The notes under the pieces are model-generated. The model was not told the origin of the DNA. It made no database searches and was given only the letters and a program-made list of their open reading frames with translations. DNA of 64,000 nt. Source: an uncultured Acidimicrobiales bacterium. Its GTDB lineage: Bacteria; Actinomycetota; Acidimicrobiia; Acidimicrobiales; UBA10347. The DNA lies in the NCBI GenBank assembly GCA_937991435.1, contig CALKPY010000023.1:1434-65433 (forward strand), written 5' to 3'. The position numbers and the translations under genes are program-made. Positions 1 through 64,000 of the stretch are shown in pieces (within the stretch, counting starts at the first letter, position 1; each line of letters opens with the position of its first letter).

Positions 1-1106
1 GTCACGCTGCTCGAGATTTCGACCTCACCAATATCTCCGTTTCCGGCGGATCCTTCGGTCGCGCGAACTCGAAGCTGCCAGCCAGCCTCTGGCAGGTAAG
101 TGACTGCGCCCCCATCTCGAACCAGTTCGCCCAAGCCGTATGTCGTCGAAGCTACGAGTCCGGTCTCACTGGTCTGGTAGGTGCATCGAAAGGAAATCGA
201 AGATGCCCCCAATGAGGCAAAGGCAGTCCCGGCCGACTGGAGCAGCGCGTAGGTGATGACATCGGAGCCAACTGTCACCAATGCGACCGAGGACAAATCA
301 ATGTCCTTGGAACGATTAAGAAGCCTGATCAGTTGAACCAAATCCTGCTGCGTCACGACGAGTTCGGCGATGTTCGCCCGTTCGATGAGCTCCAATATCT
401 TCGACGGTTCGCTCCGAAAAAAGTCGGAATGCAGAGCCCAATGAGTCCCACAGGCACTCAGGAGAATGCTTAAACAACCCGATGGGTCGTCGAGTGCTAG
501 CAGCGAAGCCACCGGTTTGCGTGGTGCAACGCCAGCAACACGTTGCGCAGCTTCGTCTAATCCGCGCCACGTCAACTGCGGCCGGCCACTTGAACCAGCA
601 GACAAGGTGAAAAACCGTTGCTTCGATGAGCGCGGCGGCCAGGATTCATCGATGCGATCACCAGCAGGCAACGCAACTTCGAACGGATCAATAACTAAAC
701 CGCCCGAGTCGACTTCGTCTGACCGACTCGAAAGAACCGAAGCTTGCTCCGCAGTGCGCACGCGATCGATGAGGCGGCGGGCACGTTCACTCCCGTCCGC
801 AGCAATAACTCCGAAGTCGACATTCGCTTCGATGCATGCCCACACAAGGACTACGGCGTCAAGCCACGAGTTTGTTGCGACGATCCGTGGAACATTGGGA
901 AGCCCCTGCAGTCGTATGACCTGGGCGACAGACAACGACTGTTCGTACACCGTCTGGACAGGCATTGATCTTGCGTTGCCTCGAGAATCAATCTCTCCAA
1001 ATGCCGCATCCGGGGGCGCCGCCCCGAGGTTCGACCTCATCAAATCACGCACTCCGGCATGGTCGCTGGGGAAAGCCCCTCCGCTAAGCGATGCAAACGT
1101 TGCCAT
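1..1106 (-). CDS. Divergent AMP-binding (adenylate-forming, FAAL/acyl-CoA ligase-like) protein, 3' end beyond the window edge
   Basis: Absent from the ORF track. I translated the minus frame by hand: it is open from ATG 1106 to the edge (MATFASLSGG...). It contains FTLSAGSSGRPQ (cf. YTSGSTGxPK), DIDLSSVALVTVGSDVI, YQTSETG (cf. YGxTE) and GDIGEVEISS (cf. GEIxVRG) in the canonical order. Confidence 0.65.
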   Translation of the reverse strand, partial: MATFASLSGGAFPSDHAGVRDLMRSNLGAAPPDAAFGEIDSRGNARSMPVQTVYEQSLSVAQVIRLQGLPNVPRIVATNSWLDAVVLVWACIEANVDFGVIAADGSERARRLIDRVRTAEQASVLSSRSDEVDSGGLVIDPFEVALPAGDRIDESWPPRSSKQRFFTLSAGSSGRPQLTWRGLDEAAQRVAGVAPRKPVASLLALDDPSGCLSILLSACGTHWALHSDFFRSEPSKILELIERANIAELVVTQQDLVQLIRLLNRSKDIDLSSVALVTVGSDVITYALLQSAGTAFASLGASSISFRCTYQTSETGLVASTTYGLGELVRDGGAVTYLPEAGWQLRVRATEGSAGNGDIGEVEISSSV

Positions 1107-1226
1107 CTCAGAGTTGTAGCGGATGGGAGATGGTTCGGGACAGGCCGAGAAGCAACCACAACAAGACGACCAATGCATATGCACGTGGGTCCAACCGGCT
1201 TGACAAAAGGCGTATGCTTCTGGCCC

Positions 1227-1691
1227 GTGAGCATCATCGATCGTGTCGAAGAGATCCTGCCAGCAGACTTAGGCAAGATCCTACGATTCGGTGCGGTTTC
1301 GGCGATCTCGGTGCCGCTGAACATGACGATCTTCTGGTTACTGCTTCGCAGCGGCATGAATCCCGTGCTGGCCAACCTTTGTTCCGTTTCCATTTCTGCT
1401 GCGCCCAACTATTTACTTAACCGGTATTGGGTGTGGGCCAAGATGGGCAAGAACAGTGTGCGTCGCGAGATCGCACCCTTCTGGCTCATGACGCTTCTTG
1501 GCCTTTGCCTCTCCTTGTCGTTCGTCTGGATTGCCAGTCAGTTCACGGACTTCAAACCAGTTCTTCTCGGCGCCAGCTTCGTCGCCTTCGGCCTTATCTG
1601 GGTCCTGAAGTTTTTCGTCCTTGAGAAATATCTGTTCGGGTCCGGTAGCAACGCAGAGGCAGCCGATCAGATGTCGACCGAAACGGTCTAG
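1227..1691 (+). CDS. GtrA-family membrane protein (lipid-linked sugar translocation)
   Basis: LRFGAVSA, ANLCSV, NYLLNRYWVW and four hydrophobic segments. The start is moved from 1059 to GTG 1227, which has TATGCT 8 nt upstream. Confidence 0.8.
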   Translation: MSIIDRVEEILPADLGKILRFGAVSAISVPLNMTIFWLLLRSGMNPVLANLCSVSISAAPNYLLNRYWVWAKMGKNSVRREIAPFWLMTLLGLCLSLSFVWIASQFTDFKPVLLGASFVAFGLIWVLKFFVLEKYLFGSGSNAEAADQMSTETV

Positions 1692-1753
1692 CCGTCAAAC
1701 CCGACGGGTCTGACCCGCCAACACAAGCAACAACTTCTAAGGTGGGCGGTCAC

Positions 1754-3928
1754 ATGCGGGATAGACAGCCAGAAGCGGGTCTCCTGCTCAAACCATGGGG
1801 CCACCGACCTGCCCTAGACGGGCTGCGCACCATCTCGGTGTATCTGGTCGTCGCATTTCATGCCGACGTCCTTGCCTTTGCTGGCGGCTTTATCGGCGTC
1901 GACTTGTTCTTCGTATTGTCGGGCTACCTCGTCACCATGGTGCTCTGGACCGACTATCAAGCCCACAACCGTCTGCGACTCGGCAGGTTCTATGCGCGGC
2001 GGGTGCGCCGTCTCGTTCCGGCAGCACTCGTCGCCATCGTTGGTGCCGCAATTCTCATGCTTCTTGTGTCGGGATTCATCGCCCGAGATGCACTCATTGA
2101 CGATGCCCGGGCGGCAGCGTTGTGGTTCTCCAACTGGCACTTCATCGCTGAGTCTGCCGACTACTTCGGGGCAACAACTGCCAAGAGCCCGTACCAACAC
2201 TTCTGGTCGTTGTCGATCGAAGAACAGTTCTATGTCGGGTTCCCGCTCTGTATCTGGGGCCTGGCATGGCTGGCACGTCGTGCAAAACGCGATTCCATCG
2301 TCCCGTTCGCATTGACAGCGCTTGGCGTGGTGTCGCTGATCTTGCAGTTCGCTCGGTCAGGCGATGTGTCAAGGGCCTATTACGGCACTGACACTCGCGC
2401 CTATCAATTGCTATTCGGCGCGGCGCTGGCGCTCGTATTCGACAAGCTCCGCACCGAGCGCCGCTCACTCCCCGTGGCGTTCCGCACCGCCGGGTCGGCC
2501 ATCGTCGCAACGGCGATGTCAGTTTTCGTGGTGGCGTCGACCGATCTTGTCGACATGAGCGTCAGCGTTCGAGGTGTCGTCGCGTGTGTCTGCGCCCTCG
2601 CCATGCTCGCGGGCCTCGAGTTCGACGTCGACGGCCCAATAGCCAAGGCGTTGTCGGTGCGCCCTATGACCTACCTCGGAAGCATCTCCTACGGCACGTA
2701 TCTTTGGCACTGGCCCATCATCGTCGCATATCGGGTGCTCTACCCCGAGACCAATCCGTGGATCATGCTCGCCATCGCAGCGATTGGGGCGACCGTGCTC
2801 GCAGCAGTGTCGAGCCTGGTGGTCGAGCTTCCGATCAGGAACGGCTGGCAGCAACTACCAAAGGTGCCGGTGATCGCAGCAGCGCTTGGTCTCAGTGTTG
2901 CCGTAGCGATCGTTGTTCCGTTGGCGCTGGGATCAACGAGCCGCCCTCCACTTCGCACCGCCGACGTCGCGGCACCGATACCAACGGCCTCGGCAACACC
3001 AGCTCCCGGTGCGCTGCCGACTCCAGGCGGCGTCTCAGAGGTTTCGACACCAAATCCAGACACTGCGAACCCTGAAACACCAACCGCAGTGCCGACAACT
3101 AGCACCCCAGATGTGCCGTTGCAGTCCCCAGATGCGCAGTTCCTGAAAGACGTCGCCGAAGATCTAAGTCCCAATGTCGATCCGTGTGCGATCAATAGAG
3201 CGCAAGAATGCATCTTGCACCAAGGCGACTCGGGCCTACATATCTTGTTGATCGGTGACAGCGAGGCTCAGGTGTTTGCGAATCCGTTCCTCGCCAAAGC
3301 ACGAGAATTCGGCCACACGCTGTCCATGCAAGCCTTCCCCGGATGCCCTTGGATGCAGAACGTATTCACCGACAAGGCGCAATGGCAGCGAGGCTGCCAG
3401 CGCACCCACAACGCGCTGTACGGAGGCCTACTCGAAAGGCTCGACCCCGACATCGTGGTTGCATTCAACCTTGGTCGACTCGACCCTGAGGTTGCGCCCA
3501 TCGAGCAGTTCATTGCCAGCGATGAGCGCTATGCCGGGCTCTCCACGACCGATCTTGTCGAAGCCAGCGTGCGCGACTCAGCCGAGTTCATCTTGCAGGT
3601 TGCAGACCGTCTGATCATCATGGAGCCTGCGCCTCTTCCGCCCACTGACCCCATCGAATGCATGACCGTTTTCGACGATGCTCGGCAATGCGGGTTCACG
3701 CATCACACGCCTCTACTTGACAGCGAAGTCATCTATCGGTCAATCGCTGCCGGCGACGATCGCATCGCCACGCTCGACGTCGACCTTGTGAGCTGTCCTG
3801 ATTACCCCGAATGCCCGGCATTGATCGACGAAACGCCGGTATATCGCGACCCGTGGCACGTGTGGCAGGGGTTCTACCTCGAAAACGTCGACGAGCTTTG
3901 GTCGATTATCGAACCGGCGCTGCAATAG
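1754..3928 (+). CDS. Acyltransferase-3 / SGNH fusion O-acyltransferase (OafA/OatA-like)
   Basis: RPALDGLR, GVDLFFVLSGY, RRVRRL, HFWSLSIEEQFY and SYGTYLWHWP, then a Pro/Thr-rich linker and a C-terminal GDS...DPWH SGNH domain. Confidence 0.9.
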   Translation: MRDRQPEAGLLLKPWGHRPALDGLRTISVYLVVAFHADVLAFAGGFIGVDLFFVLSGYLVTMVLWTDYQAHNRLRLGRFYARRVRRLVPAALVAIVGAAILMLLVSGFIARDALIDDARAAALWFSNWHFIAESADYFGATTAKSPYQHFWSLSIEEQFYVGFPLCIWGLAWLARRAKRDSIVPFALTALGVVSLILQFARSGDVSRAYYGTDTRAYQLLFGAALALVFDKLRTERRSLPVAFRTAGSAIVATAMSVFVVASTDLVDMSVSVRGVVACVCALAMLAGLEFDVDGPIAKALSVRPMTYLGSISYGTYLWHWPIIVAYRVLYPETNPWIMLAIAAIGATVLAAVSSLVVELPIRNGWQQLPKVPVIAAALGLSVAVAIVVPLALGSTSRPPLRTADVAAPIPTASATPAPGALPTPGGVSEVSTPNPDTANPETPTAVPTTSTPDVPLQSPDAQFLKDVAEDLSPNVDPCAINRAQECILHQGDSGLHILLIGDSEAQVFANPFLAKAREFGHTLSMQAFPGCPWMQNVFTDKAQWQRGCQRTHNALYGGLLERLDPDIVVAFNLGRLDPEVAPIEQFIASDERYAGLSTTDLVEASVRDSAEFILQVADRLIIMEPAPLPPTDPIECMTVFDDARQCGFTHHTPLLDSEVIYRSIAAGDDRIATLDVDLVSCPDYPECPALIDETPVYRDPWHVWQGFYLENVDELWSIIEPALQ

Positions 3929-3963
3929 CCTCAGACCTGCCCACCCGAGCAGAGGATCCTGCA

Positions 3964-5922
3964 GTGTCGAAGCGTTGGCCAGACATCACCCGCGGCGCCA
4001 GAGCGTTTGACTGGCTCACCGTTATCGCAGCCAGTGTCGTCGCGCTGTTCACATCACCAGTTCGCTCGGTCTATGACCCAACCTTGATCGAAGGGCTTGA
4101 CCCGTCATGGCGCATTGGCCTACACCAGGTATTTCTCGACGATCTCGTGTGGGGACAAGACGTCGTCAACACGCTTGGACCATTGGGGTTTGCCGCCTTT
4201 CCGATGCTGTCGCAAGGCCACACGGCCTGGATCTCAATCTTCACCTTCGGGCTGCTGCATTGGGCGGCTGCGTGGGTCTCGATACGCGTTCTGAAAGACC
4301 ACTTTGGCTGGGCCGTATCGATTCTCGGCACGTACGTGTTGATGGTGGTTGCGTGGGTCCCGATCTTTGAAGCCAGCCTGGCAGCCGAGGCGTTCGCTGC
4401 GCTGTTCGGTGTCATGTGCATGCGCCACCTGACTCGGGCCGCAGACGGTGTTCGCGCCCACGTCGACGACCGGTTTTTGGGGTTCACCCTTGGCGCGTTG
4501 GCCTCGCTCATGTTGTTGATCAAGTTGAGCACCGGCCTTCAAGGCATCGCTGTTGGCGGCGCGACCCTTGTCGCTCTGGCATGGCTTGACCGGTCCCGTG
4601 GCCGGGCACTGCACTTGCTGGGCGGATGGGCCGCCGGCGGCGGCCTGACCTATCTCGTCGGATGGGTGCTGCTTGGACAACCGCTGTCGGCGCTGCCCCG
4701 CTATCTGTCATCTGCGCTCGAAATGGCCGGTTCGTATGGCGAAGCAATGGGAGTCGAGCGCCCCGATCCGAGCTGGGCACGCAACGGGGCATTTGCACTG
4801 ATTGCCTTAGTGGCGATCGCGGCGTTTGTGCGATGGAATGAACGATCCAGGCTCGATCGCCTATTCATGGTTGCCCCGCTCGCCGGCTTCATTTTCTTCG
4901 GCTTCAAACTCGGATTCGTACGAGCCGACTGGCAACACATTGTGCCGTTCTTTTTGGGCATGGGACTCGTTGCGCTCCCTCTCCTGGGCCGTGACCGGCG
5001 GGTTGCCCTCGCTGCCGTCGCAGTTGTGGCATCGGTCGCGGTCGGGTGGGCATCTGACGAAGTCAACTTCTCGCTATCGACCGCTCTCGCACCCGGCGAC
5101 AACCTGGCACAGTCTTGGGAAAACACGGAACTGCTAATACGTCCAGGTCTGCGCGACCAGGCAGTCGATGAATACACCGAGACCGCTCGACAACGGGCTG
5201 GCTTCTCGGCCGAAACGCTCAACCTGCTGCGCGGTAAGCGGGTGCACATCGACCCGGTAGAAACCTCGCTGCTGTTTACGTACCGCGACGATTTCGAGTG
5301 GGGTGCCGTACCCGTATTCCAGTCATATCTGGCGTATACGCAGCACTTCGACGACATAAACGCCGAATGGCTCCGTAACGACGACAACGCCCCTGAAATC
5401 ATCTTGCGTAGTTCCTGGGCCATCGATCGACGCAGCCCCGCCTACGAAAGCCCCGAATACCTGATCGAGATGTATTGCAGATACCGACAAGTCGGCGAAC
5501 AGATCCACGGCAAGGGCAAGCGTGCGGTCACCTATGCGATCTTGCAACGAGCGCCGAGTCGATGTGGCGAGATCGAGGAGCTGTCTCGGACCGAGACCGC
5601 CGTAGGGTCACGCATCACGTTCCCGCCTAAACCATGCGACGGCCGATATGTGTGGGCGATCGAAGGCTTTGAGAGCCTCGGCCAGCAGATACGCACCGCT
5701 GCCTTCAAAGACGCCACGTATACGGTTCGACATGCACAAGGTCGCGGCTGGCGACTCGTGCCCGGAACCGCTGCCCAGTGGCATCTGTTTCCCGGCGGGC
5801 AGTTCCCGCCCTGGATCGCCCCCGCCACCGCACCGGGCTGGGTGCAAGTGCAATCAGATTCAACACGTCTGACCCCGAGCTCAATCGAAGTGATCTACGG
5901 CTGTCTACCCGTGCCATCGTGA
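3964..5922 (+). CDS. Polytopic membrane protein, probable GT-C fold glycosyltransferase
   Basis: GLDPSW...GQDVVNTLGPLG first-loop motif, about 11 hydrophobic segments and a soluble C-terminus. GTG 3964 follows GAGGA. It lies within a glycan operon. Confidence 0.6.
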   Translation: MSKRWPDITRGARAFDWLTVIAASVVALFTSPVRSVYDPTLIEGLDPSWRIGLHQVFLDDLVWGQDVVNTLGPLGFAAFPMLSQGHTAWISIFTFGLLHWAAAWVSIRVLKDHFGWAVSILGTYVLMVVAWVPIFEASLAAEAFAALFGVMCMRHLTRAADGVRAHVDDRFLGFTLGALASLMLLIKLSTGLQGIAVGGATLVALAWLDRSRGRALHLLGGWAAGGGLTYLVGWVLLGQPLSALPRYLSSALEMAGSYGEAMGVERPDPSWARNGAFALIALVAIAAFVRWNERSRLDRLFMVAPLAGFIFFGFKLGFVRADWQHIVPFFLGMGLVALPLLGRDRRVALAAVAVVASVAVGWASDEVNFSLSTALAPGDNLAQSWENTELLIRPGLRDQAVDEYTETARQRAGFSAETLNLLRGKRVHIDPVETSLLFTYRDDFEWGAVPVFQSYLAYTQHFDDINAEWLRNDDNAPEIILRSSWAIDRRSPAYESPEYLIEMYCRYRQVGEQIHGKGKRAVTYAILQRAPSRCGEIEELSRTETAVGSRITFPPKPCDGRYVWAIEGFESLGQQIRTAAFKDATYTVRHAQGRGWRLVPGTAAQWHLFPGGQFPPWIAPATAPGWVQVQSDSTRLTPSSIEVIYGCLPVPS

Positions 5923-6683
5923 CGCGGGTAACCGCAGTAATTCCGGTTTGGGGCGATGGGCGCTTCCTGCCCGAGTTACTCGCATCGCTTCACGCGCAAC
6001 GTGAGCCGATCACGATTTTGGCCGTATCATCGAACTGCACCGACAACGCCCGAGCGACTCTCGCCGAAGCTGGCGTGCCACTCACCGAGCACCCAGGCGG
6101 ATCCATCGGAGCGGACTGGAACGCGGGAGTTAGCGCAGCCGACACAGAGTGCTTCTTCATCGCCCATCAAGACGACACCTACGCGCCCGATTACGCGGCG
6201 ACCCTCGCCGACCTGCTCACCGCGGGCACAACGCTCGCCTGGTGCAGCTACAACGTGACCGGCGACGGAGCGACAGCGCAGAGCGACCGTCTACCCGTCG
6301 CCAAACGCGCCATGAATGAACTGTTTGCCGGCGGCCGCACGCGGCTGCGCACCACTCGCGCCAAACAGTGGCTCAATGCATTTGGACCGGTCATTGCCTG
6401 CCCCACGGTCATGTTTCGCACCGCAGCCCTCGCCGACTTTGACTTCAGCACGACCCACCGGGTGAACCTTGACTGGGACGCCTGGTGGCGCCTGGCTGAG
6501 CAATCGGGCAGTTTCGCCCGCAGCCGTGACCAACTCGTCACCATCAGGTTGCACGCGGAATCCGAGTCAACGGCAGGAAAGGCCGCTGGCGTGCGTAAGA
6601 ATGAAGACTTGGAGCTGCTGAACCGATACTGGCCTGCGCCAGTTGCCCGGATCGTGCAGCGAACGATGGAGCTGGCATATTGA
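5919..6683 (+). CDS. Glycosyltransferase family 2
   Basis: TAVIPV, WNAG, AHQDD, CPTVMFR and DWDAW motifs. GTGA overlap with the upstream stop. Confidence 0.85.
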   Translation: MTRVTAVIPVWGDGRFLPELLASLHAQREPITILAVSSNCTDNARATLAEAGVPLTEHPGGSIGADWNAGVSAADTECFFIAHQDDTYAPDYAATLADLLTAGTTLAWCSYNVTGDGATAQSDRLPVAKRAMNELFAGGRTRLRTTRAKQWLNAFGPVIACPTVMFRTAALADFDFSTTHRVNLDWDAWWRLAEQSGSFARSRDQLVTIRLHAESESTAGKAAGVRKNEDLELLNRYWPAPVARIVQRTMELAY

Positions 6684-7039
6684 ACTTCGCAAAACTTGCA
6701 GCTGTTGCTCTGCTTCCGTCAATCACGATGGTCGCCCAGTTGCTGTTCCGCTCTGCGCTCGATGATCGCGAAATGAAGTTCGAGCCTGGCGCCCTGTTTC
6801 GTCTGGCTACGCACCCTCATCTCATCATGGGTGTCGCCATGCAAGGTCTTGGCTTTGTGTTCTGGCTCTGGATCATCAGCAAACTCAAGCTGGCCGAGGC
6901 CTTTGGCATGGTCGGCGGCGTGTTCTACATCGTCGTAGCCGTCGTGTCATATTTCGCTCTCGACGAGTCGCTACGACCGCTCCAAATCATTGGCCTGATC
7001 ACCATTTCGCTCGGCGTCACTGCGCTGGCACTGGGCTGA
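6680..7039 (+). CDS. Small DMT/EamA (ArnE/F-like) membrane transporter or flippase subunit
   Basis: 119 aa, four TM segments, LDESLRPLQIIGL tail typical of DMT proteins. Translationally coupled to the GT2. Confidence 0.7.
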   Translation: MNFAKLAAVALLPSITMVAQLLFRSALDDREMKFEPGALFRLATHPHLIMGVAMQGLGFVFWLWIISKLKLAEAFGMVGGVFYIVVAVVSYFALDESLRPLQIIGLITISLGVTALALG

Positions 7040-7042
7040 CCC

Positions 7043-7981
7043 ATGAGCACCAAAGCACGGATCGCCGTCGTCATTCCGACGTACCGATCACGCGATCAGA
7101 TTATGGGTGTACTCAACGACATTCCTGAAGGTGTTGAAGCCGTCTATGTCGTCGACGATGGGTGCCCTGACCGCACCGGCCACTGGGCTGTTAATGAGAC
7201 CGACGACCCACGGGTACAGCTGATTGCACTAGCTGAAAATCAAGGCGTAGGGGGGGCAACGCTCGCTGGCTTCGATCAGGCCTTTGCCGACGGTCACGAC
7301 GTCGCGGTCAAGGTCGACAGCGACGGTCAGCTCGATCCGGCTCTCGTTCCTGACATCGCCGAACCGTTGCTTGAGTCCAACGCTGGCTACGCCAAAGGTT
7401 CACGATTCACAACACCCAAAAATCTCGTTGGCATGCCGCGCCACCGGGTATTCCTCAACGCGGTGCTGTCGATCACAAACAAATTCGCCTCGGGCTACTA
7501 CTCACTATCAGATCCAACCAACGGTCTTATCGGCTTGCACCGTGACGCCTACGCACTCCTCGACACCAAACCGATAAGTCGACGATTCTTCTTTGAGTCA
7601 GACCTCATGCACCACCTGAACCTTGCGCGGGTCCCGGCAGTGCAGGTACCCATGGCGGCCACCTATGCCGACGAGGAAAGCAACCTGAGCTTTCGCTCCG
7701 AAGCATTGCCCTTCATGTGGGGCACAACCCGAAACTTCTTCAAGCGCATCTTCATGCGACATTTCGTGCTCAGCTTTTCGCTCGCCGGTATCTACCTGAC
7801 CGTCGGCATGTTGTTCAGCTTGTTCTCATTGGGGTTTGGTCTTGCCACGTGGATTCGCAGTGCCACGACCGAGGTTCCCTCAAATTCCGGCGCAGTCGCC
7901 ATCGTGTTGCTGAGTGCACTGGTAGGCATCAACTTCATCTCGACATTCTTTGTTTTCGACGTCAACGACGAACCCAGCTAG
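7043..7981 (+). CDS. Polyprenol-phosphate glycosyltransferase (DPM1-like GT2)
   Basis: VVIPTY, VVDDGCPD, NQGVGGA, DSDGQ, KGSRF, DPTNG, FFFESD and two C-terminal TM helices. Confidence 0.9.
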   Translation: MSTKARIAVVIPTYRSRDQIMGVLNDIPEGVEAVYVVDDGCPDRTGHWAVNETDDPRVQLIALAENQGVGGATLAGFDQAFADGHDVAVKVDSDGQLDPALVPDIAEPLLESNAGYAKGSRFTTPKNLVGMPRHRVFLNAVLSITNKFASGYYSLSDPTNGLIGLHRDAYALLDTKPISRRFFFESDLMHHLNLARVPAVQVPMAATYADEESNLSFRSEALPFMWGTTRNFFKRIFMRHFVLSFSLAGIYLTVGMLFSLFSLGFGLATWIRSATTEVPSNSGAVAIVLLSALVGINFISTFFVFDVNDEPS

Positions 7982-7988
7982 TCGGCTT

Positions 7989-10130
7989 TCAGCTCCGACG
8001 TGTCCAGACATCGCAGCGCGAGTTCTCAAAACGCAGTGAGTAGTCAGCTTGGACCGCTTGGCCAAGCTCAGTCGGGCGTAATGACGCTGGCAGACAGACC
8101 GTGTCGACCTCAACGATCGCCAACAACTCCGCAGGGTCGCCAGCAGCGCGCGGGTCGCCCCCGATCCACAAACGCAACTCGCTACGTGCCTCGTACTCAA
8201 ATTCCGCAGGCGGGTCCCACAGCGGCACCTCGTCGAGGTACAGGCGACGGCCATACGTCGGGTGCACATCGGGGCTCATGACCGCGACCGCCAGCTCACC
8301 TGGCTGAGGGGCCAGGTACCTGCCGCCGTCTGGCGTGAGTGCAATTACCTGTTCCGCCGAAGCAAGCCAGTTGGCGTTGACATCGTGTGTCGGGCGACCC
8401 CAGCGGATCGGTAGCGGCGTCGCTGCGAGTAAAAGCACTGCCAGCCCAACGCCGGTCAAGGTGCGACCGGCCATGCCGTATCGATCGATTAACGCATCGG
8501 CAACGATCCCGATAGCCAATCCTGTCGGCAACATCCAGCCAAAACGCCACGCCAGCCAGTTCAGACCCAGCAGATCGGTGATCACCGCACCATAAAAGAC
8601 CGGATTGAACACGACCCCAAACACGATCAGACCGAGGAAGCCGAAGAACAGGCGCGCTCGACGATTCGGTGCAAGAAACATCGCCGCGGCGAGCGCACCA
8701 GGAATCAACGCATTGAGCACGCCACGCGACAACGTGACGTCGCGACCGGCGGCAATGACCCGGCGAATCCATCCGTCTTCGGCCAGCGCGAACTCGGCTG
8801 ACTCAGCTTTGGAGAAATCCGTGTGCGGTTCAATCAGGAAGCCGACCGCGCCAAATGCCAGCAACACAAGCGCGGCCCCGCCCATGAGTAGTCCCGCGCG
8901 GCCTAGCGCGAATCGCTGAACTACAAACCATGCGAGCAGGCAGGCGCCGATCATGCCGATCGCCGCAGCGGCCGCGCTGCCGGTAAGCCCAAACACACCA
9001 ATCGTGGTCGCGAACAGCACAAGAATTCGGCGAGCGGTCACCTTGTCCGCGAGCCGGAAACAGGCACCGATCAAGGCGGGAATCGAGATCAAGGCGACAA
9101 TGCCTTTGCCCTGCGCGATCTTGTCGATCAGAAGCAACGAGTCCCCGTTCACCCGATACAGCAGCAACGGCATCGTCGCGACGACTGCGACGAGGTCTGG
9201 CCGGTGAGATCCGAGGGCTCGAGACGCGTAGCCGAAGGCGATTGGAATCGCGAAGGCAGCGACCGGAGCGACGACAACAGCCCGGAACAACGATGCGCTT
9301 GTGCCTGTCAGCCCGGCTCCGACGCCGATGAGCGCCTCGTACGACGAGAAGAAGTCAGATGTTGACAGGTGACGCACCCCCTCAACCCCAAACAGGTGAT
9401 CCTCAAAGTAGAAACGCCAAGGGCTCTGGGCGTAGTGCGCAGCCTTGTTTACGTAGTAGATGTCATCTGGATTCGGATCTGAAGTCACCGCCACATATAT
9501 GGCCAGCAGCGCACCGGTAGCGAGCGTGGCAACCGTGGTCGGGGCAATCGATCTGCGCGTGCGGGTTGACTCGCCGTGAACGCTGCCCGACATGGTCAGC
9601 GCAATCGCCGCTACCGCGACACCGATCGCCGCAAGCACGAACCAGGTCCACGACAGCACATAGGTAACCGCCATCGCCACGGCGGCTACTGACGCCATCG
9701 CAATCACCGCCGTGGAACCGTCAGCATTGGACCGACGCCCGAGCCACGCGATGAGCCCTATGCCAACGGCTACGAGAGAGCGGTTCACCCACGTCGATTC
9801 ATCACCTTGGGCGACAAACCACCAGAACAAGGCCGCTGCAATAATCGCCTCGTTCGATCCGCCAGAAATTTCGCCGAACCTTTTGACTATCGGACGGGGC
9901 CGGTCAAGAAGCTGCCAGGCACCGGCACACAAGACCGCAAAGATGACTACGGCCGGAACCCAACCGAGGCTGAAGATCAGCGAGAGCCAAAAGGCGACCG
10001 TCCAGATACCGAAGCCGACGAGCGCCAACTCAAGGATCGTCAGACGATCCGCCGAGTTGCCGTTCGGTGGGGCCACCGTTGATTCAGCAGTATCGACTCG
10101 CGAGGCAACCCTCACCTGGTTGGTTGCCAC
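7989..10130 (-). CDS. Large polytopic membrane protein, DUF6077/GT-C-like
   Basis: Many TM segments, NPDDIYYV acidic loop motif, QGKG and WRFGW. Co-oriented with the epimerase. Confidence 0.55.
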   Translation of the reverse strand: MATNQVRVASRVDTAESTVAPPNGNSADRLTILELALVGFGIWTVAFWLSLIFSLGWVPAVVIFAVLCAGAWQLLDRPRPIVKRFGEISGGSNEAIIAAALFWWFVAQGDESTWVNRSLVAVGIGLIAWLGRRSNADGSTAVIAMASVAAVAMAVTYVLSWTWFVLAAIGVAVAAIALTMSGSVHGESTRTRRSIAPTTVATLATGALLAIYVAVTSDPNPDDIYYVNKAAHYAQSPWRFYFEDHLFGVEGVRHLSTSDFFSSYEALIGVGAGLTGTSASLFRAVVVAPVAAFAIPIAFGYASRALGSHRPDLVAVVATMPLLLYRVNGDSLLLIDKIAQGKGIVALISIPALIGACFRLADKVTARRILVLFATTIGVFGLTGSAAAAAIGMIGACLLAWFVVQRFALGRAGLLMGGAALVLLAFGAVGFLIEPHTDFSKAESAEFALAEDGWIRRVIAAGRDVTLSRGVLNALIPGALAAAMFLAPNRRARLFFGFLGLIVFGVVFNPVFYGAVITDLLGLNWLAWRFGWMLPTGLAIGIVADALIDRYGMAGRTLTGVGLAVLLLAATPLPIRWGRPTHDVNANWLASAEQVIALTPDGGRYLAPQPGELAVAVMSPDVHPTYGRRLYLDEVPLWDPPAEFEYEARSELRLWIGGDPRAAGDPAELLAIVEVDTVCLPASLRPTELGQAVQADYSLRFENSRCDVWTRRS

Positions 10131-10140
10131 GTCAACAAAT

Positions 10141-11112
10141 TCAGGTCGAGCGCTTCCATGAGCGCCATGCCTCGATCAGCATGTCGGAATCTTTGAACTT
10201 CGGCTCCCAGCCCAGTTCATCTTTCGCCTTGTGCATGGTCAGCACGCACTGCTCATCAGCAATCAGATACTGCTCAGGGTCGAGCAACGGCTTGTTCATG
10301 CGGTCAAGCACGTCAAGCGTTGCCTTGACAGCGCCAGCCGGCGTAGGAATCAGGAACGACCGGCTTGAGGCCTCGTTAATGAGGTCCTTGAGTAACTCCC
10401 GAACCGTCGGAGGATTGATGGATCCAACATTGAACACCGTGTTCGGGCATCCTTTGTCGACCGCAGCCAGACTGATGTCGACACAGTCCTGCACCGCGAT
10501 GAACTGATAGTGATTGCGGCCGTTGCCGATCAACGGCACTGGCAGATTCATGTCGATCAGTTTGAAAAGCGTGCCGAGAATTCCGACTCGCCCTTCGCCG
10601 ATGATTAGACGAGGACGGAACAACGTGATGTTGAACCCAAGATCGCGATACCGCTCGCACAACAACTCAGTCTCGTACTTCGCCTGGCCATATGGTCCCA
10701 GCGGCGCACGGGGGTGATCCTCGGTGCGCGGGTTCTCGAGCGTATGGCCGTAGACCATGTCGGTCGTGAAGTAGATCATGCGACGACATTGTGTGTTCTG
10801 GTGCAAATGCTCGAGCACCGTCTCGGTTCCGACGAACAAATGACTGTGGAAGTGATCATGGCGCTCAGCTCGCGGCAAGATCGGCATGAGCAACTTCGCA
10901 GCCATGTGATACACGATGTCGTCAGCGCCGAAATCAACGGCCGCCAACGCAGCTGCGTCGCGAATATCGATTTGATGAAACTCGACCCCAGGGTTCGGGT
11001 CGGTTGACTCAGGGTTGATGTCGAGAACAACAACCTGCTCCCCTCGATCCGTCAACGTGCGCGCCAAACGGGTCCCCAAGAAACCGTTCCCGCCGGTAAT
11101 GATGTGCTTCAC
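10141..11112 (-). CDS. NAD-dependent epimerase/dehydratase (extended SDR)
   Basis: ITGGNGFLG Rossmann motif, YGQAK (YxxxK) and FNVGS. Confidence 0.9.
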   Translation of the reverse strand: MKHIITGGNGFLGTRLARTLTDRGEQVVVLDINPESTDPNPGVEFHQIDIRDAAALAAVDFGADDIVYHMAAKLLMPILPRAERHDHFHSHLFVGTETVLEHLHQNTQCRRMIYFTTDMVYGHTLENPRTEDHPRAPLGPYGQAKYETELLCERYRDLGFNITLFRPRLIIGEGRVGILGTLFKLIDMNLPVPLIGNGRNHYQFIAVQDCVDISLAAVDKGCPNTVFNVGSINPPTVRELLKDLINEASSRSFLIPTPAGAVKATLDVLDRMNKPLLDPEQYLIADEQCVLTMHKAKDELGWEPKFKDSDMLIEAWRSWKRST

Positions 11113-11202
11113 CTTTGCGCCCCGATCAAGATTCGCTTTGCAACCCGCCGAATATACAAGTGCCCGGCTCGATCACAGGTGTCAATCAGTAGCATTGGCA
11201 CT

Positions 11203-12078
11203 ATGGCGCTCAGCGATCCGGTATCTGAGCTGCGACCAGTTGGGGTCTATCCCAGTCTCGGTGCGTACCTGAGAAACACCTGGTCACGGCGAGTGTTCAT
11301 CTTGCGCTTGGCTCAGTCGCGAATCAAGGCGGGGCAAGCTCACACCTACCTCGGACGCCTCTGGCTATTCATCGAGCCTGCCGTGTTTATTGCCATATTC
11401 ACCCTGTTCATCGGGTTTGGCCTGCGCGGTGATCGCGGGGTCGACGGTTTCGTCAGCTTCCTCGCCATAGGCCAGGCAATATTCAGCCACAGTTCCCGAG
11501 CCATCCAAGACGGCTCGACAGCCACGATCACCCATCGCGGTCTTATGGAATCGCTCAGTTTTCCAAGATTCAGCCTTGTTATTGCTGACGTTCTCGGTTC
11601 GATGATTGCACTCGGCCCGGGTCTCCTCGTTGCTGTCGGTGCCATGCTGATCGACGGACACTTTCCCGCCTGGCGTTGGCTCGTGTTCGTGCCAGTACTG
11701 ATCTTGCAGATCGTGTTTAACGTAGGCACGGCGTCAATCGCCGCTCGGCTCGGGTCGATGTACCCCGACTTCCCTGCCGCACTCGCTCAAGTGTTCCGGT
11801 TTCTCATGTTTGCGTCGATGGTGTTGTTTACGCCCGACATGTTTCTCGGCCGTGGTCGCGTCGGCGACCTCATTCTCGAGATCTTGATCTACAACCCGCT
11901 GTACTGCTTGATCTATCTGGCCCGTTGGTCGCTGACGGGCATCGAGCTCATTGACCCTGGTGAAATGGTAATATCAGCGTTGGTTTGGTCCTTCGGCACG
12001 TTCCTACTTGGCATCATCTGGTTCTACAAGGGCGAACACACCTACGGACCCGTCGCACGGCAGCGCCACGGATCGTGA
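11203..12078 (+). CDS. wzm: Polysaccharide ABC exporter permease (Wzm/TagG-like)
   Basis: YLGRLWLFIEP, FPR and YNPLY, with six TM segments. ATG 11203 lies 7 nt after TAGCAT. Confidence 0.85.
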   Translation: MALSDPVSELRPVGVYPSLGAYLRNTWSRRVFILRLAQSRIKAGQAHTYLGRLWLFIEPAVFIAIFTLFIGFGLRGDRGVDGFVSFLAIGQAIFSHSSRAIQDGSTATITHRGLMESLSFPRFSLVIADVLGSMIALGPGLLVAVGAMLIDGHFPAWRWLVFVPVLILQIVFNVGTASIAARLGSMYPDFPAALAQVFRFLMFASMVLFTPDMFLGRGRVGDLILEILIYNPLYCLIYLARWSLTGIELIDPGEMVISALVWSFGTFLLGIIWFYKGEHTYGPVARQRHGS

Positions 12079-12932
12079 CCGACTCCATGCAGCCAATCGA
12101 GGTAACCAACGAAGTCGCCATTGCGCTACGCAATGTCAACCTCGACTTCGAGGTCGTGGCCCGCGATCACGGCACCAACCGCGCTCAGACGCTAATTGTG
12201 ACCGGGCTAAAAGATATCAACCTCACGATCCAGACCGGCGAGATCGTTGGAGTCGTAGGTTTCAACGGAGCCGGCAAGACGACCCTGGTGCGAACCATGG
12301 CCGGCATCTACAGTCCGACGAGCGGCACCGTGCTCGTGCGTGCCGAACCCCGGGTTCTGGGTGCCCGCGGAGCGCTCAAACCGCGGCTGACGGGGCGAGA
12401 GAACATTGCGCTCGGCTGTCTGGCGCTGGGCGCCACCCGTGACGAACTCGAAGCGTACGAATCAGAGATCGTCGAGTTCGCTGAACTCGGCGAATTCATC
12501 GACCTGCCAATGGAGACCTATTCCTCGGGCATGACGGCCCGACTGCTGTTCGGTATTCACACGACTGCGGAGCCCGAAATTCTGTTGCTCGACGAAGCGC
12601 TCGCAGTTGGCGACCACAAGTTCGTGGAACGCAGCCACGCTCGAATGGCACGAATGCGCGAACACACGGGCGCTGTCGTCATGGTCAGCCACGCGCTGCC
12701 AATGATTCGCAATACCTGCTCGCGAGTCGTCTGGGTCGACAACGCCATGATTCGTGCCGACGGCGACCCAGACGCGGTCCTCGACGCTTTTCGAGCCGCT
12801 CGGGAGCAACGACAAAGGCGTGTTCGCTCAGGACAAGGCCTTGACGACCAACAGACCATCCGCCACGCGGGCGAACGCGGTCGCCGCGAAAACGGCAAGC
12901 CGACATTCTGGTCAAGACGGCGCCGAAGCTAG
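12075..12932 (+). CDS. wzt: Polysaccharide ABC exporter ATPase (Wzt/TagH-like)
   Basis: Walker A GFNGAGKTT, YSSGM signature, LLLDEALAVGD and VSH. GTGA overlap with wzm. Confidence 0.9.
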   Translation: MTDSMQPIEVTNEVAIALRNVNLDFEVVARDHGTNRAQTLIVTGLKDINLTIQTGEIVGVVGFNGAGKTTLVRTMAGIYSPTSGTVLVRAEPRVLGARGALKPRLTGRENIALGCLALGATRDELEAYESEIVEFAELGEFIDLPMETYSSGMTARLLFGIHTTAEPEILLLDEALAVGDHKFVERSHARMARMREHTGAVVMVSHALPMIRNTCSRVVWVDNAMIRADGDPDAVLDAFRAAREQRQRRVRSGQGLDDQQTIRHAGERGRRENGKPTFWSRRRRS

Positions 12933-12957
12933 AGCCGAGCTAGTAGCCGCAGCTTGA

Positions 12958-14616
12958 CTACGGAATCGCAATCAAGGTTTCGCACGATCCGTCGGTCGTA
13001 TCAAAACCGCCTATGCCGTCGCACACGTCGGTGCCCGCATCGCCGTTGACGACATCGTTGTCGGGACCGCCCCACAACGAATCGTCATCGGGGCCGCCCC
13101 AGACCTGATCGGTACCCGCTGCTGCATAGATGTTGTCATTGCCGAAGCTGCCAAACAGCTGATCAGCTCCAAGTCCACCGTAAATGAGATCGTCACCGGC
13201 ACCACCATCGACATTGTCGTCGCCGGTCCCGGCATAAAGTTGGTCGTCTCCGCCATCACCAATGATTGCGTCGTTGCCGTCAAGGCCATGAATGACATCG
13301 TTCTCGCTTCCGCCATTCAACGTGTCGTTGCCAGGCCCACCGAACAGCACATCGCTGCCTGATTCGCCCCACGCCATGTCATCGCCGTCCATCGCGTAGA
13401 TTTCATCATCGCCGAAACCACCGCTTATCGTGTCGTTTCCCGTGCCGCCCCAGAGTTTGTCGTTGTCTTCGAGACCAGCGACAACGTCGTTGCCAGATCC
13501 TCCATAGAGACGATCGTCTCCAAAGCCACCGAACAGTTGGTCGTCGCCATCAAGCCCGAAGATCCGGTCGTTGCCGGCATCGCCTTGCACACTGTCATTG
13601 CCGGGACCAGACCACATCACATCGTCGCCGGAGCCGAGTGTGACAATATCGTCGCCTCCCGCGGCGCAGACCGTGTCATCACCATCGCCTGAGTTGATGA
13701 TGTCGTTGTACGGCGTGCCAACAATTCGATCGTTGCCCACGGTAGGGATTTCACCGAGTCCAAAATCGACCGTGGCTGCTGCTCCGCCGCAAAACAAAGG
13801 ACCGGCGGCGTTGATGATCATCTGTCTGAAGAATCGCACATCGAGAAACTTGCTCGGCGTGCCGTCAAGACACATGTTGTTGAACACCTCGGCGGTGATG
13901 GCCGCCTGCTTCAGCCGCCCGTCAGCGCCCACAATCATCAGAGGCCCACCGCTGTCGCCATGACAAATGTCTGACGTAATGCCGCCCCCGCAGAAATGTC
14001 GATCCGGGTAGTACGCCGAACCCCAAACAGAGTTGCAGTACGAATCGCTCTCAACAACGATCGTTGTCTGTTGCAGTGTGGCGGCTGGAGGCGCCGAGTC
14101 GCTGGTTTTGCCCCAACCGAGAAGAAGCGTCTGGCTCGCACTCGCAATTTCCGCGTCGGTAGCCAGCTGCACGAGCCCTACGTTCGCATCGAGCGTGACA
14201 TTGGCATCGAGATGCAAAATCACGGCATCACGAATGCGGTCCACATTGGATCCTGGCAGGTGGGTATAGCCGGTGAATCCCACCGTATTGCCACCGAACT
14301 GGCCGGTAGTTCCGTAGCGGATCACCCAGTTCGCAAGGCCCGGCATTTCAGTGCCATTGAGCATCATGATGCAATGACGGGCGGTCATCACCTTGTTCGG
14401 GCGAATGAGGGTGCCCGAACATTCGTGGGTGCCATCTGCATGTTCGAGTTGCACCATGAACGGATACGCCGTTGGGTCGGTGACAGACACGCCATTGACA
14501 ACCGCATCGGCAGGCCCGCCCTCGAACCCAGTTTGGGCGCCAACAGGTGCAGCGGCAAGCAGGGAGCTCACCAGAGCCACGACTACAAACAACACACGAC
14601 TCGACGATCGAAACAT
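12958..14616 (-). CDS. Secreted trypsin-like (S1) serine protease with RTX/hemolysin-type Ca-binding repeats
   Basis: Signal peptide ending VGA-Q, TARHC, RDAVIL, DICHGDSGGP, then more than 20 GGxGxD nonapeptides. GAGGGAG RBS before ATG 14616. Confidence 0.9.
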   Translation of the reverse strand: MFRSSSRVLFVVVALVSSLLAAAPVGAQTGFEGGPADAVVNGVSVTDPTAYPFMVQLEHADGTHECSGTLIRPNKVMTARHCIMMLNGTEMPGLANWVIRYGTTGQFGGNTVGFTGYTHLPGSNVDRIRDAVILHLDANVTLDANVGLVQLATDAEIASASQTLLLGWGKTSDSAPPAATLQQTTIVVESDSYCNSVWGSAYYPDRHFCGGGITSDICHGDSGGPLMIVGADGRLKQAAITAEVFNNMCLDGTPSKFLDVRFFRQMIINAAGPLFCGGAAATVDFGLGEIPTVGNDRIVGTPYNDIINSGDGDDTVCAAGGDDIVTLGSGDDVMWSGPGNDSVQGDAGNDRIFGLDGDDQLFGGFGDDRLYGGSGNDVVAGLEDNDKLWGGTGNDTISGGFGDDEIYAMDGDDMAWGESGSDVLFGGPGNDTLNGGSENDVIHGLDGNDAIIGDGGDDQLYAGTGDDNVDGGAGDDLIYGGLGADQLFGSFGNDNIYAAAGTDQVWGGPDDDSLWGGPDNDVVNGDAGTDVCDGIGGFDTTDGSCETLIAIP

Positions 14617-14787
14617 GACGTACTCCCTCAACTGTGAGCGCGATGTTGCGCGCCTCACCATCTGCACAGACGATACTCAGCTGTCCAATGGTATGTCATG
14701 GTTGCGACCATTGGTCGTCAGGCGTCACTCATTCCCTAGCGTCACCAGGGCGTCACGGAGACCGCTCAGACCCCAGAGCCCACCGCA

Positions 14788-16614
14788 TCAATCTTCGAAC
14801 AGGTGCTGCCAGAACGTGCGCCATCCAATGGTTTGCTGGCGCTGCTCGATATAGCTGTCAATCGGACCAACACGCTGCAACAGTGGCCGGAACTGGGACC
14901 AGAGCTTGCGTTCGATCTCGCGGTCGCGTTCGTGCAACCACGCAATCGCGTTGTGTTCTTCAACAACGGTGTAGCGATCGGCAGCCGCAGCTCGATGCGG
15001 TTGTATGTCTGCGGCGCGAAACACGGGTCCGCCGATTCGGTCGCCTGACGGCTGCAGCTGCCTGCGAGCGACGTGGGCCCCGAGAGCGAACTTCCCCAAC
15101 CGTCGTTCACCTTCGTCGAGCACCTTGTAGCCGACGCGTCGAATGTCACCGGCCTTGGCTAGGCGCTCGGCCTTCGAGGCAATAATGCCGGGAACTTCGA
15201 CCTGTGTCGGACCGAGTTCAGTTACGACTTTCCGAGCGCGCTGTAGCGCTTCGTTGTCGGTCTGCAGGCAGACTTCTGGCCCGGCCAAATAGTCGCTGAT
15301 CGCGTCGATCATGAGTTGAGCCGAGTGATACCGCGACATTGAAATATCTCGGGTGAAAACGGCGAGCAGGTCGCGACGAATCGCTGACCAGGAACCAGCG
15401 TCATGCAGGGTGGCCGCTGCGAGTCTGTTGCGCACTTCGAAAAACAACTGCCAGCTGCCGAGCTTGAGATAGAACGGTTCGTGCCAGACCGCAATACCGG
15501 GCACAGGTATCGTGCGCCAGCCGTTGCGCTTGAGGCGCATACCGAACTCGATGTCGTCACCCCGAATAAAGCACGGCATCGGGAAGCCGACCTCGTCGAG
15601 CACGCGCTTGGGCGCTCCAAAGAACCACCAACCGTTGTACTCCACCGAACCTGGGCGCAAAAGCGCCGACAACCCAGCTTCGTCTCCGATGAACTCGTCG
15701 TTGATCAGCGGTTGAGGTTGCAATGTCTCGGCGTCGAGTTCTGCGCCCGCTTCGAACAGGAAGTTCGGTCGATGCAGGTTGAGCATGTGTCCACCGACGA
15801 CGACATCGTCGTACGCGTAGGACAAAAAGGTCGAGGTACGAAGGAGCGAGTCGGGGTGCACACGACTGTCGTCGTCTAGCAGAACGAAGTGCGTGAGGTC
15901 ATCGTCACGCCACGTTTCATACATGCCTCGCGTGAAACCGCCACAGCCACCCATATTTGGTTGCTCGATCAAGTGCACAATCGACTCGAGGTTTGAGCCT
16001 GGGCCGCCGAGAATCTCCTCGGATGTAAACGAGTCTCCCTGGTTGACAATGAACAGCTTCGACAAGCTCGCTACTGCGCCAGGGTGTGCTGCGAGCGCTT
16101 TGAGAATGCGTTGCAAGTACTGCTGACGGTTAAACGTGCAGAACACCGCGGCAAGCGAGACGGCGCGTGCAGGCTCTTCGTTTGTGAACCAGCCGCCGTC
16201 GCTCAGCTCCACGTCAGTGGTCGCGAGAATCGTGAACCAGACCCGTCCAGCCTCTACCCGGAGCTCGTCTTCGTCGTCGAGCTCGAACTCGACGATTCCA
16301 TCAACCGGGCTCAGACGATCGAGCAAATATACGTCGCGGTGCGGCGTCTGCCTGTGGATCGACACGACGCAATCGCCTTCGAGACGTAGCCGCAGATGTG
16401 CTGAGCTCAGGTGCGTGTACTGAAACCAGTAGTTCTCAAAGAAGGAATTGAAATAGCTGTCGAATGAAACCGACGTGCCTGCTGGAATGTGCAACCGGTC
16501 GCCATCCCGGCTCGGGAATCGATCGATCGACGTCTCATCGGCCTTGATTACATTGAAGTAGAGCCGTTCGACTTCTGGTCGACAGTCAAGGTCGAGGGTC
16601 TGAAGCAGGTTCAT
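14788..16614 (-). CDS. Galactofuranosyltransferase GlfT2-like (GT2)
   Basis: SYFNSF N-terminal domain, CTFNR, QPNMGGCGGFTRGM, LLDDD, YNGWWFF, FIRGDDIEFG and VWHEPF. Confidence 0.85.
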   Translation of the reverse strand: MNLLQTLDLDCRPEVERLYFNVIKADETSIDRFPSRDGDRLHIPAGTSVSFDSYFNSFFENYWFQYTHLSSAHLRLRLEGDCVVSIHRQTPHRDVYLLDRLSPVDGIVEFELDDEDELRVEAGRVWFTILATTDVELSDGGWFTNEEPARAVSLAAVFCTFNRQQYLQRILKALAAHPGAVASLSKLFIVNQGDSFTSEEILGGPGSNLESIVHLIEQPNMGGCGGFTRGMYETWRDDDLTHFVLLDDDSRVHPDSLLRTSTFLSYAYDDVVVGGHMLNLHRPNFLFEAGAELDAETLQPQPLINDEFIGDEAGLSALLRPGSVEYNGWWFFGAPKRVLDEVGFPMPCFIRGDDIEFGMRLKRNGWRTIPVPGIAVWHEPFYLKLGSWQLFFEVRNRLAAATLHDAGSWSAIRRDLLAVFTRDISMSRYHSAQLMIDAISDYLAGPEVCLQTDNEALQRARKVVTELGPTQVEVPGIIASKAERLAKAGDIRRVGYKVLDEGERRLGKFALGAHVARRQLQPSGDRIGGPVFRAADIQPHRAAAADRYTVVEEHNAIAWLHERDREIERKLWSQFRPLLQRVGPIDSYIEQRQQTIGWRTFWQHLFED

Positions 16615-16689
16615 CAGTTGTCACCGTGTAGTCATCGTGCGCAGCCCAGCAACGCTATCGAGCGCCACGGCGACCCCGGCCGACCGGCG

Positions 16690-18315
16690 TCACGGACAAT
16701 CGAAGAGCTGGTCGCCGATCTGGCCACCGCCGACACAAACGTCGACTCCGGCGCGACCGTCGAGCCGATCGTTGCCGAGATCACCATTGAGCTGGTCCGC
16801 GCCGTCTCCGCCGAACAGGACGTCATCGCCATCTCCACCCGACAACACGTCAGGGCCACCGAAACCGTAGAGGAAGTCGTTGCCCGGGCCGCCTGAGAGC
16901 TGATCGCCCCCGCTGCCGCCCCACAACCGGTCGAGACCGAACGAACCAGCAACGACGTCGTTGCCTGCGCCGCCGAACAACCAATCGTCACCCGCGCCGC
17001 CATCGAGCATGTCATCGCCGTCGATTCCGAACAGCCGATCTGACCCAGCGGAACCAGTCAGAACATCGTTGCCGGGGCCGCCGAAGACGGTGTCATCACC
17101 AGCACCACCATCGATCGTGTCAAGTTGATTCATGCCGTACAAGAAATCATCGCCATCCCCACCGAAGATGAGATCGAGGCCGTCTCCGCCCCAGATTTTG
17201 TCGATACCCAATCCTCCGGAAACGGTGTCGGAACCGGGGCCGGCGAACAGACTGTCGTCTCCGGCGCCGCCATTGAGAACGTCATTGCCCGGACCTCCAC
17301 ACACCAGGTCATCGCCAGGGCTCGCCGGCACCAGGTCGCTGTTCGGAGTTCCAGAAATCACATCGTTCCCCGGGGTCGGCGACATTCCAAGCCCAATGTC
17401 GACGGTGGCGACTTGGCCAACACACGACTTCTTGGGCAGCGCGTCGAAGTACCACTGGCGAAAGCGGGGCGCTTCGGCATAGACCGCCGGGACAACACCG
17501 CACGTGTAGGCCCAGCTTGTTACCCCAGCTATTCGCTGGCCGTTCGGGGTGTTAATCACGAGCGCTCCGCCGCTGTCGCCGCTGCAGGCACCAATTGGCG
17601 TTCCGTAGCTAGGCACTGTGTTGATAGCTGGGCCCGCACACACCTCTCGATCTGGACGGTGGAGCTGCCCAGCGCCACCACTCACGAACAGATTCGTACA
17701 AGCTGTGTCGCTATAGATGCTCACAGGGACTTGCTTGAGGCCCACAGTCGACAGACCCTGATTGGGACCGGTGACTCCCCATCCCGTGGTAAATCCATTC
17801 GTCGCCGCGGCAACTTCGGCTGGGGTGGCGATACCGATCGTGCGCACGCTGTTCGAAAGCGGAACAGGTGACCCAAGGAACAGCAATGCAACATCCCATG
17901 CGCCGCCACCGGGCGGCGATGCGGTGTCGTAGGCCGGGTGCAACTTGGCGTTGACTACGACGCGGGTATGTCCGCCGGGTTGATTCAGTGGGTCGCGGTT
18001 GCCCGCAAACACGACAAAATCGGCGATGTTCTTTCCGTCAACACAGTGTCCTGCGGTGAGAACAACATCGGGTCTGATGAGCGAACCGCCGCACAACGTG
18101 CCCTGAGCACCAGGGGGAAGATGGGCGACCATGACTTGATACGGCGCTGCGTTGATTGCAATCGCTGATCCGCCCGCAATGTTGTTGGTCGGCCCCTCTA
18201 CTGGGGCGAAAGGGTCGCCCGCCTGAGCAACCGCTGTACCGGGAGATGCAATACACATCCCTAGCGCGATTACAGCAACTGCCAGCCTTCTCATCATCTT
18301 TGGGGTGCCTCTCAA
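16690..18315 (-). CDS. Second secreted S1 serine protease with RTX repeats
   Basis: Signal peptide ending AVA-Q, IAGG N-terminus, LCGGSLI, TAGHC, DVALL, GACSGDSGG and GGxGxD repeats. Confidence 0.9.
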   Translation of the reverse strand: MRGTPKMMRRLAVAVIALGMCIASPGTAVAQAGDPFAPVEGPTNNIAGGSAIAINAAPYQVMVAHLPPGAQGTLCGGSLIRPDVVLTAGHCVDGKNIADFVVFAGNRDPLNQPGGHTRVVVNAKLHPAYDTASPPGGGAWDVALLFLGSPVPLSNSVRTIGIATPAEVAAATNGFTTGWGVTGPNQGLSTVGLKQVPVSIYSDTACTNLFVSGGAGQLHRPDREVCAGPAINTVPSYGTPIGACSGDSGGALVINTPNGQRIAGVTSWAYTCGVVPAVYAEAPRFRQWYFDALPKKSCVGQVATVDIGLGMSPTPGNDVISGTPNSDLVPASPGDDLVCGGPGNDVLNGGAGDDSLFAGPGSDTVSGGLGIDKIWGGDGLDLIFGGDGDDFLYGMNQLDTIDGGAGDDTVFGGPGNDVLTGSAGSDRLFGIDGDDMLDGGAGDDWLFGGAGNDVVAGSFGLDRLWGGSGGDQLSGGPGNDFLYGFGGPDVLSGGDGDDVLFGGDGADQLNGDLGNDRLDGRAGVDVCVGGGQIGDQLFDCP

Positions 18316-18373
18316 GCGCGTGTGACCTGCACCGTAGTCACCGGTCGTCGCACGGGCACTTCACCAAACCGAA

Positions 18374-19444
18374 TTAGGCATCGAAAGAGGTCACCGGCGC
18401 CGTCGACGTGTCTTGTGGCTGTTCATCTGCAGGCTGCGAATCTAAAGCTCTGAGCTGACGCCGCAACCGGCGCACTTTGGCTTGCTGTGCGGTGAAATCG
18501 AGCCATAGCGATGCCAGAGCCTCCGCGGACAAATCAAGTGCTTGTTCGTGTAGCTCGGCCGAGGTCTGCAACGGCATTCGTTTCGATTGTGAGGTATTCA
18601 GCGTCACCCCGTACTCGACGCGCAGACGCTTGTTCGAAGCCTCAAAGTGACTCAGCAAATTCGCGCGCACAGCCGAGCTGCATACTGATGAGGTTCGTCC
18701 TATATCAGTCGGTTCCAACCGGTTGATGAAGAACTGCATGCGCCGAAAATCAGGATCGGCCCGGCCGGCCCGGCGAAGCAGCTCACCGCCTGCGGGGCTG
18801 ATCGTTGGGTTCGTGGTCGAATCAGGCGTTAGCAGTGGGGGAAGACCGACTGCTTCGCAGAAATTTTCGACGAGATCACCTTTGCGAAGTTGGTCAAAGT
18901 CAAGAACGGTGATTGCTCCTGTACCAAGGACATCGCTCCATCGATCGAGGATCACCGAGAAGTCTCCGCGAGCGAGAAACGAGCTGTCTTCACACATTTG
19001 CTCAAATGTGCCGGTTATCCCTCGTGGGCCTTCTTTAAGCCACTGCAGATAGAGCGATTCCAAAAAGTCCGGCTGATCACGAACCACCATGACGACTTCG
19101 ATATTCGCGAGGTCTTGGAACTGCCCAAAAAACTCGGGGATAACGCTCGATGGATAGCTGAGCTCCTCCTCGGACAACACCACCATCTGGGTGTTTGGAT
19201 CGATCAGCTCGGAACGCAGTTGTGCCGCCAGCCTCGTGCGGCGATGCTTGGCATGTCTTGGGGTGTTTGTGCCATCGTCGACGAGGTGATCGAACAGATG
19301 GAGATGCTTTTGGAACTTCGGGTTGAGCCCGACCTGCGAATATCGTATGGCCCGGTCCTCAAGCACATCGGCGGCTTGACTCAACGCCACCTGAATGCTC
19401 GTCGTGCCGGTCTTATACGTTCCTATGTGAACCTGCAGCCGCAT
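18374..19444 (-). CDS. Sulfotransferase-like P-loop protein
   Basis: [13 protein letters not shown] (5'-PSB-like), VLSEEEL and [14 protein letters not shown] (3'-PB-like). Confidence 0.7.
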
Positions 19445-19517
19445 ACGTGGATCGCACGGTAGAACGGTTCAGAGCCGATTCAAAGCAGCATCATTTGGGT
19501 TCGGTACCGTTAGCACG

Positions 19518-20387
19518 GTGAAAGGCATCATTCTCGCCGGAGGTACAGGAAGCCGGCTGCATCCGATCACCATCGGTGCATCGAAGCAGCTGCTCCCCGT
19601 GTACGACAAGCCAATGATCTATTACCCGATCTCGGTGCAGATGTTGGCAGGCATCCGCGAGATTCTGATCATCACCACTCCGCACGATCAGAGCGCGTTC
19701 CAACGCCTGCTCGGCGACGGCTCCCAATGGGGTGTGTCGATCGACTATGCCGTACAGGCCTCGCCTGACGGCCTTGCTCAAGCGTTCCTGATCGGGGCCG
19801 ACTTCCTCGACGGGCAAGGGGCGTCGCTCGTACTTGGCGACAACCTGTTCTATGGGGCTGGCCTATCAGATCTCGTAGCCGGCGCGGCAGCCAAACAAGT
19901 CGGGGCAACGGTGTTTGGCTATCACGTCAAGGATCCGGAGCGATACGGCATCGTCGAACTTGACGCACAAGATCGCCCCGTCTCCATCGAGGAGAAACCA
20001 GACAATCCACGAAGCAGCTGGGCTGTGACCGGGTTGTACTTCTTTGACAACAACGTCGTCGAAGCTGCCCAACAGGTCAAACCGTCGCCCCGCGGAGAAC
20101 TCGAAATCACATCGGTCATCGACTGGTACCTGCAACAAGGAACACTTGAAGTAGCCCAGCTCAACCGCGGCTACGCGTGGCTCGATACCGGCACGTTCGA
20201 CTCCATGGTCGAAGCCGCAGAGTTTGTGCGGGTGATTCAACATCGGCAAAACAGCCAGATCGCGTGCCTCGAAGAGATCGCGTGGGAACAAGGGTGGATC
20301 AGCGACGATGACGTCGCCACTATGGGAGCAGCGATGTCCAAAAACAGCTATGGCCAGTATTTACTCAATCTCGTGAGCGACCAATGA
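19518..20387 (+). CDS. rmlA: Glucose-1-phosphate thymidylyltransferase
   Basis: [39 protein letters not shown] and WLDTGT. Confidence 0.97.
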
Positions 20388-21424
20388 AGATCCTCGTCAC
20401 CGGCGGCCGCGGATTCATTGGTTCCGCAGTTGTTCGCCATCTCATTGGCACGACCGATCACGAAGTCGTCGTGCTCGACAAACTCACCTATGCGGCGACC
20501 GAGGGCAGTGTCGCTGCGGTGGCCGACAACCCTCGATACCGGTTTGAGCAAGCTGACATTTGTGACCTTGGCGCACTGCACACCGTTTTTGAAAAGCATG
20601 CGCCCGATGCCGTAATGCATCTGGCCGCCGAGTCTCACGTGGACCGTTCAATCGATGGACCAGCCGACTTCATAGCGACGAACGTCGTCGGAACCTGCAA
20701 CATGCTCGAAGCCGCGCGCAAGGCCAGCGTGCAGCGCTTCCACCACGTCAGCACCGATGAGGTCTACGGATCGCTCAGCCACAATGATCCTGCCTTTGTT
20801 GAAACAACGCCCTATGACCCTCGTTCGCCGTATTCCGCAAGCAAAGCAGCGAGTGATCACCTGGTCCGAGCCTGGGGCGAGACCTACGACCTGCCTGTAG
20901 TCATCACCAACTGCTCGAACAACTATGGCCCATTTCATTTTCCCGAGAAGCTGATTCCGCTCGTGACAATTCGAGCGCTGGCGGGCGATCGCCTTCCGGT
21001 ATACGGCCGCGGCGACAACATTCGCGATTGGTTGTACGTCGACGATCACGCATCGGCGCTTGTAGCAGTGCTCGAGCGCGGGACTGTTGGCGAGACCTAC
21101 AACATCGGCGGCAACGAAGAGCGCACGAACCTTCAAGTCGTGGAACAACTTTGCGATCTCGTCGATGAACTGGCCGGACCGCTCGATGGGGTCGCATCGC
21201 GCCGTGAACTCATCGACTTTGTTGCCGACCGTCCCGGGCACGACCTGCGCTATGCGATCGATCAAACCAAGATTGCGTCAGAACTCAAGTGGCAACCATC
21301 GTTGAGTTTTGACCAGGGGCTTCGTCAGACCGTGCAGTGGTACCTCGACAACGAGTCGTGGTGGCGCCCGCTCGTCGACGGCACCGCTACCGAGCGGCGG
21401 GGCCTCCGCGACAACGACGCCTGA
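20384..21424 (+). CDS. rmlB: dTDP-glucose 4,6-dehydratase
   Basis: [24 protein letters not shown] and [14 protein letters not shown]. Confidence 0.97.
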
Positions 21425-21981
21425 TGCAGGTCAAGCCAACCCAACTCGCCGAGGTCATCGAGCTGACCCCTACACGTCACGGCGATCACCGTGGCTGGTT
21501 CGCCGAAACCTGGAACACTCGCCGGGGTCTCGAAGCTGGCATTGATATCACGTGGGTACAAGACAACGAGTCCTTGTCTGCTGAGCAAGGCACGGTTCGC
21601 GGTCTTCACTTCCAGATGGCGCCCTCAGCGCAGGACAAGCTCATCCGGGTTCTCGATGGGCGTATCGCTGACGTTGCCGTCGACCTGCGTCGCAGCTCAG
21701 CCACATTCGGTCACCATGTACTCGTCGAGCTCAACGCCGAACTCGGAAACCAGCTGTTCGTTCCCAAAGGCTTCGCTCACGGGTTCTGCACCCTCGAACC
21801 GAACACCCGCGTCGCGTACAAGACCAGCGGTTACTACGACCCAGAACGAGACGTTGGCCTTAGGTGGAACGATCCCGATCTTGGCATTACGTGGCCAGTC
21901 GGCGAGGGGCACGCAGTCGTGTCAGCCAAAGATGGCGAAACACCGCTGTTAGCCGACGCCCAGCACCTGCTGTTCGACTAA
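21424..21981 (+). CDS. rmlC: dTDP-4-dehydrorhamnose 3,5-epimerase
   Basis: DHRGWFAE, VQDNES, GTVRGLHFQ and GFAHGFCTL. TGATG coupling to rmlB. Confidence 0.95.
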   Translation: MQVKPTQLAEVIELTPTRHGDHRGWFAETWNTRRGLEAGIDITWVQDNESLSAEQGTVRGLHFQMAPSAQDKLIRVLDGRIADVAVDLRRSSATFGHHVLVELNAELGNQLFVPKGFAHGFCTLEPNTRVAYKTSGYYDPERDVGLRWNDPDLGITWPVGEGHAVVSAKDGETPLLADAQHLLFD

Positions 21982-22820
21982 CGCAACCGAGCCGCAACAG
22001 CCTCGGCGAGCGGTTCACGGAAATCTCGCAACGGGGTATACGCCAGATCGAATCGCGTGTTCGCCAACTCCGAATTTGCGGGCCGAGCAGCGGGCCGGGG
22101 CGGATCGAGGTCGGCCGTCGAAATGGGCAGCACACGGCCCGGGTCTTGGCCGGCCGCCGACGCTACATGCTGCGCGAATTCGAACCACGACGTCGCACCG
22201 CTGTTCGTCACATGGAACAGGCCCGAAGCCCGATCGAGCGCTACGAGACGCACCGCCTGCGCAAGGTCTCGGGTAAATGTGGGTCTTCCTCGCTGATCAT
22301 CGACAAAGCGCAACTCAGCATGAGTATTGAGCAGCCGCAACACCGTCGCAGCCATGTTGCCGTCGTGTTCGCTGCAGACCCAGCTTGTGCGAATCACTGT
22401 CGCGTTCTCGCCGGCCGCTGCCTCGCCAGCAAGTTTCGACGCCCCGTACACGCTTTTCGGGTTCGTCAGATCAGTCTCCAGATAGGCGCCAGCCTTGTCC
22501 CCGTCGAACACGTAATCGGTTGAGATCTGCACCAATTGCGCACCGATCGCCGACGACGCTTCCGCAAGGAAGCCCACCGCATGGGCATTGACCCGGTAGG
22601 CGCGCTCAGGATCAGCTTCGCAGTCGTCAACCGCTGTCCACGCGGCACAGTTCACGATCACATCAGGCGCGCAATCTTGCACGACTGCAGCGACGGCACG
22701 CTGGTCGGCGATATCCAAGCCATGTCGTGTCAGCGCAGTGACCTCGTCGCCACTGGCCATGCAATGTGTAACCAGGTCTCGGCCCAGCTGGCCAGCGGCA
22801 CCTGTGATCATCACTCGCAT
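21978..22820 (-). CDS. rmlD: dTDP-4-dehydrorhamnose reductase
   Basis: [28 protein letters not shown] and RPANS. Confidence 0.95.
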
Positions 22821-22947
22821 AGCCGACAAGGTAACGAAGGGCGCCGATCAGGCCACCGAAACAGTGCTGATACTCTCGACGAGTGGCAATCCAAGTTCTG
22901 ATCTCAACGGTGAAGAGCGTCAGGCCGACCGCCGTCCGCGCGCGACC

Positions 22948-23946
22948 ATGACGACAGCGTTTATCACTGGTATCACAGGTCAAGACGGTTCGTACCTGAC
23001 TGAGCTATTGCTCAGCAAGGGCTACGAAGTGCACGGGCTCATTCGGCGTTCGTCGTCGGAAACTCATCTCAGCCGGTTAGCCCATCTGCCGTCGGACGCC
23101 AATCTCTACCTGCACCATGGCGACCTTGGCGACAGCGGGGTTCTCGCCCGGCTCGTGCACGAGATCGAGCCCGACGAGGTCTATAACCTCGCCGCACAAT
23201 CCGACGTCAAGTTGAGCTTTGACATACCAGAATTCACCGCCGATGTGACCGGCACCGGCACGCTGCGCCTGCTCGAAGCCGTTCGGTTGCATTCGCCTAA
23301 TGCACGTTTCTACCAAGCGTCATCTTCGGAGATGTTCGGCGCTACGCCGCCACCCCAGAGCGAACAAACACGCTTCCACCCTCGTTCGCCCTATGCCGCC
23401 GCGAAAGTGATGGCGCACAACCTGACCGTCAATTATCGAGAGGGTTACGGCCTCTTCGCGGCAAGCGGCATCTTGTTCAATCACGAAAGCCCGCGACGCG
23501 GCGAACTGTTCGTTACTCGCAAGATCACAAAGGCAGTTGCGCGAATCAAACACGGCCTACAAGACGATGTGGCCCTTGGCAATCTCGACGCCAAACGCGA
23601 CTGGGGTTTCGCTGGCGACTACGTCGAGGCGATGTGGCGCATGCTGCAACACGATGCGCCTGATGACTTCGTGATAGCCACAGGCGAGGCGAAGAGCGTT
23701 CGCGACTTCTGTAAAGCTGCCTTTGGGCACGTCGATCTTGACTGGGAAGCACACGTTCGTATTGACCCACAGTGGTTCCGGCCCGCAGAGGTCGACTACC
23801 TACTTGGCGATCCAACCAAGGCAAAAACCGAACTCGGGTGGAATCCGACTGTGGGCTTTCTTGAGCTTGTGGCAATGATGGTCGACGCCGACCTTGTGCT
23901 GGCAGAAGCCGAGGCAGCATTTGCTGCGGTCGCAACAAACCCGTGA
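22948..23946 (+). CDS. gmd: GDP-mannose 4,6-dehydratase
   Basis: [37 protein letters not shown] and KRDWG. Confidence 0.95.
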
Positions 23947-24028
23947 AAACGTTTTGTCGATCGTTGCGGTCGATCGATTTACATTTTCAATGCGTCGACC
24001 AGTCGGGCCGAGGTCGCTGACCGCTCGC

Positions 24029-26329
24029 TTAACTTGATGCCAGTTCTGCGTCGACGTTGGATCGAACTTCGCCACTGACCACACCAATTGGCATGCTCTG
24101 AGGGCATGCCCGATTTGAATAGCACTCCGTCACATAGCCCGAGCGCGTGAACTGGATTCGGTAGTTCGACGCGACCAATCCGGTCAGGACATATTCGCCG
24201 GCACTGTTGGTCAACGTGCACGCCTGTGCACCAATGCCCGGAATGGCGCAGACCTGCACACTGTCGAGCGCCGATCCGTTCAAGGTTCTCACGGTGCCCG
24301 TGATCGTTCCGAGACTGAGAACCGGACCTGGAGTTGGCCCAACCACAGTCGCAACGGCGGTGGGCGGCACAGGAGTCGGGGGCGTAACGACGACGCCAGC
24401 GGGTGAAAGCGCAGCTGTAACTCCAGAAACGCTCTGATTCGATGTCAATCCGATCGGCGACGCCTGGTCACAACTCGCTTCGTACCAACACTCAACGGTG
24501 TACCCATCAGCAAAGAACTGCAAAAGGTAATTCCCTGTTGCAAGACTCGACACCACGAAGTCTCCATTGCCGTTGGTACGTGCGCAGGTGAAGGCTTCAA
24601 AGACAACGTTGATCGCGCACACGTCAGCGCTTGCAATCGGGCTTCCGAAATCGTCGGTCACACGACCGGCGATCGAACCGCCGCCAGATCCAGGCACAGG
24701 CGTGGTCGTCGGCACCACGGGAATTGGTGTCGCGGTCGCAACCACAACTGTCGTGTTCGTCGGAGTTGGGGTGCTTGTTGGAATCGCTGTGCTCGTTGGA
24801 GTCACCGTCGGCGAGGTGCCCCCGGCGGGAAACAGACTGGTGTCGAGGCCGGACCGCATCTCGGGCACGATGAGACCAATCACGCTCGGGCTCGCGCACG
24901 ACGAGTTGCGGTAGCACCGAGGTGCCCACTGCCCGGCAGGGTCGCTGAATTCCAGGTAGTAGTTGCCTGAGTTGAGACCAACAATCAGGTACGCGCCGTT
25001 GCCATTGGTGATGGAACATTTCGACGCGCCAAACACCACACTCGTTGCACAAGCAACAATTCCACTAAGTGGGACACCCGACGTTGATGCCGTAATACGA
25101 CCCGCGACTCGTCCGTCGACCACGTTGGCGGTTGGGGTTGGCGTGGGTTGTGACGTGGCGGTCGGCGACGGGGTTGATGTCGGTTGCGGCGTCGACGTTG
25201 GCGTTGGCGTTGAGGTGGCCGTCGCAGTGGGGGTGGAGGGCGGCAGGCTCGGATACAAAATTTGCACACCTGTCTTGTCTCCAGCGCCCAGCACACGGTT
25301 GGTGTCGTTCGAGAAGATGGACCCGAACATGACCTGGCTGGAGCCGCTTTCGACATGGCTCAGCCCGAGCACATGACCGAACTCATGGAGCGCAACTGTC
25401 TCAACATCCCACGCATTACTCGCAGCGCCGATCGAACTCGCGTAGTCGCGATTCCAGACGATGTCGAAACCGATCAGCTTCGTGGGGTCCGATTCGAGCC
25501 AGTAGCTGTTGGTCTGCGCCAAGAAGGAATCCCCGGCGTTGGGGGTCGAGATCCAGGACACGACGTTGGTCGTGTCATAGCCAATTCCGGACAGGTTCGT
25601 CGTGCCGGCGTAGCGCAGATCGATATCTGTAGCAGGAACATTTTCCCAGGTCGCCACCGCGGCTTGGACTGCACTGATTGCGCCCGCTGGGGCACTCGAC
25701 GGATTGACCAGGTATGACACCGGCGGATCAAAGGATTCCCAGCTCCGGCCGCTGAGCACAAAGTACGGCTCCGCGTTTTCAGTAGCGGACCGAAGTTGCG
25801 GGGCATTGTCATCACCCAGCCACGCGGTGCCATCGTTGCCACCTACAACGGTGTAAACCTCAAGATCGTGGCCCCACGAATTGGCAATGGTCGCCGCCTC
25901 GGTCGACGGCGCGGCAACCAGTGCGAGCTGCACCTCGTCGCCCTGCCCGAAAGACGGTTGATTTGACACGAGGTGCACAAGTCCTTCGGGACTGATGCCA
26001 CCGGGGGTTTCGATCAACAGACGCTCCGGCGAGCTGCCGACGACATTTCTGTCGACTTCGATCTCATGAACCGTATGCATACCGGTAGTCGTCGTGATGG
26101 TCACCGAATCTGAAACCACGCGAGCGTTGACGACGGTCGACGCTCGAATCATGGCCGGGTCCGAGATGAGAATCGAATCTGCGGTACCCGATGCCTGCGC
26201 GGCCCCTGCTTCTGCGGTTGGAATCGCTGCTGCGATCATCGCCAAGATGACAACGCAAGCGACGAGCCCTGCAACTCGAGCGGTTGTCGATAACCGACTG
26301 ATTCCCGATTTCGTGCCTACTACGTTCAT
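24029..26329 (-). CDS. Secreted matrixin-like (metzincin) metalloprotease with three carboxypeptidase-regulatory-like beta-sandwich repeats
   Basis: Signal peptide, HEFGHVLGLSH and Met-turn VMF. PT-rich linkers separate three Cys-containing repeats (VCA..C..TN..G.Y...GL..GNY). Confidence 0.85.
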   Translation of the reverse strand: MNVVGTKSGISRLSTTARVAGLVACVVILAMIAAAIPTAEAGAAQASGTADSILISDPAMIRASTVVNARVVSDSVTITTTTGMHTVHEIEVDRNVVGSSPERLLIETPGGISPEGLVHLVSNQPSFGQGDEVQLALVAAPSTEAATIANSWGHDLEVYTVVGGNDGTAWLGDDNAPQLRSATENAEPYFVLSGRSWESFDPPVSYLVNPSSAPAGAISAVQAAVATWENVPATDIDLRYAGTTNLSGIGYDTTNVVSWISTPNAGDSFLAQTNSYWLESDPTKLIGFDIVWNRDYASSIGAASNAWDVETVALHEFGHVLGLSHVESGSSQVMFGSIFSNDTNRVLGAGDKTGVQILYPSLPPSTPTATATSTPTPTSTPQPTSTPSPTATSQPTPTPTANVVDGRVAGRITASTSGVPLSGIVACATSVVFGASKCSITNGNGAYLIVGLNSGNYYLEFSDPAGQWAPRCYRNSSCASPSVIGLIVPEMRSGLDTSLFPAGGTSPTVTPTSTAIPTSTPTPTNTTVVVATATPIPVVPTTTPVPGSGGGSIAGRVTDDFGSPIASADVCAINVVFEAFTCARTNGNGDFVVSSLATGNYLLQFFADGYTVECWYEASCDQASPIGLTSNQSVSGVTAALSPAGVVVTPPTPVPPTAVATVVGPTPGPVLSLGTITGTVRTLNGSALDSVQVCAIPGIGAQACTLTNSAGEYVLTGLVASNYRIQFTRSGYVTECYSNRACPQSMPIGVVSGEVRSNVDAELASS

Positions 26330-26411
26330 TGTCAACCTTGCTTTTGAGCTGCGTTAACCCTAGGAATCAAATTGCGAACTACGCCGATCCGTGCGTCAGC
26401 AATTCTGCAAT

Positions 26412-28784
26412 TCAGCAATACGGATTAGGGATACCTACGACACACTGCATCATGTAGGCAGCGTCGCTGACGTCGATCTCGCCACTTTGGTCCACGTCGG
26501 CTGGTGCTGCATTGATGTCGACGGCGACCGACCCAATTGGGCAAGAAGCAACATCGTTGCGCAGACCAACGATGTACGCCATCGTCGTGCTCACATCAAC
26601 AATCGTGAGCTGCCCGTCGCACGTCACATCGCCAGGAACTGCTCCGCCGAGATTGACATTCGACGTGGTGTCGGTGGGAGCAGCAAGCACGACCGCAGCA
26701 TTGAGATCTGGGGCCGACCCGCCAGACGGGTCGACTGTGTCCATTGTGTAGTTGTCGCTCACGATGGGGCCAATCGACCACGATCCGTCAGAGGCAGCAA
26801 TGGTGCACGTCTCGACACCGGTGCGCTGAGCGGTAACGCAAACCTCAGCGCCTGGAACAACGGCCCCACCTGAAGTGACGGTTCCCACGAAGTTTGCGGT
26901 TGGCATAGCCGGCGTCAACCCGCTCGAGCCTTGGTCGATCGGCGCGTTGCCGAAGACTGATTCCCACCGCCACTCGTAACCATCAGGCTGTAGCCAGAGC
27001 TGCAAGACACCGAAGTCGTCGATGCCCGCATCGAAAAACCCGGTGAAATCAGACTCTGGAGCAGTTCGACCCTGATCACGACGGGGGAACGTACCGCCGC
27101 TGCCGATAATGAATTCGCGTGTGCCGTACACCGGGTCGCGGTCACCCCAGTAGTCGAGCTGCGCATAGCGTTCGTAGTGGTGTTCGTGACCATGCAACGT
27201 GAGTTCCACGCCGTACTCGGTGAGCGCACGCCACAGCGGCATCGTGTACTCGTGATCGCTGTAGTGGTTGGCGGTAAACGGAGGATGGTGAAAGAACGCA
27301 AGAATGTTCTTGTCCTTGTTGGCCTCGAGATCAGCTCGTAGCCAGATTTCTTGTGGCGAGCCAACCGCGCAACCGCCACCGTTGGCGTCGCTCGAACCCG
27401 GAAGCGCTTCGAATCCGTTGTTGCAGTCGCTGTCGAGCCCAATGGCGTGCCAGTTTTCGTCAATGTCAAACGAGTACCACAGGCCATCGTTCGCCCCGGC
27501 CGATCCGCCCACTCTGGAGCCTGCGGCATTGCCGAAATACTGGCGGTACCCCGCAGCATTTGGCGAGGTGTAGTGCTCGTGGTTTCCCGGAGATGGCCAG
27601 ATGGAATCGATGTGGCGACCGATCGACGGTTCAAAGCAATCGGTGAACTCCTGGAACGTGCCCGACCCATACGCAAGATCGCCAAGACCGATAAAGATTC
27701 CTGCATCGGTGTCCCAAAGTGAATCCATCTGCTCGGCAACAGCTTCGTCGCCAAAGAAGCTGCACTGGGCCATGTCGCCAGCGGTGAGCACGTACGAGCC
27801 TTCACGGGCGTCGCTCTCTGCGCCGCCGGTGGACTCACCGGTAAGTTCGAGTTGGAAACTGATATCGGAGCTGGTTGAGCTGTGTTGGTGTACTTCGACG
27901 GCGATGAGGTTGTCTCCCGCGTTGAAGCTGCTCGTTGGCAGTGTGTAGCCAACGGTCTGTTCGCTACTGCTGTCGGCGCGAGTGTTGTAGTTGATATTGC
28001 CGCCAGGCATGTTTGACCGCGCAAACTCCACGCCATTGATGTAGATGACTGAACCGTCGTCGCGGAGTATGTCAAGGGTGAACTCATCGAACACCGACGG
28101 GTCAGCGATAGTAAAGCTATGGCGGAAGTAGGTCGTGATGACTTTTTCGCCTTGGTAAAACTCATAGGTGACTGTGGCTTCATCGCCATCGCCGTAGCCG
28201 AGCTCGGCTTGACCCGATGGCCAACCGTTGGTGCTATATCCAACTTCGTACCAGTCGATAGGCCCCTGGTTAGCCGGCTCGGCGCCGTAGTCGAACCATC
28301 GCCAAGTGGCGTTTGGCGGAACGAATATCTGGCCGCCGCCAGCACTAGCACCGGCGTCAACATTGATCGTCTGAACAGCGGCGGTAGTCGCGCTCCCAGC
28401 ATTGTCAATGGCCGTTGCGAACACGTCATAGGTGCCATCACCGAGTTGCAGAGGCACGCGCCACGAGACCGCTGGATCTCCGAGCGGGGGTCGCAACCCG
28501 GTAAACGCGGCGATATCGGCAGGCGCTCCAGCCAGCGAGAAATCGGGCTGTACCCACAAGCCGGAACCAACATCTTTGACCGTGATCGAAACCGAGGCGA
28601 TGCCCGATGGCGCACTTGCGCTTCCCGAAATGACGACCGCCGGCCCGACATACAGCCCGCCCGGGGCGATCGAGACATCGATCACTGTCGCTTGCGCTGC
28701 TGCATTGGGAATTGCAACTGCCGACAACATCGAGATGACGGCGAGAAACGCGCCGACAATTATGACCTTGTGCTTCATCGTCAT
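26412..28784 (-). CDS. Secreted metallophosphoesterase (purple acid phosphatase-like) with Ig-like modules and a C-terminal dockerin-like domain
   Basis: AGD, GDLAY, GNHE, FHHP and GHEHHYER motifs. The C-terminus has duplicated GDVTCDGQLTIVD / ADVDQSGEIDVSD loops. Confidence 0.8.
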   Translation of the reverse strand: MTMKHKVIIVGAFLAVISMLSAVAIPNAAAQATVIDVSIAPGGLYVGPAVVISGSASAPSGIASVSITVKDVGSGLWVQPDFSLAGAPADIAAFTGLRPPLGDPAVSWRVPLQLGDGTYDVFATAIDNAGSATTAAVQTINVDAGASAGGGQIFVPPNATWRWFDYGAEPANQGPIDWYEVGYSTNGWPSGQAELGYGDGDEATVTYEFYQGEKVITTYFRHSFTIADPSVFDEFTLDILRDDGSVIYINGVEFARSNMPGGNINYNTRADSSSEQTVGYTLPTSSFNAGDNLIAVEVHQHSSTSSDISFQLELTGESTGGAESDAREGSYVLTAGDMAQCSFFGDEAVAEQMDSLWDTDAGIFIGLGDLAYGSGTFQEFTDCFEPSIGRHIDSIWPSPGNHEHYTSPNAAGYRQYFGNAAGSRVGGSAGANDGLWYSFDIDENWHAIGLDSDCNNGFEALPGSSDANGGGCAVGSPQEIWLRADLEANKDKNILAFFHHPPFTANHYSDHEYTMPLWRALTEYGVELTLHGHEHHYERYAQLDYWGDRDPVYGTREFIIGSGGTFPRRDQGRTAPESDFTGFFDAGIDDFGVLQLWLQPDGYEWRWESVFGNAPIDQGSSGLTPAMPTANFVGTVTSGGAVVPGAEVCVTAQRTGVETCTIAASDGSWSIGPIVSDNYTMDTVDPSGGSAPDLNAAVVLAAPTDTTSNVNLGGAVPGDVTCDGQLTIVDVSTTMAYIVGLRNDVASCPIGSVAVDINAAPADVDQSGEIDVSDAAYMMQCVVGIPNPYC

Positions 28785-28997
28785 CTCCAAGCCCTTACGG
28801 AACGACAATTGTGAACTACCAACGCTACGCAGACCTGGATCGTTACTTGTGGCTTCGGGCACAATTGCCCAACAACTCGGATCCAAGCACAGTTTGACAC
28901 GGCACCTCGAAAGACCAGGAATGTCGTCAACGAGCGCAACGTTGTTTAGGGTCCCATACTCAATGGGCCATCACAACACGATCCCAAGGAGGGTCCC

Positions 28998-29639
28998 ATG
29001 GGCGTATTCGACTTCGTCAAAGACACCGGTTCAAAACTACTGAAGGGCGACAAGGACGAAAAGTTCGCCGCAGCGAGAGAGGCAGCCGAAACCGCCAAGC
29101 GCAAGGCGCAGACCAGCAGTACCGCAGGGAAGGCCCGCGAAACGGCCGCCAAAGCCAAGGCTGCAAGCTCGCGTCAGGCCGCCGAAGCAAAGAAAAAGGC
29201 TTCCGTTGCCAAAGACGCTGCGACAGAAAAGCAGACCGCAGCCCGCAAAGCCTTCAACGATCGCCGCAAAAACGCCAACAAAGCAGACGAACTCGAACAA
29301 TATGTGGCCAAGCTCGGCCTTGGCGATGACATCGACGTTCGCTACGACGGCAGCACAGTGTTCTTGTCAGGCAGCGTCGCTGATCAGGCAACCGCCGAGC
29401 GGGTCGTTCTTGCCGTGGGAAACGTCGAGGGCGTTGAGCGAGTCGATGAAGATCTCGAAATCGCTCAACCTGCAGACGCCGCCCAGATGTACACAGTCAA
29501 GGCCGGCGACAGCCTGTCGGCCATCGCCAAACAGGTCTACGGCGATGCCAATCGCTACAACGAGATTTTCGAAGCCAACCGACCAATGCTGAGCGACCCG
29601 AACCTCATCTATCCCGGTCAGGTCCTGCGGATCCCATAA
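28998..29639 (+). CDS. kbp: BON-LysM protein of the Kbp/YgaU family with an Ala/Lys-rich insertion
   Basis: MGVFDFVKDTGSKL N-terminus, AVGNVEGV and LysM YTVKAGDSLSAIAK...IYPGQVLRIP. AAGGAGG RBS. Confidence 0.85.
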   Translation: MGVFDFVKDTGSKLLKGDKDEKFAAAREAAETAKRKAQTSSTAGKARETAAKAKAASSRQAAEAKKKASVAKDAATEKQTAARKAFNDRRKNANKADELEQYVAKLGLGDDIDVRYDGSTVFLSGSVADQATAERVVLAVGNVEGVERVDEDLEIAQPADAAQMYTVKAGDSLSAIAKQVYGDANRYNEIFEANRPMLSDPNLIYPGQVLRIP

Positions 29640-29667
29640 CGACCAGCGCAACTGCAGATGTAATGGC

Positions 29668-29694
29668 GATCCCGCGGCAAGCTGCCGCGGGATC
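29668..29694. terminator. GC-rich hairpin between convergent genes (intrinsic terminator-like)
   Basis: Perfect 12-bp stem GATCCCGCGGCA-agc-TGCCGCGGGATC. Confidence 0.7.
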
Positions 29695-29720
29695 TTCGCG
29701 TGTCGACCAGGCTTTCTCGA

Positions 29721-30320
29721 TCAGACGCGTGCGTTGCGAATTGCTTCGCCGTGCTTTGCCAGCAGCGCTTTGCGAACAGCATCGAGATCGGTCACGTCTG
29801 ACGCCGCCGCTCCCCTAATCACCGCCAGTTGCACAATCGTGGTTCGGTCAGTGTCGAGTTCGTGCCATGCAGCGTCGGCCGCCGCGGCGACGCGAGCGCT
29901 GGCGTTGAGTTCTTCGCTGCGAGTTTTCGAGATACGCAACGAGTACTTCGTGGCCGACCGGTTGGCACCCGCGCTCGGCGCCACGTACGTGCCGTCTGGG
30001 CTTCCGCCCCACTTCCAACCGTGGTTGTTCGCCCACGTAGAGATCGTCAGATAGTGCACTGGCTTGCCGTTGTCGTTCGTCAGGTTCTCACGCCGCAGGG
30101 CGGCGGCAATTGCCTGGTAGCTGTTGCCGGCTGTGTCGGCAAAGAGAGCCTTGGCCCGCTTCTGCGTCGGAGACGTCGGCTCGATGTCAAGGCTGCGAGC
30201 TACTACGCCAACCGCTTCACGATCAAGTCCTACAAACTTGCTGATCTCGTTGATCGACTTACCTGCGTGCAACAAGACCGCAACGGTCGCCTTGTGGTCA
30301 TCGGAAAGTGGTGTACCCAT
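29721..30320 (-). CDS. Hypothetical protein with probable helix-turn-helix segments
   Basis: GKSINEISKFVGLDREAV and SYQAIAAAL...TISTWA. TACTCT-N6-ATG start. Confidence 0.6.
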   Translation of the reverse strand: MGTPLSDDHKATVAVLLHAGKSINEISKFVGLDREAVGVVARSLDIEPTSPTQKRAKALFADTAGNSYQAIAAALRRENLTNDNGKPVHYLTISTWANNHGWKWGGSPDGTYVAPSAGANRSATKYSLRISKTRSEELNASARVAAAADAAWHELDTDRTTIVQLAVIRGAAASDVTDLDAVRKALLAKHGEAIRNARV

Positions 30321-30408
30321 TTGGTCAGAGTATGTGAACAGACAACGTATTTCAGACTGTTGGTTTCAGCCTCTTGCTGAGGTCACCAGCGCCGCGGCCA
30401 CGGCCGCC

Positions 30409-31356
30409 TCAGCCGCTGAACACGAGTTGTGCAGCAGCGACATCTTCTAGTGCGGTTCCGACCGACTTGAACACGGTGATCTCGTCGTGGTCAGTGCGCC
30501 GTGTTGCTGGGCCTGAGACGAGGTCACGCAAGTCGCCCCGCAGGTCTGCGATCGAAATCACGCCGGCTTGTATCGGCTGCGCCAAATCACCTGCGAGGAC
30601 TGCATCGTCAACCGTGTCAACCCACACGCTTCCCCGTCGGACGGCTTCATCGTCGGCTTCGCGCATTTCTTCGGCAAAGGACCCAATCAGATCGAGATGA
30701 GTTCCAGGCTGCAGTAGCTCGCCCTTGACAATTGGTTTCGTTGCCCCGGTCACACAACTGATCACGTGGGCTGTCGCCACAGCCGCATCGAGATCGGCTA
30801 CAGCCGAAGCGGGCAGCCCACCCGCTAGAAGGGCTTTGGCCACCCGTTCTGCCTCGTCGGGTCGGCGACCCCAGACCTCAACACGGCTGTAGGTTCGCAC
30901 CGATGCGTGAGCTTCGGCGACCATTGGCGCGAGTGCCCCCGTTCCAACGACAAGCAGGCGGGTGACGTCGGTTCGGGCCAAGCGCTTCGCTGCGACGGCT
31001 GACGCCGCTGCGGTTCGCCGGGTCGTCAGCTCGTTCCCGTCGCACGCCCCCAACAGCGTGCCGTCAATCGCACTGAACAGCAGTACACCCGCATTGACCA
31101 TCGGCAGATCGCGCAGGCCATTGTCGGGAAAGAACGTCACGGCCTTAACAGCGATCACGTCTCCGAGGACCCAGCCCGGTTTGACGAGTAGAGCGGGAGC
31201 TCGCGACGATTGCGCCAACAGCCCAGGTGCGACGATCTCATGCACCGAGCGGCCCGGCGCTGCGGCATTTGGATTGGCAACGACCACCTCGATCGCTTCG
31301 ATCAGCGGCAGCCAGTCGAGCGCCGCCGCAACAGCCATGGAGTCATATGCACGCAT
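30409..31356 (-). CDS. Ornithine cyclodeaminase / mu-crystallin family reductase
   Basis: LTTRRTAAAS, VGTGALA, MREAD and FKSVGTALED. Confidence 0.9.
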   Translation of the reverse strand: MRAYDSMAVAAALDWLPLIEAIEVVVANPNAAAPGRSVHEIVAPGLLAQSSRAPALLVKPGWVLGDVIAVKAVTFFPDNGLRDLPMVNAGVLLFSAIDGTLLGACDGNELTTRRTAAASAVAAKRLARTDVTRLLVVGTGALAPMVAEAHASVRTYSRVEVWGRRPDEAERVAKALLAGGLPASAVADLDAAVATAHVISCVTGATKPIVKGELLQPGTHLDLIGSFAEEMREADDEAVRRGSVWVDTVDDAVLAGDLAQPIQAGVISIADLRGDLRDLVSGPATRRTDHDEITVFKSVGTALEDVAAAQLVFSG

Positions 31357-31436
31357 AGCCGGACCCTAGGTCGCCGATACGGCGCTGACGTGACGACGGA
31401 ACCGACGCCAGATCGCAACAGCACTACTGTCAGTCG

Positions 31437-32579
31437 ATGACCATTGCCCATTTCGACGTAGCGGTGATCGGTGGAGGAATCGCAGGAGCGACCGCCGCAT
31501 GCCACATCAGCAACACCCATCATGTTGCGCTTCTCGAACAAGAACGGGAGCTCGCGTTTCACACCACCTCGCGGTCCGCGGCGATCTACTACGAAAACGA
31601 CGGCGACCTCTTCCAGCGTCTCAACCGCGCATCACATGAATTCTTGCTTACCGACCATGACGAGCTCTCGGCGCCTTTGCTTGCATCTTTGGGCGTGTTC
31701 GACGTCGGCAACGCGACCATGCGTGATGCGATGTATGCCGATTATCTGGCCGGTGTACAGCTCACCCCCGCAATTCAATTCGTCGAAGGAAGCGCCGTCC
31801 GCGACCTCTGCCCTGTCTTGCGGCCCGAACAAGTGACTTGCGGTGTGTACGAACCCACCGCAGCATCAATCGATGCAATGGCGCTACACCAGCTGTATGT
31901 GCGACGGGCCAGCGACTCGGGCGCCGAGGTTCGACGCAATTCGCGCGTAACGCAGATCAGACGGTCCGGAGATCGCTTCGTGTTGACCGCGGGGGCGACA
32001 ACCCTGACGGCCACCACCATTGTCAATGCCGCGGGTGCATGGGGCGATGTGATTGGTCAAATGGCCGGAGCGGCACCGCTGGGACTGACACCCATGCGCC
32101 GAACGGCGTTTACTGCCCGCGTTGACCAGTCCCCCGACAACTGGCCATTTGTCTATGCGCCGATCCCGGCGCTGCATTGTTACTTCAAGCCAGAAGCCGG
32201 CGATCAGTTGCTCTGCTCGCTCGCTGACGAGACTGCTTCAGATCCAGTCGACGCTCGACCCGAAGAGATCGATGTGGCTGCCGCGATTGAACACATCAAT
32301 ACCATCACCACGCTGAACCTTCGCTCGGTCAGCACGACATGGGCCGGTTTGCGTACCTTTGCTCCGGACCGTTCGCCGGTATGGGGCTGGGACGACAACG
32401 TCGAAGGCTTCTATTGGTTTGTCGGACAGGGCGGCTGGGGCATCGCCAGTTCGCCTGCCGCCGGCATGATTGCCGCCGCCGCTATAAACAACGACGCGTT
32501 TCCCGAAGCGCTTGTGCACCAGGGAGTACGACCCGCCGATGTGACTCCCGATCGCCTTCGCGCGGGCCTCGCGAACTGA
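31437..32579 (+). CDS. FAD-dependent D-amino-acid dehydrogenase (DAO family, DauA-like)
   Basis: VIGGGIAG, HTTSRSAA, NAAGAWGD, WAGLRTF and GQGGWG. Confidence 0.85.
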   Translation: MTIAHFDVAVIGGGIAGATAACHISNTHHVALLEQERELAFHTTSRSAAIYYENDGDLFQRLNRASHEFLLTDHDELSAPLLASLGVFDVGNATMRDAMYADYLAGVQLTPAIQFVEGSAVRDLCPVLRPEQVTCGVYEPTAASIDAMALHQLYVRRASDSGAEVRRNSRVTQIRRSGDRFVLTAGATTLTATTIVNAAGAWGDVIGQMAGAAPLGLTPMRRTAFTARVDQSPDNWPFVYAPIPALHCYFKPEAGDQLLCSLADETASDPVDARPEEIDVAAAIEHINTITTLNLRSVSTTWAGLRTFAPDRSPVWGWDDNVEGFYWFVGQGGWGIASSPAAGMIAAAAINNDAFPEALVHQGVRPADVTPDRLRAGLAN

Positions 32580-32623
32580 ACCGGAACTGTCGTCGAGCCC
32601 AATCGACATGGCACGCTTGTCTC

Positions 32624-33463
32624 ATGACCTATGAATGCTTCGACGTGACCGTTACGAACAAGGTTGCGCACCTGACCATGAGTCGACCAGACGAGTTGAA
32701 CTCGATGACCCCGTCGTTCTGGCGCGAACTTCCTGAGATCGTCAATGCGCTCAGCGATGCAGGCGAAGCGCGGGCGATCGTGCTGGCGTCGACCGGTCGA
32801 CACTTCTCGGCGGGCATGGACCTCGCCGTGTTCGGTGGCGGATCCCTTAGCCCTGATGACAAGGTCGAAGAAGGCCGACGCAACGCAAACTTTCGAGCAC
32901 AAGCATTGCATCTGCAAGACACGTTCAGCTGCTTCGAACGTGCCCGTATGCCGGTGCTTGCCGCCGTCCAAGGCGGGTGCATTGGTGGTGCGGTCGACAT
33001 GGTCACCGCAGCCGACATGCGTTATGCGACGGCCGACGCCTTTTTTTGTATTCAAGAAATCAACATCGGAATGACCGCCGACGTGGGCACCTTGCAACGA
33101 CTTCCCAAGATCATCCCCGAGGGCGTGGCCCGAGAACTCGCATATACCGGTGACCGAATGCCCGCCGACCGGGCGCGCGAAGTAGGGCTCGTCAACGAGA
33201 TCTTCGCAACCCATGTCGACCTGCTCGCGGGCGTGACCGAGATCGCCGAACGCATTGCGTCGAAATCGCCCCTTGCAATTCATGGAACCAAAGAGTCGAT
33301 CAACTTCACTCGCGACCACAGCGTGGCTGACTCGCTGAACTTCATTGCGACCTGGCAGACCGGCATGTTCCGTGCGCCCGACATGGTCAAGAGTTTCACG
33401 GCGATGCAAGACAAGAGCACACCCGAATACGACGACCTACCACCGGTCCGTCGAGGCCTGTAA
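32624..33463 (+). CDS. Crotonase/enoyl-CoA hydratase family (dienoyl-CoA isomerase-like)
   Basis: FSAGMDL, GGCIGGAVD and EINIGMTADVGTLQRLP. Confidence 0.9.
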   Translation: MTYECFDVTVTNKVAHLTMSRPDELNSMTPSFWRELPEIVNALSDAGEARAIVLASTGRHFSAGMDLAVFGGGSLSPDDKVEEGRRNANFRAQALHLQDTFSCFERARMPVLAAVQGGCIGGAVDMVTAADMRYATADAFFCIQEINIGMTADVGTLQRLPKIIPEGVARELAYTGDRMPADRAREVGLVNEIFATHVDLLAGVTEIAERIASKSPLAIHGTKESINFTRDHSVADSLNFIATWQTGMFRAPDMVKSFTAMQDKSTPEYDDLPPVRRGL

Positions 33464-33489
33464 TTGGTCAATCTCGAACCCGTCAAGGC

Positions 33490-34230
33490 TCAGTCAAGCA
33501 GAGTCGGGTCAGCACGCAATTCAGCGCGCACGGCGGCCTCCCAGAAGCCAATGAACTTCGTGCCATCCGATTTTGCTACTCGTTCGAGGAAGCTCGCTGG
33601 TAAGGCAGACCGCAAGGCGCCGTCACCCACCAACGCGCGCGCATGCCAGGCTCGCTGGCACCGTTGCTCGAGGGCCACGGCGCGCTGGTGAGCGGCTCGG
33701 CAGCTGGCTCCGAGCACAAATACACCGTGGCCGGCAAGCAGCGCGAGATCTGCGTTGCCCAGAGCATCGATCACGCCGATCGCGGAACTCCCGTCGTTGA
33801 CGGGGCCGCCATATTCGTCGATCAGAATCAACTCGCCGCCGCCAAGGGCTGAACTCTGGTCGAGGACCGGCGGAACCTGGCCGATGTCGGCCCAAACCGT
33901 GCCGAACAACGGGTGGCTATGAACCGCCACCTGCACATCGGGTCTCGCTCGATGCAAGGCAAGGTGCAGCGGAATACCAAGTGGCGCTGGCCACTCGCCC
34001 TCGACAACCTTGCCCTCAAGGTCAATCACGATCACGTGTTCCGGCCGCAGCTCATCCCACTGCAAAAGCCAGGGATTACACCACAGCGTTCCGTCGCCGC
34101 GATTGATAGTTATGTGGCCTGCAAGGTGATCGTTGTAGCCCTCGCGCCACAGTGCTCGAGCAAGCAGCACCAACTCTTGAGGTCCACTGAGTTCCGGCAT
34201 CAACATGTCAGGTGACGGCGCAAAGGTCAT
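33490..34230 (-). CDS. Class II aldolase/adducin family protein
   Basis: AGHIT, LHLALHRARPD, AVHSHP and LAGHG metal-binding histidines. Confidence 0.9.
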   Translation of the reverse strand: MTFAPSPDMLMPELSGPQELVLLARALWREGYNDHLAGHITINRGDGTLWCNPWLLQWDELRPEHVIVIDLEGKVVEGEWPAPLGIPLHLALHRARPDVQVAVHSHPLFGTVWADIGQVPPVLDQSSALGGGELILIDEYGGPVNDGSSAIGVIDALGNADLALLAGHGVFVLGASCRAAHQRAVALEQRCQRAWHARALVGDGALRSALPASFLERVAKSDGTKFIGFWEAAVRAELRADPTLLD

Positions 34231-35423
34231 TGGGGCAACACAATCTCCGGAAGCGGGTGCCGATACAGCGCCGCCGCGTTCTCGCTACACATGGCTCGGA
34301 GTTCTGGGCCAGGCAGATCACCCCATGCCCGCTCGATGACTGTTTGCGTGTTCGGCCATGTGCCGTCGCCATGCGGGTAGTCGGTCTCGACACAGATGTT
34401 CTCGACGCCGATTGTGTGGCGGGTCGAAATTGTCGATGGATCATCGAGGGTGCAAAACCAGAAGTTGCGTCGAAGCACGTCAGACGGTCGTTCCCGCCAT
34501 CCGAGGCCATAGCCGCTGCGGTCAATCAAGTTGTCAAGCCGGTCAATCAACATCGCCACCCAGCCAATACCACCCTCAGACATTGCGATCTTGAGAGTCG
34601 GGTGTTTCAGCGGGTACTCGGACCACAACCATTCGGAGCACGCCGCCAGCGACAGCTGCCCAAACATGGTGGCACCAAGCTGCATGGCAGGCCCGCCGGG
34701 CGGGATCGGGTGCATGCCCGAGCTTCCGACGTGCAGCGATATGACGGTGTCGGTGTCAGCGCAGGCTGCGATAATCGGGTCCCAAAAATCACGGTCCCAC
34801 AGGCTTGGCATGCCAATGGCATGGGGCCGTTCGGGGAAGGTGACCGACACGAAACCGCGCTCCGCGTTGCGATGAATCTCGCGAACAGCTTCGTCGGCAT
34901 CGCCGAGATACGTGATCGCTCCAGGAATCACGCGGGTTGGATGCGGCTCGTACCACTCAGTGAACATCCAGTCGTTCCAAGCACGAACCGCGTCGATTCC
35001 TACGTCAACATCGTTGGCGGAGGCGAACACTCTTCCGCAAAACCCGGTAATCATCGACGGGAAGTTCAACATGGCCCAGATGCCACCAAGATCCATGTCG
35101 GCAATGCGAGCTTCGATGTCATAGCAACCGGGTCGCATTTGATCGAAACGGAACGGTTCGAGCTTGACCGTCTCAGGTCGACGACCGGCAACCGCATTCA
35201 TGCCGACTTGAGAGTACGTCTGACCTTCAAATGTCCACACCTGATGCCCCCGGTCGGTCTCGACTAGCTGCGGGCCACGGTCGCGTAGTCCCGGCTGCAT
35301 GTACGTCGAGAAAAGGTGGGGAGGTTCAACTACGTGGTCGTCGACCGAGATCACCGTGTACTTGATGTCGGCCGCCGGGGGATCAGGCAGAAAGAGCTCG
35401 GTGTCTAGCGAATTCGTACTCAT
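34227..35423 (-). CDS. Amidohydrolase family (Amidohydro_2) protein
   Basis: ISVDDHVVEP, SLHVG, SEGGIGW and ETDYPHGD. Confidence 0.9.
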   Translation of the reverse strand: MSTNSLDTELFLPDPPAADIKYTVISVDDHVVEPPHLFSTYMQPGLRDRGPQLVETDRGHQVWTFEGQTYSQVGMNAVAGRRPETVKLEPFRFDQMRPGCYDIEARIADMDLGGIWAMLNFPSMITGFCGRVFASANDVDVGIDAVRAWNDWMFTEWYEPHPTRVIPGAITYLGDADEAVREIHRNAERGFVSVTFPERPHAIGMPSLWDRDFWDPIIAACADTDTVISLHVGSSGMHPIPPGGPAMQLGATMFGQLSLAACSEWLWSEYPLKHPTLKIAMSEGGIGWVAMLIDRLDNLIDRSGYGLGWRERPSDVLRRNFWFCTLDDPSTISTRHTIGVENICVETDYPHGDGTWPNTQTVIERAWGDLPGPELRAMCSENAAALYRHPLPEIVLPQ

Positions 35424-35617
35424 GCGTGGTACCCCCGGAGGTATGGAAGCACGGTGCGATAGCCCGCAGCGTGCAGTCCAGCGAGCAATGGTTCATAGGC
35501 ATCGGGCGAGTCGGGGAACCCATGGAACATCACAATCGGATCACCATCGCCCGAGTCGTGCACACGCCATTGCTGCGCGCCTGTACCAATCGTTCGATAG
35601 TCGAGAATCTCAGGCAT
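35420..35617 (-). pseudogene. 5' remnant of an alpha/beta hydrolase (epoxide hydrolase-like)
   Basis: 65 codons with G-D-P-I-V-M-F-HGFPD and PYLRGY, then a stop. The nucleophile elbow and catalytic His region are absent. Confidence 0.65.
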
Positions 35618-35645
35618 TGGGCGCTCCCCCGCTAGCTTGCTTGTG

Positions 35646-36374
35646 ATGGACCTGAGCAAGCACATTGATCACGTTGCCGACGACAGTAGGCGATTTCTTG
35701 AGGTCGCGACCGAGCGACTCAACACGTCAATTGACCATCTCGCTCCATGGACTGTCGCCGATCTCGCACGGCATCTCGGCGAGGTCTATGCGTTTGTCAC
35801 GGCCAATGTGTGTGCGGCGACGACTGAAGTTTCGCACCCGGGCTCCGAAGGACAGCCGCCAGCGGCAACCGAACTACTCACGTGGCTTGCCGAACGCCGT
35901 GATGCGCTGGTGGTTGCGTTGCAAGCAGCAGATCCGCAGTCCGCTATCTGGACCTTTGCCGGCGTCCGCGACGTAGCGTGGTGGTCGCGTCGTATGGCGA
36001 GCGAAACCGTCGTGCACCGATTCGATGTTGAACAAGCAGCCGATACGGCAACCGCGATAGACGGTGACCTGGCCGCTGACGGCGTCGACGAATATGTCGA
36101 AGTCGGCTTGCGGTTCTCAAGCAGCCGACCAAACCGCTCCTACCCAGAAGCGACGTTGCATCTCCATCGCACCGACGGCCCGGGCGAGTGGATGTTCACA
36201 CGGGGATCAACAGAACACGAGGTCGTTGTCACTCGCGAACACGCCAAAGGTGACGCTGCTGTTCGTGGCTCGGCCAGCGATCTTTTGCTTTGGGTCTGGG
36301 GTCGCCCAGTCGACAATGTCGAGATCTTTGGTGACCACGCCGTCGCAGCCGCCTGGCAAGCAATCGCGCCGTGA
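35646..36374 (+). CDS. Mycothiol-dependent maleylpyruvate isomerase (MDMPI/DinB) family protein
   Basis: PWTVADLARHLG, RRMASETVVHRFD, AADGVDE and LLLWVWGR. Confidence 0.85.
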   Translation: MDLSKHIDHVADDSRRFLEVATERLNTSIDHLAPWTVADLARHLGEVYAFVTANVCAATTEVSHPGSEGQPPAATELLTWLAERRDALVVALQAADPQSAIWTFAGVRDVAWWSRRMASETVVHRFDVEQAADTATAIDGDLAADGVDEYVEVGLRFSSSRPNRSYPEATLHLHRTDGPGEWMFTRGSTEHEVVVTREHAKGDAAVRGSASDLLLWVWGRPVDNVEIFGDHAVAAAWQAIAP

Positions 36375-36413
36375 CATTGCCCGCGGTAATTGAGACGCTG
36401 TGATTGTGTCGCT

Positions 36414-36530
36414 GTGATCATTCCGTTCGCGCTGGCAACCATTGCGCTTTTCGGTCTCATCTTCTTTTGGCGCCTCGGTCGAGACATCGGTCGCTGGCGG
36501 GTAGAACGCGCCGAACAGCGAAACAAATGA
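36414..36530 (+). CDS. Putative 38-aa single-pass membrane protein
   Basis: Hand translation: MIIPFALATIALFGLIFFWRLGRDIGRWRVERAEQRNK. It fills the intergenic gap and is followed by a small GAGTAG/CTACTC hairpin. Confidence 0.5.
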   Translation: MIIPFALATIALFGLIFFWRLGRDIGRWRVERAEQRNK

Positions 36531-36573
36531 CTCCTGAGTAGTTCCTGCTACTCGTGCGGCGTCAGATCGACTA

Positions 36574-36999
36574 CTACTCGTCGGCGATCAGGCGTTTGCC
36601 CATGCTCACGCATGCGTCGACGGTGTAGCCCAGCGATTCGTAAAACGCGAGCGCTTCGATGTTGCCGGCGCGGACCTGCAAATTGAGCTTGGGGCATTGC
36701 CGATCGAGCAACCATTGTTCGGCTTCAACCATGAGCTGGCGCGCTATACCCTGACGCTGATGCGCCGGGTCAACCGCGACGTAGTTGACCCAACCACGGT
36801 GGCCGTCATGGCCAACCATCACCGATGCGACGATCGCACCATCTGTGCCCTCAGCCACAAGCAACCCGTCAGAGCTGTCGACCAACTTGCGGTCGATGTC
36901 GAGCGATGGGTCGTTCCACGCACGAGTCAGCTCACAACGTTGCCATAGGGCGATAAGAGCCTCGCGGTCGGCTTCACCAAACGGACGCGTCACGTACAT
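36574..36999 (-). CDS. GNAT acetyltransferase (YpeA-like)
   Basis: WNDPSLDI, GHDGHRGWVNYVAV, QRQGIA and FYESLGY. Confidence 0.9.
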   Translation of the reverse strand: MYVTRPFGEADREALIALWQRCELTRAWNDPSLDIDRKLVDSSDGLLVAEGTDGAIVASVMVGHDGHRGWVNYVAVDPAHQRQGIARQLMVEAEQWLLDRQCPKLNLQVRAGNIEALAFYESLGYTVDACVSMGKRLIADE

Positions 37000-37076
37000 T
37001 GACACAGTCTGGCAAAACGGCAAACGCCGGGCCATGCAAATGCAAGACCCGGCGCCCAACCGCAAACATTCATTAC

Positions 37077-38090
37077 CTACGCGAGAGCGGCACCGACGGT
37101 GTTGGTGATGAGTGCGGCGACCGTGTACGGATCAGCGTTGGCCATTGGCCGGCGATCCTCGAGGTAACCCTTCTTGTCGACAGCGCACTGCCAAGGAATA
37201 CGAATCGACGCCCCACGGTCTGAGGTGCCATAGCGGAACTCGGACCAGTGTGCGGTCTCGTGAGCACCGGTCAAGCGGTCTTCTTTACCCGCGCCGTAAC
37301 CAGCCAGGTGTTCCTCTGGTTTGCCCGGGGCACCCATTGCTTCGGCTGCGGCGATCAGAGGCTCCCAGCCGTCACGCATGGCCTGGGTCGAGAAGTTCGT
37401 GTGCATGCCTGCACCGTTCCAGTCGCCCTTCATGGGCTTGGCCGCGATCGATGCGATCACGCCGTATTTCTCGCTGAGCAGGTCAAGCAGGTAGCGGGCG
37501 ATCCAGAGATGATCGCCGACCTCGACGGTTCCGGCTGGTCCGATCTGAAATTCCCACTGTCCGGGCATCACCTCGGCATTGGTTCCGCTGATCTTGAGAC
37601 CAGCCTGCATGCACGCACTCGTGTGCTCTTCGACGAGTTCACGAAATGCCACCCGTCCCGTGCCGACGCCGCAGTAGTAGGGACCCTGCGGACCTGGAAA
37701 TGCTCCATCGGGAAAGCCCGCAGGCCAACCACCGGGAGTCATCAACGTGTATTCCTGCTCGAGTCCGAACCACATGTCTTGTGCGTTGCCGTAGGCCTCG
37801 GCAGCGGCCACCGCATGGATGCGGGTGTTGGTAGGAAGCGGCTCCATCGTCTCTGGCACGTACGTGTCGCACATCACCAAAATGTCGTTGCCGCCTCGCA
37901 CCGGGTCAGGGCAGGCGAACTGCGGCTTGAGCACAACATCGCTGTTCTCTCCCGGGGCCTGATTCGTGCTCGACCCGTCGTAACCCCAGATTCCGGGCTC
38001 CGCACCGTCTTCGAGGACTTTCGTTTTTGAGCGGAGACCGGGGTATGGATCCTCGGTTCCGTCGATCCAGATGTATTCGGCGCGGTACAT
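37077..38090 (-). CDS. glnII: Glutamine synthetase type II
   Basis: AEYIWIDG, YDGSST, GPYYCGVG, NAEVMPGQWEFQIGP, GDWNGAGMHTNFST, RLTGAHET and GYLEDRRP; about 337 aa. Confidence 0.95.
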   Translation of the reverse strand: MYRAEYIWIDGTEDPYPGLRSKTKVLEDGAEPGIWGYDGSSTNQAPGENSDVVLKPQFACPDPVRGGNDILVMCDTYVPETMEPLPTNTRIHAVAAAEAYGNAQDMWFGLEQEYTLMTPGGWPAGFPDGAFPGPQGPYYCGVGTGRVAFRELVEEHTSACMQAGLKISGTNAEVMPGQWEFQIGPAGTVEVGDHLWIARYLLDLLSEKYGVIASIAAKPMKGDWNGAGMHTNFSTQAMRDGWEPLIAAAEAMGAPGKPEEHLAGYGAGKEDRLTGAHETAHWSEFRYGTSDRGASIRIPWQCAVDKKGYLEDRRPMANADPYTVAALITNTVGAALA

Positions 38091-38124
38091 ATGCACTCCG
38101 TTTCACGCGACGTTGATGGTTGCA

Positions 38125-38156
38125 AATCTAGAGAATGAATGTGAACGCCGTGTTAC
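38125..38156 (-). promoter_or_regulatory. GlnR-box-like site and -10 element of glnII
   Basis: The minus strand reads GTAAC-n6-TTCAC-n10-TAGATT upstream of glnII. Confidence 0.55.
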
Positions 38157-38225
38157 GTGATCAGGTTTGTTTGTGAAAGACCCGCTGTCGTTGCACCATG
38201 TCTACATGCAACGATTGGCGGCTCG

Positions 38226-38909
38226 GTGAATCCGCTGCTCGTTTTCCCGGCTTCGTGCCCGCCTGAACTCGCGCAGGTTCTCGATCTTGCCGACGTGGTG
38301 TGGCAGGCGCACGGAACCGGCGATGCCGCCCGGCAAGCGGCGCCCCCCACCGGATGGGCGGGCGCGATCGTGGTCGCCGACCGTGATGCTGAGGGAGCCT
38401 GGGCGATGTGTCGCTCACTACGCAAAGACGTGGAGAAGCAGGTTCCGGTGCTGTTGCTGATCAATGGCCGCCAGATCGACGACCTCGAACTGCGAGACGA
38501 TCTTTACGACGACTTCTGCCTGACCCCGTTTCACCCTCGGGAACTCGAACGACGCCTATCACACGTCTTGTGGCGTGCGGGAGTCGGCCCAGGCCGTCAC
38601 GATCTGATTGAGTACGACGTGCTCGTACTCAATGTCGAGACCTATCAAGCCAGCGTGAAAGGGGTGCCTCTCGAACTGACGTATATGGAATACGAACTAC
38701 TCAAGTTTCTCGCGGGGAACCCCGGCAAAGTCTTTACCCGCGAGGTACTCCTTAGCCGCGTGTGGGGCTATGACTATTTCGGTGGCGCTCGTACCGTCGA
38801 TGTGCACATTCGCCGTCTGCGAGCCAAACTCGGCGACGAGCATGCTTCGATGATCCAAACGGTGCGTTCGGTTGGTTATAGCTTTGGCGAAAGTCAGTGG
38901 CGGGCGTAG
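38226..38909 (+). CDS. glnR: GlnR-like OmpR-family nitrogen regulator
   Basis: Atypical receiver domain and C-terminal LTYMEYELLKFL...WGYDYFGGARTVDVHIRRLRAKLG. Divergent from glnII. Confidence 0.8.
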   Translation: MNPLLVFPASCPPELAQVLDLADVVWQAHGTGDAARQAAPPTGWAGAIVVADRDAEGAWAMCRSLRKDVEKQVPVLLLINGRQIDDLELRDDLYDDFCLTPFHPRELERRLSHVLWRAGVGPGRHDLIEYDVLVLNVETYQASVKGVPLELTYMEYELLKFLAGNPGKVFTREVLLSRVWGYDYFGGARTVDVHIRRLRAKLGDEHASMIQTVRSVGYSFGESQWRA

Positions 38910-38960
38910 CTCTGCCAAGACTCACGCTTAGCCTCGTCGTAGCCAAACCCGATCTGATCG

Positions 38961-41900
38961 CTAGTCCTCGGTTCCCAGCACTGCAGGGTCCAAGTACTCA
39001 ACGACGTTCGAACTTGACACGCCGCATAACTTGCACTCAAGAATCGCTTCGCTGCGAATGCTTGCATGGTGACTCAAGACTTCGTGCTGAAGCACAGCCG
39101 CATGCACCTGGGCGCAACTCTTCTTCTTGTGACACACGGTGGACCCCGTATTTGGGGGCGCGTCGTCATTTGGCGTCGCGTCGACCGGCGGCGGGTTGTT
39201 ATCGACCGGAGTCACGCAGTCGGGGCTGCCTGCAAGCTGCCAGGCAAACTCAGAAGCGAGGGCCACGGCCTGGAACCGGGGCAGGTCGAGCGCGAGCATT
39301 GCTGCTGTGGTGTCCCAAGGTGCTACCTCAGCGGCGTAGTCACTCGTGCTGAACAGCAGGACAAACCCTGCCGCGATTGCCGTGGCACCGGAGCAGATCG
39401 CTCCGTCGTCTGCCTGGGCGAATACGCCCCGTGCGATGTGTTCAATGTCGTCGACCCGATAATGAGGATCGAAGTTCCAACGTCGCACAACGATTTCTTC
39501 ATGCAGCAGGTCGAGCATTGCCGCTGACGGCGCATTGCTGTTCGCGACAGAATTGCCGGTATAGGCGACGGCGGCTTCGATTGCAGAGCGAACCTGCGCA
39601 GGCGTTTCCCAGTCGTCGTCAAAGCTCTCAAGCACGTTCTCGTGAATTGCACCCCACGCCATCAGCGGTGGTGCCAATGCCTGCCCCGATAGGAATGCAT
39701 CGAGCGCCAGGGCAAGGCCTTGGTTGCATTCAGCCAGGCTCAAGAGACCCTGGACCGCGCTCGAAACAGCGGCATGGTCAACGCCGACGGCCAACGATTC
39801 TGCGGGCCCAACCAGCACGACGTTCGAGGCATAGTGCGCATTGGTGGCGTGTAACCAGGCGAGCTGATAACTGTCGTCGCAGGCTGTCGTCGACACGACC
39901 TCAAGTTGCGGGTATCGATCCGCGATCAATCTGCTCATCTCAGCCGATGCAACAGCAGCTGCGGATCGGGCTATCCGAGCACTCTCGCGGCCGCGGACTG
40001 CAAGCTGGTTCAGCAGGTTTTCACCGAATCCGTTTACCAGGTCATAGGTGCCAAGGGCTTCGCAGAGTTCCATCCATGCACTGTCATCAATCGAGATTGT
40101 GTAGTCGATGTAATCGTGGGTGTAGACGACAGATTCCGGAATGTTGACCACAGATGCGTAGTTCAGGTCGATCTGAATGTCGTCGAAGGTCTCGGCGTAG
40201 TAGTCGTGCATGTCAGCCGGCGAGAAGTCTTCCCAAAGATGGCCGACAGCCTGATAGTCGGCTTGTTCAGAGACAAACGTCCCGTAGCCACTCGACTCTG
40301 CGTTGCCGTAGGTTCCAGACACATCCACCTGCATCTGGCAGGCATTGATACTGGCTGCCGCGGCTTGAAGCGAATCTGCAACATCGACGGCGAGTCCGTG
40401 AGACTCGAGCGCTTGCACTGCAGCCATACGCGCCGCGACCTCCATGTCGTGCACAAATCCCGGCTGTTGCGCTACTCCAGTTGGCAGTCCAAGAGATTCG
40501 AGCAGATCAAGCATCCATTTTGTCTGTGCCGCCGCCAAGGAAGCGCTGTATCCACTATCGGCAATGTTCGCAGGCACAGCCTGCGCCGCGAACGACCCGA
40601 GATCAGACAGAGCCTGACCCTTGATATCGGCGGCTGCGTCTCGGTACAGATCGTTCCAAGTCTCATCAAGAAGTGCCTGGACCTCGCTGCTCCACTCCGC
40701 CGGCGCAAAGTCCGTGACCTCAAGGTCAGCGACTTCGACGAAGAACTCCGCTTCGTCGAAGACGGCGTTCATATCTCCGTCGTGAATCGCAATCCACTGT
40801 TCGCTCATGCTCGAGGTATCGACATCGGTCGCTGATTCGAGCACCACTTCTGGCTCGAGAAGAAAGTCGTCGCCCGCACTCGCGGTGATGTACTGAAATT
40901 GCAGATTGCGCTGATCCTGCTCCAGTTGCATTTGTGCATCGATCGCTGATTGTGGGACATAACCGGGGCCTGGACCCAACATCTGAATTCCGTCAAGAAG
41001 CTCGTCCGACAGGATTCCAGACAATTCGCTCGCCTCGATCGAAGGAAGCATTGCGAAGTAGTCATCGACGATCGCCGTCGTGAGGGGAAGCCCACTGGCC
41101 ATGAGGTCGTCGAGAAGGTCGGACCACGTGTTGTTTGCCAAGTTCACATTGGCGAGCCCGTGCGCTTCGAGCTGGGCAAGCAGCGTCGAACTCGCCCCCG
41201 GAAGAATCTCGTTGAGGGGCGGCACGACAAGACCAGTACCGCCCGGTATTGCCGTTCCATTTGACGGGAGTCCGCCCGCCGGTGGTTGGCCCGGAATGTA
41301 TCCAGCAGGCGGAGTTGCGCCGTTGTAGTCGTATCCGGGGTACGGCATCAGCTTCCAGAATGCGTCGATCACATGGGGAGTTCCATCGGGCTCGATGAAC
41401 CAGGAACGAAGGTCAACCCCAGGAGAAAACCAGCTGTTTTTCGCATGCACACCAAGCAGCAAACGGGCCTCGTCGGACATTACGGGAACGTCATATGGCG
41501 ATGTGATCTCGACGATCGAATTCATCGAGGAACCGTCGATGAGAAACACATTCGACAAGAGCTCCGAACGTTCAAACGCAATGTACTTTGGCTTGATGCT
41601 GGGCGTACTCGGGTCGTAAATCACTGCAATCACGTCGAGCTCGAAGCCGCCGTCCCAGATATCAGAGCCGAGACCTGGGGGCACAAACATTGGGGTGGCT
41701 TGGCGGCCGAGATGGCTGTCGACAGGATTCAAAAACATCATCTGGCTACCACTACCTGTCGGCACCAAATGCTCAGCACCAAGCGACGGCGGATCAAAGC
41801 CGTTCAGCAAGTAGAACTGGTCGCGCCCCGCATCGCCAGAGGTTGCGTCGAACACGGGTTGCTCCGTTTGAACAACCGCCCACACGGCGGCCCAGTCGGT

Positions 41901-42113
41901 GTCATCAGATTCCTGATCAAAGTCCTGAATGTTGAAGCCGTAAAAGTTCAGAAGATCGTCCCACCAGGCGTAGTGGGTCCACCAAGGGTCGTCGCTCGAT
42001 TGGGCGTGGGCATCTCGCGCTTCGAGTCCCGGGATAAGAAACGATGCTCCCATCATCATGATGAGAGCGACAGCGACCGACCTCAACGCCAAGAAACGAT
42101 TCGAATTCAGCAT
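38961..42113 (-). CDS. Large secreted acidic protein of unknown function (1050 aa)
   Basis: Long ORF with a signal peptide ending AHA-Q, AGAGGA RBS and a Cys/His-rich C-terminus. No family recognised. Confidence 0.75.
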   Translation of the reverse strand: MLNSNRFLALRSVAVALIMMMGASFLIPGLEARDAHAQSSDDPWWTHYAWWDDLLNFYGFNIQDFDQESDDTDWAAVWAVVQTEQPVFDATSGDAGRDQFYLLNGFDPPSLGAEHLVPTGSGSQMMFLNPVDSHLGRQATPMFVPPGLGSDIWDGGFELDVIAVIYDPSTPSIKPKYIAFERSELLSNVFLIDGSSMNSIVEITSPYDVPVMSDEARLLLGVHAKNSWFSPGVDLRSWFIEPDGTPHVIDAFWKLMPYPGYDYNGATPPAGYIPGQPPAGGLPSNGTAIPGGTGLVVPPLNEILPGASSTLLAQLEAHGLANVNLANNTWSDLLDDLMASGLPLTTAIVDDYFAMLPSIEASELSGILSDELLDGIQMLGPGPGYVPQSAIDAQMQLEQDQRNLQFQYITASAGDDFLLEPEVVLESATDVDTSSMSEQWIAIHDGDMNAVFDEAEFFVEVADLEVTDFAPAEWSSEVQALLDETWNDLYRDAAADIKGQALSDLGSFAAQAVPANIADSGYSASLAAAQTKWMLDLLESLGLPTGVAQQPGFVHDMEVAARMAAVQALESHGLAVDVADSLQAAAASINACQMQVDVSGTYGNAESSGYGTFVSEQADYQAVGHLWEDFSPADMHDYYAETFDDIQIDLNYASVVNIPESVVYTHDYIDYTISIDDSAWMELCEALGTYDLVNGFGENLLNQLAVRGRESARIARSAAAVASAEMSRLIADRYPQLEVVSTTACDDSYQLAWLHATNAHYASNVVLVGPAESLAVGVDHAAVSSAVQGLLSLAECNQGLALALDAFLSGQALAPPLMAWGAIHENVLESFDDDWETPAQVRSAIEAAVAYTGNSVANSNAPSAAMLDLLHEEIVVRRWNFDPHYRVDDIEHIARGVFAQADDGAICSGATAIAAGFVLLFSTSDYAAEVAPWDTTAAMLALDLPRFQAVALASEFAWQLAGSPDCVTPVDNNPPPVDATPNDDAPPNTGSTVCHKKKSCAQVHAAVLQHEVLSHHASIRSEAILECKLCGVSSSNVVEYLDPAVLGTED

Positions 42114-42284
42114 CAGTTTTCCTCTTTACACGGAAGTCGTCAACGTTGACCTCGTCACGGTCACAACTCGACAACTGTAACGATGCGCACACAATGCCAC
42201 TTCGCTGAATTGGGGGATCCGAGAGTGACGATTGGCTCGGAGTTAGTGCCCAATAAACACGAGATAGGAATGCAACACTGAACC

Positions 42285-44186
42285 ATGGGAGCGGTGGGAA
42301 CAGCATTGCTGATCGCAGCTCTCGTGTGCTGCGTTCTTGCGCTGGCGACGGTCGCGATCGAATCTCGGCAAGGTCGACTAGCAATGGTGGCAGCTGCCAT
42401 AGCGCTTGCGGCATCGTCGCTGTGTCTTGCCTGGGCACTCGTCGATCAGCACCTAGAGCTCGTCTACGTCGCCACTCAGTCGCGGCGCGGCACCTCAGTG
42501 TGGTTCCGCATTTCGGGCCTATGGGGCGGCGCCGAAGGTTCTCTACTGCTCTTCACATCGATGCTCGCGGCTGTCGGGGCCTGGTGCGGCTTGCACAGCG
42601 GCAAGCCGGCGGCCGTTGCGACGGCCGCCACGTTTGTCGGCGGGCATTCGCTCACCGTTTTGCTGTTCGCCAATCCATTCGCGGAGCTCGCGATTCCGGC
42701 CATCGACGGCAGCGGATTAACTCCCATTCTTGAACACGAATCCATGCTCTGGCACCCGCCCATCTTGTACGCCGGTCTCGTGGCCAGCTTCGGCCTATTC
42801 CTATCCGGTGGCACTCGGTGGTTACACGCCACCTTCGCCTTGACAACAGTTGGCCTCGCAACCGGATCCCATTGGGCGTGGGCCGAGCTCGGATGGGGCG
42901 GATACTGGGGCTGGGACCCCGTCGAGAACACGGTTCTCATCGTGTGGTTCGCCACCATTATTCAGCTGCACCTTCGACACCTCGCAACCTCACAAGCCGT
43001 GCAGGTGACCGGTCAAACGTTGCCTTTCATCGCCGTGCTATCCGGCTCGGTTCTGACCCGATCTGGCGGGCTGTCGTCGGTGCACGCATTTGCCGAGTCA
43101 GATTCGTTGGCCGTCATGCTTGGAATACTCTGCGCTGGGGCCGTCGCAATCGTCGTCTGGCGATGTCGCCGCGTTCGCAAAAGCACGAACGCTCTTGATT
43201 GGCGCGACGTTCGGTGGATGGCAGTCACCGCCGTGTTCTTCGCCCTCGTTGTCGTACTGCTCGGCGTCGTCTGGCCCATGGTCGCACCAAATGACCCTGT
43301 TGTCGGCGGTCAATATTTCGCCCGAATCCTCGCTCCGTTGGCAACTGCCGCGCTCGCCGCCACGGCTTGGTCAGGCACCAGGTGGAGACAATCTGTGAAT
43401 CTGAGTGCAGTGGCGGTAGCCGCGGCGTTTGGTGCCGTCAGTGCCTGGTGGGCCATCGGCGCCGGAATTTTTGCGCTTGCGATCGGAGCCGCAGCTGGGC
43501 CGGCGGTGCTCACGATTATTCGCCAGGCGCGCTGGCGGCGGCCGCCAGCGATGCTTCTTGGACATCTTGGTTTACTACTACTGCTGGTGGGTGTCGCAGG
43601 GACAGCCAATGCGCAACGAAGCCGGCCCGTTCTCGCCGTGGGTGAATCCGTTACGGTCGCCGACTACCGATTCGAACTCAACGATGTCACAACAGACATC
43701 GGTCCACGAACAGCGAGCCGTCAAATAGTTGCCGTTGTCACCATCACTGCTCCGAACGGTTCTTCTCAACAAGTCCGACCCGCGCTTGTGAGTTATGCAC
43801 GTGAAGGGGTTGTGCTGCCTGAAGTTGCCACCGTCTCGACCTTGCGACGCGAGGTGCAAGTCTTTGTTCAAGTAGCGACACGCGACGGACTCACGTCGCT
43901 GTCAATCAGCGTGACCCCGCTTCTGAATCTGGTGTGGCTGGGTGCCGCCGTACTCGCGCTGGCGGGTTGCGTCGGATTCGCTCAATCGCGCTCTCCACGG
44001 CGGCGTTTTGATTCCAAGAGCGCGTCGAGCGGTGACGAGGGCGACTTGGCAGCGTCGGGATCCGCGGGTGGTGCTGGCATCTCGTCGAACGACGCTGGAG
44101 CATCATCGTTCGACGTAGTCACTGGTGTCGAACCCGGGTCAATAGTTGCAGCCGGCGTACCGGCCGACATCGAGCGCTCAGGTTGA
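42285..44186 (+). CDS. ccmF: Cytochrome c biogenesis heme lyase CcmF/NrfE family
   Basis: WGGAEGSLL, HPPILYAG, WWD domain ELGWGGYWGWDPVEN, LTRSG..SVHAF and HLG. Confidence 0.85.
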   Translation: MGAVGTALLIAALVCCVLALATVAIESRQGRLAMVAAAIALAASSLCLAWALVDQHLELVYVATQSRRGTSVWFRISGLWGGAEGSLLLFTSMLAAVGAWCGLHSGKPAAVATAATFVGGHSLTVLLFANPFAELAIPAIDGSGLTPILEHESMLWHPPILYAGLVASFGLFLSGGTRWLHATFALTTVGLATGSHWAWAELGWGGYWGWDPVENTVLIVWFATIIQLHLRHLATSQAVQVTGQTLPFIAVLSGSVLTRSGGLSSVHAFAESDSLAVMLGILCAGAVAIVVWRCRRVRKSTNALDWRDVRWMAVTAVFFALVVVLLGVVWPMVAPNDPVVGGQYFARILAPLATAALAATAWSGTRWRQSVNLSAVAVAAAFGAVSAWWAIGAGIFALAIGAAAGPAVLTIIRQARWRRPPAMLLGHLGLLLLLVGVAGTANAQRSRPVLAVGESVTVADYRFELNDVTTDIGPRTASRQIVAVVTITAPNGSSQQVRPALVSYAREGVVLPEVATVSTLRREVQVFVQVATRDGLTSLSISVTPLLNLVWLGAAVLALAGCVGFAQSRSPRRRFDSKSASSGDEGDLAASGSAGGAGISSNDAGASSFDVVTGVEPGSIVAAGVPADIERSG

Positions 44187-47100
44187 CCGCCGTCGCTCAG
44201 CGGCTGCTGTTGTGAGACTGCCGTCGGCGTTACCGCACGAGAACCCTTGCGACGCGGGCTCACCCGTGACAGCACAACAGCGAGCGGCCACAGGACCACG
44301 GCGAGCAGCAGCAGCCACGGCACAAGGCTGAAGCGGCTGACGCCGGCGATGAGGTCACCTCTGTCAAACGCAGCAGCCGGTTCAATACCGATTCGGCCAC
44401 CAGTCGCTCGTGCCACAGCATCTGCGAGCTCGGGGTCCGCGGCACCAATGCGGTACTCATCGCTGTAACTTCGACTAGTGAGCGCAGCTCCGTTGATCGT
44501 GGCGTCGCCGCTGCCGACCGATGAACCAACGGCGTAAATGCCAGCTTCCTCGACTCGGATCTCCGCGGCGAACGTCGTGTCGCTGATGCGGTCAAGCAAC
44601 ACTTCTTTCGCTCCACCTGACGGAGTGGTCACGCGTACTCGCCCGGCAGCATCATCGGCGAAGGCTCCGACTGCGTCGACCTCGATGCGCATCGTGTCAC
44701 CGGCGACGGTCGCCGATGTCACCACATCGGGGTCGCTGGCCGGGAAGGTATCGCGAACCACGCGAGCCCAAAAGTCGACATAGCCGTCCCACGATGCCCA
44801 CCGTTGCGACCATCGATCCGAGGCGTCACTGGTCCACGCGGTCGATTGGCCAAGACCAACCTGCCACGTGGCCAGTAACGGATCTGCATCAGGTCCAATG
44901 CGCAGCAAGGTGCGAGCAGTTGGCTTCGACGTTGTCGCTACATAACCGAGCAGCGCCGGCGATTCGGTCAGGCCCGCCACAACCTCTTCGCGCGATGTGA
45001 TCTGCGGGAAGAACTCTCCCTCGTTAACAAAGTCGCGCGAAGCCAACAGTGCCTCTTCGAGAATCAACTCAGGTATGCGATTGAGGTTTCGACCTTCGTA
45101 GAAGCGTCCGCCGCCGGCTTCGGCAATTTGGCGGAGATCGTCGGCGGCTCCTTCACCAGTGGCGATCACCGAGACGGTGATGCCTTCGTCAAACAGTGAC
45201 GCGGCGTCGCCCGCAGCGTCTTCAAGATCGCCGGGCTCGGTGAAGCCATCGCTAAACAAAATGATGTGTTTCAGTACCGCATTGCTCTCTCGGAGCTGTT
45301 CGGCTGAAGTCTCGAGCGTGGTGCGAATATCGGTTCCACCTTGAGGGTTCAACGACCCGAGGGCATCATTGACAACGTCGACTCCGGGTGACGATTGCAG
45401 GTCGATGACCCACCGGTCGCTGTCGTCAAAGCTGACGATGCCGACTTCATCGCTACCACCCAGGGCGGAGATCGTGCGTGCAGCCGCCGCACGGGCGACA
45501 TCGGTCTTGTTCACCCCGCCGTTGGTTCGCATGCCAGCCCCTTGACCATCTGCACAGTGACACGTGCCCATCGATCCGCTTGTGTCAATGGCCAACACCT
45601 CGGCCACTGTTTGACGCCGCTGCGGGTCGAGCACGTCGCTGACAACCGGCAACAGCTCCTCAAGATCGCTCGTCAGATAGCCGCCCAGCCCGTACGAATC
45701 GGTGCCACCGACGGTGACTAATCCGCGACCGGTATCACGAACTGCCCCAGCCAGTGCTTGTGTCTGACCATCGGTCAGATCGAACCGCTCGACGTCGACC
45801 AACACGATCGCTTCGAACTCAGCCAACTCTTCGATGGTGGTAATGCCCACTGGGCTGTCGACGGTCACGCTGATGTCCGCGGCTTCAAGCGCCGCTGCGA
45901 GTGTGGAACCGCCGCCCGGGGTTCCCTCGATCAACAAAACCCCTGCAGCAGATCGCACGAGCACGGGGGCTACGGCGGTGTTGTTTTGCTCAACCACGTC
46001 GCCCGATGCCTGGACCTCGACTTCATAGCGCTGGACACCGGTGCCAGGGTTGGAATCAACAAACCGAACCGTCGCCTGGCCATTTTCGACCGCTGCGGTT
46101 CGCGAGTCAATGCGCTCACCGTCGCGCAGCAGCGATACGACCACCTCGTCGACGCCTTCGACCCCAACGGTCGCGACGACAGGGATTGCCTCGCCCTCAC
46201 GAACCGTGCCAGGCACGTCGATACCAAGCAAGGCAGCGTCGGTTCCTGTGGCGGATCCAATAATCACCGTGTCAACAGCGATACCTGCGTCGCCGATTCG
46301 CTGAGCCTCGCCGAGCGCATCGCCTGTCGTTGGTCGTCCATCGGTGACCAGCACCAATCGCCGCCGCGCGTCTGACGGCAACAGGGCCGCCCCTAGACGC
46401 ATTGCTGCTGACAGGTCGGTGCGGGCTGGGTCGATCACAACACGTGGAGTGCCCAAGTTCAATTCGCTCTGAACCAGCGACTCGATGCGAGCATCGCCAC
46501 CGAACAAAACGACGCCAGCAACCGAATCCTTGGGCACATCGACAAGGGCATCACGGACCCAATCGGCGGCCGCGCTACGCCCCTGCGAGCCAAGCGAGTC
46601 AGAAGCGTCAAGCAAGAACACGGTGGCTACCCGGTCAGCCTGGCGGTCAAATCCCGGATTCAACAGAATCAGCGCGAGAGCCGCGGCAACAAGCGCTCGT
46701 AGTACCCACGACAGCCGCCATTGCTTGGCAGACACGCCCACGCGGCGTCGAGCAAGCAGGAACTCGAGCACGAGAAGCACCAACCCACCTAGGATCAGCC
46801 ACGGCCGAAATGAGCGAGCGTTTTGTGGTGGATCTTCACCTGGCCGAGCAACACGCAATTCACTCGGAATAGCCGAAGCTGGTGACAGCGCTGACTCGGC
46901 CGTGTCCGGGTTGACGGCCACTTGTTGCGACGGTCGACCTTCGCTGGCGATCGTCCAAAACCCAGGTAGTTCCGCAACCGGGCCGAGGCCACCCGCTGGT
47001 ATCTCTACCGTGCGATCAAACGGGTCGGTGATCAACGTACGTGGGCCAGAGCCGTTGACGCGATCTCCAACAACAAGGTCGGTTGGCGGCAGCGCCGATC

Positions 47101-48517
47101 CACCCAACTCCGCGACGACACGATCGAGCAAGATGGGGAAGCCGACCTGCAGCGGAAGATTCGATTGCGATACCGGAAATGCCAGGTACAGAAACGCTCG
47201 TTCGGCCTGTCGGCCACGCAGTAACAGTGGGGCCGACTCGCCTGCAATCAACGTGCTCACACCAGGGCCCGGTTCAAGGCGCTGAGCTGCGGCGATCAGT
47301 ACTTCGGTCAGATCGAGATCGCGAAGCAGTCGATCGTCAGAACGAACGAGCGTGACTGCTGGTTGCTCCACTGTCTGCCCAACATCGACCGTATCGAGAC
47401 CTGTTGGCGGTGCTATCGCCAAAAACGGGGCCCCAGGGTCGGCCGGAACAGCGACCTGGTCAAACACAACAACGTCAGCATCATGGTCGACATCGAAGGT
47501 GTCGCTCGTCGTGATCGTCACGCCGTCGATCGACTGAAGGGCCGTGGCGAGGAACGGATCTTTGGCGCCTACTACCAGAACGTCAATGGCCGATCGGCGA
47601 GCTGTCACTGCCCAGCGGCGATCATCGATGGCCAACAGATCTTCACCCTCGAGAAATGCTTCGACACGATCGCCGGGTGGCAGGTCGATCGAAAGCACTT
47701 CAACCTGGTTTTGTTCGAGTTCAAGTTCTGCGACGTGAGCTGTTGCACCGTCGACATCAACACGAAGCATCTGAGTAGCGGTTGGCCCACCCGTGTGAGC
47801 AACGGTGACGCGCGCTCGAAGGCCGTCTGATGACGGCTCCACGGTTAGATCAGTGATCGCTCGATTCGTCGCGAGCTGGCCGACGCGTTCGTAGACCAAG
47901 CCTGGTGGGACGAGACGAAGTTCCTCGTCGGTGAGCCCACCATCGCTGATGAACAAGAAACCAATCGCAGCTTCTGGTGTTTCGAGCCCTTCAGCCAAGG
48001 CAAAAGCTGCCGCGAAGTCGGCTCGTCCGGCGGTCGTTCCGACCGAGGCGACGGCGTCGACAAATTCATCAACATCATCGCTCGAACTCACGAGAACACG
48101 CGGAACCGGTCCGACTTCAATCAGGCTGGCGACACTGCCGTCGCCGAGTTCTGCACGACGTTCAATCGCCACCGCACGCGCATCTGCGAGGCGGTCTGGT
48201 TCGCCGTCGATGGCATTCATCGAGCCTGAACCGTCGATCATGAAGACGGTGTGGGCGGCGAGATCAGCCTCGGTGACCCGTTGAGGATTGGCCACCGCAA
48301 GTGCGATCGCAGCGAGAGCCAGAAGCTGCGCCAATAGCAACCAGCTCGGGCGCAATCGTTGCCATGGTGCCGCAGCCGTAACCGGACGCTCCATGCGTTG
48401 CCAAATCATCGTGCTGCTCACGATGACCTCGCGCCGCAGAGGCCGCAGTACATGCACCGCGATGATCGGAAGAGCGAGCAGCAACAACGCCAAGCCGGCA
48501 GGGTTCGCGAAGTTCAT
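43982..48517 (-). CDS. BatA-type membrane protein with three VWA domains and GATase-like domains
   Basis: MNFANP..LLLLALP BatA N-terminus, MIDAS motifs DGSGSM, DASDSL and DTSGSM, GRGLVTVGG..SYGLGGY, plus internal and C-terminal TM helices. Confidence 0.85.
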   Translation of the reverse strand: MNFANPAGLALLLLALPIIAVHVLRPLRREVIVSSTMIWQRMERPVTAAAPWQRLRPSWLLLAQLLALAAIALAVANPQRVTEADLAAHTVFMIDGSGSMNAIDGEPDRLADARAVAIERRAELGDGSVASLIEVGPVPRVLVSSSDDVDEFVDAVASVGTTAGRADFAAAFALAEGLETPEAAIGFLFISDGGLTDEELRLVPPGLVYERVGQLATNRAITDLTVEPSSDGLRARVTVAHTGGPTATQMLRVDVDGATAHVAELELEQNQVEVLSIDLPPGDRVEAFLEGEDLLAIDDRRWAVTARRSAIDVLVVGAKDPFLATALQSIDGVTITTSDTFDVDHDADVVVFDQVAVPADPGAPFLAIAPPTGLDTVDVGQTVEQPAVTLVRSDDRLLRDLDLTEVLIAAAQRLEPGPGVSTLIAGESAPLLLRGRQAERAFLYLAFPVSQSNLPLQVGFPILLDRVVAELGGSALPPTDLVVGDRVNGSGPRTLITDPFDRTVEIPAGGLGPVAELPGFWTIASEGRPSQQVAVNPDTAESALSPASAIPSELRVARPGEDPPQNARSFRPWLILGGLVLLVLEFLLARRRVGVSAKQWRLSWVLRALVAAALALILLNPGFDRQADRVATVFLLDASDSLGSQGRSAAADWVRDALVDVPKDSVAGVVLFGGDARIESLVQSELNLGTPRVVIDPARTDLSAAMRLGAALLPSDARRRLVLVTDGRPTTGDALGEAQRIGDAGIAVDTVIIGSATGTDAALLGIDVPGTVREGEAIPVVATVGVEGVDEVVVSLLRDGERIDSRTAAVENGQATVRFVDSNPGTGVQRYEVEVQASGDVVEQNNTAVAPVLVRSAAGVLLIEGTPGGGSTLAAALEAADISVTVDSPVGITTIEELAEFEAIVLVDVERFDLTDGQTQALAGAVRDTGRGLVTVGGTDSYGLGGYLTSDLEELLPVVSDVLDPQRRQTVAEVLAIDTSGSMGTCHCADGQGAGMRTNGGVNKTDVARAAAARTISALGGSDEVGIVSFDDSDRWVIDLQSSPGVDVVNDALGSLNPQGGTDIRTTLETSAEQLRESNAVLKHIILFSDGFTEPGDLEDAAGDAASLFDEGITVSVIATGEGAADDLRQIAEAGGGRFYEGRNLNRIPELILEEALLASRDFVNEGEFFPQITSREEVVAGLTESPALLGYVATTSKPTARTLLRIGPDADPLLATWQVGLGQSTAWTSDASDRWSQRWASWDGYVDFWARVVRDTFPASDPDVVTSATVAGDTMRIEVDAVGAFADDAAGRVRVTTPSGGAKEVLLDRISDTTFAAEIRVEEAGIYAVGSSVGSGDATINGAALTSRSYSDEYRIGAADPELADAVARATGGRIGIEPAAAFDRGDLIAGVSRFSLVPWLLLLAVVLWPLAVVLSRVSPRRKGSRAVTPTAVSQQQPLSDGGQPERSMSAGTPAATIDPGSTPVTTSNDDAPASFDEMPAPPADPDAAKSPSSPLDALLESKRRRGERD

Positions 48518-49392
48518 CGCAGGATCCCTTCGTTGCGCCAGGTGGCCAGCAGCAGCGGTTCAATCGGTTCGTCTGAACGAACGAGAGCATGGGCAGCATT
48601 TACCTGACCGCAACGCAAGGCAATGGCATCGACCCAATCGGACATCGCTGTGCGGTATTCGTCGAGCGTTTCAGGCGAGAGGCTGACCGGCAGGCGCTGA
48701 CCAGTCTCACGATCTATCAGTTCTAGGTCGCCCGTTTCGACCGGATTCAACTCAGCTGGATCGACGACTTGGATCACCATCAGGTCGTCGCCTCTAGCCG
48801 GCAACTGCGACAGCGTCGTTTCCCATTCGGGCGTCATCAAGTCACTGAAAACGATCGTGATTCCGCGCTGGCCAGGTCGTCGAAGCAGGTCCGCGACCGC
48901 GGCTGCGAATGGCGTTTCGCCCTGGGGCGACAACGACTCAAGATGTGCGAACAAGGGTGCCGCTGCACCGCGGCCAACGAACGTGGGCGCTGGGCCCCTT
49001 GCCGGGAACGTGAAGACCGAGACCGAGTCCCTACGCACGAGGGCCGCGAAGCCCAGCGCTGCGGCAAGACGAACCGCTTGACGCAGCTTGCCGCCTGACG
49101 CCATCGACGCCGATGCATCGACAAGTAGGCGAACATGCAGATCATCGTCTGCCTCGAACAGTTTGAGAGCGAGCACGTCAAGGCGTGCCCACAAATTGAA
49201 GTCGATGCGGCGATAGTCATCGCCCGGCTGATAGGTGCGGTAGTCGGCGAAGTCGAGAGACGTGCCGTGTCGCTTTGACCGGTGCTCGCCACTTAGACGC
49301 CCAGCCAACGGGCGCCGAGTCGCGAGCTGGAGACGTTCGAGGCGCCCAAGAAACGCCGGATCGAGAAGCGGCTCAGTGTCAGTCAGCGCCAC
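48514..49392 (-). CDS. DUF58 domain protein (MoxR-associated)
   Basis: G.SLDFADYRTYQPGDDYRRIDFN, LVDASASM and VFSD. Confidence 0.9.
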   Translation of the reverse strand: MALTDTEPLLDPAFLGRLERLQLATRRPLAGRLSGEHRSKRHGTSLDFADYRTYQPGDDYRRIDFNLWARLDVLALKLFEADDDLHVRLLVDASASMASGGKLRQAVRLAAALGFAALVRRDSVSVFTFPARGPAPTFVGRGAAAPLFAHLESLSPQGETPFAAAVADLLRRPGQRGITIVFSDLMTPEWETTLSQLPARGDDLMVIQVVDPAELNPVETGDLELIDRETGQRLPVSLSPETLDEYRTAMSDWVDAIALRCGQVNAAHALVRSDEPIEPLLLATWRNEGILR

Positions 49393-50392
49393 GGATTCCC
49401 GCTCCCGCCGGCGCAACAGAATCGAGCAGATCGCCCACGATTGCATCGGCGGTTACGTCGGCCGCAATTGCTTCGTAGCCGAGCACCAGCCGATGCCGCA
49501 ATGCCGCTCTCGCAACCGACTTGATGTCGTCGGCGCTCACGTTCGGTCGCCCATCAAGCAGCGCCGACGCTTTGCCCGCCAGAACCAAGGCTTGGGCGCC
49601 ACGAGGTGAACTTCCGAAGCGCACGTAGTCGCGAACTCGTTGGGGCGCGCTGTCGCTGGTGCGGTGCGTCGCAACCACCAGGTCCACTGCGTAACGCAGA
49701 ACATGAGCGGGAACCGGGACCTGACGAGTCAGATTGATCATTGCCTGCAGCGTCGGTCCGTCGGCAACCGCCGAGGCCGTCGCCGACGTCTGGCCGGTAG
49801 TGCGTTCGAGAATGGTCACGAGATCTTCAGCGGGCGGAAGCGGCACCTCAAGCTTGAACAAGAAGCGGTCCAACTGAGCTTCGGGAAGCGAGTAGGTGCC
49901 TTCCATTTCCAACGGGTTTTGTGTGGCCATTACGAGGAATGGACGAGGCAACGGTCGCGAAACACCGCCAACGGTGACCGTGCGCTCTTGCATGGCTTCG
50001 AGCAGCGCCGACTGGGTCTTGGGTGTCGCACGGTTGACCTCATCGGCCAAAACCAAGTTGGCAAACACCGGTCCCGCCCGAAACGAGAAGTTGCGATTGC
50101 CCGCATCATCAGTTTCGAGCACTTGGGTGCCCACGATGTCTGCCGGCATGAGGTCAGGGGTGAACTGAACTCGCGAGAACTCGACCGAGACAGCGTCGCT
50201 GAGAGTCTTGAGCAACTGGGTTTTGCCGAGACCTGGAACACCTTCGAGTAGCGCGTGTCCCTCGCTGAGCAGGCAGATGATGACGCCGCGTACTAGGTCG
50301 CGCTGGCCGACAATCACCTTCGCGATCTCTCCCTCGATTGCCTGCGCGAAATGCGCGTATCGATCAGGATCCATCACAGGAAGCTCGCTCAT
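49379..50392 (-). CDS. moxR: MoxR-family AAA+ ATPase
   Basis: EGVPGLGKT, RVQFTPDLMPAD, LADEVNRATPKTQSALLEAMQE, ATQNP and LPEAQLDRF. Confidence 0.95.
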   Translation of the reverse strand: MSELPVMDPDRYAHFAQAIEGEIAKVIVGQRDLVRGVIICLLSEGHALLEGVPGLGKTQLLKTLSDAVSVEFSRVQFTPDLMPADIVGTQVLETDDAGNRNFSFRAGPVFANLVLADEVNRATPKTQSALLEAMQERTVTVGGVSRPLPRPFLVMATQNPLEMEGTYSLPEAQLDRFLFKLEVPLPPAEDLVTILERTTGQTSATASAVADGPTLQAMINLTRQVPVPAHVLRYAVDLVVATHRTSDSAPQRVRDYVRFGSSPRGAQALVLAGKASALLDGRPNVSADDIKSVARAALRHRLVLGYEAIAADVTADAIVGDLLDSVAPAGAGIRGAD

Positions 50393-50413
50393 CGTGGTCC
50401 TACTTTCGTGCGT

Positions 50414-52072
50414 TCATTGGTCGAGGCCGGCCAGCGCGTCGAAGTACCGCTGCACCAACGCTCGAGAGGATGGAGGGATTCGTGGCTCGTCCATTGCTTC
50501 GACAACCTGGTCACCAAAGCCATCAATCACGTCGCCGAGAGGCACCCGCACTGCACCCGGGCTCGTAACACCCGCAGCGAGGCCGACCGTTTCGGAATCG
50601 CCGCCATTGTCGATCGTGTCGGGTCGCAACTCGTCGCTGAGACCACCAGGAAGAAAAAGTTCGGGTGAATCGAGTTCGAGGCCAATGTCGTCGGTGTTCT
50701 GGCCACCAACAGCCTCGCCCTCGCCGCCCTGACCTTCCTGACCACCGCCGCCGCCGCCTTCGATCTCCCCGCTTGCGTCACCACCGCCGCCTTGACCGCT
50801 TCCGGAACCAGAGCCGTCACCTGAACCATCGCCGTCACCGTTGCCATCGCCATCACCATCGCCATCACCATCACCATCACCATCACCATCGCCGTCACCG
50901 TTGCCATCGCCGTCACCGTTGCCATCGCCATCGCCATCGCCATCACCCTCGCCATCGCCCTCGCCCTCGCCCTCGCCCTCGCCCTCGCTCGCACTTGCAA
51001 CCCGACTGGCAGCATCGCCAGCTGCATCAGAGGCCTCGCCGCGCGCTGCTTGCCCCCGGACTTGTTCACCTGCGGCCTGTTGTGCATCGGCAGCCTCGCC
51101 CAAGGCGGCCTGAGCCGCGGACACGTCACCGGCAGCAAGAGCCTGAGCCGCGGCCTGAAGCGCCGCCTGGGCATCGGGGTTCCCAGCCGCTTGCGTGTCA
51201 GCTAGAGCTTCGAGACGGTCGGCCAAGGCCTGTTGTTCGTCGTTCGACAGATCGTCAAGTTCCTCTGCCAGCGCCGATAGTTGATCCGCAGCCGCACCCG
51301 AAGAGTCGGGGGTAAGAGGTGTGGCTTCGAGGCTCTGGTTCAATCCTTGCACGGCCGATTCGAGCGCAAGGTCGGCAGGCGGGTCTAGGTCTTGTTGAGC
51401 ATCACGGAGCAGCTCTTCGGCGCGACTGAGATCTTCGGTCGCACGAAGCTCCTCGGCAAGCGCTTCAAGTTCAGCTGCAAGTTCGAGCTCGTCAGCTGCG
51501 ACGTCGGGATCTTCGGCAATCTCTTCGGCCAGAGTCTCGAGAATCGCCGCCTCTTCGTCAATCACTTCGCGGGCGGCATCTGCAGCAGCGCGCGCTTCGT
51601 CTTGGGGATTCGCGACTAGCGCCAATACCACGGCGACGACCGTCAACAAGCCAGTCGCCGCCCAACGCTTGGGGTTGGCGACAAATGGTGCGGCCTGGCG
51701 CGGATTAGCACCGGCCACGACCTCGTCTGCACGGCGCCTGATTCGGTCACTAAAGACGTCACTGGCATCTTCGAACTGAAGCGCTGACGTCAACGCATCG
51801 TGGGTTCCGAGCGATCGGTCTGCCGCCCGCGCCGCCATAGCGGCTGAGATGCGCAGGCTGAGCGCCATGACTACCAGCACGACGATTGCGATGACGGCAA
51901 CGACCAGGGCTGTTGGCTCAGGCCATCCCCACGGCTGCACCCAACCAATCAACACCATCAGACACAACGCGCCTGCAAGAATCGGACCGGCGAACTGAGC
52001 AGTTGCGAGCGCCCAGACCAGTCGAAGTCGTCGACGAACGGCAGCGAGAAATGATTGGAGTGGAGTCGACAT
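50414..52072 (-). CDS. Membrane-anchored acidic coiled-coil protein with a Gly-Asp repeat tract
   Basis: Three TM segments, long Ala/Glu/Gln helices, (GD/GE)n and C-terminal [16 protein letters not shown] 52072 sits next to the upstream stop. Confidence 0.75.
50813..50990. repeat. Coding hexanucleotide-type tandem repeat encoding (GE)n(GD/GN)n
   Basis: Runs of catcac/catcgc/cctcgc on the + strand. Confidence 0.9.
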
Positions 52073-52073
52073 A

Positions 52074-53156
52074 TCAGCGCTCTGTTCGCGCAGGGGTCCG
52101 GACTCGCCAGATGGCGATGGCCAGGCCCGTGACCGATAACGCGGTAAACAAGATGAAGAACTCAGCAATGAACGGCACCCGGTCGCCATCGTCAGACGCC
52201 CCCTGGTCATTACCGCCACGGTTGTCTTGAATCACATTGCCGAACTCGTCGATGCCCACCGGAATCGGAACCGGGAATGGGCCGTCATTGAAGCCGAAAC
52301 CGTTCTGTGGGAACTTCGGTTGCATGAGGTCGCGCACTGCGCTCAGCGGGGACTCGACCTGCGAGTTGCCGAAGCTTGGCCCAAAGGGTCCAAACTCGCC
52401 GAACTGGTCGTCGTCAGTCTGATCACTAACGGATCGCTGCGACACGTCAGCCACCGCAGCGAGCGGGTTCGCCGCCATGACCCATGATGGCGGTTGCGCG
52501 AGGTCGCTGCCACGCGATGCGTCGACTTCCTGCAGCACGGCATAGCCCACAAACGTGCCGCCAACAAGTAACAACACGATGCCATAGGCCAACAAGATGG
52601 CACCCGACACTCGCTTGACGATCGCTGAACAGGCAACGGTGATACATGCCAAGCCGAACGCCGCGAACAACACCACGCCAAGCGAGATAAAGATCTCCCC
52701 AAAGGTGATTCCGCCAATGAGATACGCAACCGCCAGCAACGGCAACGACGCCACCAGCAACAGCACGGTTGCCGCTACCGAAGCTCCGACCTTGCCAAAC
52801 ACGATGCTTCGCGGTGACAACAACGACACCTGCAAAGCGCGCAACGTCTGACGTTCGCGTTCGCCCGCTATTGACGAGGCGGTAAATCCCGGAACGATGA
52901 ACAGCACCAGGATCACCATGAAGAACAGCACGTACTCGAACAGGCTCTGCCCGATCGACGCGATCTCAGTGACTCCTGGTTGGCCGAACGATCCCGTGCG
53001 ATCGCCGGTTCGGGCCTGGTACAGGGCGAAAACAACAGCGGTCAAGACCACGAGATACAGGGTGATGACAAGCATCATCCTCGGGGTGCTTGCTCGCTGT
53101 TTCAGCTCTCGGTGTAGTACCGGATTGCGCCACGCAACTGCATCAACAATCGACAT
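52074..53156 (-). CDS. ABC-2 type transporter permease
   Basis: NPVLHREL, SIAGERERQTL, IVFGK and about six TM segments. Confidence 0.85.
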   Translation of the reverse strand: MSIVDAVAWRNPVLHRELKQRASTPRMMLVITLYLVVLTAVVFALYQARTGDRTGSFGQPGVTEIASIGQSLFEYVLFFMVILVLFIVPGFTASSIAGERERQTLRALQVSLLSPRSIVFGKVGASVAATVLLLVASLPLLAVAYLIGGITFGEIFISLGVVLFAAFGLACITVACSAIVKRVSGAILLAYGIVLLLVGGTFVGYAVLQEVDASRGSDLAQPPSWVMAANPLAAVADVSQRSVSDQTDDDQFGEFGPFGPSFGNSQVESPLSAVRDLMQPKFPQNGFGFNDGPFPVPIPVGIDEFGNVIQDNRGGNDQGASDDGDRVPFIAEFFILFTALSVTGLAIAIWRVRTPARTER

Positions 53157-54154
53157 CAGGTACCTGCCATTGGATCAAGCAGCGGATCAACCGATGCAAC
53201 GGCCGCTGTTTCGACCTCGCCGGCACGAACGGTGTCGGTGATCTGCATGTACAACCCTTCGAGGTCGGCGTCGACAGGCGCAAAAGACAACACGTCGCGT
53301 GGATCCTCGATCACCAGCCTTCGCAGCAGTGCTGCTTGCGTGAGCGCATCGGATACGGGGTATTCCTCGGTGCTGCCGTCGGTGAAAGCCACCGCTATTC
53401 GTGACCCTGTATTCGTGGCGGCGCGAATATCAGCTGGTGCCCCGATTGCATGGATCCGGCCACCTTCCATGATTGCAATGTCAGAGCAGACGGCCTCAAG
53501 TTCCGCGAGAATATGCGAGCTGATCAGAATGGTCTTACCCATGCGGGCCAACTGCAAAAGAAGCTCCCGCAGCTCGACGCGAGCACGCGGATCGAGGCCG
53601 CTCGCTGGCTCGTCGAGAATGAGTAGCTCCGGGTCGTGCACCAGTGCCCTCGCCAGACTCAGTCGTTGCTTCATGCCTCGGGACAACGAATCGACCTGGG
53701 CATCACGCTTATCGGCAAGGTCAACGAGTTCGAGCAGGCCATCGACGAGCGGGTCCCAGGCCTTGGGCTTGATCCGGTACGACGCAGCGAAGAACCGAAG
53801 GTAATCAACCGCTGTTAAGTCGCCGTAGACACCAATGTTGTCGGGCATATATCCGACGCGCCGACGCACCTGCATACGGTCGGTCATCGGATTGAAATCG
53901 GCAATGGTCACCGTGCCCGAAGTGGGAATGAGCAGCGACGCGACCATGGCGAACGTCGTAGATTTACCCGCGCCGTTCGGCCCGATTAGACCAAAGATTG
54001 AACCGCGCGGAATGTCGAAGTCGATGTTGTCGACAGCAGCTAGTGATCCGTAGTTCTTTGTCAACGATCGTGCTCGTACCAACGCCGGTCGCGAAGGCGG
54101 CTCGGGCGATGAGATCGGCACCACCGGCATAACCGACGTTCCGAGCGTGCTCAT
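53156..54154 (-). CDS. ABC transporter ATP-binding protein
   Basis: GPNGAGKST, LSRGMKQR, LILDEPASGLD and SSH. Confidence 0.95.
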   Translation of the reverse strand: MSTLGTSVMPVVPISSPEPPSRPALVRARSLTKNYGSLAAVDNIDFDIPRGSIFGLIGPNGAGKSTTFAMVASLLIPTSGTVTIADFNPMTDRMQVRRRVGYMPDNIGVYGDLTAVDYLRFFAASYRIKPKAWDPLVDGLLELVDLADKRDAQVDSLSRGMKQRLSLARALVHDPELLILDEPASGLDPRARVELRELLLQLARMGKTILISSHILAELEAVCSDIAIMEGGRIHAIGAPADIRAATNTGSRIAVAFTDGSTEEYPVSDALTQAALLRRLVIEDPRDVLSFAPVDADLEGLYMQITDTVRAGEVETAAVASVDPLLDPMAGT

Positions 54155-56382
54155 GCTGCTTCCTCGTCTTCTGTCTTCTCATCTTCGGTGAATTCGACCT
54201 CTGACGGCTGATCGTCAGAGTCGACACCCGTAATGACGAAGGACCGAGGCGGCACGGCTGGGCCATTGCGAGCGCTGAAGTACAGGCGCACCGTCAATGA
54301 TCCGCTGTCGAACCACTCAGGTTCGAGGGCAAGAGAGCTCGGCACCGTCTCCCCCAGTGCTACTTCGCGCCACTCGCCGTTGATGTAGAGCTGGAGCTCC
54401 TCGGTTGATCGAGGCAACTTGAGTTGCAACGGCGTGCCAGCGCCAGCTTGCGCCGGTGCGGTGAATCGCCACGTAGCTCCGAATATGGGCGGTCCATCAA
54501 AGGAGTCAAAGTTCTCGCCGTCGGGCGTCTGGCCGGGGCCCCGAATGAGTTCGCGAGCAACCGTGAGGTCGGTGACGGTTCCTTCTGGTTCGATCACTGC
54601 ACGAGTTACGACCATCGTGCGTCCGGCGTCGACGTCGCTGTCAATCGGCGCCGGGAGTTCTCGGGTGAAGCCGGCCACGACGACCTGCCCGATTGGCCGG
54701 CTGCTTCGGCCGCTCTTCCACACAAACTCGGACCAGAGGGAGCCGGCGTATGCCGTATCAGCATCGGGTACCGGGCCGAACGGGCCAAAGTTGTTTGGCC
54801 GGCGCCACACAACAAAATCGATTGGTTCACCTCGGAACGGGTCACGCGCTCCACCTGTCAAGACGAAGTTGATCGTTTCACCTGCCGCGATTGTTCCCAG
54901 GTTCTTCCCTGCCTGATCAGCGAACAAACCAACTTCTTCGAGGTCGACCGACAAGTTGTTGGTGACCGTGCCGCGAACCTCGCCGTCGACGTCGGAAACC
55001 GCAGTCACCCGAAGTGCTCCGTCGAACTGTGGCATTGGCCCCACAGCATGAGCTATGGCGAAGTCTCCAGCATCGAGCGTCGCTCGGATCGTCGATGAGT
55101 CACCGTCGCGAGTCGTCCGCGTCGACCCAGAAGAACTCGGCCCAAACATAAACGCCGGAAGCGCAGACGACGTCGACGCCCATTCACTCGGCAAGGCAAG
55201 GCTTTCGATGCCTCCGGATCGCGATGTCAGCAGGTGAGCAGTGCTTGCTCGCGCACCCGCGGGCGTGATCTCAAGCACCGTGGCGTGAGCCTGATCAGTA
55301 CCCGATCGAAGTGACGAGCCCGTAATCCAAACTGCGCCGGTGAACAATAGGGCGACGGCCGGTAGTGCTATCCAAATAGCCATGGTGCTGCCTCGCAACC
55401 GCAGCACGATCCAGAGCAAGGGGCCGGCGATCAAGAGGTAGGCAAAGAGCAGGCCGAGCATCCACGGGAGCGAAGGCAGGCGAAAACCAGAGTCAGCCGC
55501 CAGCGTCTGGCTGACCGGTTCACCACCAAAGAAGGTGTCGCCGGTGAGTTCGCGACCGAAACCTTCGCCGGAGTTGAAGGTGTATTCCGACGGAACGAGT
55601 GCATCCTGCCAACCCTCAGCATCGGATACGGCCCGAAGGTGTCCAACCCCGTACGGCAGTGCAGTGTCCTTTTCCGTGCTTTTCCCAGAAATCGAAGCAA
55701 CCTCTTCGGCAGCACCTTGACCAACGATGAGCAGCGTTCCCCCATCATGGACCCAGAACAACATTTGGGATTGGGTTGCATCGCGAAGCGCTCGGAAATC
55801 TGCCGTCGAAATGACTACCGCCGCCAGCGGGTCGATCGCACCGTATGTCTCGAGGAACGCAGGGGTGAGTTCGAAGAGCCGGCTCGACGCGTCGACCGAC
55901 ATAAGCGCAACCCGCTCGGGCATGTCCTGGGACAAGTCACCAAACACCCCGACCAGCTCATCACCGAATACCGGCCGAAGGCGAATGTTCTCTTCGGCAG
56001 CGATTTCTTCGCCGTTCTCAACAAGCGATACAGACAGTTGGGAACCAAAGTCAGATGACACGCCAGGTATGACGACCAGAAACTGCTTGGTGGTTCCCCC
56101 GGCAAGCTCGACAGGTGTGGTGACCGTCTCGCCGACAGTGATCCCTCGGCCGAACCCGCCGCTGGTGCGCACTTCGAGGGTGCCGTCAATGAGCCGATCG
56201 GCGGTGATCGTCACGACTACCGGTACCGACGCTCCGTCTCGAAACTCGCCACCGAAACCCGCTTCGACAACAAACCCTGACTGCGCTTGAGCCAGCGGAG
56301 CCGCAATCAGAAAAAAACCGAGCGCGGTCAATGTCGCGACAACCTGCATCACCACCCGCATTGCCCACCCGCACCTGTTCAT
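54151..56382 (-). CDS. Secreted/membrane protein of unknown function, first gene of the ABC-MoxR-VWA operon
   Basis: Signal peptide, WVHDGGTLLI (GATase-like), central TM pair (YLLIAGP..., WIALP). TATTGT-N6-ATG 56382. Confidence 0.75.
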   Translation of the reverse strand: MNRCGWAMRVVMQVVATLTALGFFLIAAPLAQAQSGFVVEAGFGGEFRDGASVPVVVTITADRLIDGTLEVRTSGGFGRGITVGETVTTPVELAGGTTKQFLVVIPGVSSDFGSQLSVSLVENGEEIAAEENIRLRPVFGDELVGVFGDLSQDMPERVALMSVDASSRLFELTPAFLETYGAIDPLAAVVISTADFRALRDATQSQMLFWVHDGGTLLIVGQGAAEEVASISGKSTEKDTALPYGVGHLRAVSDAEGWQDALVPSEYTFNSGEGFGRELTGDTFFGGEPVSQTLAADSGFRLPSLPWMLGLLFAYLLIAGPLLWIVLRLRGSTMAIWIALPAVALLFTGAVWITGSSLRSGTDQAHATVLEITPAGARASTAHLLTSRSGGIESLALPSEWASTSSALPAFMFGPSSSGSTRTTRDGDSSTIRATLDAGDFAIAHAVGPMPQFDGALRVTAVSDVDGEVRGTVTNNLSVDLEEVGLFADQAGKNLGTIAAGETINFVLTGGARDPFRGEPIDFVVWRRPNNFGPFGPVPDADTAYAGSLWSEFVWKSGRSSRPIGQVVVAGFTRELPAPIDSDVDAGRTMVVTRAVIEPEGTVTDLTVARELIRGPGQTPDGENFDSFDGPPIFGATWRFTAPAQAGAGTPLQLKLPRSTEELQLYINGEWREVALGETVPSSLALEPEWFDSGSLTVRLYFSARNGPAVPPRSFVITGVDSDDQPSEVEFTEDEKTEDEEAA

Positions 56383-56644
56383 TGCGTCACAATAGTGAAG
56401 ACGCCGCCATCGCATGGCGCGGCGTTACAAGGGACCACTCCCTATTGCCATCTGCTCGAAGCGAACTTGGCGAATACACCTATTTCTCGTTGTTCAACTC
56501 CGAGATCGGTAAACGGATATCTCACGTAGTCACGAGCCGCTGTGACCCTTGCTACCGCCGAGGGAACAAGCTGCCAGTAACATTCGTTATTGCGAAACGT
56601 GCATGTGGTTCGTGCATATCCCACCCTCCAGAGAACGGCCTCGT

Positions 56645-57961
56645 ATGTCGAGTTCACGCGACACCAGTCCCCCTGCTGCCGGTCAGCCATTACGTATCGC
56701 ACTTTTGACCTATCGCGGCAAGCCCCACTGCGGCGGGCAAGGTGTCTACACCCGCTACATCGCCAAAGCGCTGGTCGACCTCGGCCACCACGTCGAGGTG
56801 TTCGCTGGGCAGCCGTACCCGGTACTTCACGACTCGGTTGCACTGCACGAGCTTCCCAGCCTTGATATCTGGAACGATCAATATCCCGGACGCATGCCTG
56901 CGTTTTGGGAGCTCAAGGGCGCCGAAGACGCTGTCGAGATGCTGAGCCACACGGTTGGTACGTTTAGCGAACCATTGTCGTTTAGCTTGCGGGCCTGGAA
57001 CGCGATCAAGCCCCGCATGCACGAGTTCGATCTGGTCCACGACAACCAGACGCTCGGCTACGGCATCTTGGCTATGCAACAGGCCGGGCTGCCGGTCCTC
57101 GAGACTATTCATCACCCGATCACGGTGGATCGCCGACTTGAGATCGAGCACTCGCGTTCGATGATCGAGCAGTTCGGCAAACGTCGATGGTACGCATTTA
57201 CCAAGATGCAGACGCGCGTCGCGCGCCGCATGATGCGAGTCATGACCGTCAGCGAGTCGAGTCTCGACGACATCTGCAATGACCACAAGGTCAGCCGCGA
57301 CCGAATCCATGTTGTACCTGTCGGTGTCGACCCTGATTTGTTTCGTCCCATGCCCCAGATCTCGCGAATACCCGGCCGCATCGTCACCACCGCCAGTGCC
57401 GACGTGGCCCTGAAGGGATTGCACTATCTGCTCGAGGCCCTTGCCAAGCTCAGGACTGAGCGCCCCGAGGCTCACTTGGTGATCATCGGCAAGCCAAAGG
57501 ACGGCGGCAAGGCCATGGAGACGCTCGCTCGGCTCGGCCTCGAAGACCATGTCGAGTGGATCAGTGGCGTTCCCGACGAGCGCATCGTCGAGCTCTACAG
57601 CGAATGCGAAGTTGCCTGCGTGCCGTCGTTGTACGAAGGGTTCTCGCTTCCGGCGATCGAAGCAATGTCATCGGCAGCTCCACTGGTGGCCACGACCGGG
57701 GGCGCGCTTCCCGAGGTTTGCGGCGAGCACGGCGTGTCAGCATTGCTCGTCGAACCAGGCAGCGCCGACGAATTGGCCGGTGCACTGCGCACCGTGCTCG
57801 ATGATCCAGTTATGGCTCAAAGACTCGGCGCCGCGGCGCGCGAACGGGTGCTCGACAACTGGAGCTGGCGCCACACCGCGCTTCGCACTGTCGAACAGTA
57901 CCGAGCTCTGCTCGAGGAATACCACAGCACTCCACGTTCCCGATTCGCGAAGCCGTTCTAA
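56645..57961 (+). CDS. Glycosyltransferase family 4 (GT-B)
   Basis: LRIALLTYRG.PHCGGQGVY, HDNQTLG, KGL and PSLYEGFSLPAIEAM (EX7E). Confidence 0.9.
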   Translation: MSSSRDTSPPAAGQPLRIALLTYRGKPHCGGQGVYTRYIAKALVDLGHHVEVFAGQPYPVLHDSVALHELPSLDIWNDQYPGRMPAFWELKGAEDAVEMLSHTVGTFSEPLSFSLRAWNAIKPRMHEFDLVHDNQTLGYGILAMQQAGLPVLETIHHPITVDRRLEIEHSRSMIEQFGKRRWYAFTKMQTRVARRMMRVMTVSESSLDDICNDHKVSRDRIHVVPVGVDPDLFRPMPQISRIPGRIVTTASADVALKGLHYLLEALAKLRTERPEAHLVIIGKPKDGGKAMETLARLGLEDHVEWISGVPDERIVELYSECEVACVPSLYEGFSLPAIEAMSSAAPLVATTGGALPEVCGEHGVSALLVEPGSADELAGALRTVLDDPVMAQRLGAAARERVLDNWSWRHTALRTVEQYRALLEEYHSTPRSRFAKPF

Positions 57962-57964
57962 CGC

Positions 57965-58699
57965 ATGCTCACTGTTGACTACGACCGCCTCGGTCTCAAA
58001 TCTGGACATCAGCTGCTCGACCTCGGGTGCGGCTTCGGGCGACACGCCTACGAAGCGGCCCGACGCGGCGCACACGTCACTGCGTGTGACATGGCTGTGC
58101 CCGAACTCGTCAATGTTCGAAACACCTTCGGCGCAATGTCGGTCGCTGGCGAACTCGAACCACATGTCGAATGTTCTCAGGTCGCAGGCGACGCAACCCG
58201 GCTGCCATTCGGAGACAATTCCTTCGACCGCATCATCGCGAGCGAAGTTCTCGAGCACATTCCGCACGACATCGATGCCCTGGCTGAGCTGACCCGGGTA
58301 CTAAAGCCGGGTGGACTGTTGGCGGCCACAGTCCCAACCTTTGGACCAGAACGACTCTGCTGGGCCATCAACAGCGAGTACCACGCCCCTGCCTCGGTGG
58401 GCGGCCACGTGCGCATCTACACGCGCAATCAGCTGCGGGCGAAAATGACCGGCGTCGGGTTGCGACCCCAAGATGCCCACAACACCCATGGGCTCCACAG
58501 CCCTTACTGGTGGCTCAAATGCGCGGTAGGTATCGATAACGACGACCATCCGCTGGTCAAGCGCTACCACGACCTGCTGGTCTGGGAGATCACCGATCAG
58601 CCCAAGGTCCTGCAACTCGCGGCCAAGGCACTCGACCCAATCATCGGCAAGAGCACGGTCATCTATGCCGAGAAACCAGCAACACTGATCGACCGCTGA
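57965..58699 (+). CDS. Class I SAM-dependent methyltransferase
   Basis: LLDLGCGFGRH, GDATRLPF, SEVLEHI and RVLKPGG. Confidence 0.9.
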   Translation: MLTVDYDRLGLKSGHQLLDLGCGFGRHAYEAARRGAHVTACDMAVPELVNVRNTFGAMSVAGELEPHVECSQVAGDATRLPFGDNSFDRIIASEVLEHIPHDIDALAELTRVLKPGGLLAATVPTFGPERLCWAINSEYHAPASVGGHVRIYTRNQLRAKMTGVGLRPQDAHNTHGLHSPYWWLKCAVGIDNDDHPLVKRYHDLLVWEITDQPKVLQLAAKALDPIIGKSTVIYAEKPATLIDR

Positions 58700-58700
58700 C

Positions 58701-59786
58701 ATGACGACCTCTCAGACAACGGCGCCCAGCGGCGCGTCTGGCCACCCGATTCCATCAGTCGACGGCGTGCTGACTGCGGCCGAGGTGCGATCCACTGCCG
58801 AGTCGATCGCCGAACTTCAACGCACAAACGGGCAGATTCCCTGGTTCCCGGGCGGACACACCGATGCCTGGAACCACGTCGAAAACGCAATGGCTCTTGC
58901 TACCGCCGGGCTCACCGACGAAGCCGAGCTGGCGTATCAATGGCTCGCCGATATGCAACTCGACGACGGCAGCTGGCATCAGTATTACATCGGTGATGAC
59001 ATCGAGAAGCATCTCTTCGATGCCAACACCATTGCCTACATTGCTGTCGGTGTATGGCACCACTGGCTGCTCACAGGCGATGAATCGTTCATCGATCGCT
59101 ATTGGCCCATCGTGAATCGGGCGATCGACTGGGTGATCGCGTTGCAGCGTCCTGCCGGAGACATCACGTGGGCTCGCCACCCCGACGGCACGGCCTTTTC
59201 GTTTTCGCTTCTGACCGGAAGCTCATCAATAAGCCACAGCATTCGAACCGCAGCAGCACTCGCCGACCTGATGGGCGAGGCCCGGCCGTGTTGGCGACAG
59301 GCCAGCACTCGTCTCGACACATGTATTCGCAACACGCCCGAGGTCTTCGCCCCCAAACAGCGGTGGGCGATGGACTGGTATTACCCAGTACTCACGGGTG
59401 TGATCACTGGTAATGCCGGGCTCGAGCATCTGCGTGCTGGCGAGTCGAAGTTCATCATGACTGGCAAGGGTGTGCGCTGCGTCGCCGACCAAGACTGGGT
59501 GACCTCAGCCGAGACCTGCGAAGCAGTAATGGCCTACCTGGCCGTCGGCGATACCCAGATGGCCCATGATCTGTTCGCGTGGGCGCAACTCAATCGTGAC
59601 GACGACGGCGCCTACTTCACCGGCATGGCATTTCCGCAACGAGTGAACTTCCCAGGCGGCGAACGTTCGACCTACACCGCCGCGGCAATTGTTCTGGCTG
59701 CCGATGCACTGTGCGGAGCGACTCCGGCTTCGCGCCTGTTGTGGGACCCCGCTGAGCTACAGACCGGCGCAGCTTCTGCCCGATGA
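58701..59786 (+). CDS. (alpha/alpha)6-barrel prenyltransferase/squalene-oxidase-repeat-like protein
   Basis: QRTNGQIPW, WLADMQLDDGSW and WVIALQRPAG QW-like repeats, plus DAWNHVE and MDWYYP. Confidence 0.7.
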   Translation: MTTSQTTAPSGASGHPIPSVDGVLTAAEVRSTAESIAELQRTNGQIPWFPGGHTDAWNHVENAMALATAGLTDEAELAYQWLADMQLDDGSWHQYYIGDDIEKHLFDANTIAYIAVGVWHHWLLTGDESFIDRYWPIVNRAIDWVIALQRPAGDITWARHPDGTAFSFSLLTGSSSISHSIRTAAALADLMGEARPCWRQASTRLDTCIRNTPEVFAPKQRWAMDWYYPVLTGVITGNAGLEHLRAGESKFIMTGKGVRCVADQDWVTSAETCEAVMAYLAVGDTQMAHDLFAWAQLNRDDDGAYFTGMAFPQRVNFPGGERSTYTAAAIVLAADALCGATPASRLLWDPAELQTGAASAR

Positions 59787-59793
59787 TCTGGCG

Positions 59794-61920
59794 CTAGGGC
59801 GCTGGGACCAGGAAGCCGGCCACCGGCGGTGACTGTCGGCGAGCGACGATCTCTCCCTGCGGGTAGCGCTGTACCAAGGCATCGATCTGATCGACATAGG
59901 GGCCAATGAGCAGGAACAATTGGGCTCGCGGCGTATCCCAAAGGTCGATGTTCATCGGGTCCGCGAAACCTTGATCGAGCGGTGCCCGATTCGCGCCTTG
60001 AAGTCCGGGCAAGCGGTACGTCAACGATGAGTAGTCAATGTAGTGACGCCCTGAGTACCAGTTGACGAACACCGCTTGGCGGTCAGTGTTCTGCTCAATG
60101 ATCTGCGAAGCCGACTCGAGCTCTTCAACAAATACCCACTTCTGAAATCCGTCATCTCGAAATGTCGTGAAATACGGAACGACGCTCGTGAGTAGCAGGC
60201 CGGCGACAACCCCGACGGTCAATACCGCCGCTGACGGGACGTGAAGCCCGCGCACGAGCGTGATTGCGGCGACTACACCGACACCCGCGAGAATGGCGAG
60301 GAATGGAGCCATCGCATAGGCACGGCGGACATAGCCATTCACGGTGATCGCCGGTGCGATCGGCATAACTGCAATCGTCGCGAGTGCGATGGCCATGAAC
60401 AAGGTGCGGTTTCGATACAGCACAACCAGCAGGCCAATAATGGCAAAAAACGCTACGACGAGCGGTACCTGTCGAATCACACCCGATGCATCACCACCGT
60501 CGGGGATTGGTGACCAGACCAGATACTTCCAGGCCTGTGCGTACCACGTTGCAACATCACCGATTCGTTCAAGCCACGATGCCTGCTCCCAGTCAGGCGT
60601 ATTCGTACGCCTGACCAACCTGAAGTGGCCCCCGTATCCCTTGGTTGGGTCAACCATGTAGCGAAACATCGGAACGAGCGTGAACCCGGCGGCGATCGGC
60701 CCCCATATGAGTGTGCTGATTCGACGATCGGTGTAGCGACCACCGATCACATACCACGAGGCGACAGCTACGAAAACTGCAGCCCCCCATACCCAATGCG
60801 AGTTGTACACATAGACGCCAAACGCCGCCGCAAACCCGCCGAGTGCCCAATCGCGCCGGCGACCCGACTGCCCAGCGCGATCGATCAGCGCCGCGGCTGC
60901 AAGTACGGTGAGCGGCCACCACGCCAGCGGGAAACCAATCCGCGAGAAATGCAGCGACCACGGCATGGCCGCCAGAACCACGGCCGCGGCTACGCCCACT
61001 TCATGGCCGAAGCGGCGCTGCGCAACGAGGTATATCAACGCAACGGTGAGCGTGCCGGCAACGGCTGATCCGATGCGAACTGCAAAGGCCGACGGACCAA
61101 AAAAGGCCTCAAACGGCGCTGTGAAGTACATGGGAGCCGTGGGCTGGCCAAGTGCTTCTGGCGTGTAGATACCGATCCAGCCATCGAGCACGATTCGACG
61201 TGCGTCGACTCCCATCAACGCTTCGTCACCATGGATTCCAACGGGCAGTTCTGAAAGGTCCCAGGTGCGAAGCACAAAGGCTACGAACACAACGAGCGCG
61301 GCCACGCCAACCTGGTTCCAGGTCAGTTCCCGACTCGCAAGCCAACGATCGGTGCGTTGTCGGAAACCGGTCCACATAGGTGGCGGCGAGCCGGACTGTT
61401 CGGTCGCTGCTAACGGGGAGTTCTCAACGGCGGCTGGGGCACCAGCTAGTTGTGAGAACGATCCCAAGGATTCGCCAACCAGGCCTACAAGGGTATGGAT
61501 ACCCGGTGCGTGCGGCGCTTCGATTCGAGAAACAACAAGCTTGCACGGCGAGCCCGATTCACGTTCAGTATCCAACTGAGCCAACAACGACAGAGAAAAC
61601 TCCGTGGTCTCACGGCTCGGCCTCGCCAACACGGCTCGCAACGGATCACGGTCGCCATCGGCGACGAGCTGGGTGAGATCAGACGCCGCTGCGATCGGCG
61701 CACCAGCAGCATCAACCCAGGACCCGCTCGAGAACACGACCCGACCGGACTCATCAAGCTCAACCAAGGCGTGGGTTGGCCCGATCAAACGGCGCGCCTG
61801 CGCTCGCAACGCGACCCGACGATCACCGTCGAGCTCGGACTCACTGGGCCTTTTCATGGTGCCTTGACTCGTGGAACGGTCGCGTGACGAGGTCGCCGGC
61901 TTTGGGTTCTCGAGGTCCAT
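59794..61920 (-). CDS. ArnT/PMT-like GT-C glycosyltransferase with an N-terminal PAS-like domain
   Basis: LRTWDL...GIHGDEA catalytic loop, FAVRIGSA, PWSLHFSR and about 11 TM segments. N-terminal LVELDESGRVVFSS / QLVADGDRDPL. Confidence 0.75.
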   Translation of the reverse strand: MDLENPKPATSSRDRSTSQGTMKRPSESELDGDRRVALRAQARRLIGPTHALVELDESGRVVFSSGSWVDAAGAPIAAASDLTQLVADGDRDPLRAVLARPSRETTEFSLSLLAQLDTERESGSPCKLVVSRIEAPHAPGIHTLVGLVGESLGSFSQLAGAPAAVENSPLAATEQSGSPPPMWTGFRQRTDRWLASRELTWNQVGVAALVVFVAFVLRTWDLSELPVGIHGDEALMGVDARRIVLDGWIGIYTPEALGQPTAPMYFTAPFEAFFGPSAFAVRIGSAVAGTLTVALIYLVAQRRFGHEVGVAAAVVLAAMPWSLHFSRIGFPLAWWPLTVLAAAALIDRAGQSGRRRDWALGGFAAAFGVYVYNSHWVWGAAVFVAVASWYVIGGRYTDRRISTLIWGPIAAGFTLVPMFRYMVDPTKGYGGHFRLVRRTNTPDWEQASWLERIGDVATWYAQAWKYLVWSPIPDGGDASGVIRQVPLVVAFFAIIGLLVVLYRNRTLFMAIALATIAVMPIAPAITVNGYVRRAYAMAPFLAILAGVGVVAAITLVRGLHVPSAAVLTVGVVAGLLLTSVVPYFTTFRDDGFQKWVFVEELESASQIIEQNTDRQAVFVNWYSGRHYIDYSSLTYRLPGLQGANRAPLDQGFADPMNIDLWDTPRAQLFLLIGPYVDQIDALVQRYPQGEIVARRQSPPVAGFLVPAP

Positions 61921-61995
61921 GTCGGGCAAAGAGTACCGCCCCACTCACCGTAGGTTCGGCAACCGCCTTGGTCGTTGACCTGTGTCAGCTTGAAC

Positions 61996-63102
61996 TCAGG
62001 CAGTCCAGGTTGGGTAGTAGTTCTCGGCCCCCATCTCGCGAACATCGGTGAGCCAGTCGCCGGCGTAGGGCCAAGCCGCCTCATCGCCAGCAGCAGGGCC
62101 CTGCCAGAAGCGAGCGAGTGGTCCGTCGAGCGATGGTTCAAGGGACCACGCTTGGCGGCGATACGCGAAATTCGACGGCACCAGTTCGTGCGCTGAACGG
62201 AAATGCCGAATCGCCGCATCGTGGTCGCCAGTGAGTTCCAGATGTGTGGCCATTTCGAAATGCGCGTGGCCGAGCGCCTCGGCAGAAGATCGGCTTCCGG
62301 AACGTTCGATGACTTCGTGTTCGGTGAGCGCAAACTCGCTGTCAGCACCGTTGGCCGCCCAGTCGCGCAACGCTGCTTCGTATCCCTGAGGGTTGGCCTG
62401 GATCTTCGAGGCTTCGCCCATGATGGCCATCATGCGTTCCGGAATCTCTGCCATGTCGCCGAGGTTCATGTTGCGCTCAAGCTCAATGGACGGCGGCGCG
62501 GGGGCAGGTTCAGCCGGGCGCACAATCTGTCCGTGTTCGTCAATCCAAACCCCATTGGGAATGTTCACGACGCCGAACAATTCGGCCATGCGATGGTGCG
62601 CATCGATCAATGACGGGTGCTCAGGTGCGGCCGATTCGATGAAGGGGCGGCACGCTTCGACACCAGCAGTGTCGAGACCAACCGTGACAATCTCGAGCCC
62701 CAGCGGAGCCATCTCATTGCGAAAGGCCTGCCACACGGGCAGGTCAGCTGAGCAACCTCAATACGGCGACCATGCAACCAGCAACACTTTGGTGCCGCGT
62801 AACGAATCGAGTTCAAACGTGTCGCCGTTGATATCCGGAAGCATGAGGTTCGCCGCCTGAGCGCTCGCGAGCGCACGAGCACCAATCGATTCGGGACCAA
62901 CGGCCCAAACACCGTGTTGGGGTTCGTGCACGAGCGGCAAGTGCATCTGCTCGGCGAGCTGTTCGAGGTTGACCACATCGCCGACCGGCGCGGGGTCGAG
63001 TGGCACGCACACCGCTCCTTTGCACGCGTCTTCAGGCTTGAGTTGCCAGCCGGTCCGACGCTCGAAGTCGGCTCGACTCACAGAAAGAGTGTTGGTGATC
63101 AT
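61996..63102 (-). CDS. Probable selenoprotein: ResA/TlpA-like redoxin with WSPY-U-GC motif and C-terminal TPR-like helices
   Basis: The track ORFs 62758..63237 and 61996..62736 are in the same frame, separated by a single TGA (62758-62760) at the thioredoxin-fold active-site position. A SECIS-like hairpin follows. Confidence 0.8.
62727..62760 (-). promoter_or_regulatory. Bacterial SECIS-like element
   Basis: mRNA UGA-14 nt-CCUGCC-[CGUGU]-GGCAGG: a perfect 6-bp stem with GU in the apical loop. Confidence 0.65.
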
Positions 63103-63149
63103 TGCTCCACCGTAGGGCCCCATGCACAAAGCCGGGAATCGAGGGCCAG

Positions 63150-64000
63150 TTACCGCACTGACGCAGCATCGGTGTTTGCGCCACACACGATCACGGCCAC
63201 GCGCTCGTCGGCCGAAAGAGTCACCGCTCCGCCCCAAATAGCCGCTGCGGCTGCCGCCCCGCCCGGTTCGACGACGAGCTTTAAATCATTCCAGAAGCGG
63301 CGTTGAGCGTAGAGGATCGCATCATCGCTCACCGTCACCGGCTCGACCCCTGCCGCCTTCAGAACCTGCCAGTTCGTGAGCCCGATACGTGGTGCGCCAA
63401 GCGAATCTGCAGCTCGCCCACCAACCTCGACATCGACAGGTTCGCCCGCCGCATGAGCCGCTGCGAAACAGCGACTGCGCTCGGGTTCGACCGTGATCAC
63501 CTTGGTGTTCAACGTCGCAAACCATGCAGCGACGCCAGCCGCCAGGCCGCCACCACCCAACGCGACGAGCACCGTGTCGATTTCGCCGAGTTGCTGGTGC
63601 ATCTCACGGGCGATTGTTCCCGCTCCCGCGATCGTGTCGAGGTGGTCATACGCGTGAATGTCCAGGGCACCGGTTTCTGTTTGACGTTGACGGCACGCCA
63701 GTAACGCATCGGCATACAGCGCTCCTGTGACGTGCACCGTTGCACCGAGTTCTCGTAGGGCGTCGACCTTTGTCGCCGGTGACACTTCGGGGACAAATAT
63801 CTCGGCGGCGACGTTGAGACGTCTCGCCGCCCATGCCACGGCCAGGCCATGATTTCCGCCGCTCGCTGCGATGAGCCCGGGCTCCGGGATCTGTTCCACA
63901 AGCGCTCTGTTCAGGGCGCCGCGAGGTTTGAACGACCCGGTGTGCTGCAACAACTCAAGCTTGCAGCTGATGCTGGCAGCACGACCGAAGAAGTCGTGAC
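63150..64000 (-). CDS. PLP-dependent serine/threonine dehydratase family protein, 5' end beyond the window edge
   Basis: KLELLQHTGSFKPRG, ASGGNHG, LGGGGL, VEPGGA and CGAN. The frame stays open to position 64000. Confidence 0.9.
   Translation of the reverse strand, partial: HDFFGRAASISCKLELLQHTGSFKPRGALNRALVEQIPEPGLIAASGGNHGLAVAWAARRLNVAAEIFVPEVSPATKVDALRELGATVHVTGALYADALLACRQRQTETGALDIHAYDHLDTIAGAGTIAREMHQQLGEIDTVLVALGGGGLAAGVAAWFATLNTKVITVEPERSRCFAAAHAAGEPVDVEVGGRAADSLGAPRIGLTNWQVLKAAGVEPVTVSDDAILYAQRRFWNDLKLVVEPGGAAAAAAIWGGAVTLSADERVAVIVCGANTDAASVR

Follow-up and report, generated by a model that had tools for sequence, protein, structure and literature searches.

A selenoprotein gene of the catalogued WAxxUGC family in an uncultured Acidimicrobiales bacterium: an in-frame UGA and its bacterial SECIS-like hairpin

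Selenoproteins with selenocysteine (Sec, U) in the first position of a U-G-C redox motif are already on record. A UGC-containing Prx-like/TlpA-like selenoprotein family has been published since 2008. The GOS survey describes a 'Prx-like (UGC-containing)' family with the domain pfam00578 and the motif UGC, for which it counts 46 Sec sequences and 855 Cys homologues (PMC2398784), and the Sargasso Sea survey contains one UXC Prx-like sequence (PMC1088965). NCBIfam holds an equivalog model, NF041054, for the "ResA-like WAxxUGC motif-containing protein" (WAxxUGC_long). The nearest systems of known structure are ResA of Bacillus subtilis and the TlpA/CcmG/DsbE proteins (PDB 2f9s, 1st9, 1jfu, 3gl3). 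Here we describe a locus that joins the U-G-C motif to the fold of these proteins, and examine whether its internal UGA is likely to be decoded as Sec.

The window that we analysed is a stretch of 64,000 nucleotides from an uncultured Acidimicrobiales bacterium. Under translation table 11, the locus appears as two ORFs, one of 159 aa (62758..63237) and one of 246 aa (61996..62736), the latter beginning at a GTG (62736) located 7 codons past a TGA. An earlier note on this DNA, made from the letters alone, had joined the two into a single 368-aa frame with UGA at codon 115. Reading TGA as U does give 368 residues, with U115 in the context ...VLLVAWSPY-U-GCSADLPVWQ... and an active-site motif W111-S112-P113-Y114-U115-G116-C117. 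Besides TGA-115, the 368 codons contain no further internal stop and no frameshift, and Met1 is invariant in 44 aligned N-termini. Judging by the sequence comparisons below, the two ORFs are one real, intact gene, and the internal stop almost certainly stands for Sec. The features of the locus are collected in Table 1.

Table 1. Positions of the gene, its internal UGA, the hairpin and the encoded domains, numbered along the window
Feature	Position	Strand	Remarks
Selenoprotein CDS	61996..63102	(-)	368 codons plus terminal TGA (61996-61998); ATG start at 63100-63102
UGA codon 115, first residue of the U-G-C redox motif	62758..62760	(-)	Probable Sec, on a comparative basis
bSECIS-like hairpin	62727..62743	(-)	5' arm 62738-62743; loop CGUGU 62733-62737; 3' arm 62727-62732
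N-terminal alpha/beta domain, residues 1 to about 73	62884..63102	(-)	AF2 models; Cys27 at 63022-63024, Cys32 at 63007-63009
ResA/TlpA-like thioredoxin-fold domain, residues about 77-200, with the TGA inside	62503..62874	(-)	Pfam, Foldseek, VIA
C-terminal helical domain, residues about 204-368	61999..62493	(-)	AF2 model; TPR-like unit at residues 280-317 (62152-62265)

The full-length protein matches NF041054 at 485.1 bits (cut-off 300, E 1.3e-145), with residues 1-367 aligned to model positions 1-353 of 354, and a six-frame search of the genome with the same model recovers the locus at 478.4 bits. The protein has in common with the family the U-G-C motif encoded by TGA-GGN-TGY, the long three-part architecture and the length. 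This full-length equivalog match makes the gene a member of an NCBI-curated selenoprotein family, and the WAxxUGC family was indeed the one that the earlier note had picked. The W, U(C), G and C of the motif are invariant in 38 aligned sequences, and Ala112 is nearly invariant among them (at least 90%). At this second motif position our protein differs from the family in having Ser (WSPYUGC), as do the same-genus relatives L049 and L055; no functional difference is implied by this change. The WSPYUGC variant and its U-to-C spacing had previously been set against the classical CxxC. The variant is present, but it does not set the protein apart from its family, since relatives vary in the residues that precede U-G-C (WASW, WAPY, WATW, WAAW or WSPY) and the one-residue spacing is a family hallmark.

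We conclude that the gene is a genuine selenoprotein gene and belongs to an already catalogued family; it is not new. The novelty assigned to it in the earlier note was therefore too high, as NF041054 is already curated and UGC-type Prx/TlpA-like selenoproteins have already been published. The string 'WAxxUGC' itself was not found in the literature searched. The Prx-like family of the GOS survey resembles ours in its Sec-first UGC motif, its PF00578 domain and its many Cys homologues, and is reportedly commoner in non-marine samples (PMC2398784); the metagenome orthologues found here are mostly JGI-style records. This likeness to NF041054 is one of description, not of sequence, and the GOS family may correspond to the long three-domain form, to a shorter paralogue, or to both.

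An AF2 model built on the 38-sequence alignment is confident (pLDDT 93.4, pTM 0.91), and all three parts of the protein are visible in it. The middle part matches Pfam AhpC-TSA (PF00578) over residues 81-193 (36.7 bits, cut-off 26), a match that spans the TGA and indicates fold class only; Pfam Redoxin scores 28.8 bits. Foldseek aligns this domain with ResA 2f9s_A (E 1.3e-10, TMt 0.76, rmsd 1.9, 117 columns), and VIA returns 3gl3_A with a Z of 14.0 and 2f9s_A with a Z of 13.2 (rmsd 2.6, 136 aligned). The thioredoxin-like fold is thus the one found in ResA and in TlpA/CcmG/DsbE. The redox motif also lies at the same strand-to-helix junction, with U115 placed after strand 105-111 and before helix 117-134, where CxxC is usually found.

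In other respects the protein departs from these systems. Instead of the ResA-type C-x-x-C, all 38 aligned sequences have U-G-C with one spacer residue, and the fold is flanked by an extra N-terminal CxxxxC domain and an extra C-terminal TPR-like domain that ResA, TlpA and DsbE lack. The membrane anchor or signal-like stretch of ResA/TlpA is also absent: on the Kyte-Doolittle scale, the highest 19-residue mean anywhere in the protein is 1.09, with a maximum of 0.98 among the first 40 windows, and no anchor-like or signal-like stretch is found. With no hydrophobic stretch fit for membrane anchoring, the protein is probably cytoplasmic. The NCBIfam models for the individual ResA-type proteins score well below their cut-offs: 54.1 bits for ResA NF002854 (cut-off 170), 24.7 for TlpA NF047696 (230) and 18.1 for DsbE TIGR00385 (123), with StoA also far below. 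A peroxiredoxin assignment fares no better. The peroxidatic motif that defines AhpC/TSA is P-x-x-x-[T/S]-x-x-C, and our protein has Leu108 at position -7 from U115; position -3 is Ser here and Ala in at least 90% of the 38 relatives.

The outer domains are less readily placed. As the earlier note had pointed out, the N-terminal part contains a CxxxxC segment, ACKGAVCVP, and both C27 and C32 turn out to be invariant in the 38 and in the 44 aligned relatives. In the AF2 model, which folds residues 2-68, the two cysteines sit on a beta-hairpin of the alpha/beta domain. Taken alone, this domain has no Pfam match at E <= 10. Its PDB matches are not convincing, with a Foldseek E of 0.94 at best and, in a wide VIA search, a top Z of 3.3 (rmsd 3.8, 65 aligned, FliD D2-D3). 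Such weak or missing matches do not prove a new fold. The C-terminus had been called TPR-like, a description that holds for one repeat unit: family profile positions 276-311 match consensus-TPR proteins, while Pfam TPR models remain below threshold at residues 280-317 (TPR_14, 19.9 bits vs 23.5).

The TGA is retained across relatives. Sampling 201 genomes of the order gave 53 with an over-cut-off match to NF041054, and all 62 matches carry exactly one TGA (one of the 62 carries an extra TAG). A phylum-wide sample of 401 genomes gave 19 with an over-cut-off match, again with one TGA in every one of the 19 matches. The same TGA column, W-x-x-x-stop-G-C, is present in all 30 genome loci that were fetched. 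The counts for the 201 order genomes, the fetched loci and the consensus alignment include G065 (locus L042), and the 401-genome sample includes G280 as one below-cut-off row; the conclusions are unaffected by either. A Cys-form query brought in a further 80 metagenome loci. The site is covered by 79, and at the column of codon 115 these have TGA in 73 cases and TGC in 6.

Protein databases reflect the same codon in another way. The 120 best database matches comprise 107 fragments of 227-277 aa that contain only the part after the TGA, and 13 full-length proteins; our locus is among the fragments, its only entry in the public protein collection being a 238-aa C-terminal piece (P0002). Such fragments are to be expected wherever gene calling halts at the TGA, which agrees with the previous expectation that standard callers would split the gene. 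Twelve of the 13 full-length homologues have C at the column and the remaining one, P0016, has a gap there; 2 of the 12 are NCBI records that possibly carry U, since U is displayed as C. The homologues hence show Cys or TGA at this position, as had been predicted.

The TGA itself could have been a misread TGC, TGT or TGG, as the earlier note had allowed. Logan contigs of one public run cover the whole stretch and differ from it only at 63022 and 63029, with no other letter at the TGA. These contigs come from one study and cannot show rare variants; because the run is probably from the source sample of the assembly, their support for the TGA is weak and not independent. In the runs of that study, alignments of short contigs from other organisms are confined to 62713-62772, which fits an extreme nucleotide conservation of the stretch that holds the motif and the hairpin.

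Sec insertion at this codon would require dedicated machinery, and the genome encodes all of it. In the assembly (94.4% complete, 164 contigs, 3.7 Mb), family profile searches find selA (396.7 bits), selB (254.8 bits), which adjoins selA on the same contig, and selD (372.1 bits), each over its cut-off. The selD gene has an in-frame TGA of its own, in ...GAG-U-GAK.... The tRNA-Sec gene (selC) scores 66.3 bits, above its gathering score of 47, and ARAGORN also reports a tRNA-SeC with anticodon tca. All four genes whose presence had been proposed as a check on the Sec reading are thus in place. The genome further contains a second UGC paralogue in Sec form, and the pattern of a UGA followed by the hairpin occurs twice in the 3.7-Mb assembly, in this gene and in the paralogue. 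The remark that Sec is uncommon among actinomycetes does not apply to this lineage, in which 53 of the 201 order genomes carry the NF041054 family with TGA. Gene neighbourhood offers no functional lead. The neighbours, a Ser/Thr dehydratase gene (63150-63998) and a PMT_2 glycosyltransferase gene (59794-61944), were both absent from the 1.5-kb flanks of related loci (0 of 29), and no cytochrome-c maturation genes are seen beside the gene.

We then consider the hairpin. The stem-loop CCUGCC-CGUGU-GGCAGG, reported earlier at 14 nt after the UGA, is found there, with a 6-bp stem and a 5-nt loop; the loop accordingly begins 20 nt after the UGA. The bSECISearch model, as summarised in the literature, specifies a loop of 3-9 nt, a stem of 4-16 bp, a G in loop positions 1-2, a distance of 16-37 nt from the UGA and an MFE of at most -7.5 kcal/mol (PMC13188914). 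Our hairpin lies within all of these limits, with a loop of 5 nt, a stem of 6 bp, a spacing of 20 nt and -9.3 kcal/mol, and it has the G then U at loop positions 2-3 of the bacterial SECIS consensus given in the same source. It departs from the consensus in that the stem is conserved over 6 bp only. RNAalifold returns the 6-bp helix as the sole consensus structure, with no conserved lower stem or bulged U. The SECIS of E. coli fdhF reportedly has both a lower stem and a bulged U. A search of Rfam gave 0 matches at E <= 10 over 62500-62900, which is uninformative since none of its models covers this bacterial SECIS.

Thermodynamics give a mixed picture. On its own, the hairpin has a z of -3.1, with 2 of 200 shuffles folding as well, and it is the minimum-energy structure in 40-nt (z -0.91) and 50-nt (z -0.24) contexts; in a 76-nt context (z -0.45), different pairs make up the minimum-energy fold. 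Once flanking bases are included in a single-sequence fold, the energy is unremarkable for DNA this rich in G+C. The palindromic pattern is found a single time in the 64-kb window, where 100 shuffles give an expectation of 0.00.

We examined covariation in an alignment of 104 Sec-form sequences, namely the window copy, 29 loci from genomes, 73 from metagenomes and the paralogue of the genome studied here. Over these, 98.9% of 612 cells are paired, and three of the six pairs show compensatory changes (C-G to U-A twice, G-C to C-G once). The covariation score is reached by none of 500 column shuffles, and slid registers pair far worse (26-70%). The exceptions are 7 unpaired cells of the 612, for example CCCGCC in L110, L134 and L137. 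At loop position 2, every one of the 102 distinct rows has G. Synonymous sites inside the hairpin hardly vary: the third base is G in 101 of 102 rows for the CTN of Leu121 and C in 97 of 102 for the CCN of Pro122, and 98 of 102 rows have G at position 123. The GGN of the flanking Gly116, in contrast, varies (C55, G24, A12, T11). The Sec paralogue in the same genome keeps all six pairs (UCUGCC-AGGUU-GGCAGG), and three Cys paralogues from other genomes have 3, 2 and 3 of the six left by hand count. The suggestion that this hairpin serves as a SECIS is supported by such conservation.

Cys orthologues are more equivocal. Three of the six still have all six pairs, a point against the Sec reading, and the other three are down to 5, 4 and 3 pairs, with the peptide changed to DLSLWQ, DLILWQ and DLRLWQ. 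The hairpin shares its bases with codons of the conserved peptide DLP[V/G]WQ, so that part of its conservation reflects constraint on the protein.

Taken together, comparative evidence leads us to read UGA-115 as Sec with a probability of about 92%. The TGA might instead be a true stop, with the locus a pseudogene or a Cys codon altered by an assembly or sequencing error, and no full-length protein made. Table 11 does split the frame, the public collection has only the 238-aa C-terminal piece, and broken copies may exist in the family, as one metagenome orthologue (L070) has a second TGA that replaces Trp111. A dead or misread codon is nevertheless difficult to reconcile with its retention in 62 of 62 matches from 53 genomes and at 73 of the 79 metagenome loci, with a frame otherwise free of stops and frameshifts, with a complete Sec machinery in the genome, and with run contigs that have no other letter at the site. 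We regard a true stop as highly improbable. Nor is the prospect much brighter for a pair of distinct products, an N-terminal protein of 114 residues ending at the TGA and one of 246 residues begun at GTG 62736, with read-through at most occasional. Because decoding of Sec tends to be inefficient, some terminated product would be no surprise, a GTG start codon does lie 7 codons past the TGA, and gene calls of 227-277 aa make up 107 of the best 120 database matches. The thioredoxin-fold domain (Pfam 81-193), however, spans the TGA so that neither half would be a complete fold, the Cys forms are single uninterrupted genes, and the conserved hairpin would be left without a role; two products are thus very unlikely.

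UGA could also be reassigned or suppressed to Trp, Gly or Cys, given that TGA codes for Trp or Gly in certain bacteria (NCBI tables 4 and 25). Arguments to the contrary are that the gene itself ends on TGA, that whole-genome family searches flag no in-frame stops in selA or selB, and that homologues have Cys rather than Trp or Gly at the column. In addition, a dedicated tRNA-Sec and SelB are present, and TGA occurs at exactly one place per gene. The chance of such a reassignment is close to nil.

Under the Sec reading, decoding may proceed as follows. The hairpin, with its 6-bp stem and 5-nt loop, would act as the bacterial SECIS for UGA-115, and would recruit SelB with Sec-tRNA(Sec) supplied by the genome's own selA, selD and selC products. 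The final TGA of the gene, which has no such hairpin, would terminate translation.

The product is probably a soluble and cytoplasmic thiol/selenol-disulfide oxidoreductase. Sec115, in the loop before helix 117-134, would take the place of the attacking Cys of CxxC and may attack a substrate disulfide or an oxidised thiol; Cys117, one Gly away, could then resolve the adduct as an intramolecular selenenylsulfide. A CxC-type centre would be expected to be more oxidising than CxxC, from work on CGC peptides. More speculatively, the N-terminal CxxxxC domain might be a second redox centre and the TPR-like domain might dock a partner. A fuller picture, of a soluble three-domain selenoenzyme that goes beyond a Sec form of ResA, in which the CxxxxC pair, on an N-terminal domain without recognisable fold, and the strained U-G-C selenenylsulfide form an internal redox relay, the TPR-like domain chooses clients and the SECIS fixes DLP[V/G]WQ, is tentative and, taken as a whole, rather unlikely.

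Were this picture true, the relaxation of DLP[V/G]WQ to DLILWQ, DLRLWQ and DLSLWQ in Cys forms would be a case of an RNA signal visibly constraining a protein sequence. Membership of an already catalogued family keeps the novelty of the gene low. For annotation, the gain is direct: this gene and most of its relatives are recorded as C-terminal pieces, and decoding TGA-115 as Sec gives back a whole protein with a confident fold. For the organism, the gene means a further selenoprotein in a marine genome of Acidimicrobiia type, besides a Sec-containing SelD and a second UGC paralogue. With several selenoproteins in the genome, this lineage uses selenium heavily, contrary to textbook actinobacteria.

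Within the selenoprotein gene carrying the motif WSPY-U-GC, nucleotide conservation is highest in the stretch that holds the motif and the bSECIS-like hairpin behind it. Positions 62692-62779 of the window were the sole part matched, at 90% identity or more, by short contigs of other organisms from the same runs, and summed contig depth rose there from about 25 to 68-88. A contig from X1, a public sequencing run that is probably from the source sample, differed from the window at two positions. One, 63022 G>A, is synonymous in the codon of Cys27, while the other, 63029 T>C, changes Asp25 to Gly, the residue found there in at least 90% of relatives; this contig probably represents a co-occurring strain.

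The same genome (features collected below) encodes selA, selB and selD, and, given the in-frame TGA within selD, its selenophosphate synthetase is a selenoprotein too. It also encodes a second UGC paralogue, with the motif FSSW-U-GC and, 14 nt past its TGA, the hairpin UCUGCC-AGGUU-GGCAGG. Both proteins have an N-terminal CxxxxC-type segment, which reads LCRDEVCV in the paralogue. Because the paralogue scored 201.6 bits against NF041054 (ResA-like WAxxUGC motif-containing protein), under the cut-off of 300 bits, it seems to belong to a separate sister family without a curated model of its own. Its Cys counterparts were found in three other genomes (G546, G178 and G138). The neighbour downstream of the main gene encodes a membrane protein in which residues 268-401 match the PMT_2 (GT-C glycosyltransferase) domain; no NCBIfam model matched this protein, and the roughly 200 residues that extend it at the N-terminus matched no family.

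Features of the selenoprotein gene's neighbourhood and of the same genome assembly
Feature	Location	Strand	Detail
Membrane protein	window 59794-61944	minus	716 aa; downstream neighbour
selA and selB	L001/L002, contig C163, 18663-20944	one strand	adjoining, 48 bases between
selD in-frame TGA	L010:1531-1533, contig C47		...FSHGAG-U-GAKM...
Second UGC paralogue	L021:1135-2148; contig C114, about 3309-4322	minus	338 aa

One metagenome orthologue, L070, translates as LVA-stop-SPY-stop-GC (about 625-645), the codon of the otherwise invariant Trp111 being replaced by a second TGA; an error in sequencing, decay of this copy or some other cause may account for it. In three further metagenome orthologues (L063, L085 and L109), Cys takes the place of Sec. 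Relative to the Sec forms, these have lost hairpin pairs, and the peptide DLP[V/G]WQ, elsewhere invariant, has shifted to DLILWQ, DLRLWQ or DLSLWQ. Together, the peptide drift and the loss of pairing suggest that in Sec forms this peptide may be held in place by the RNA signal that overlaps it.
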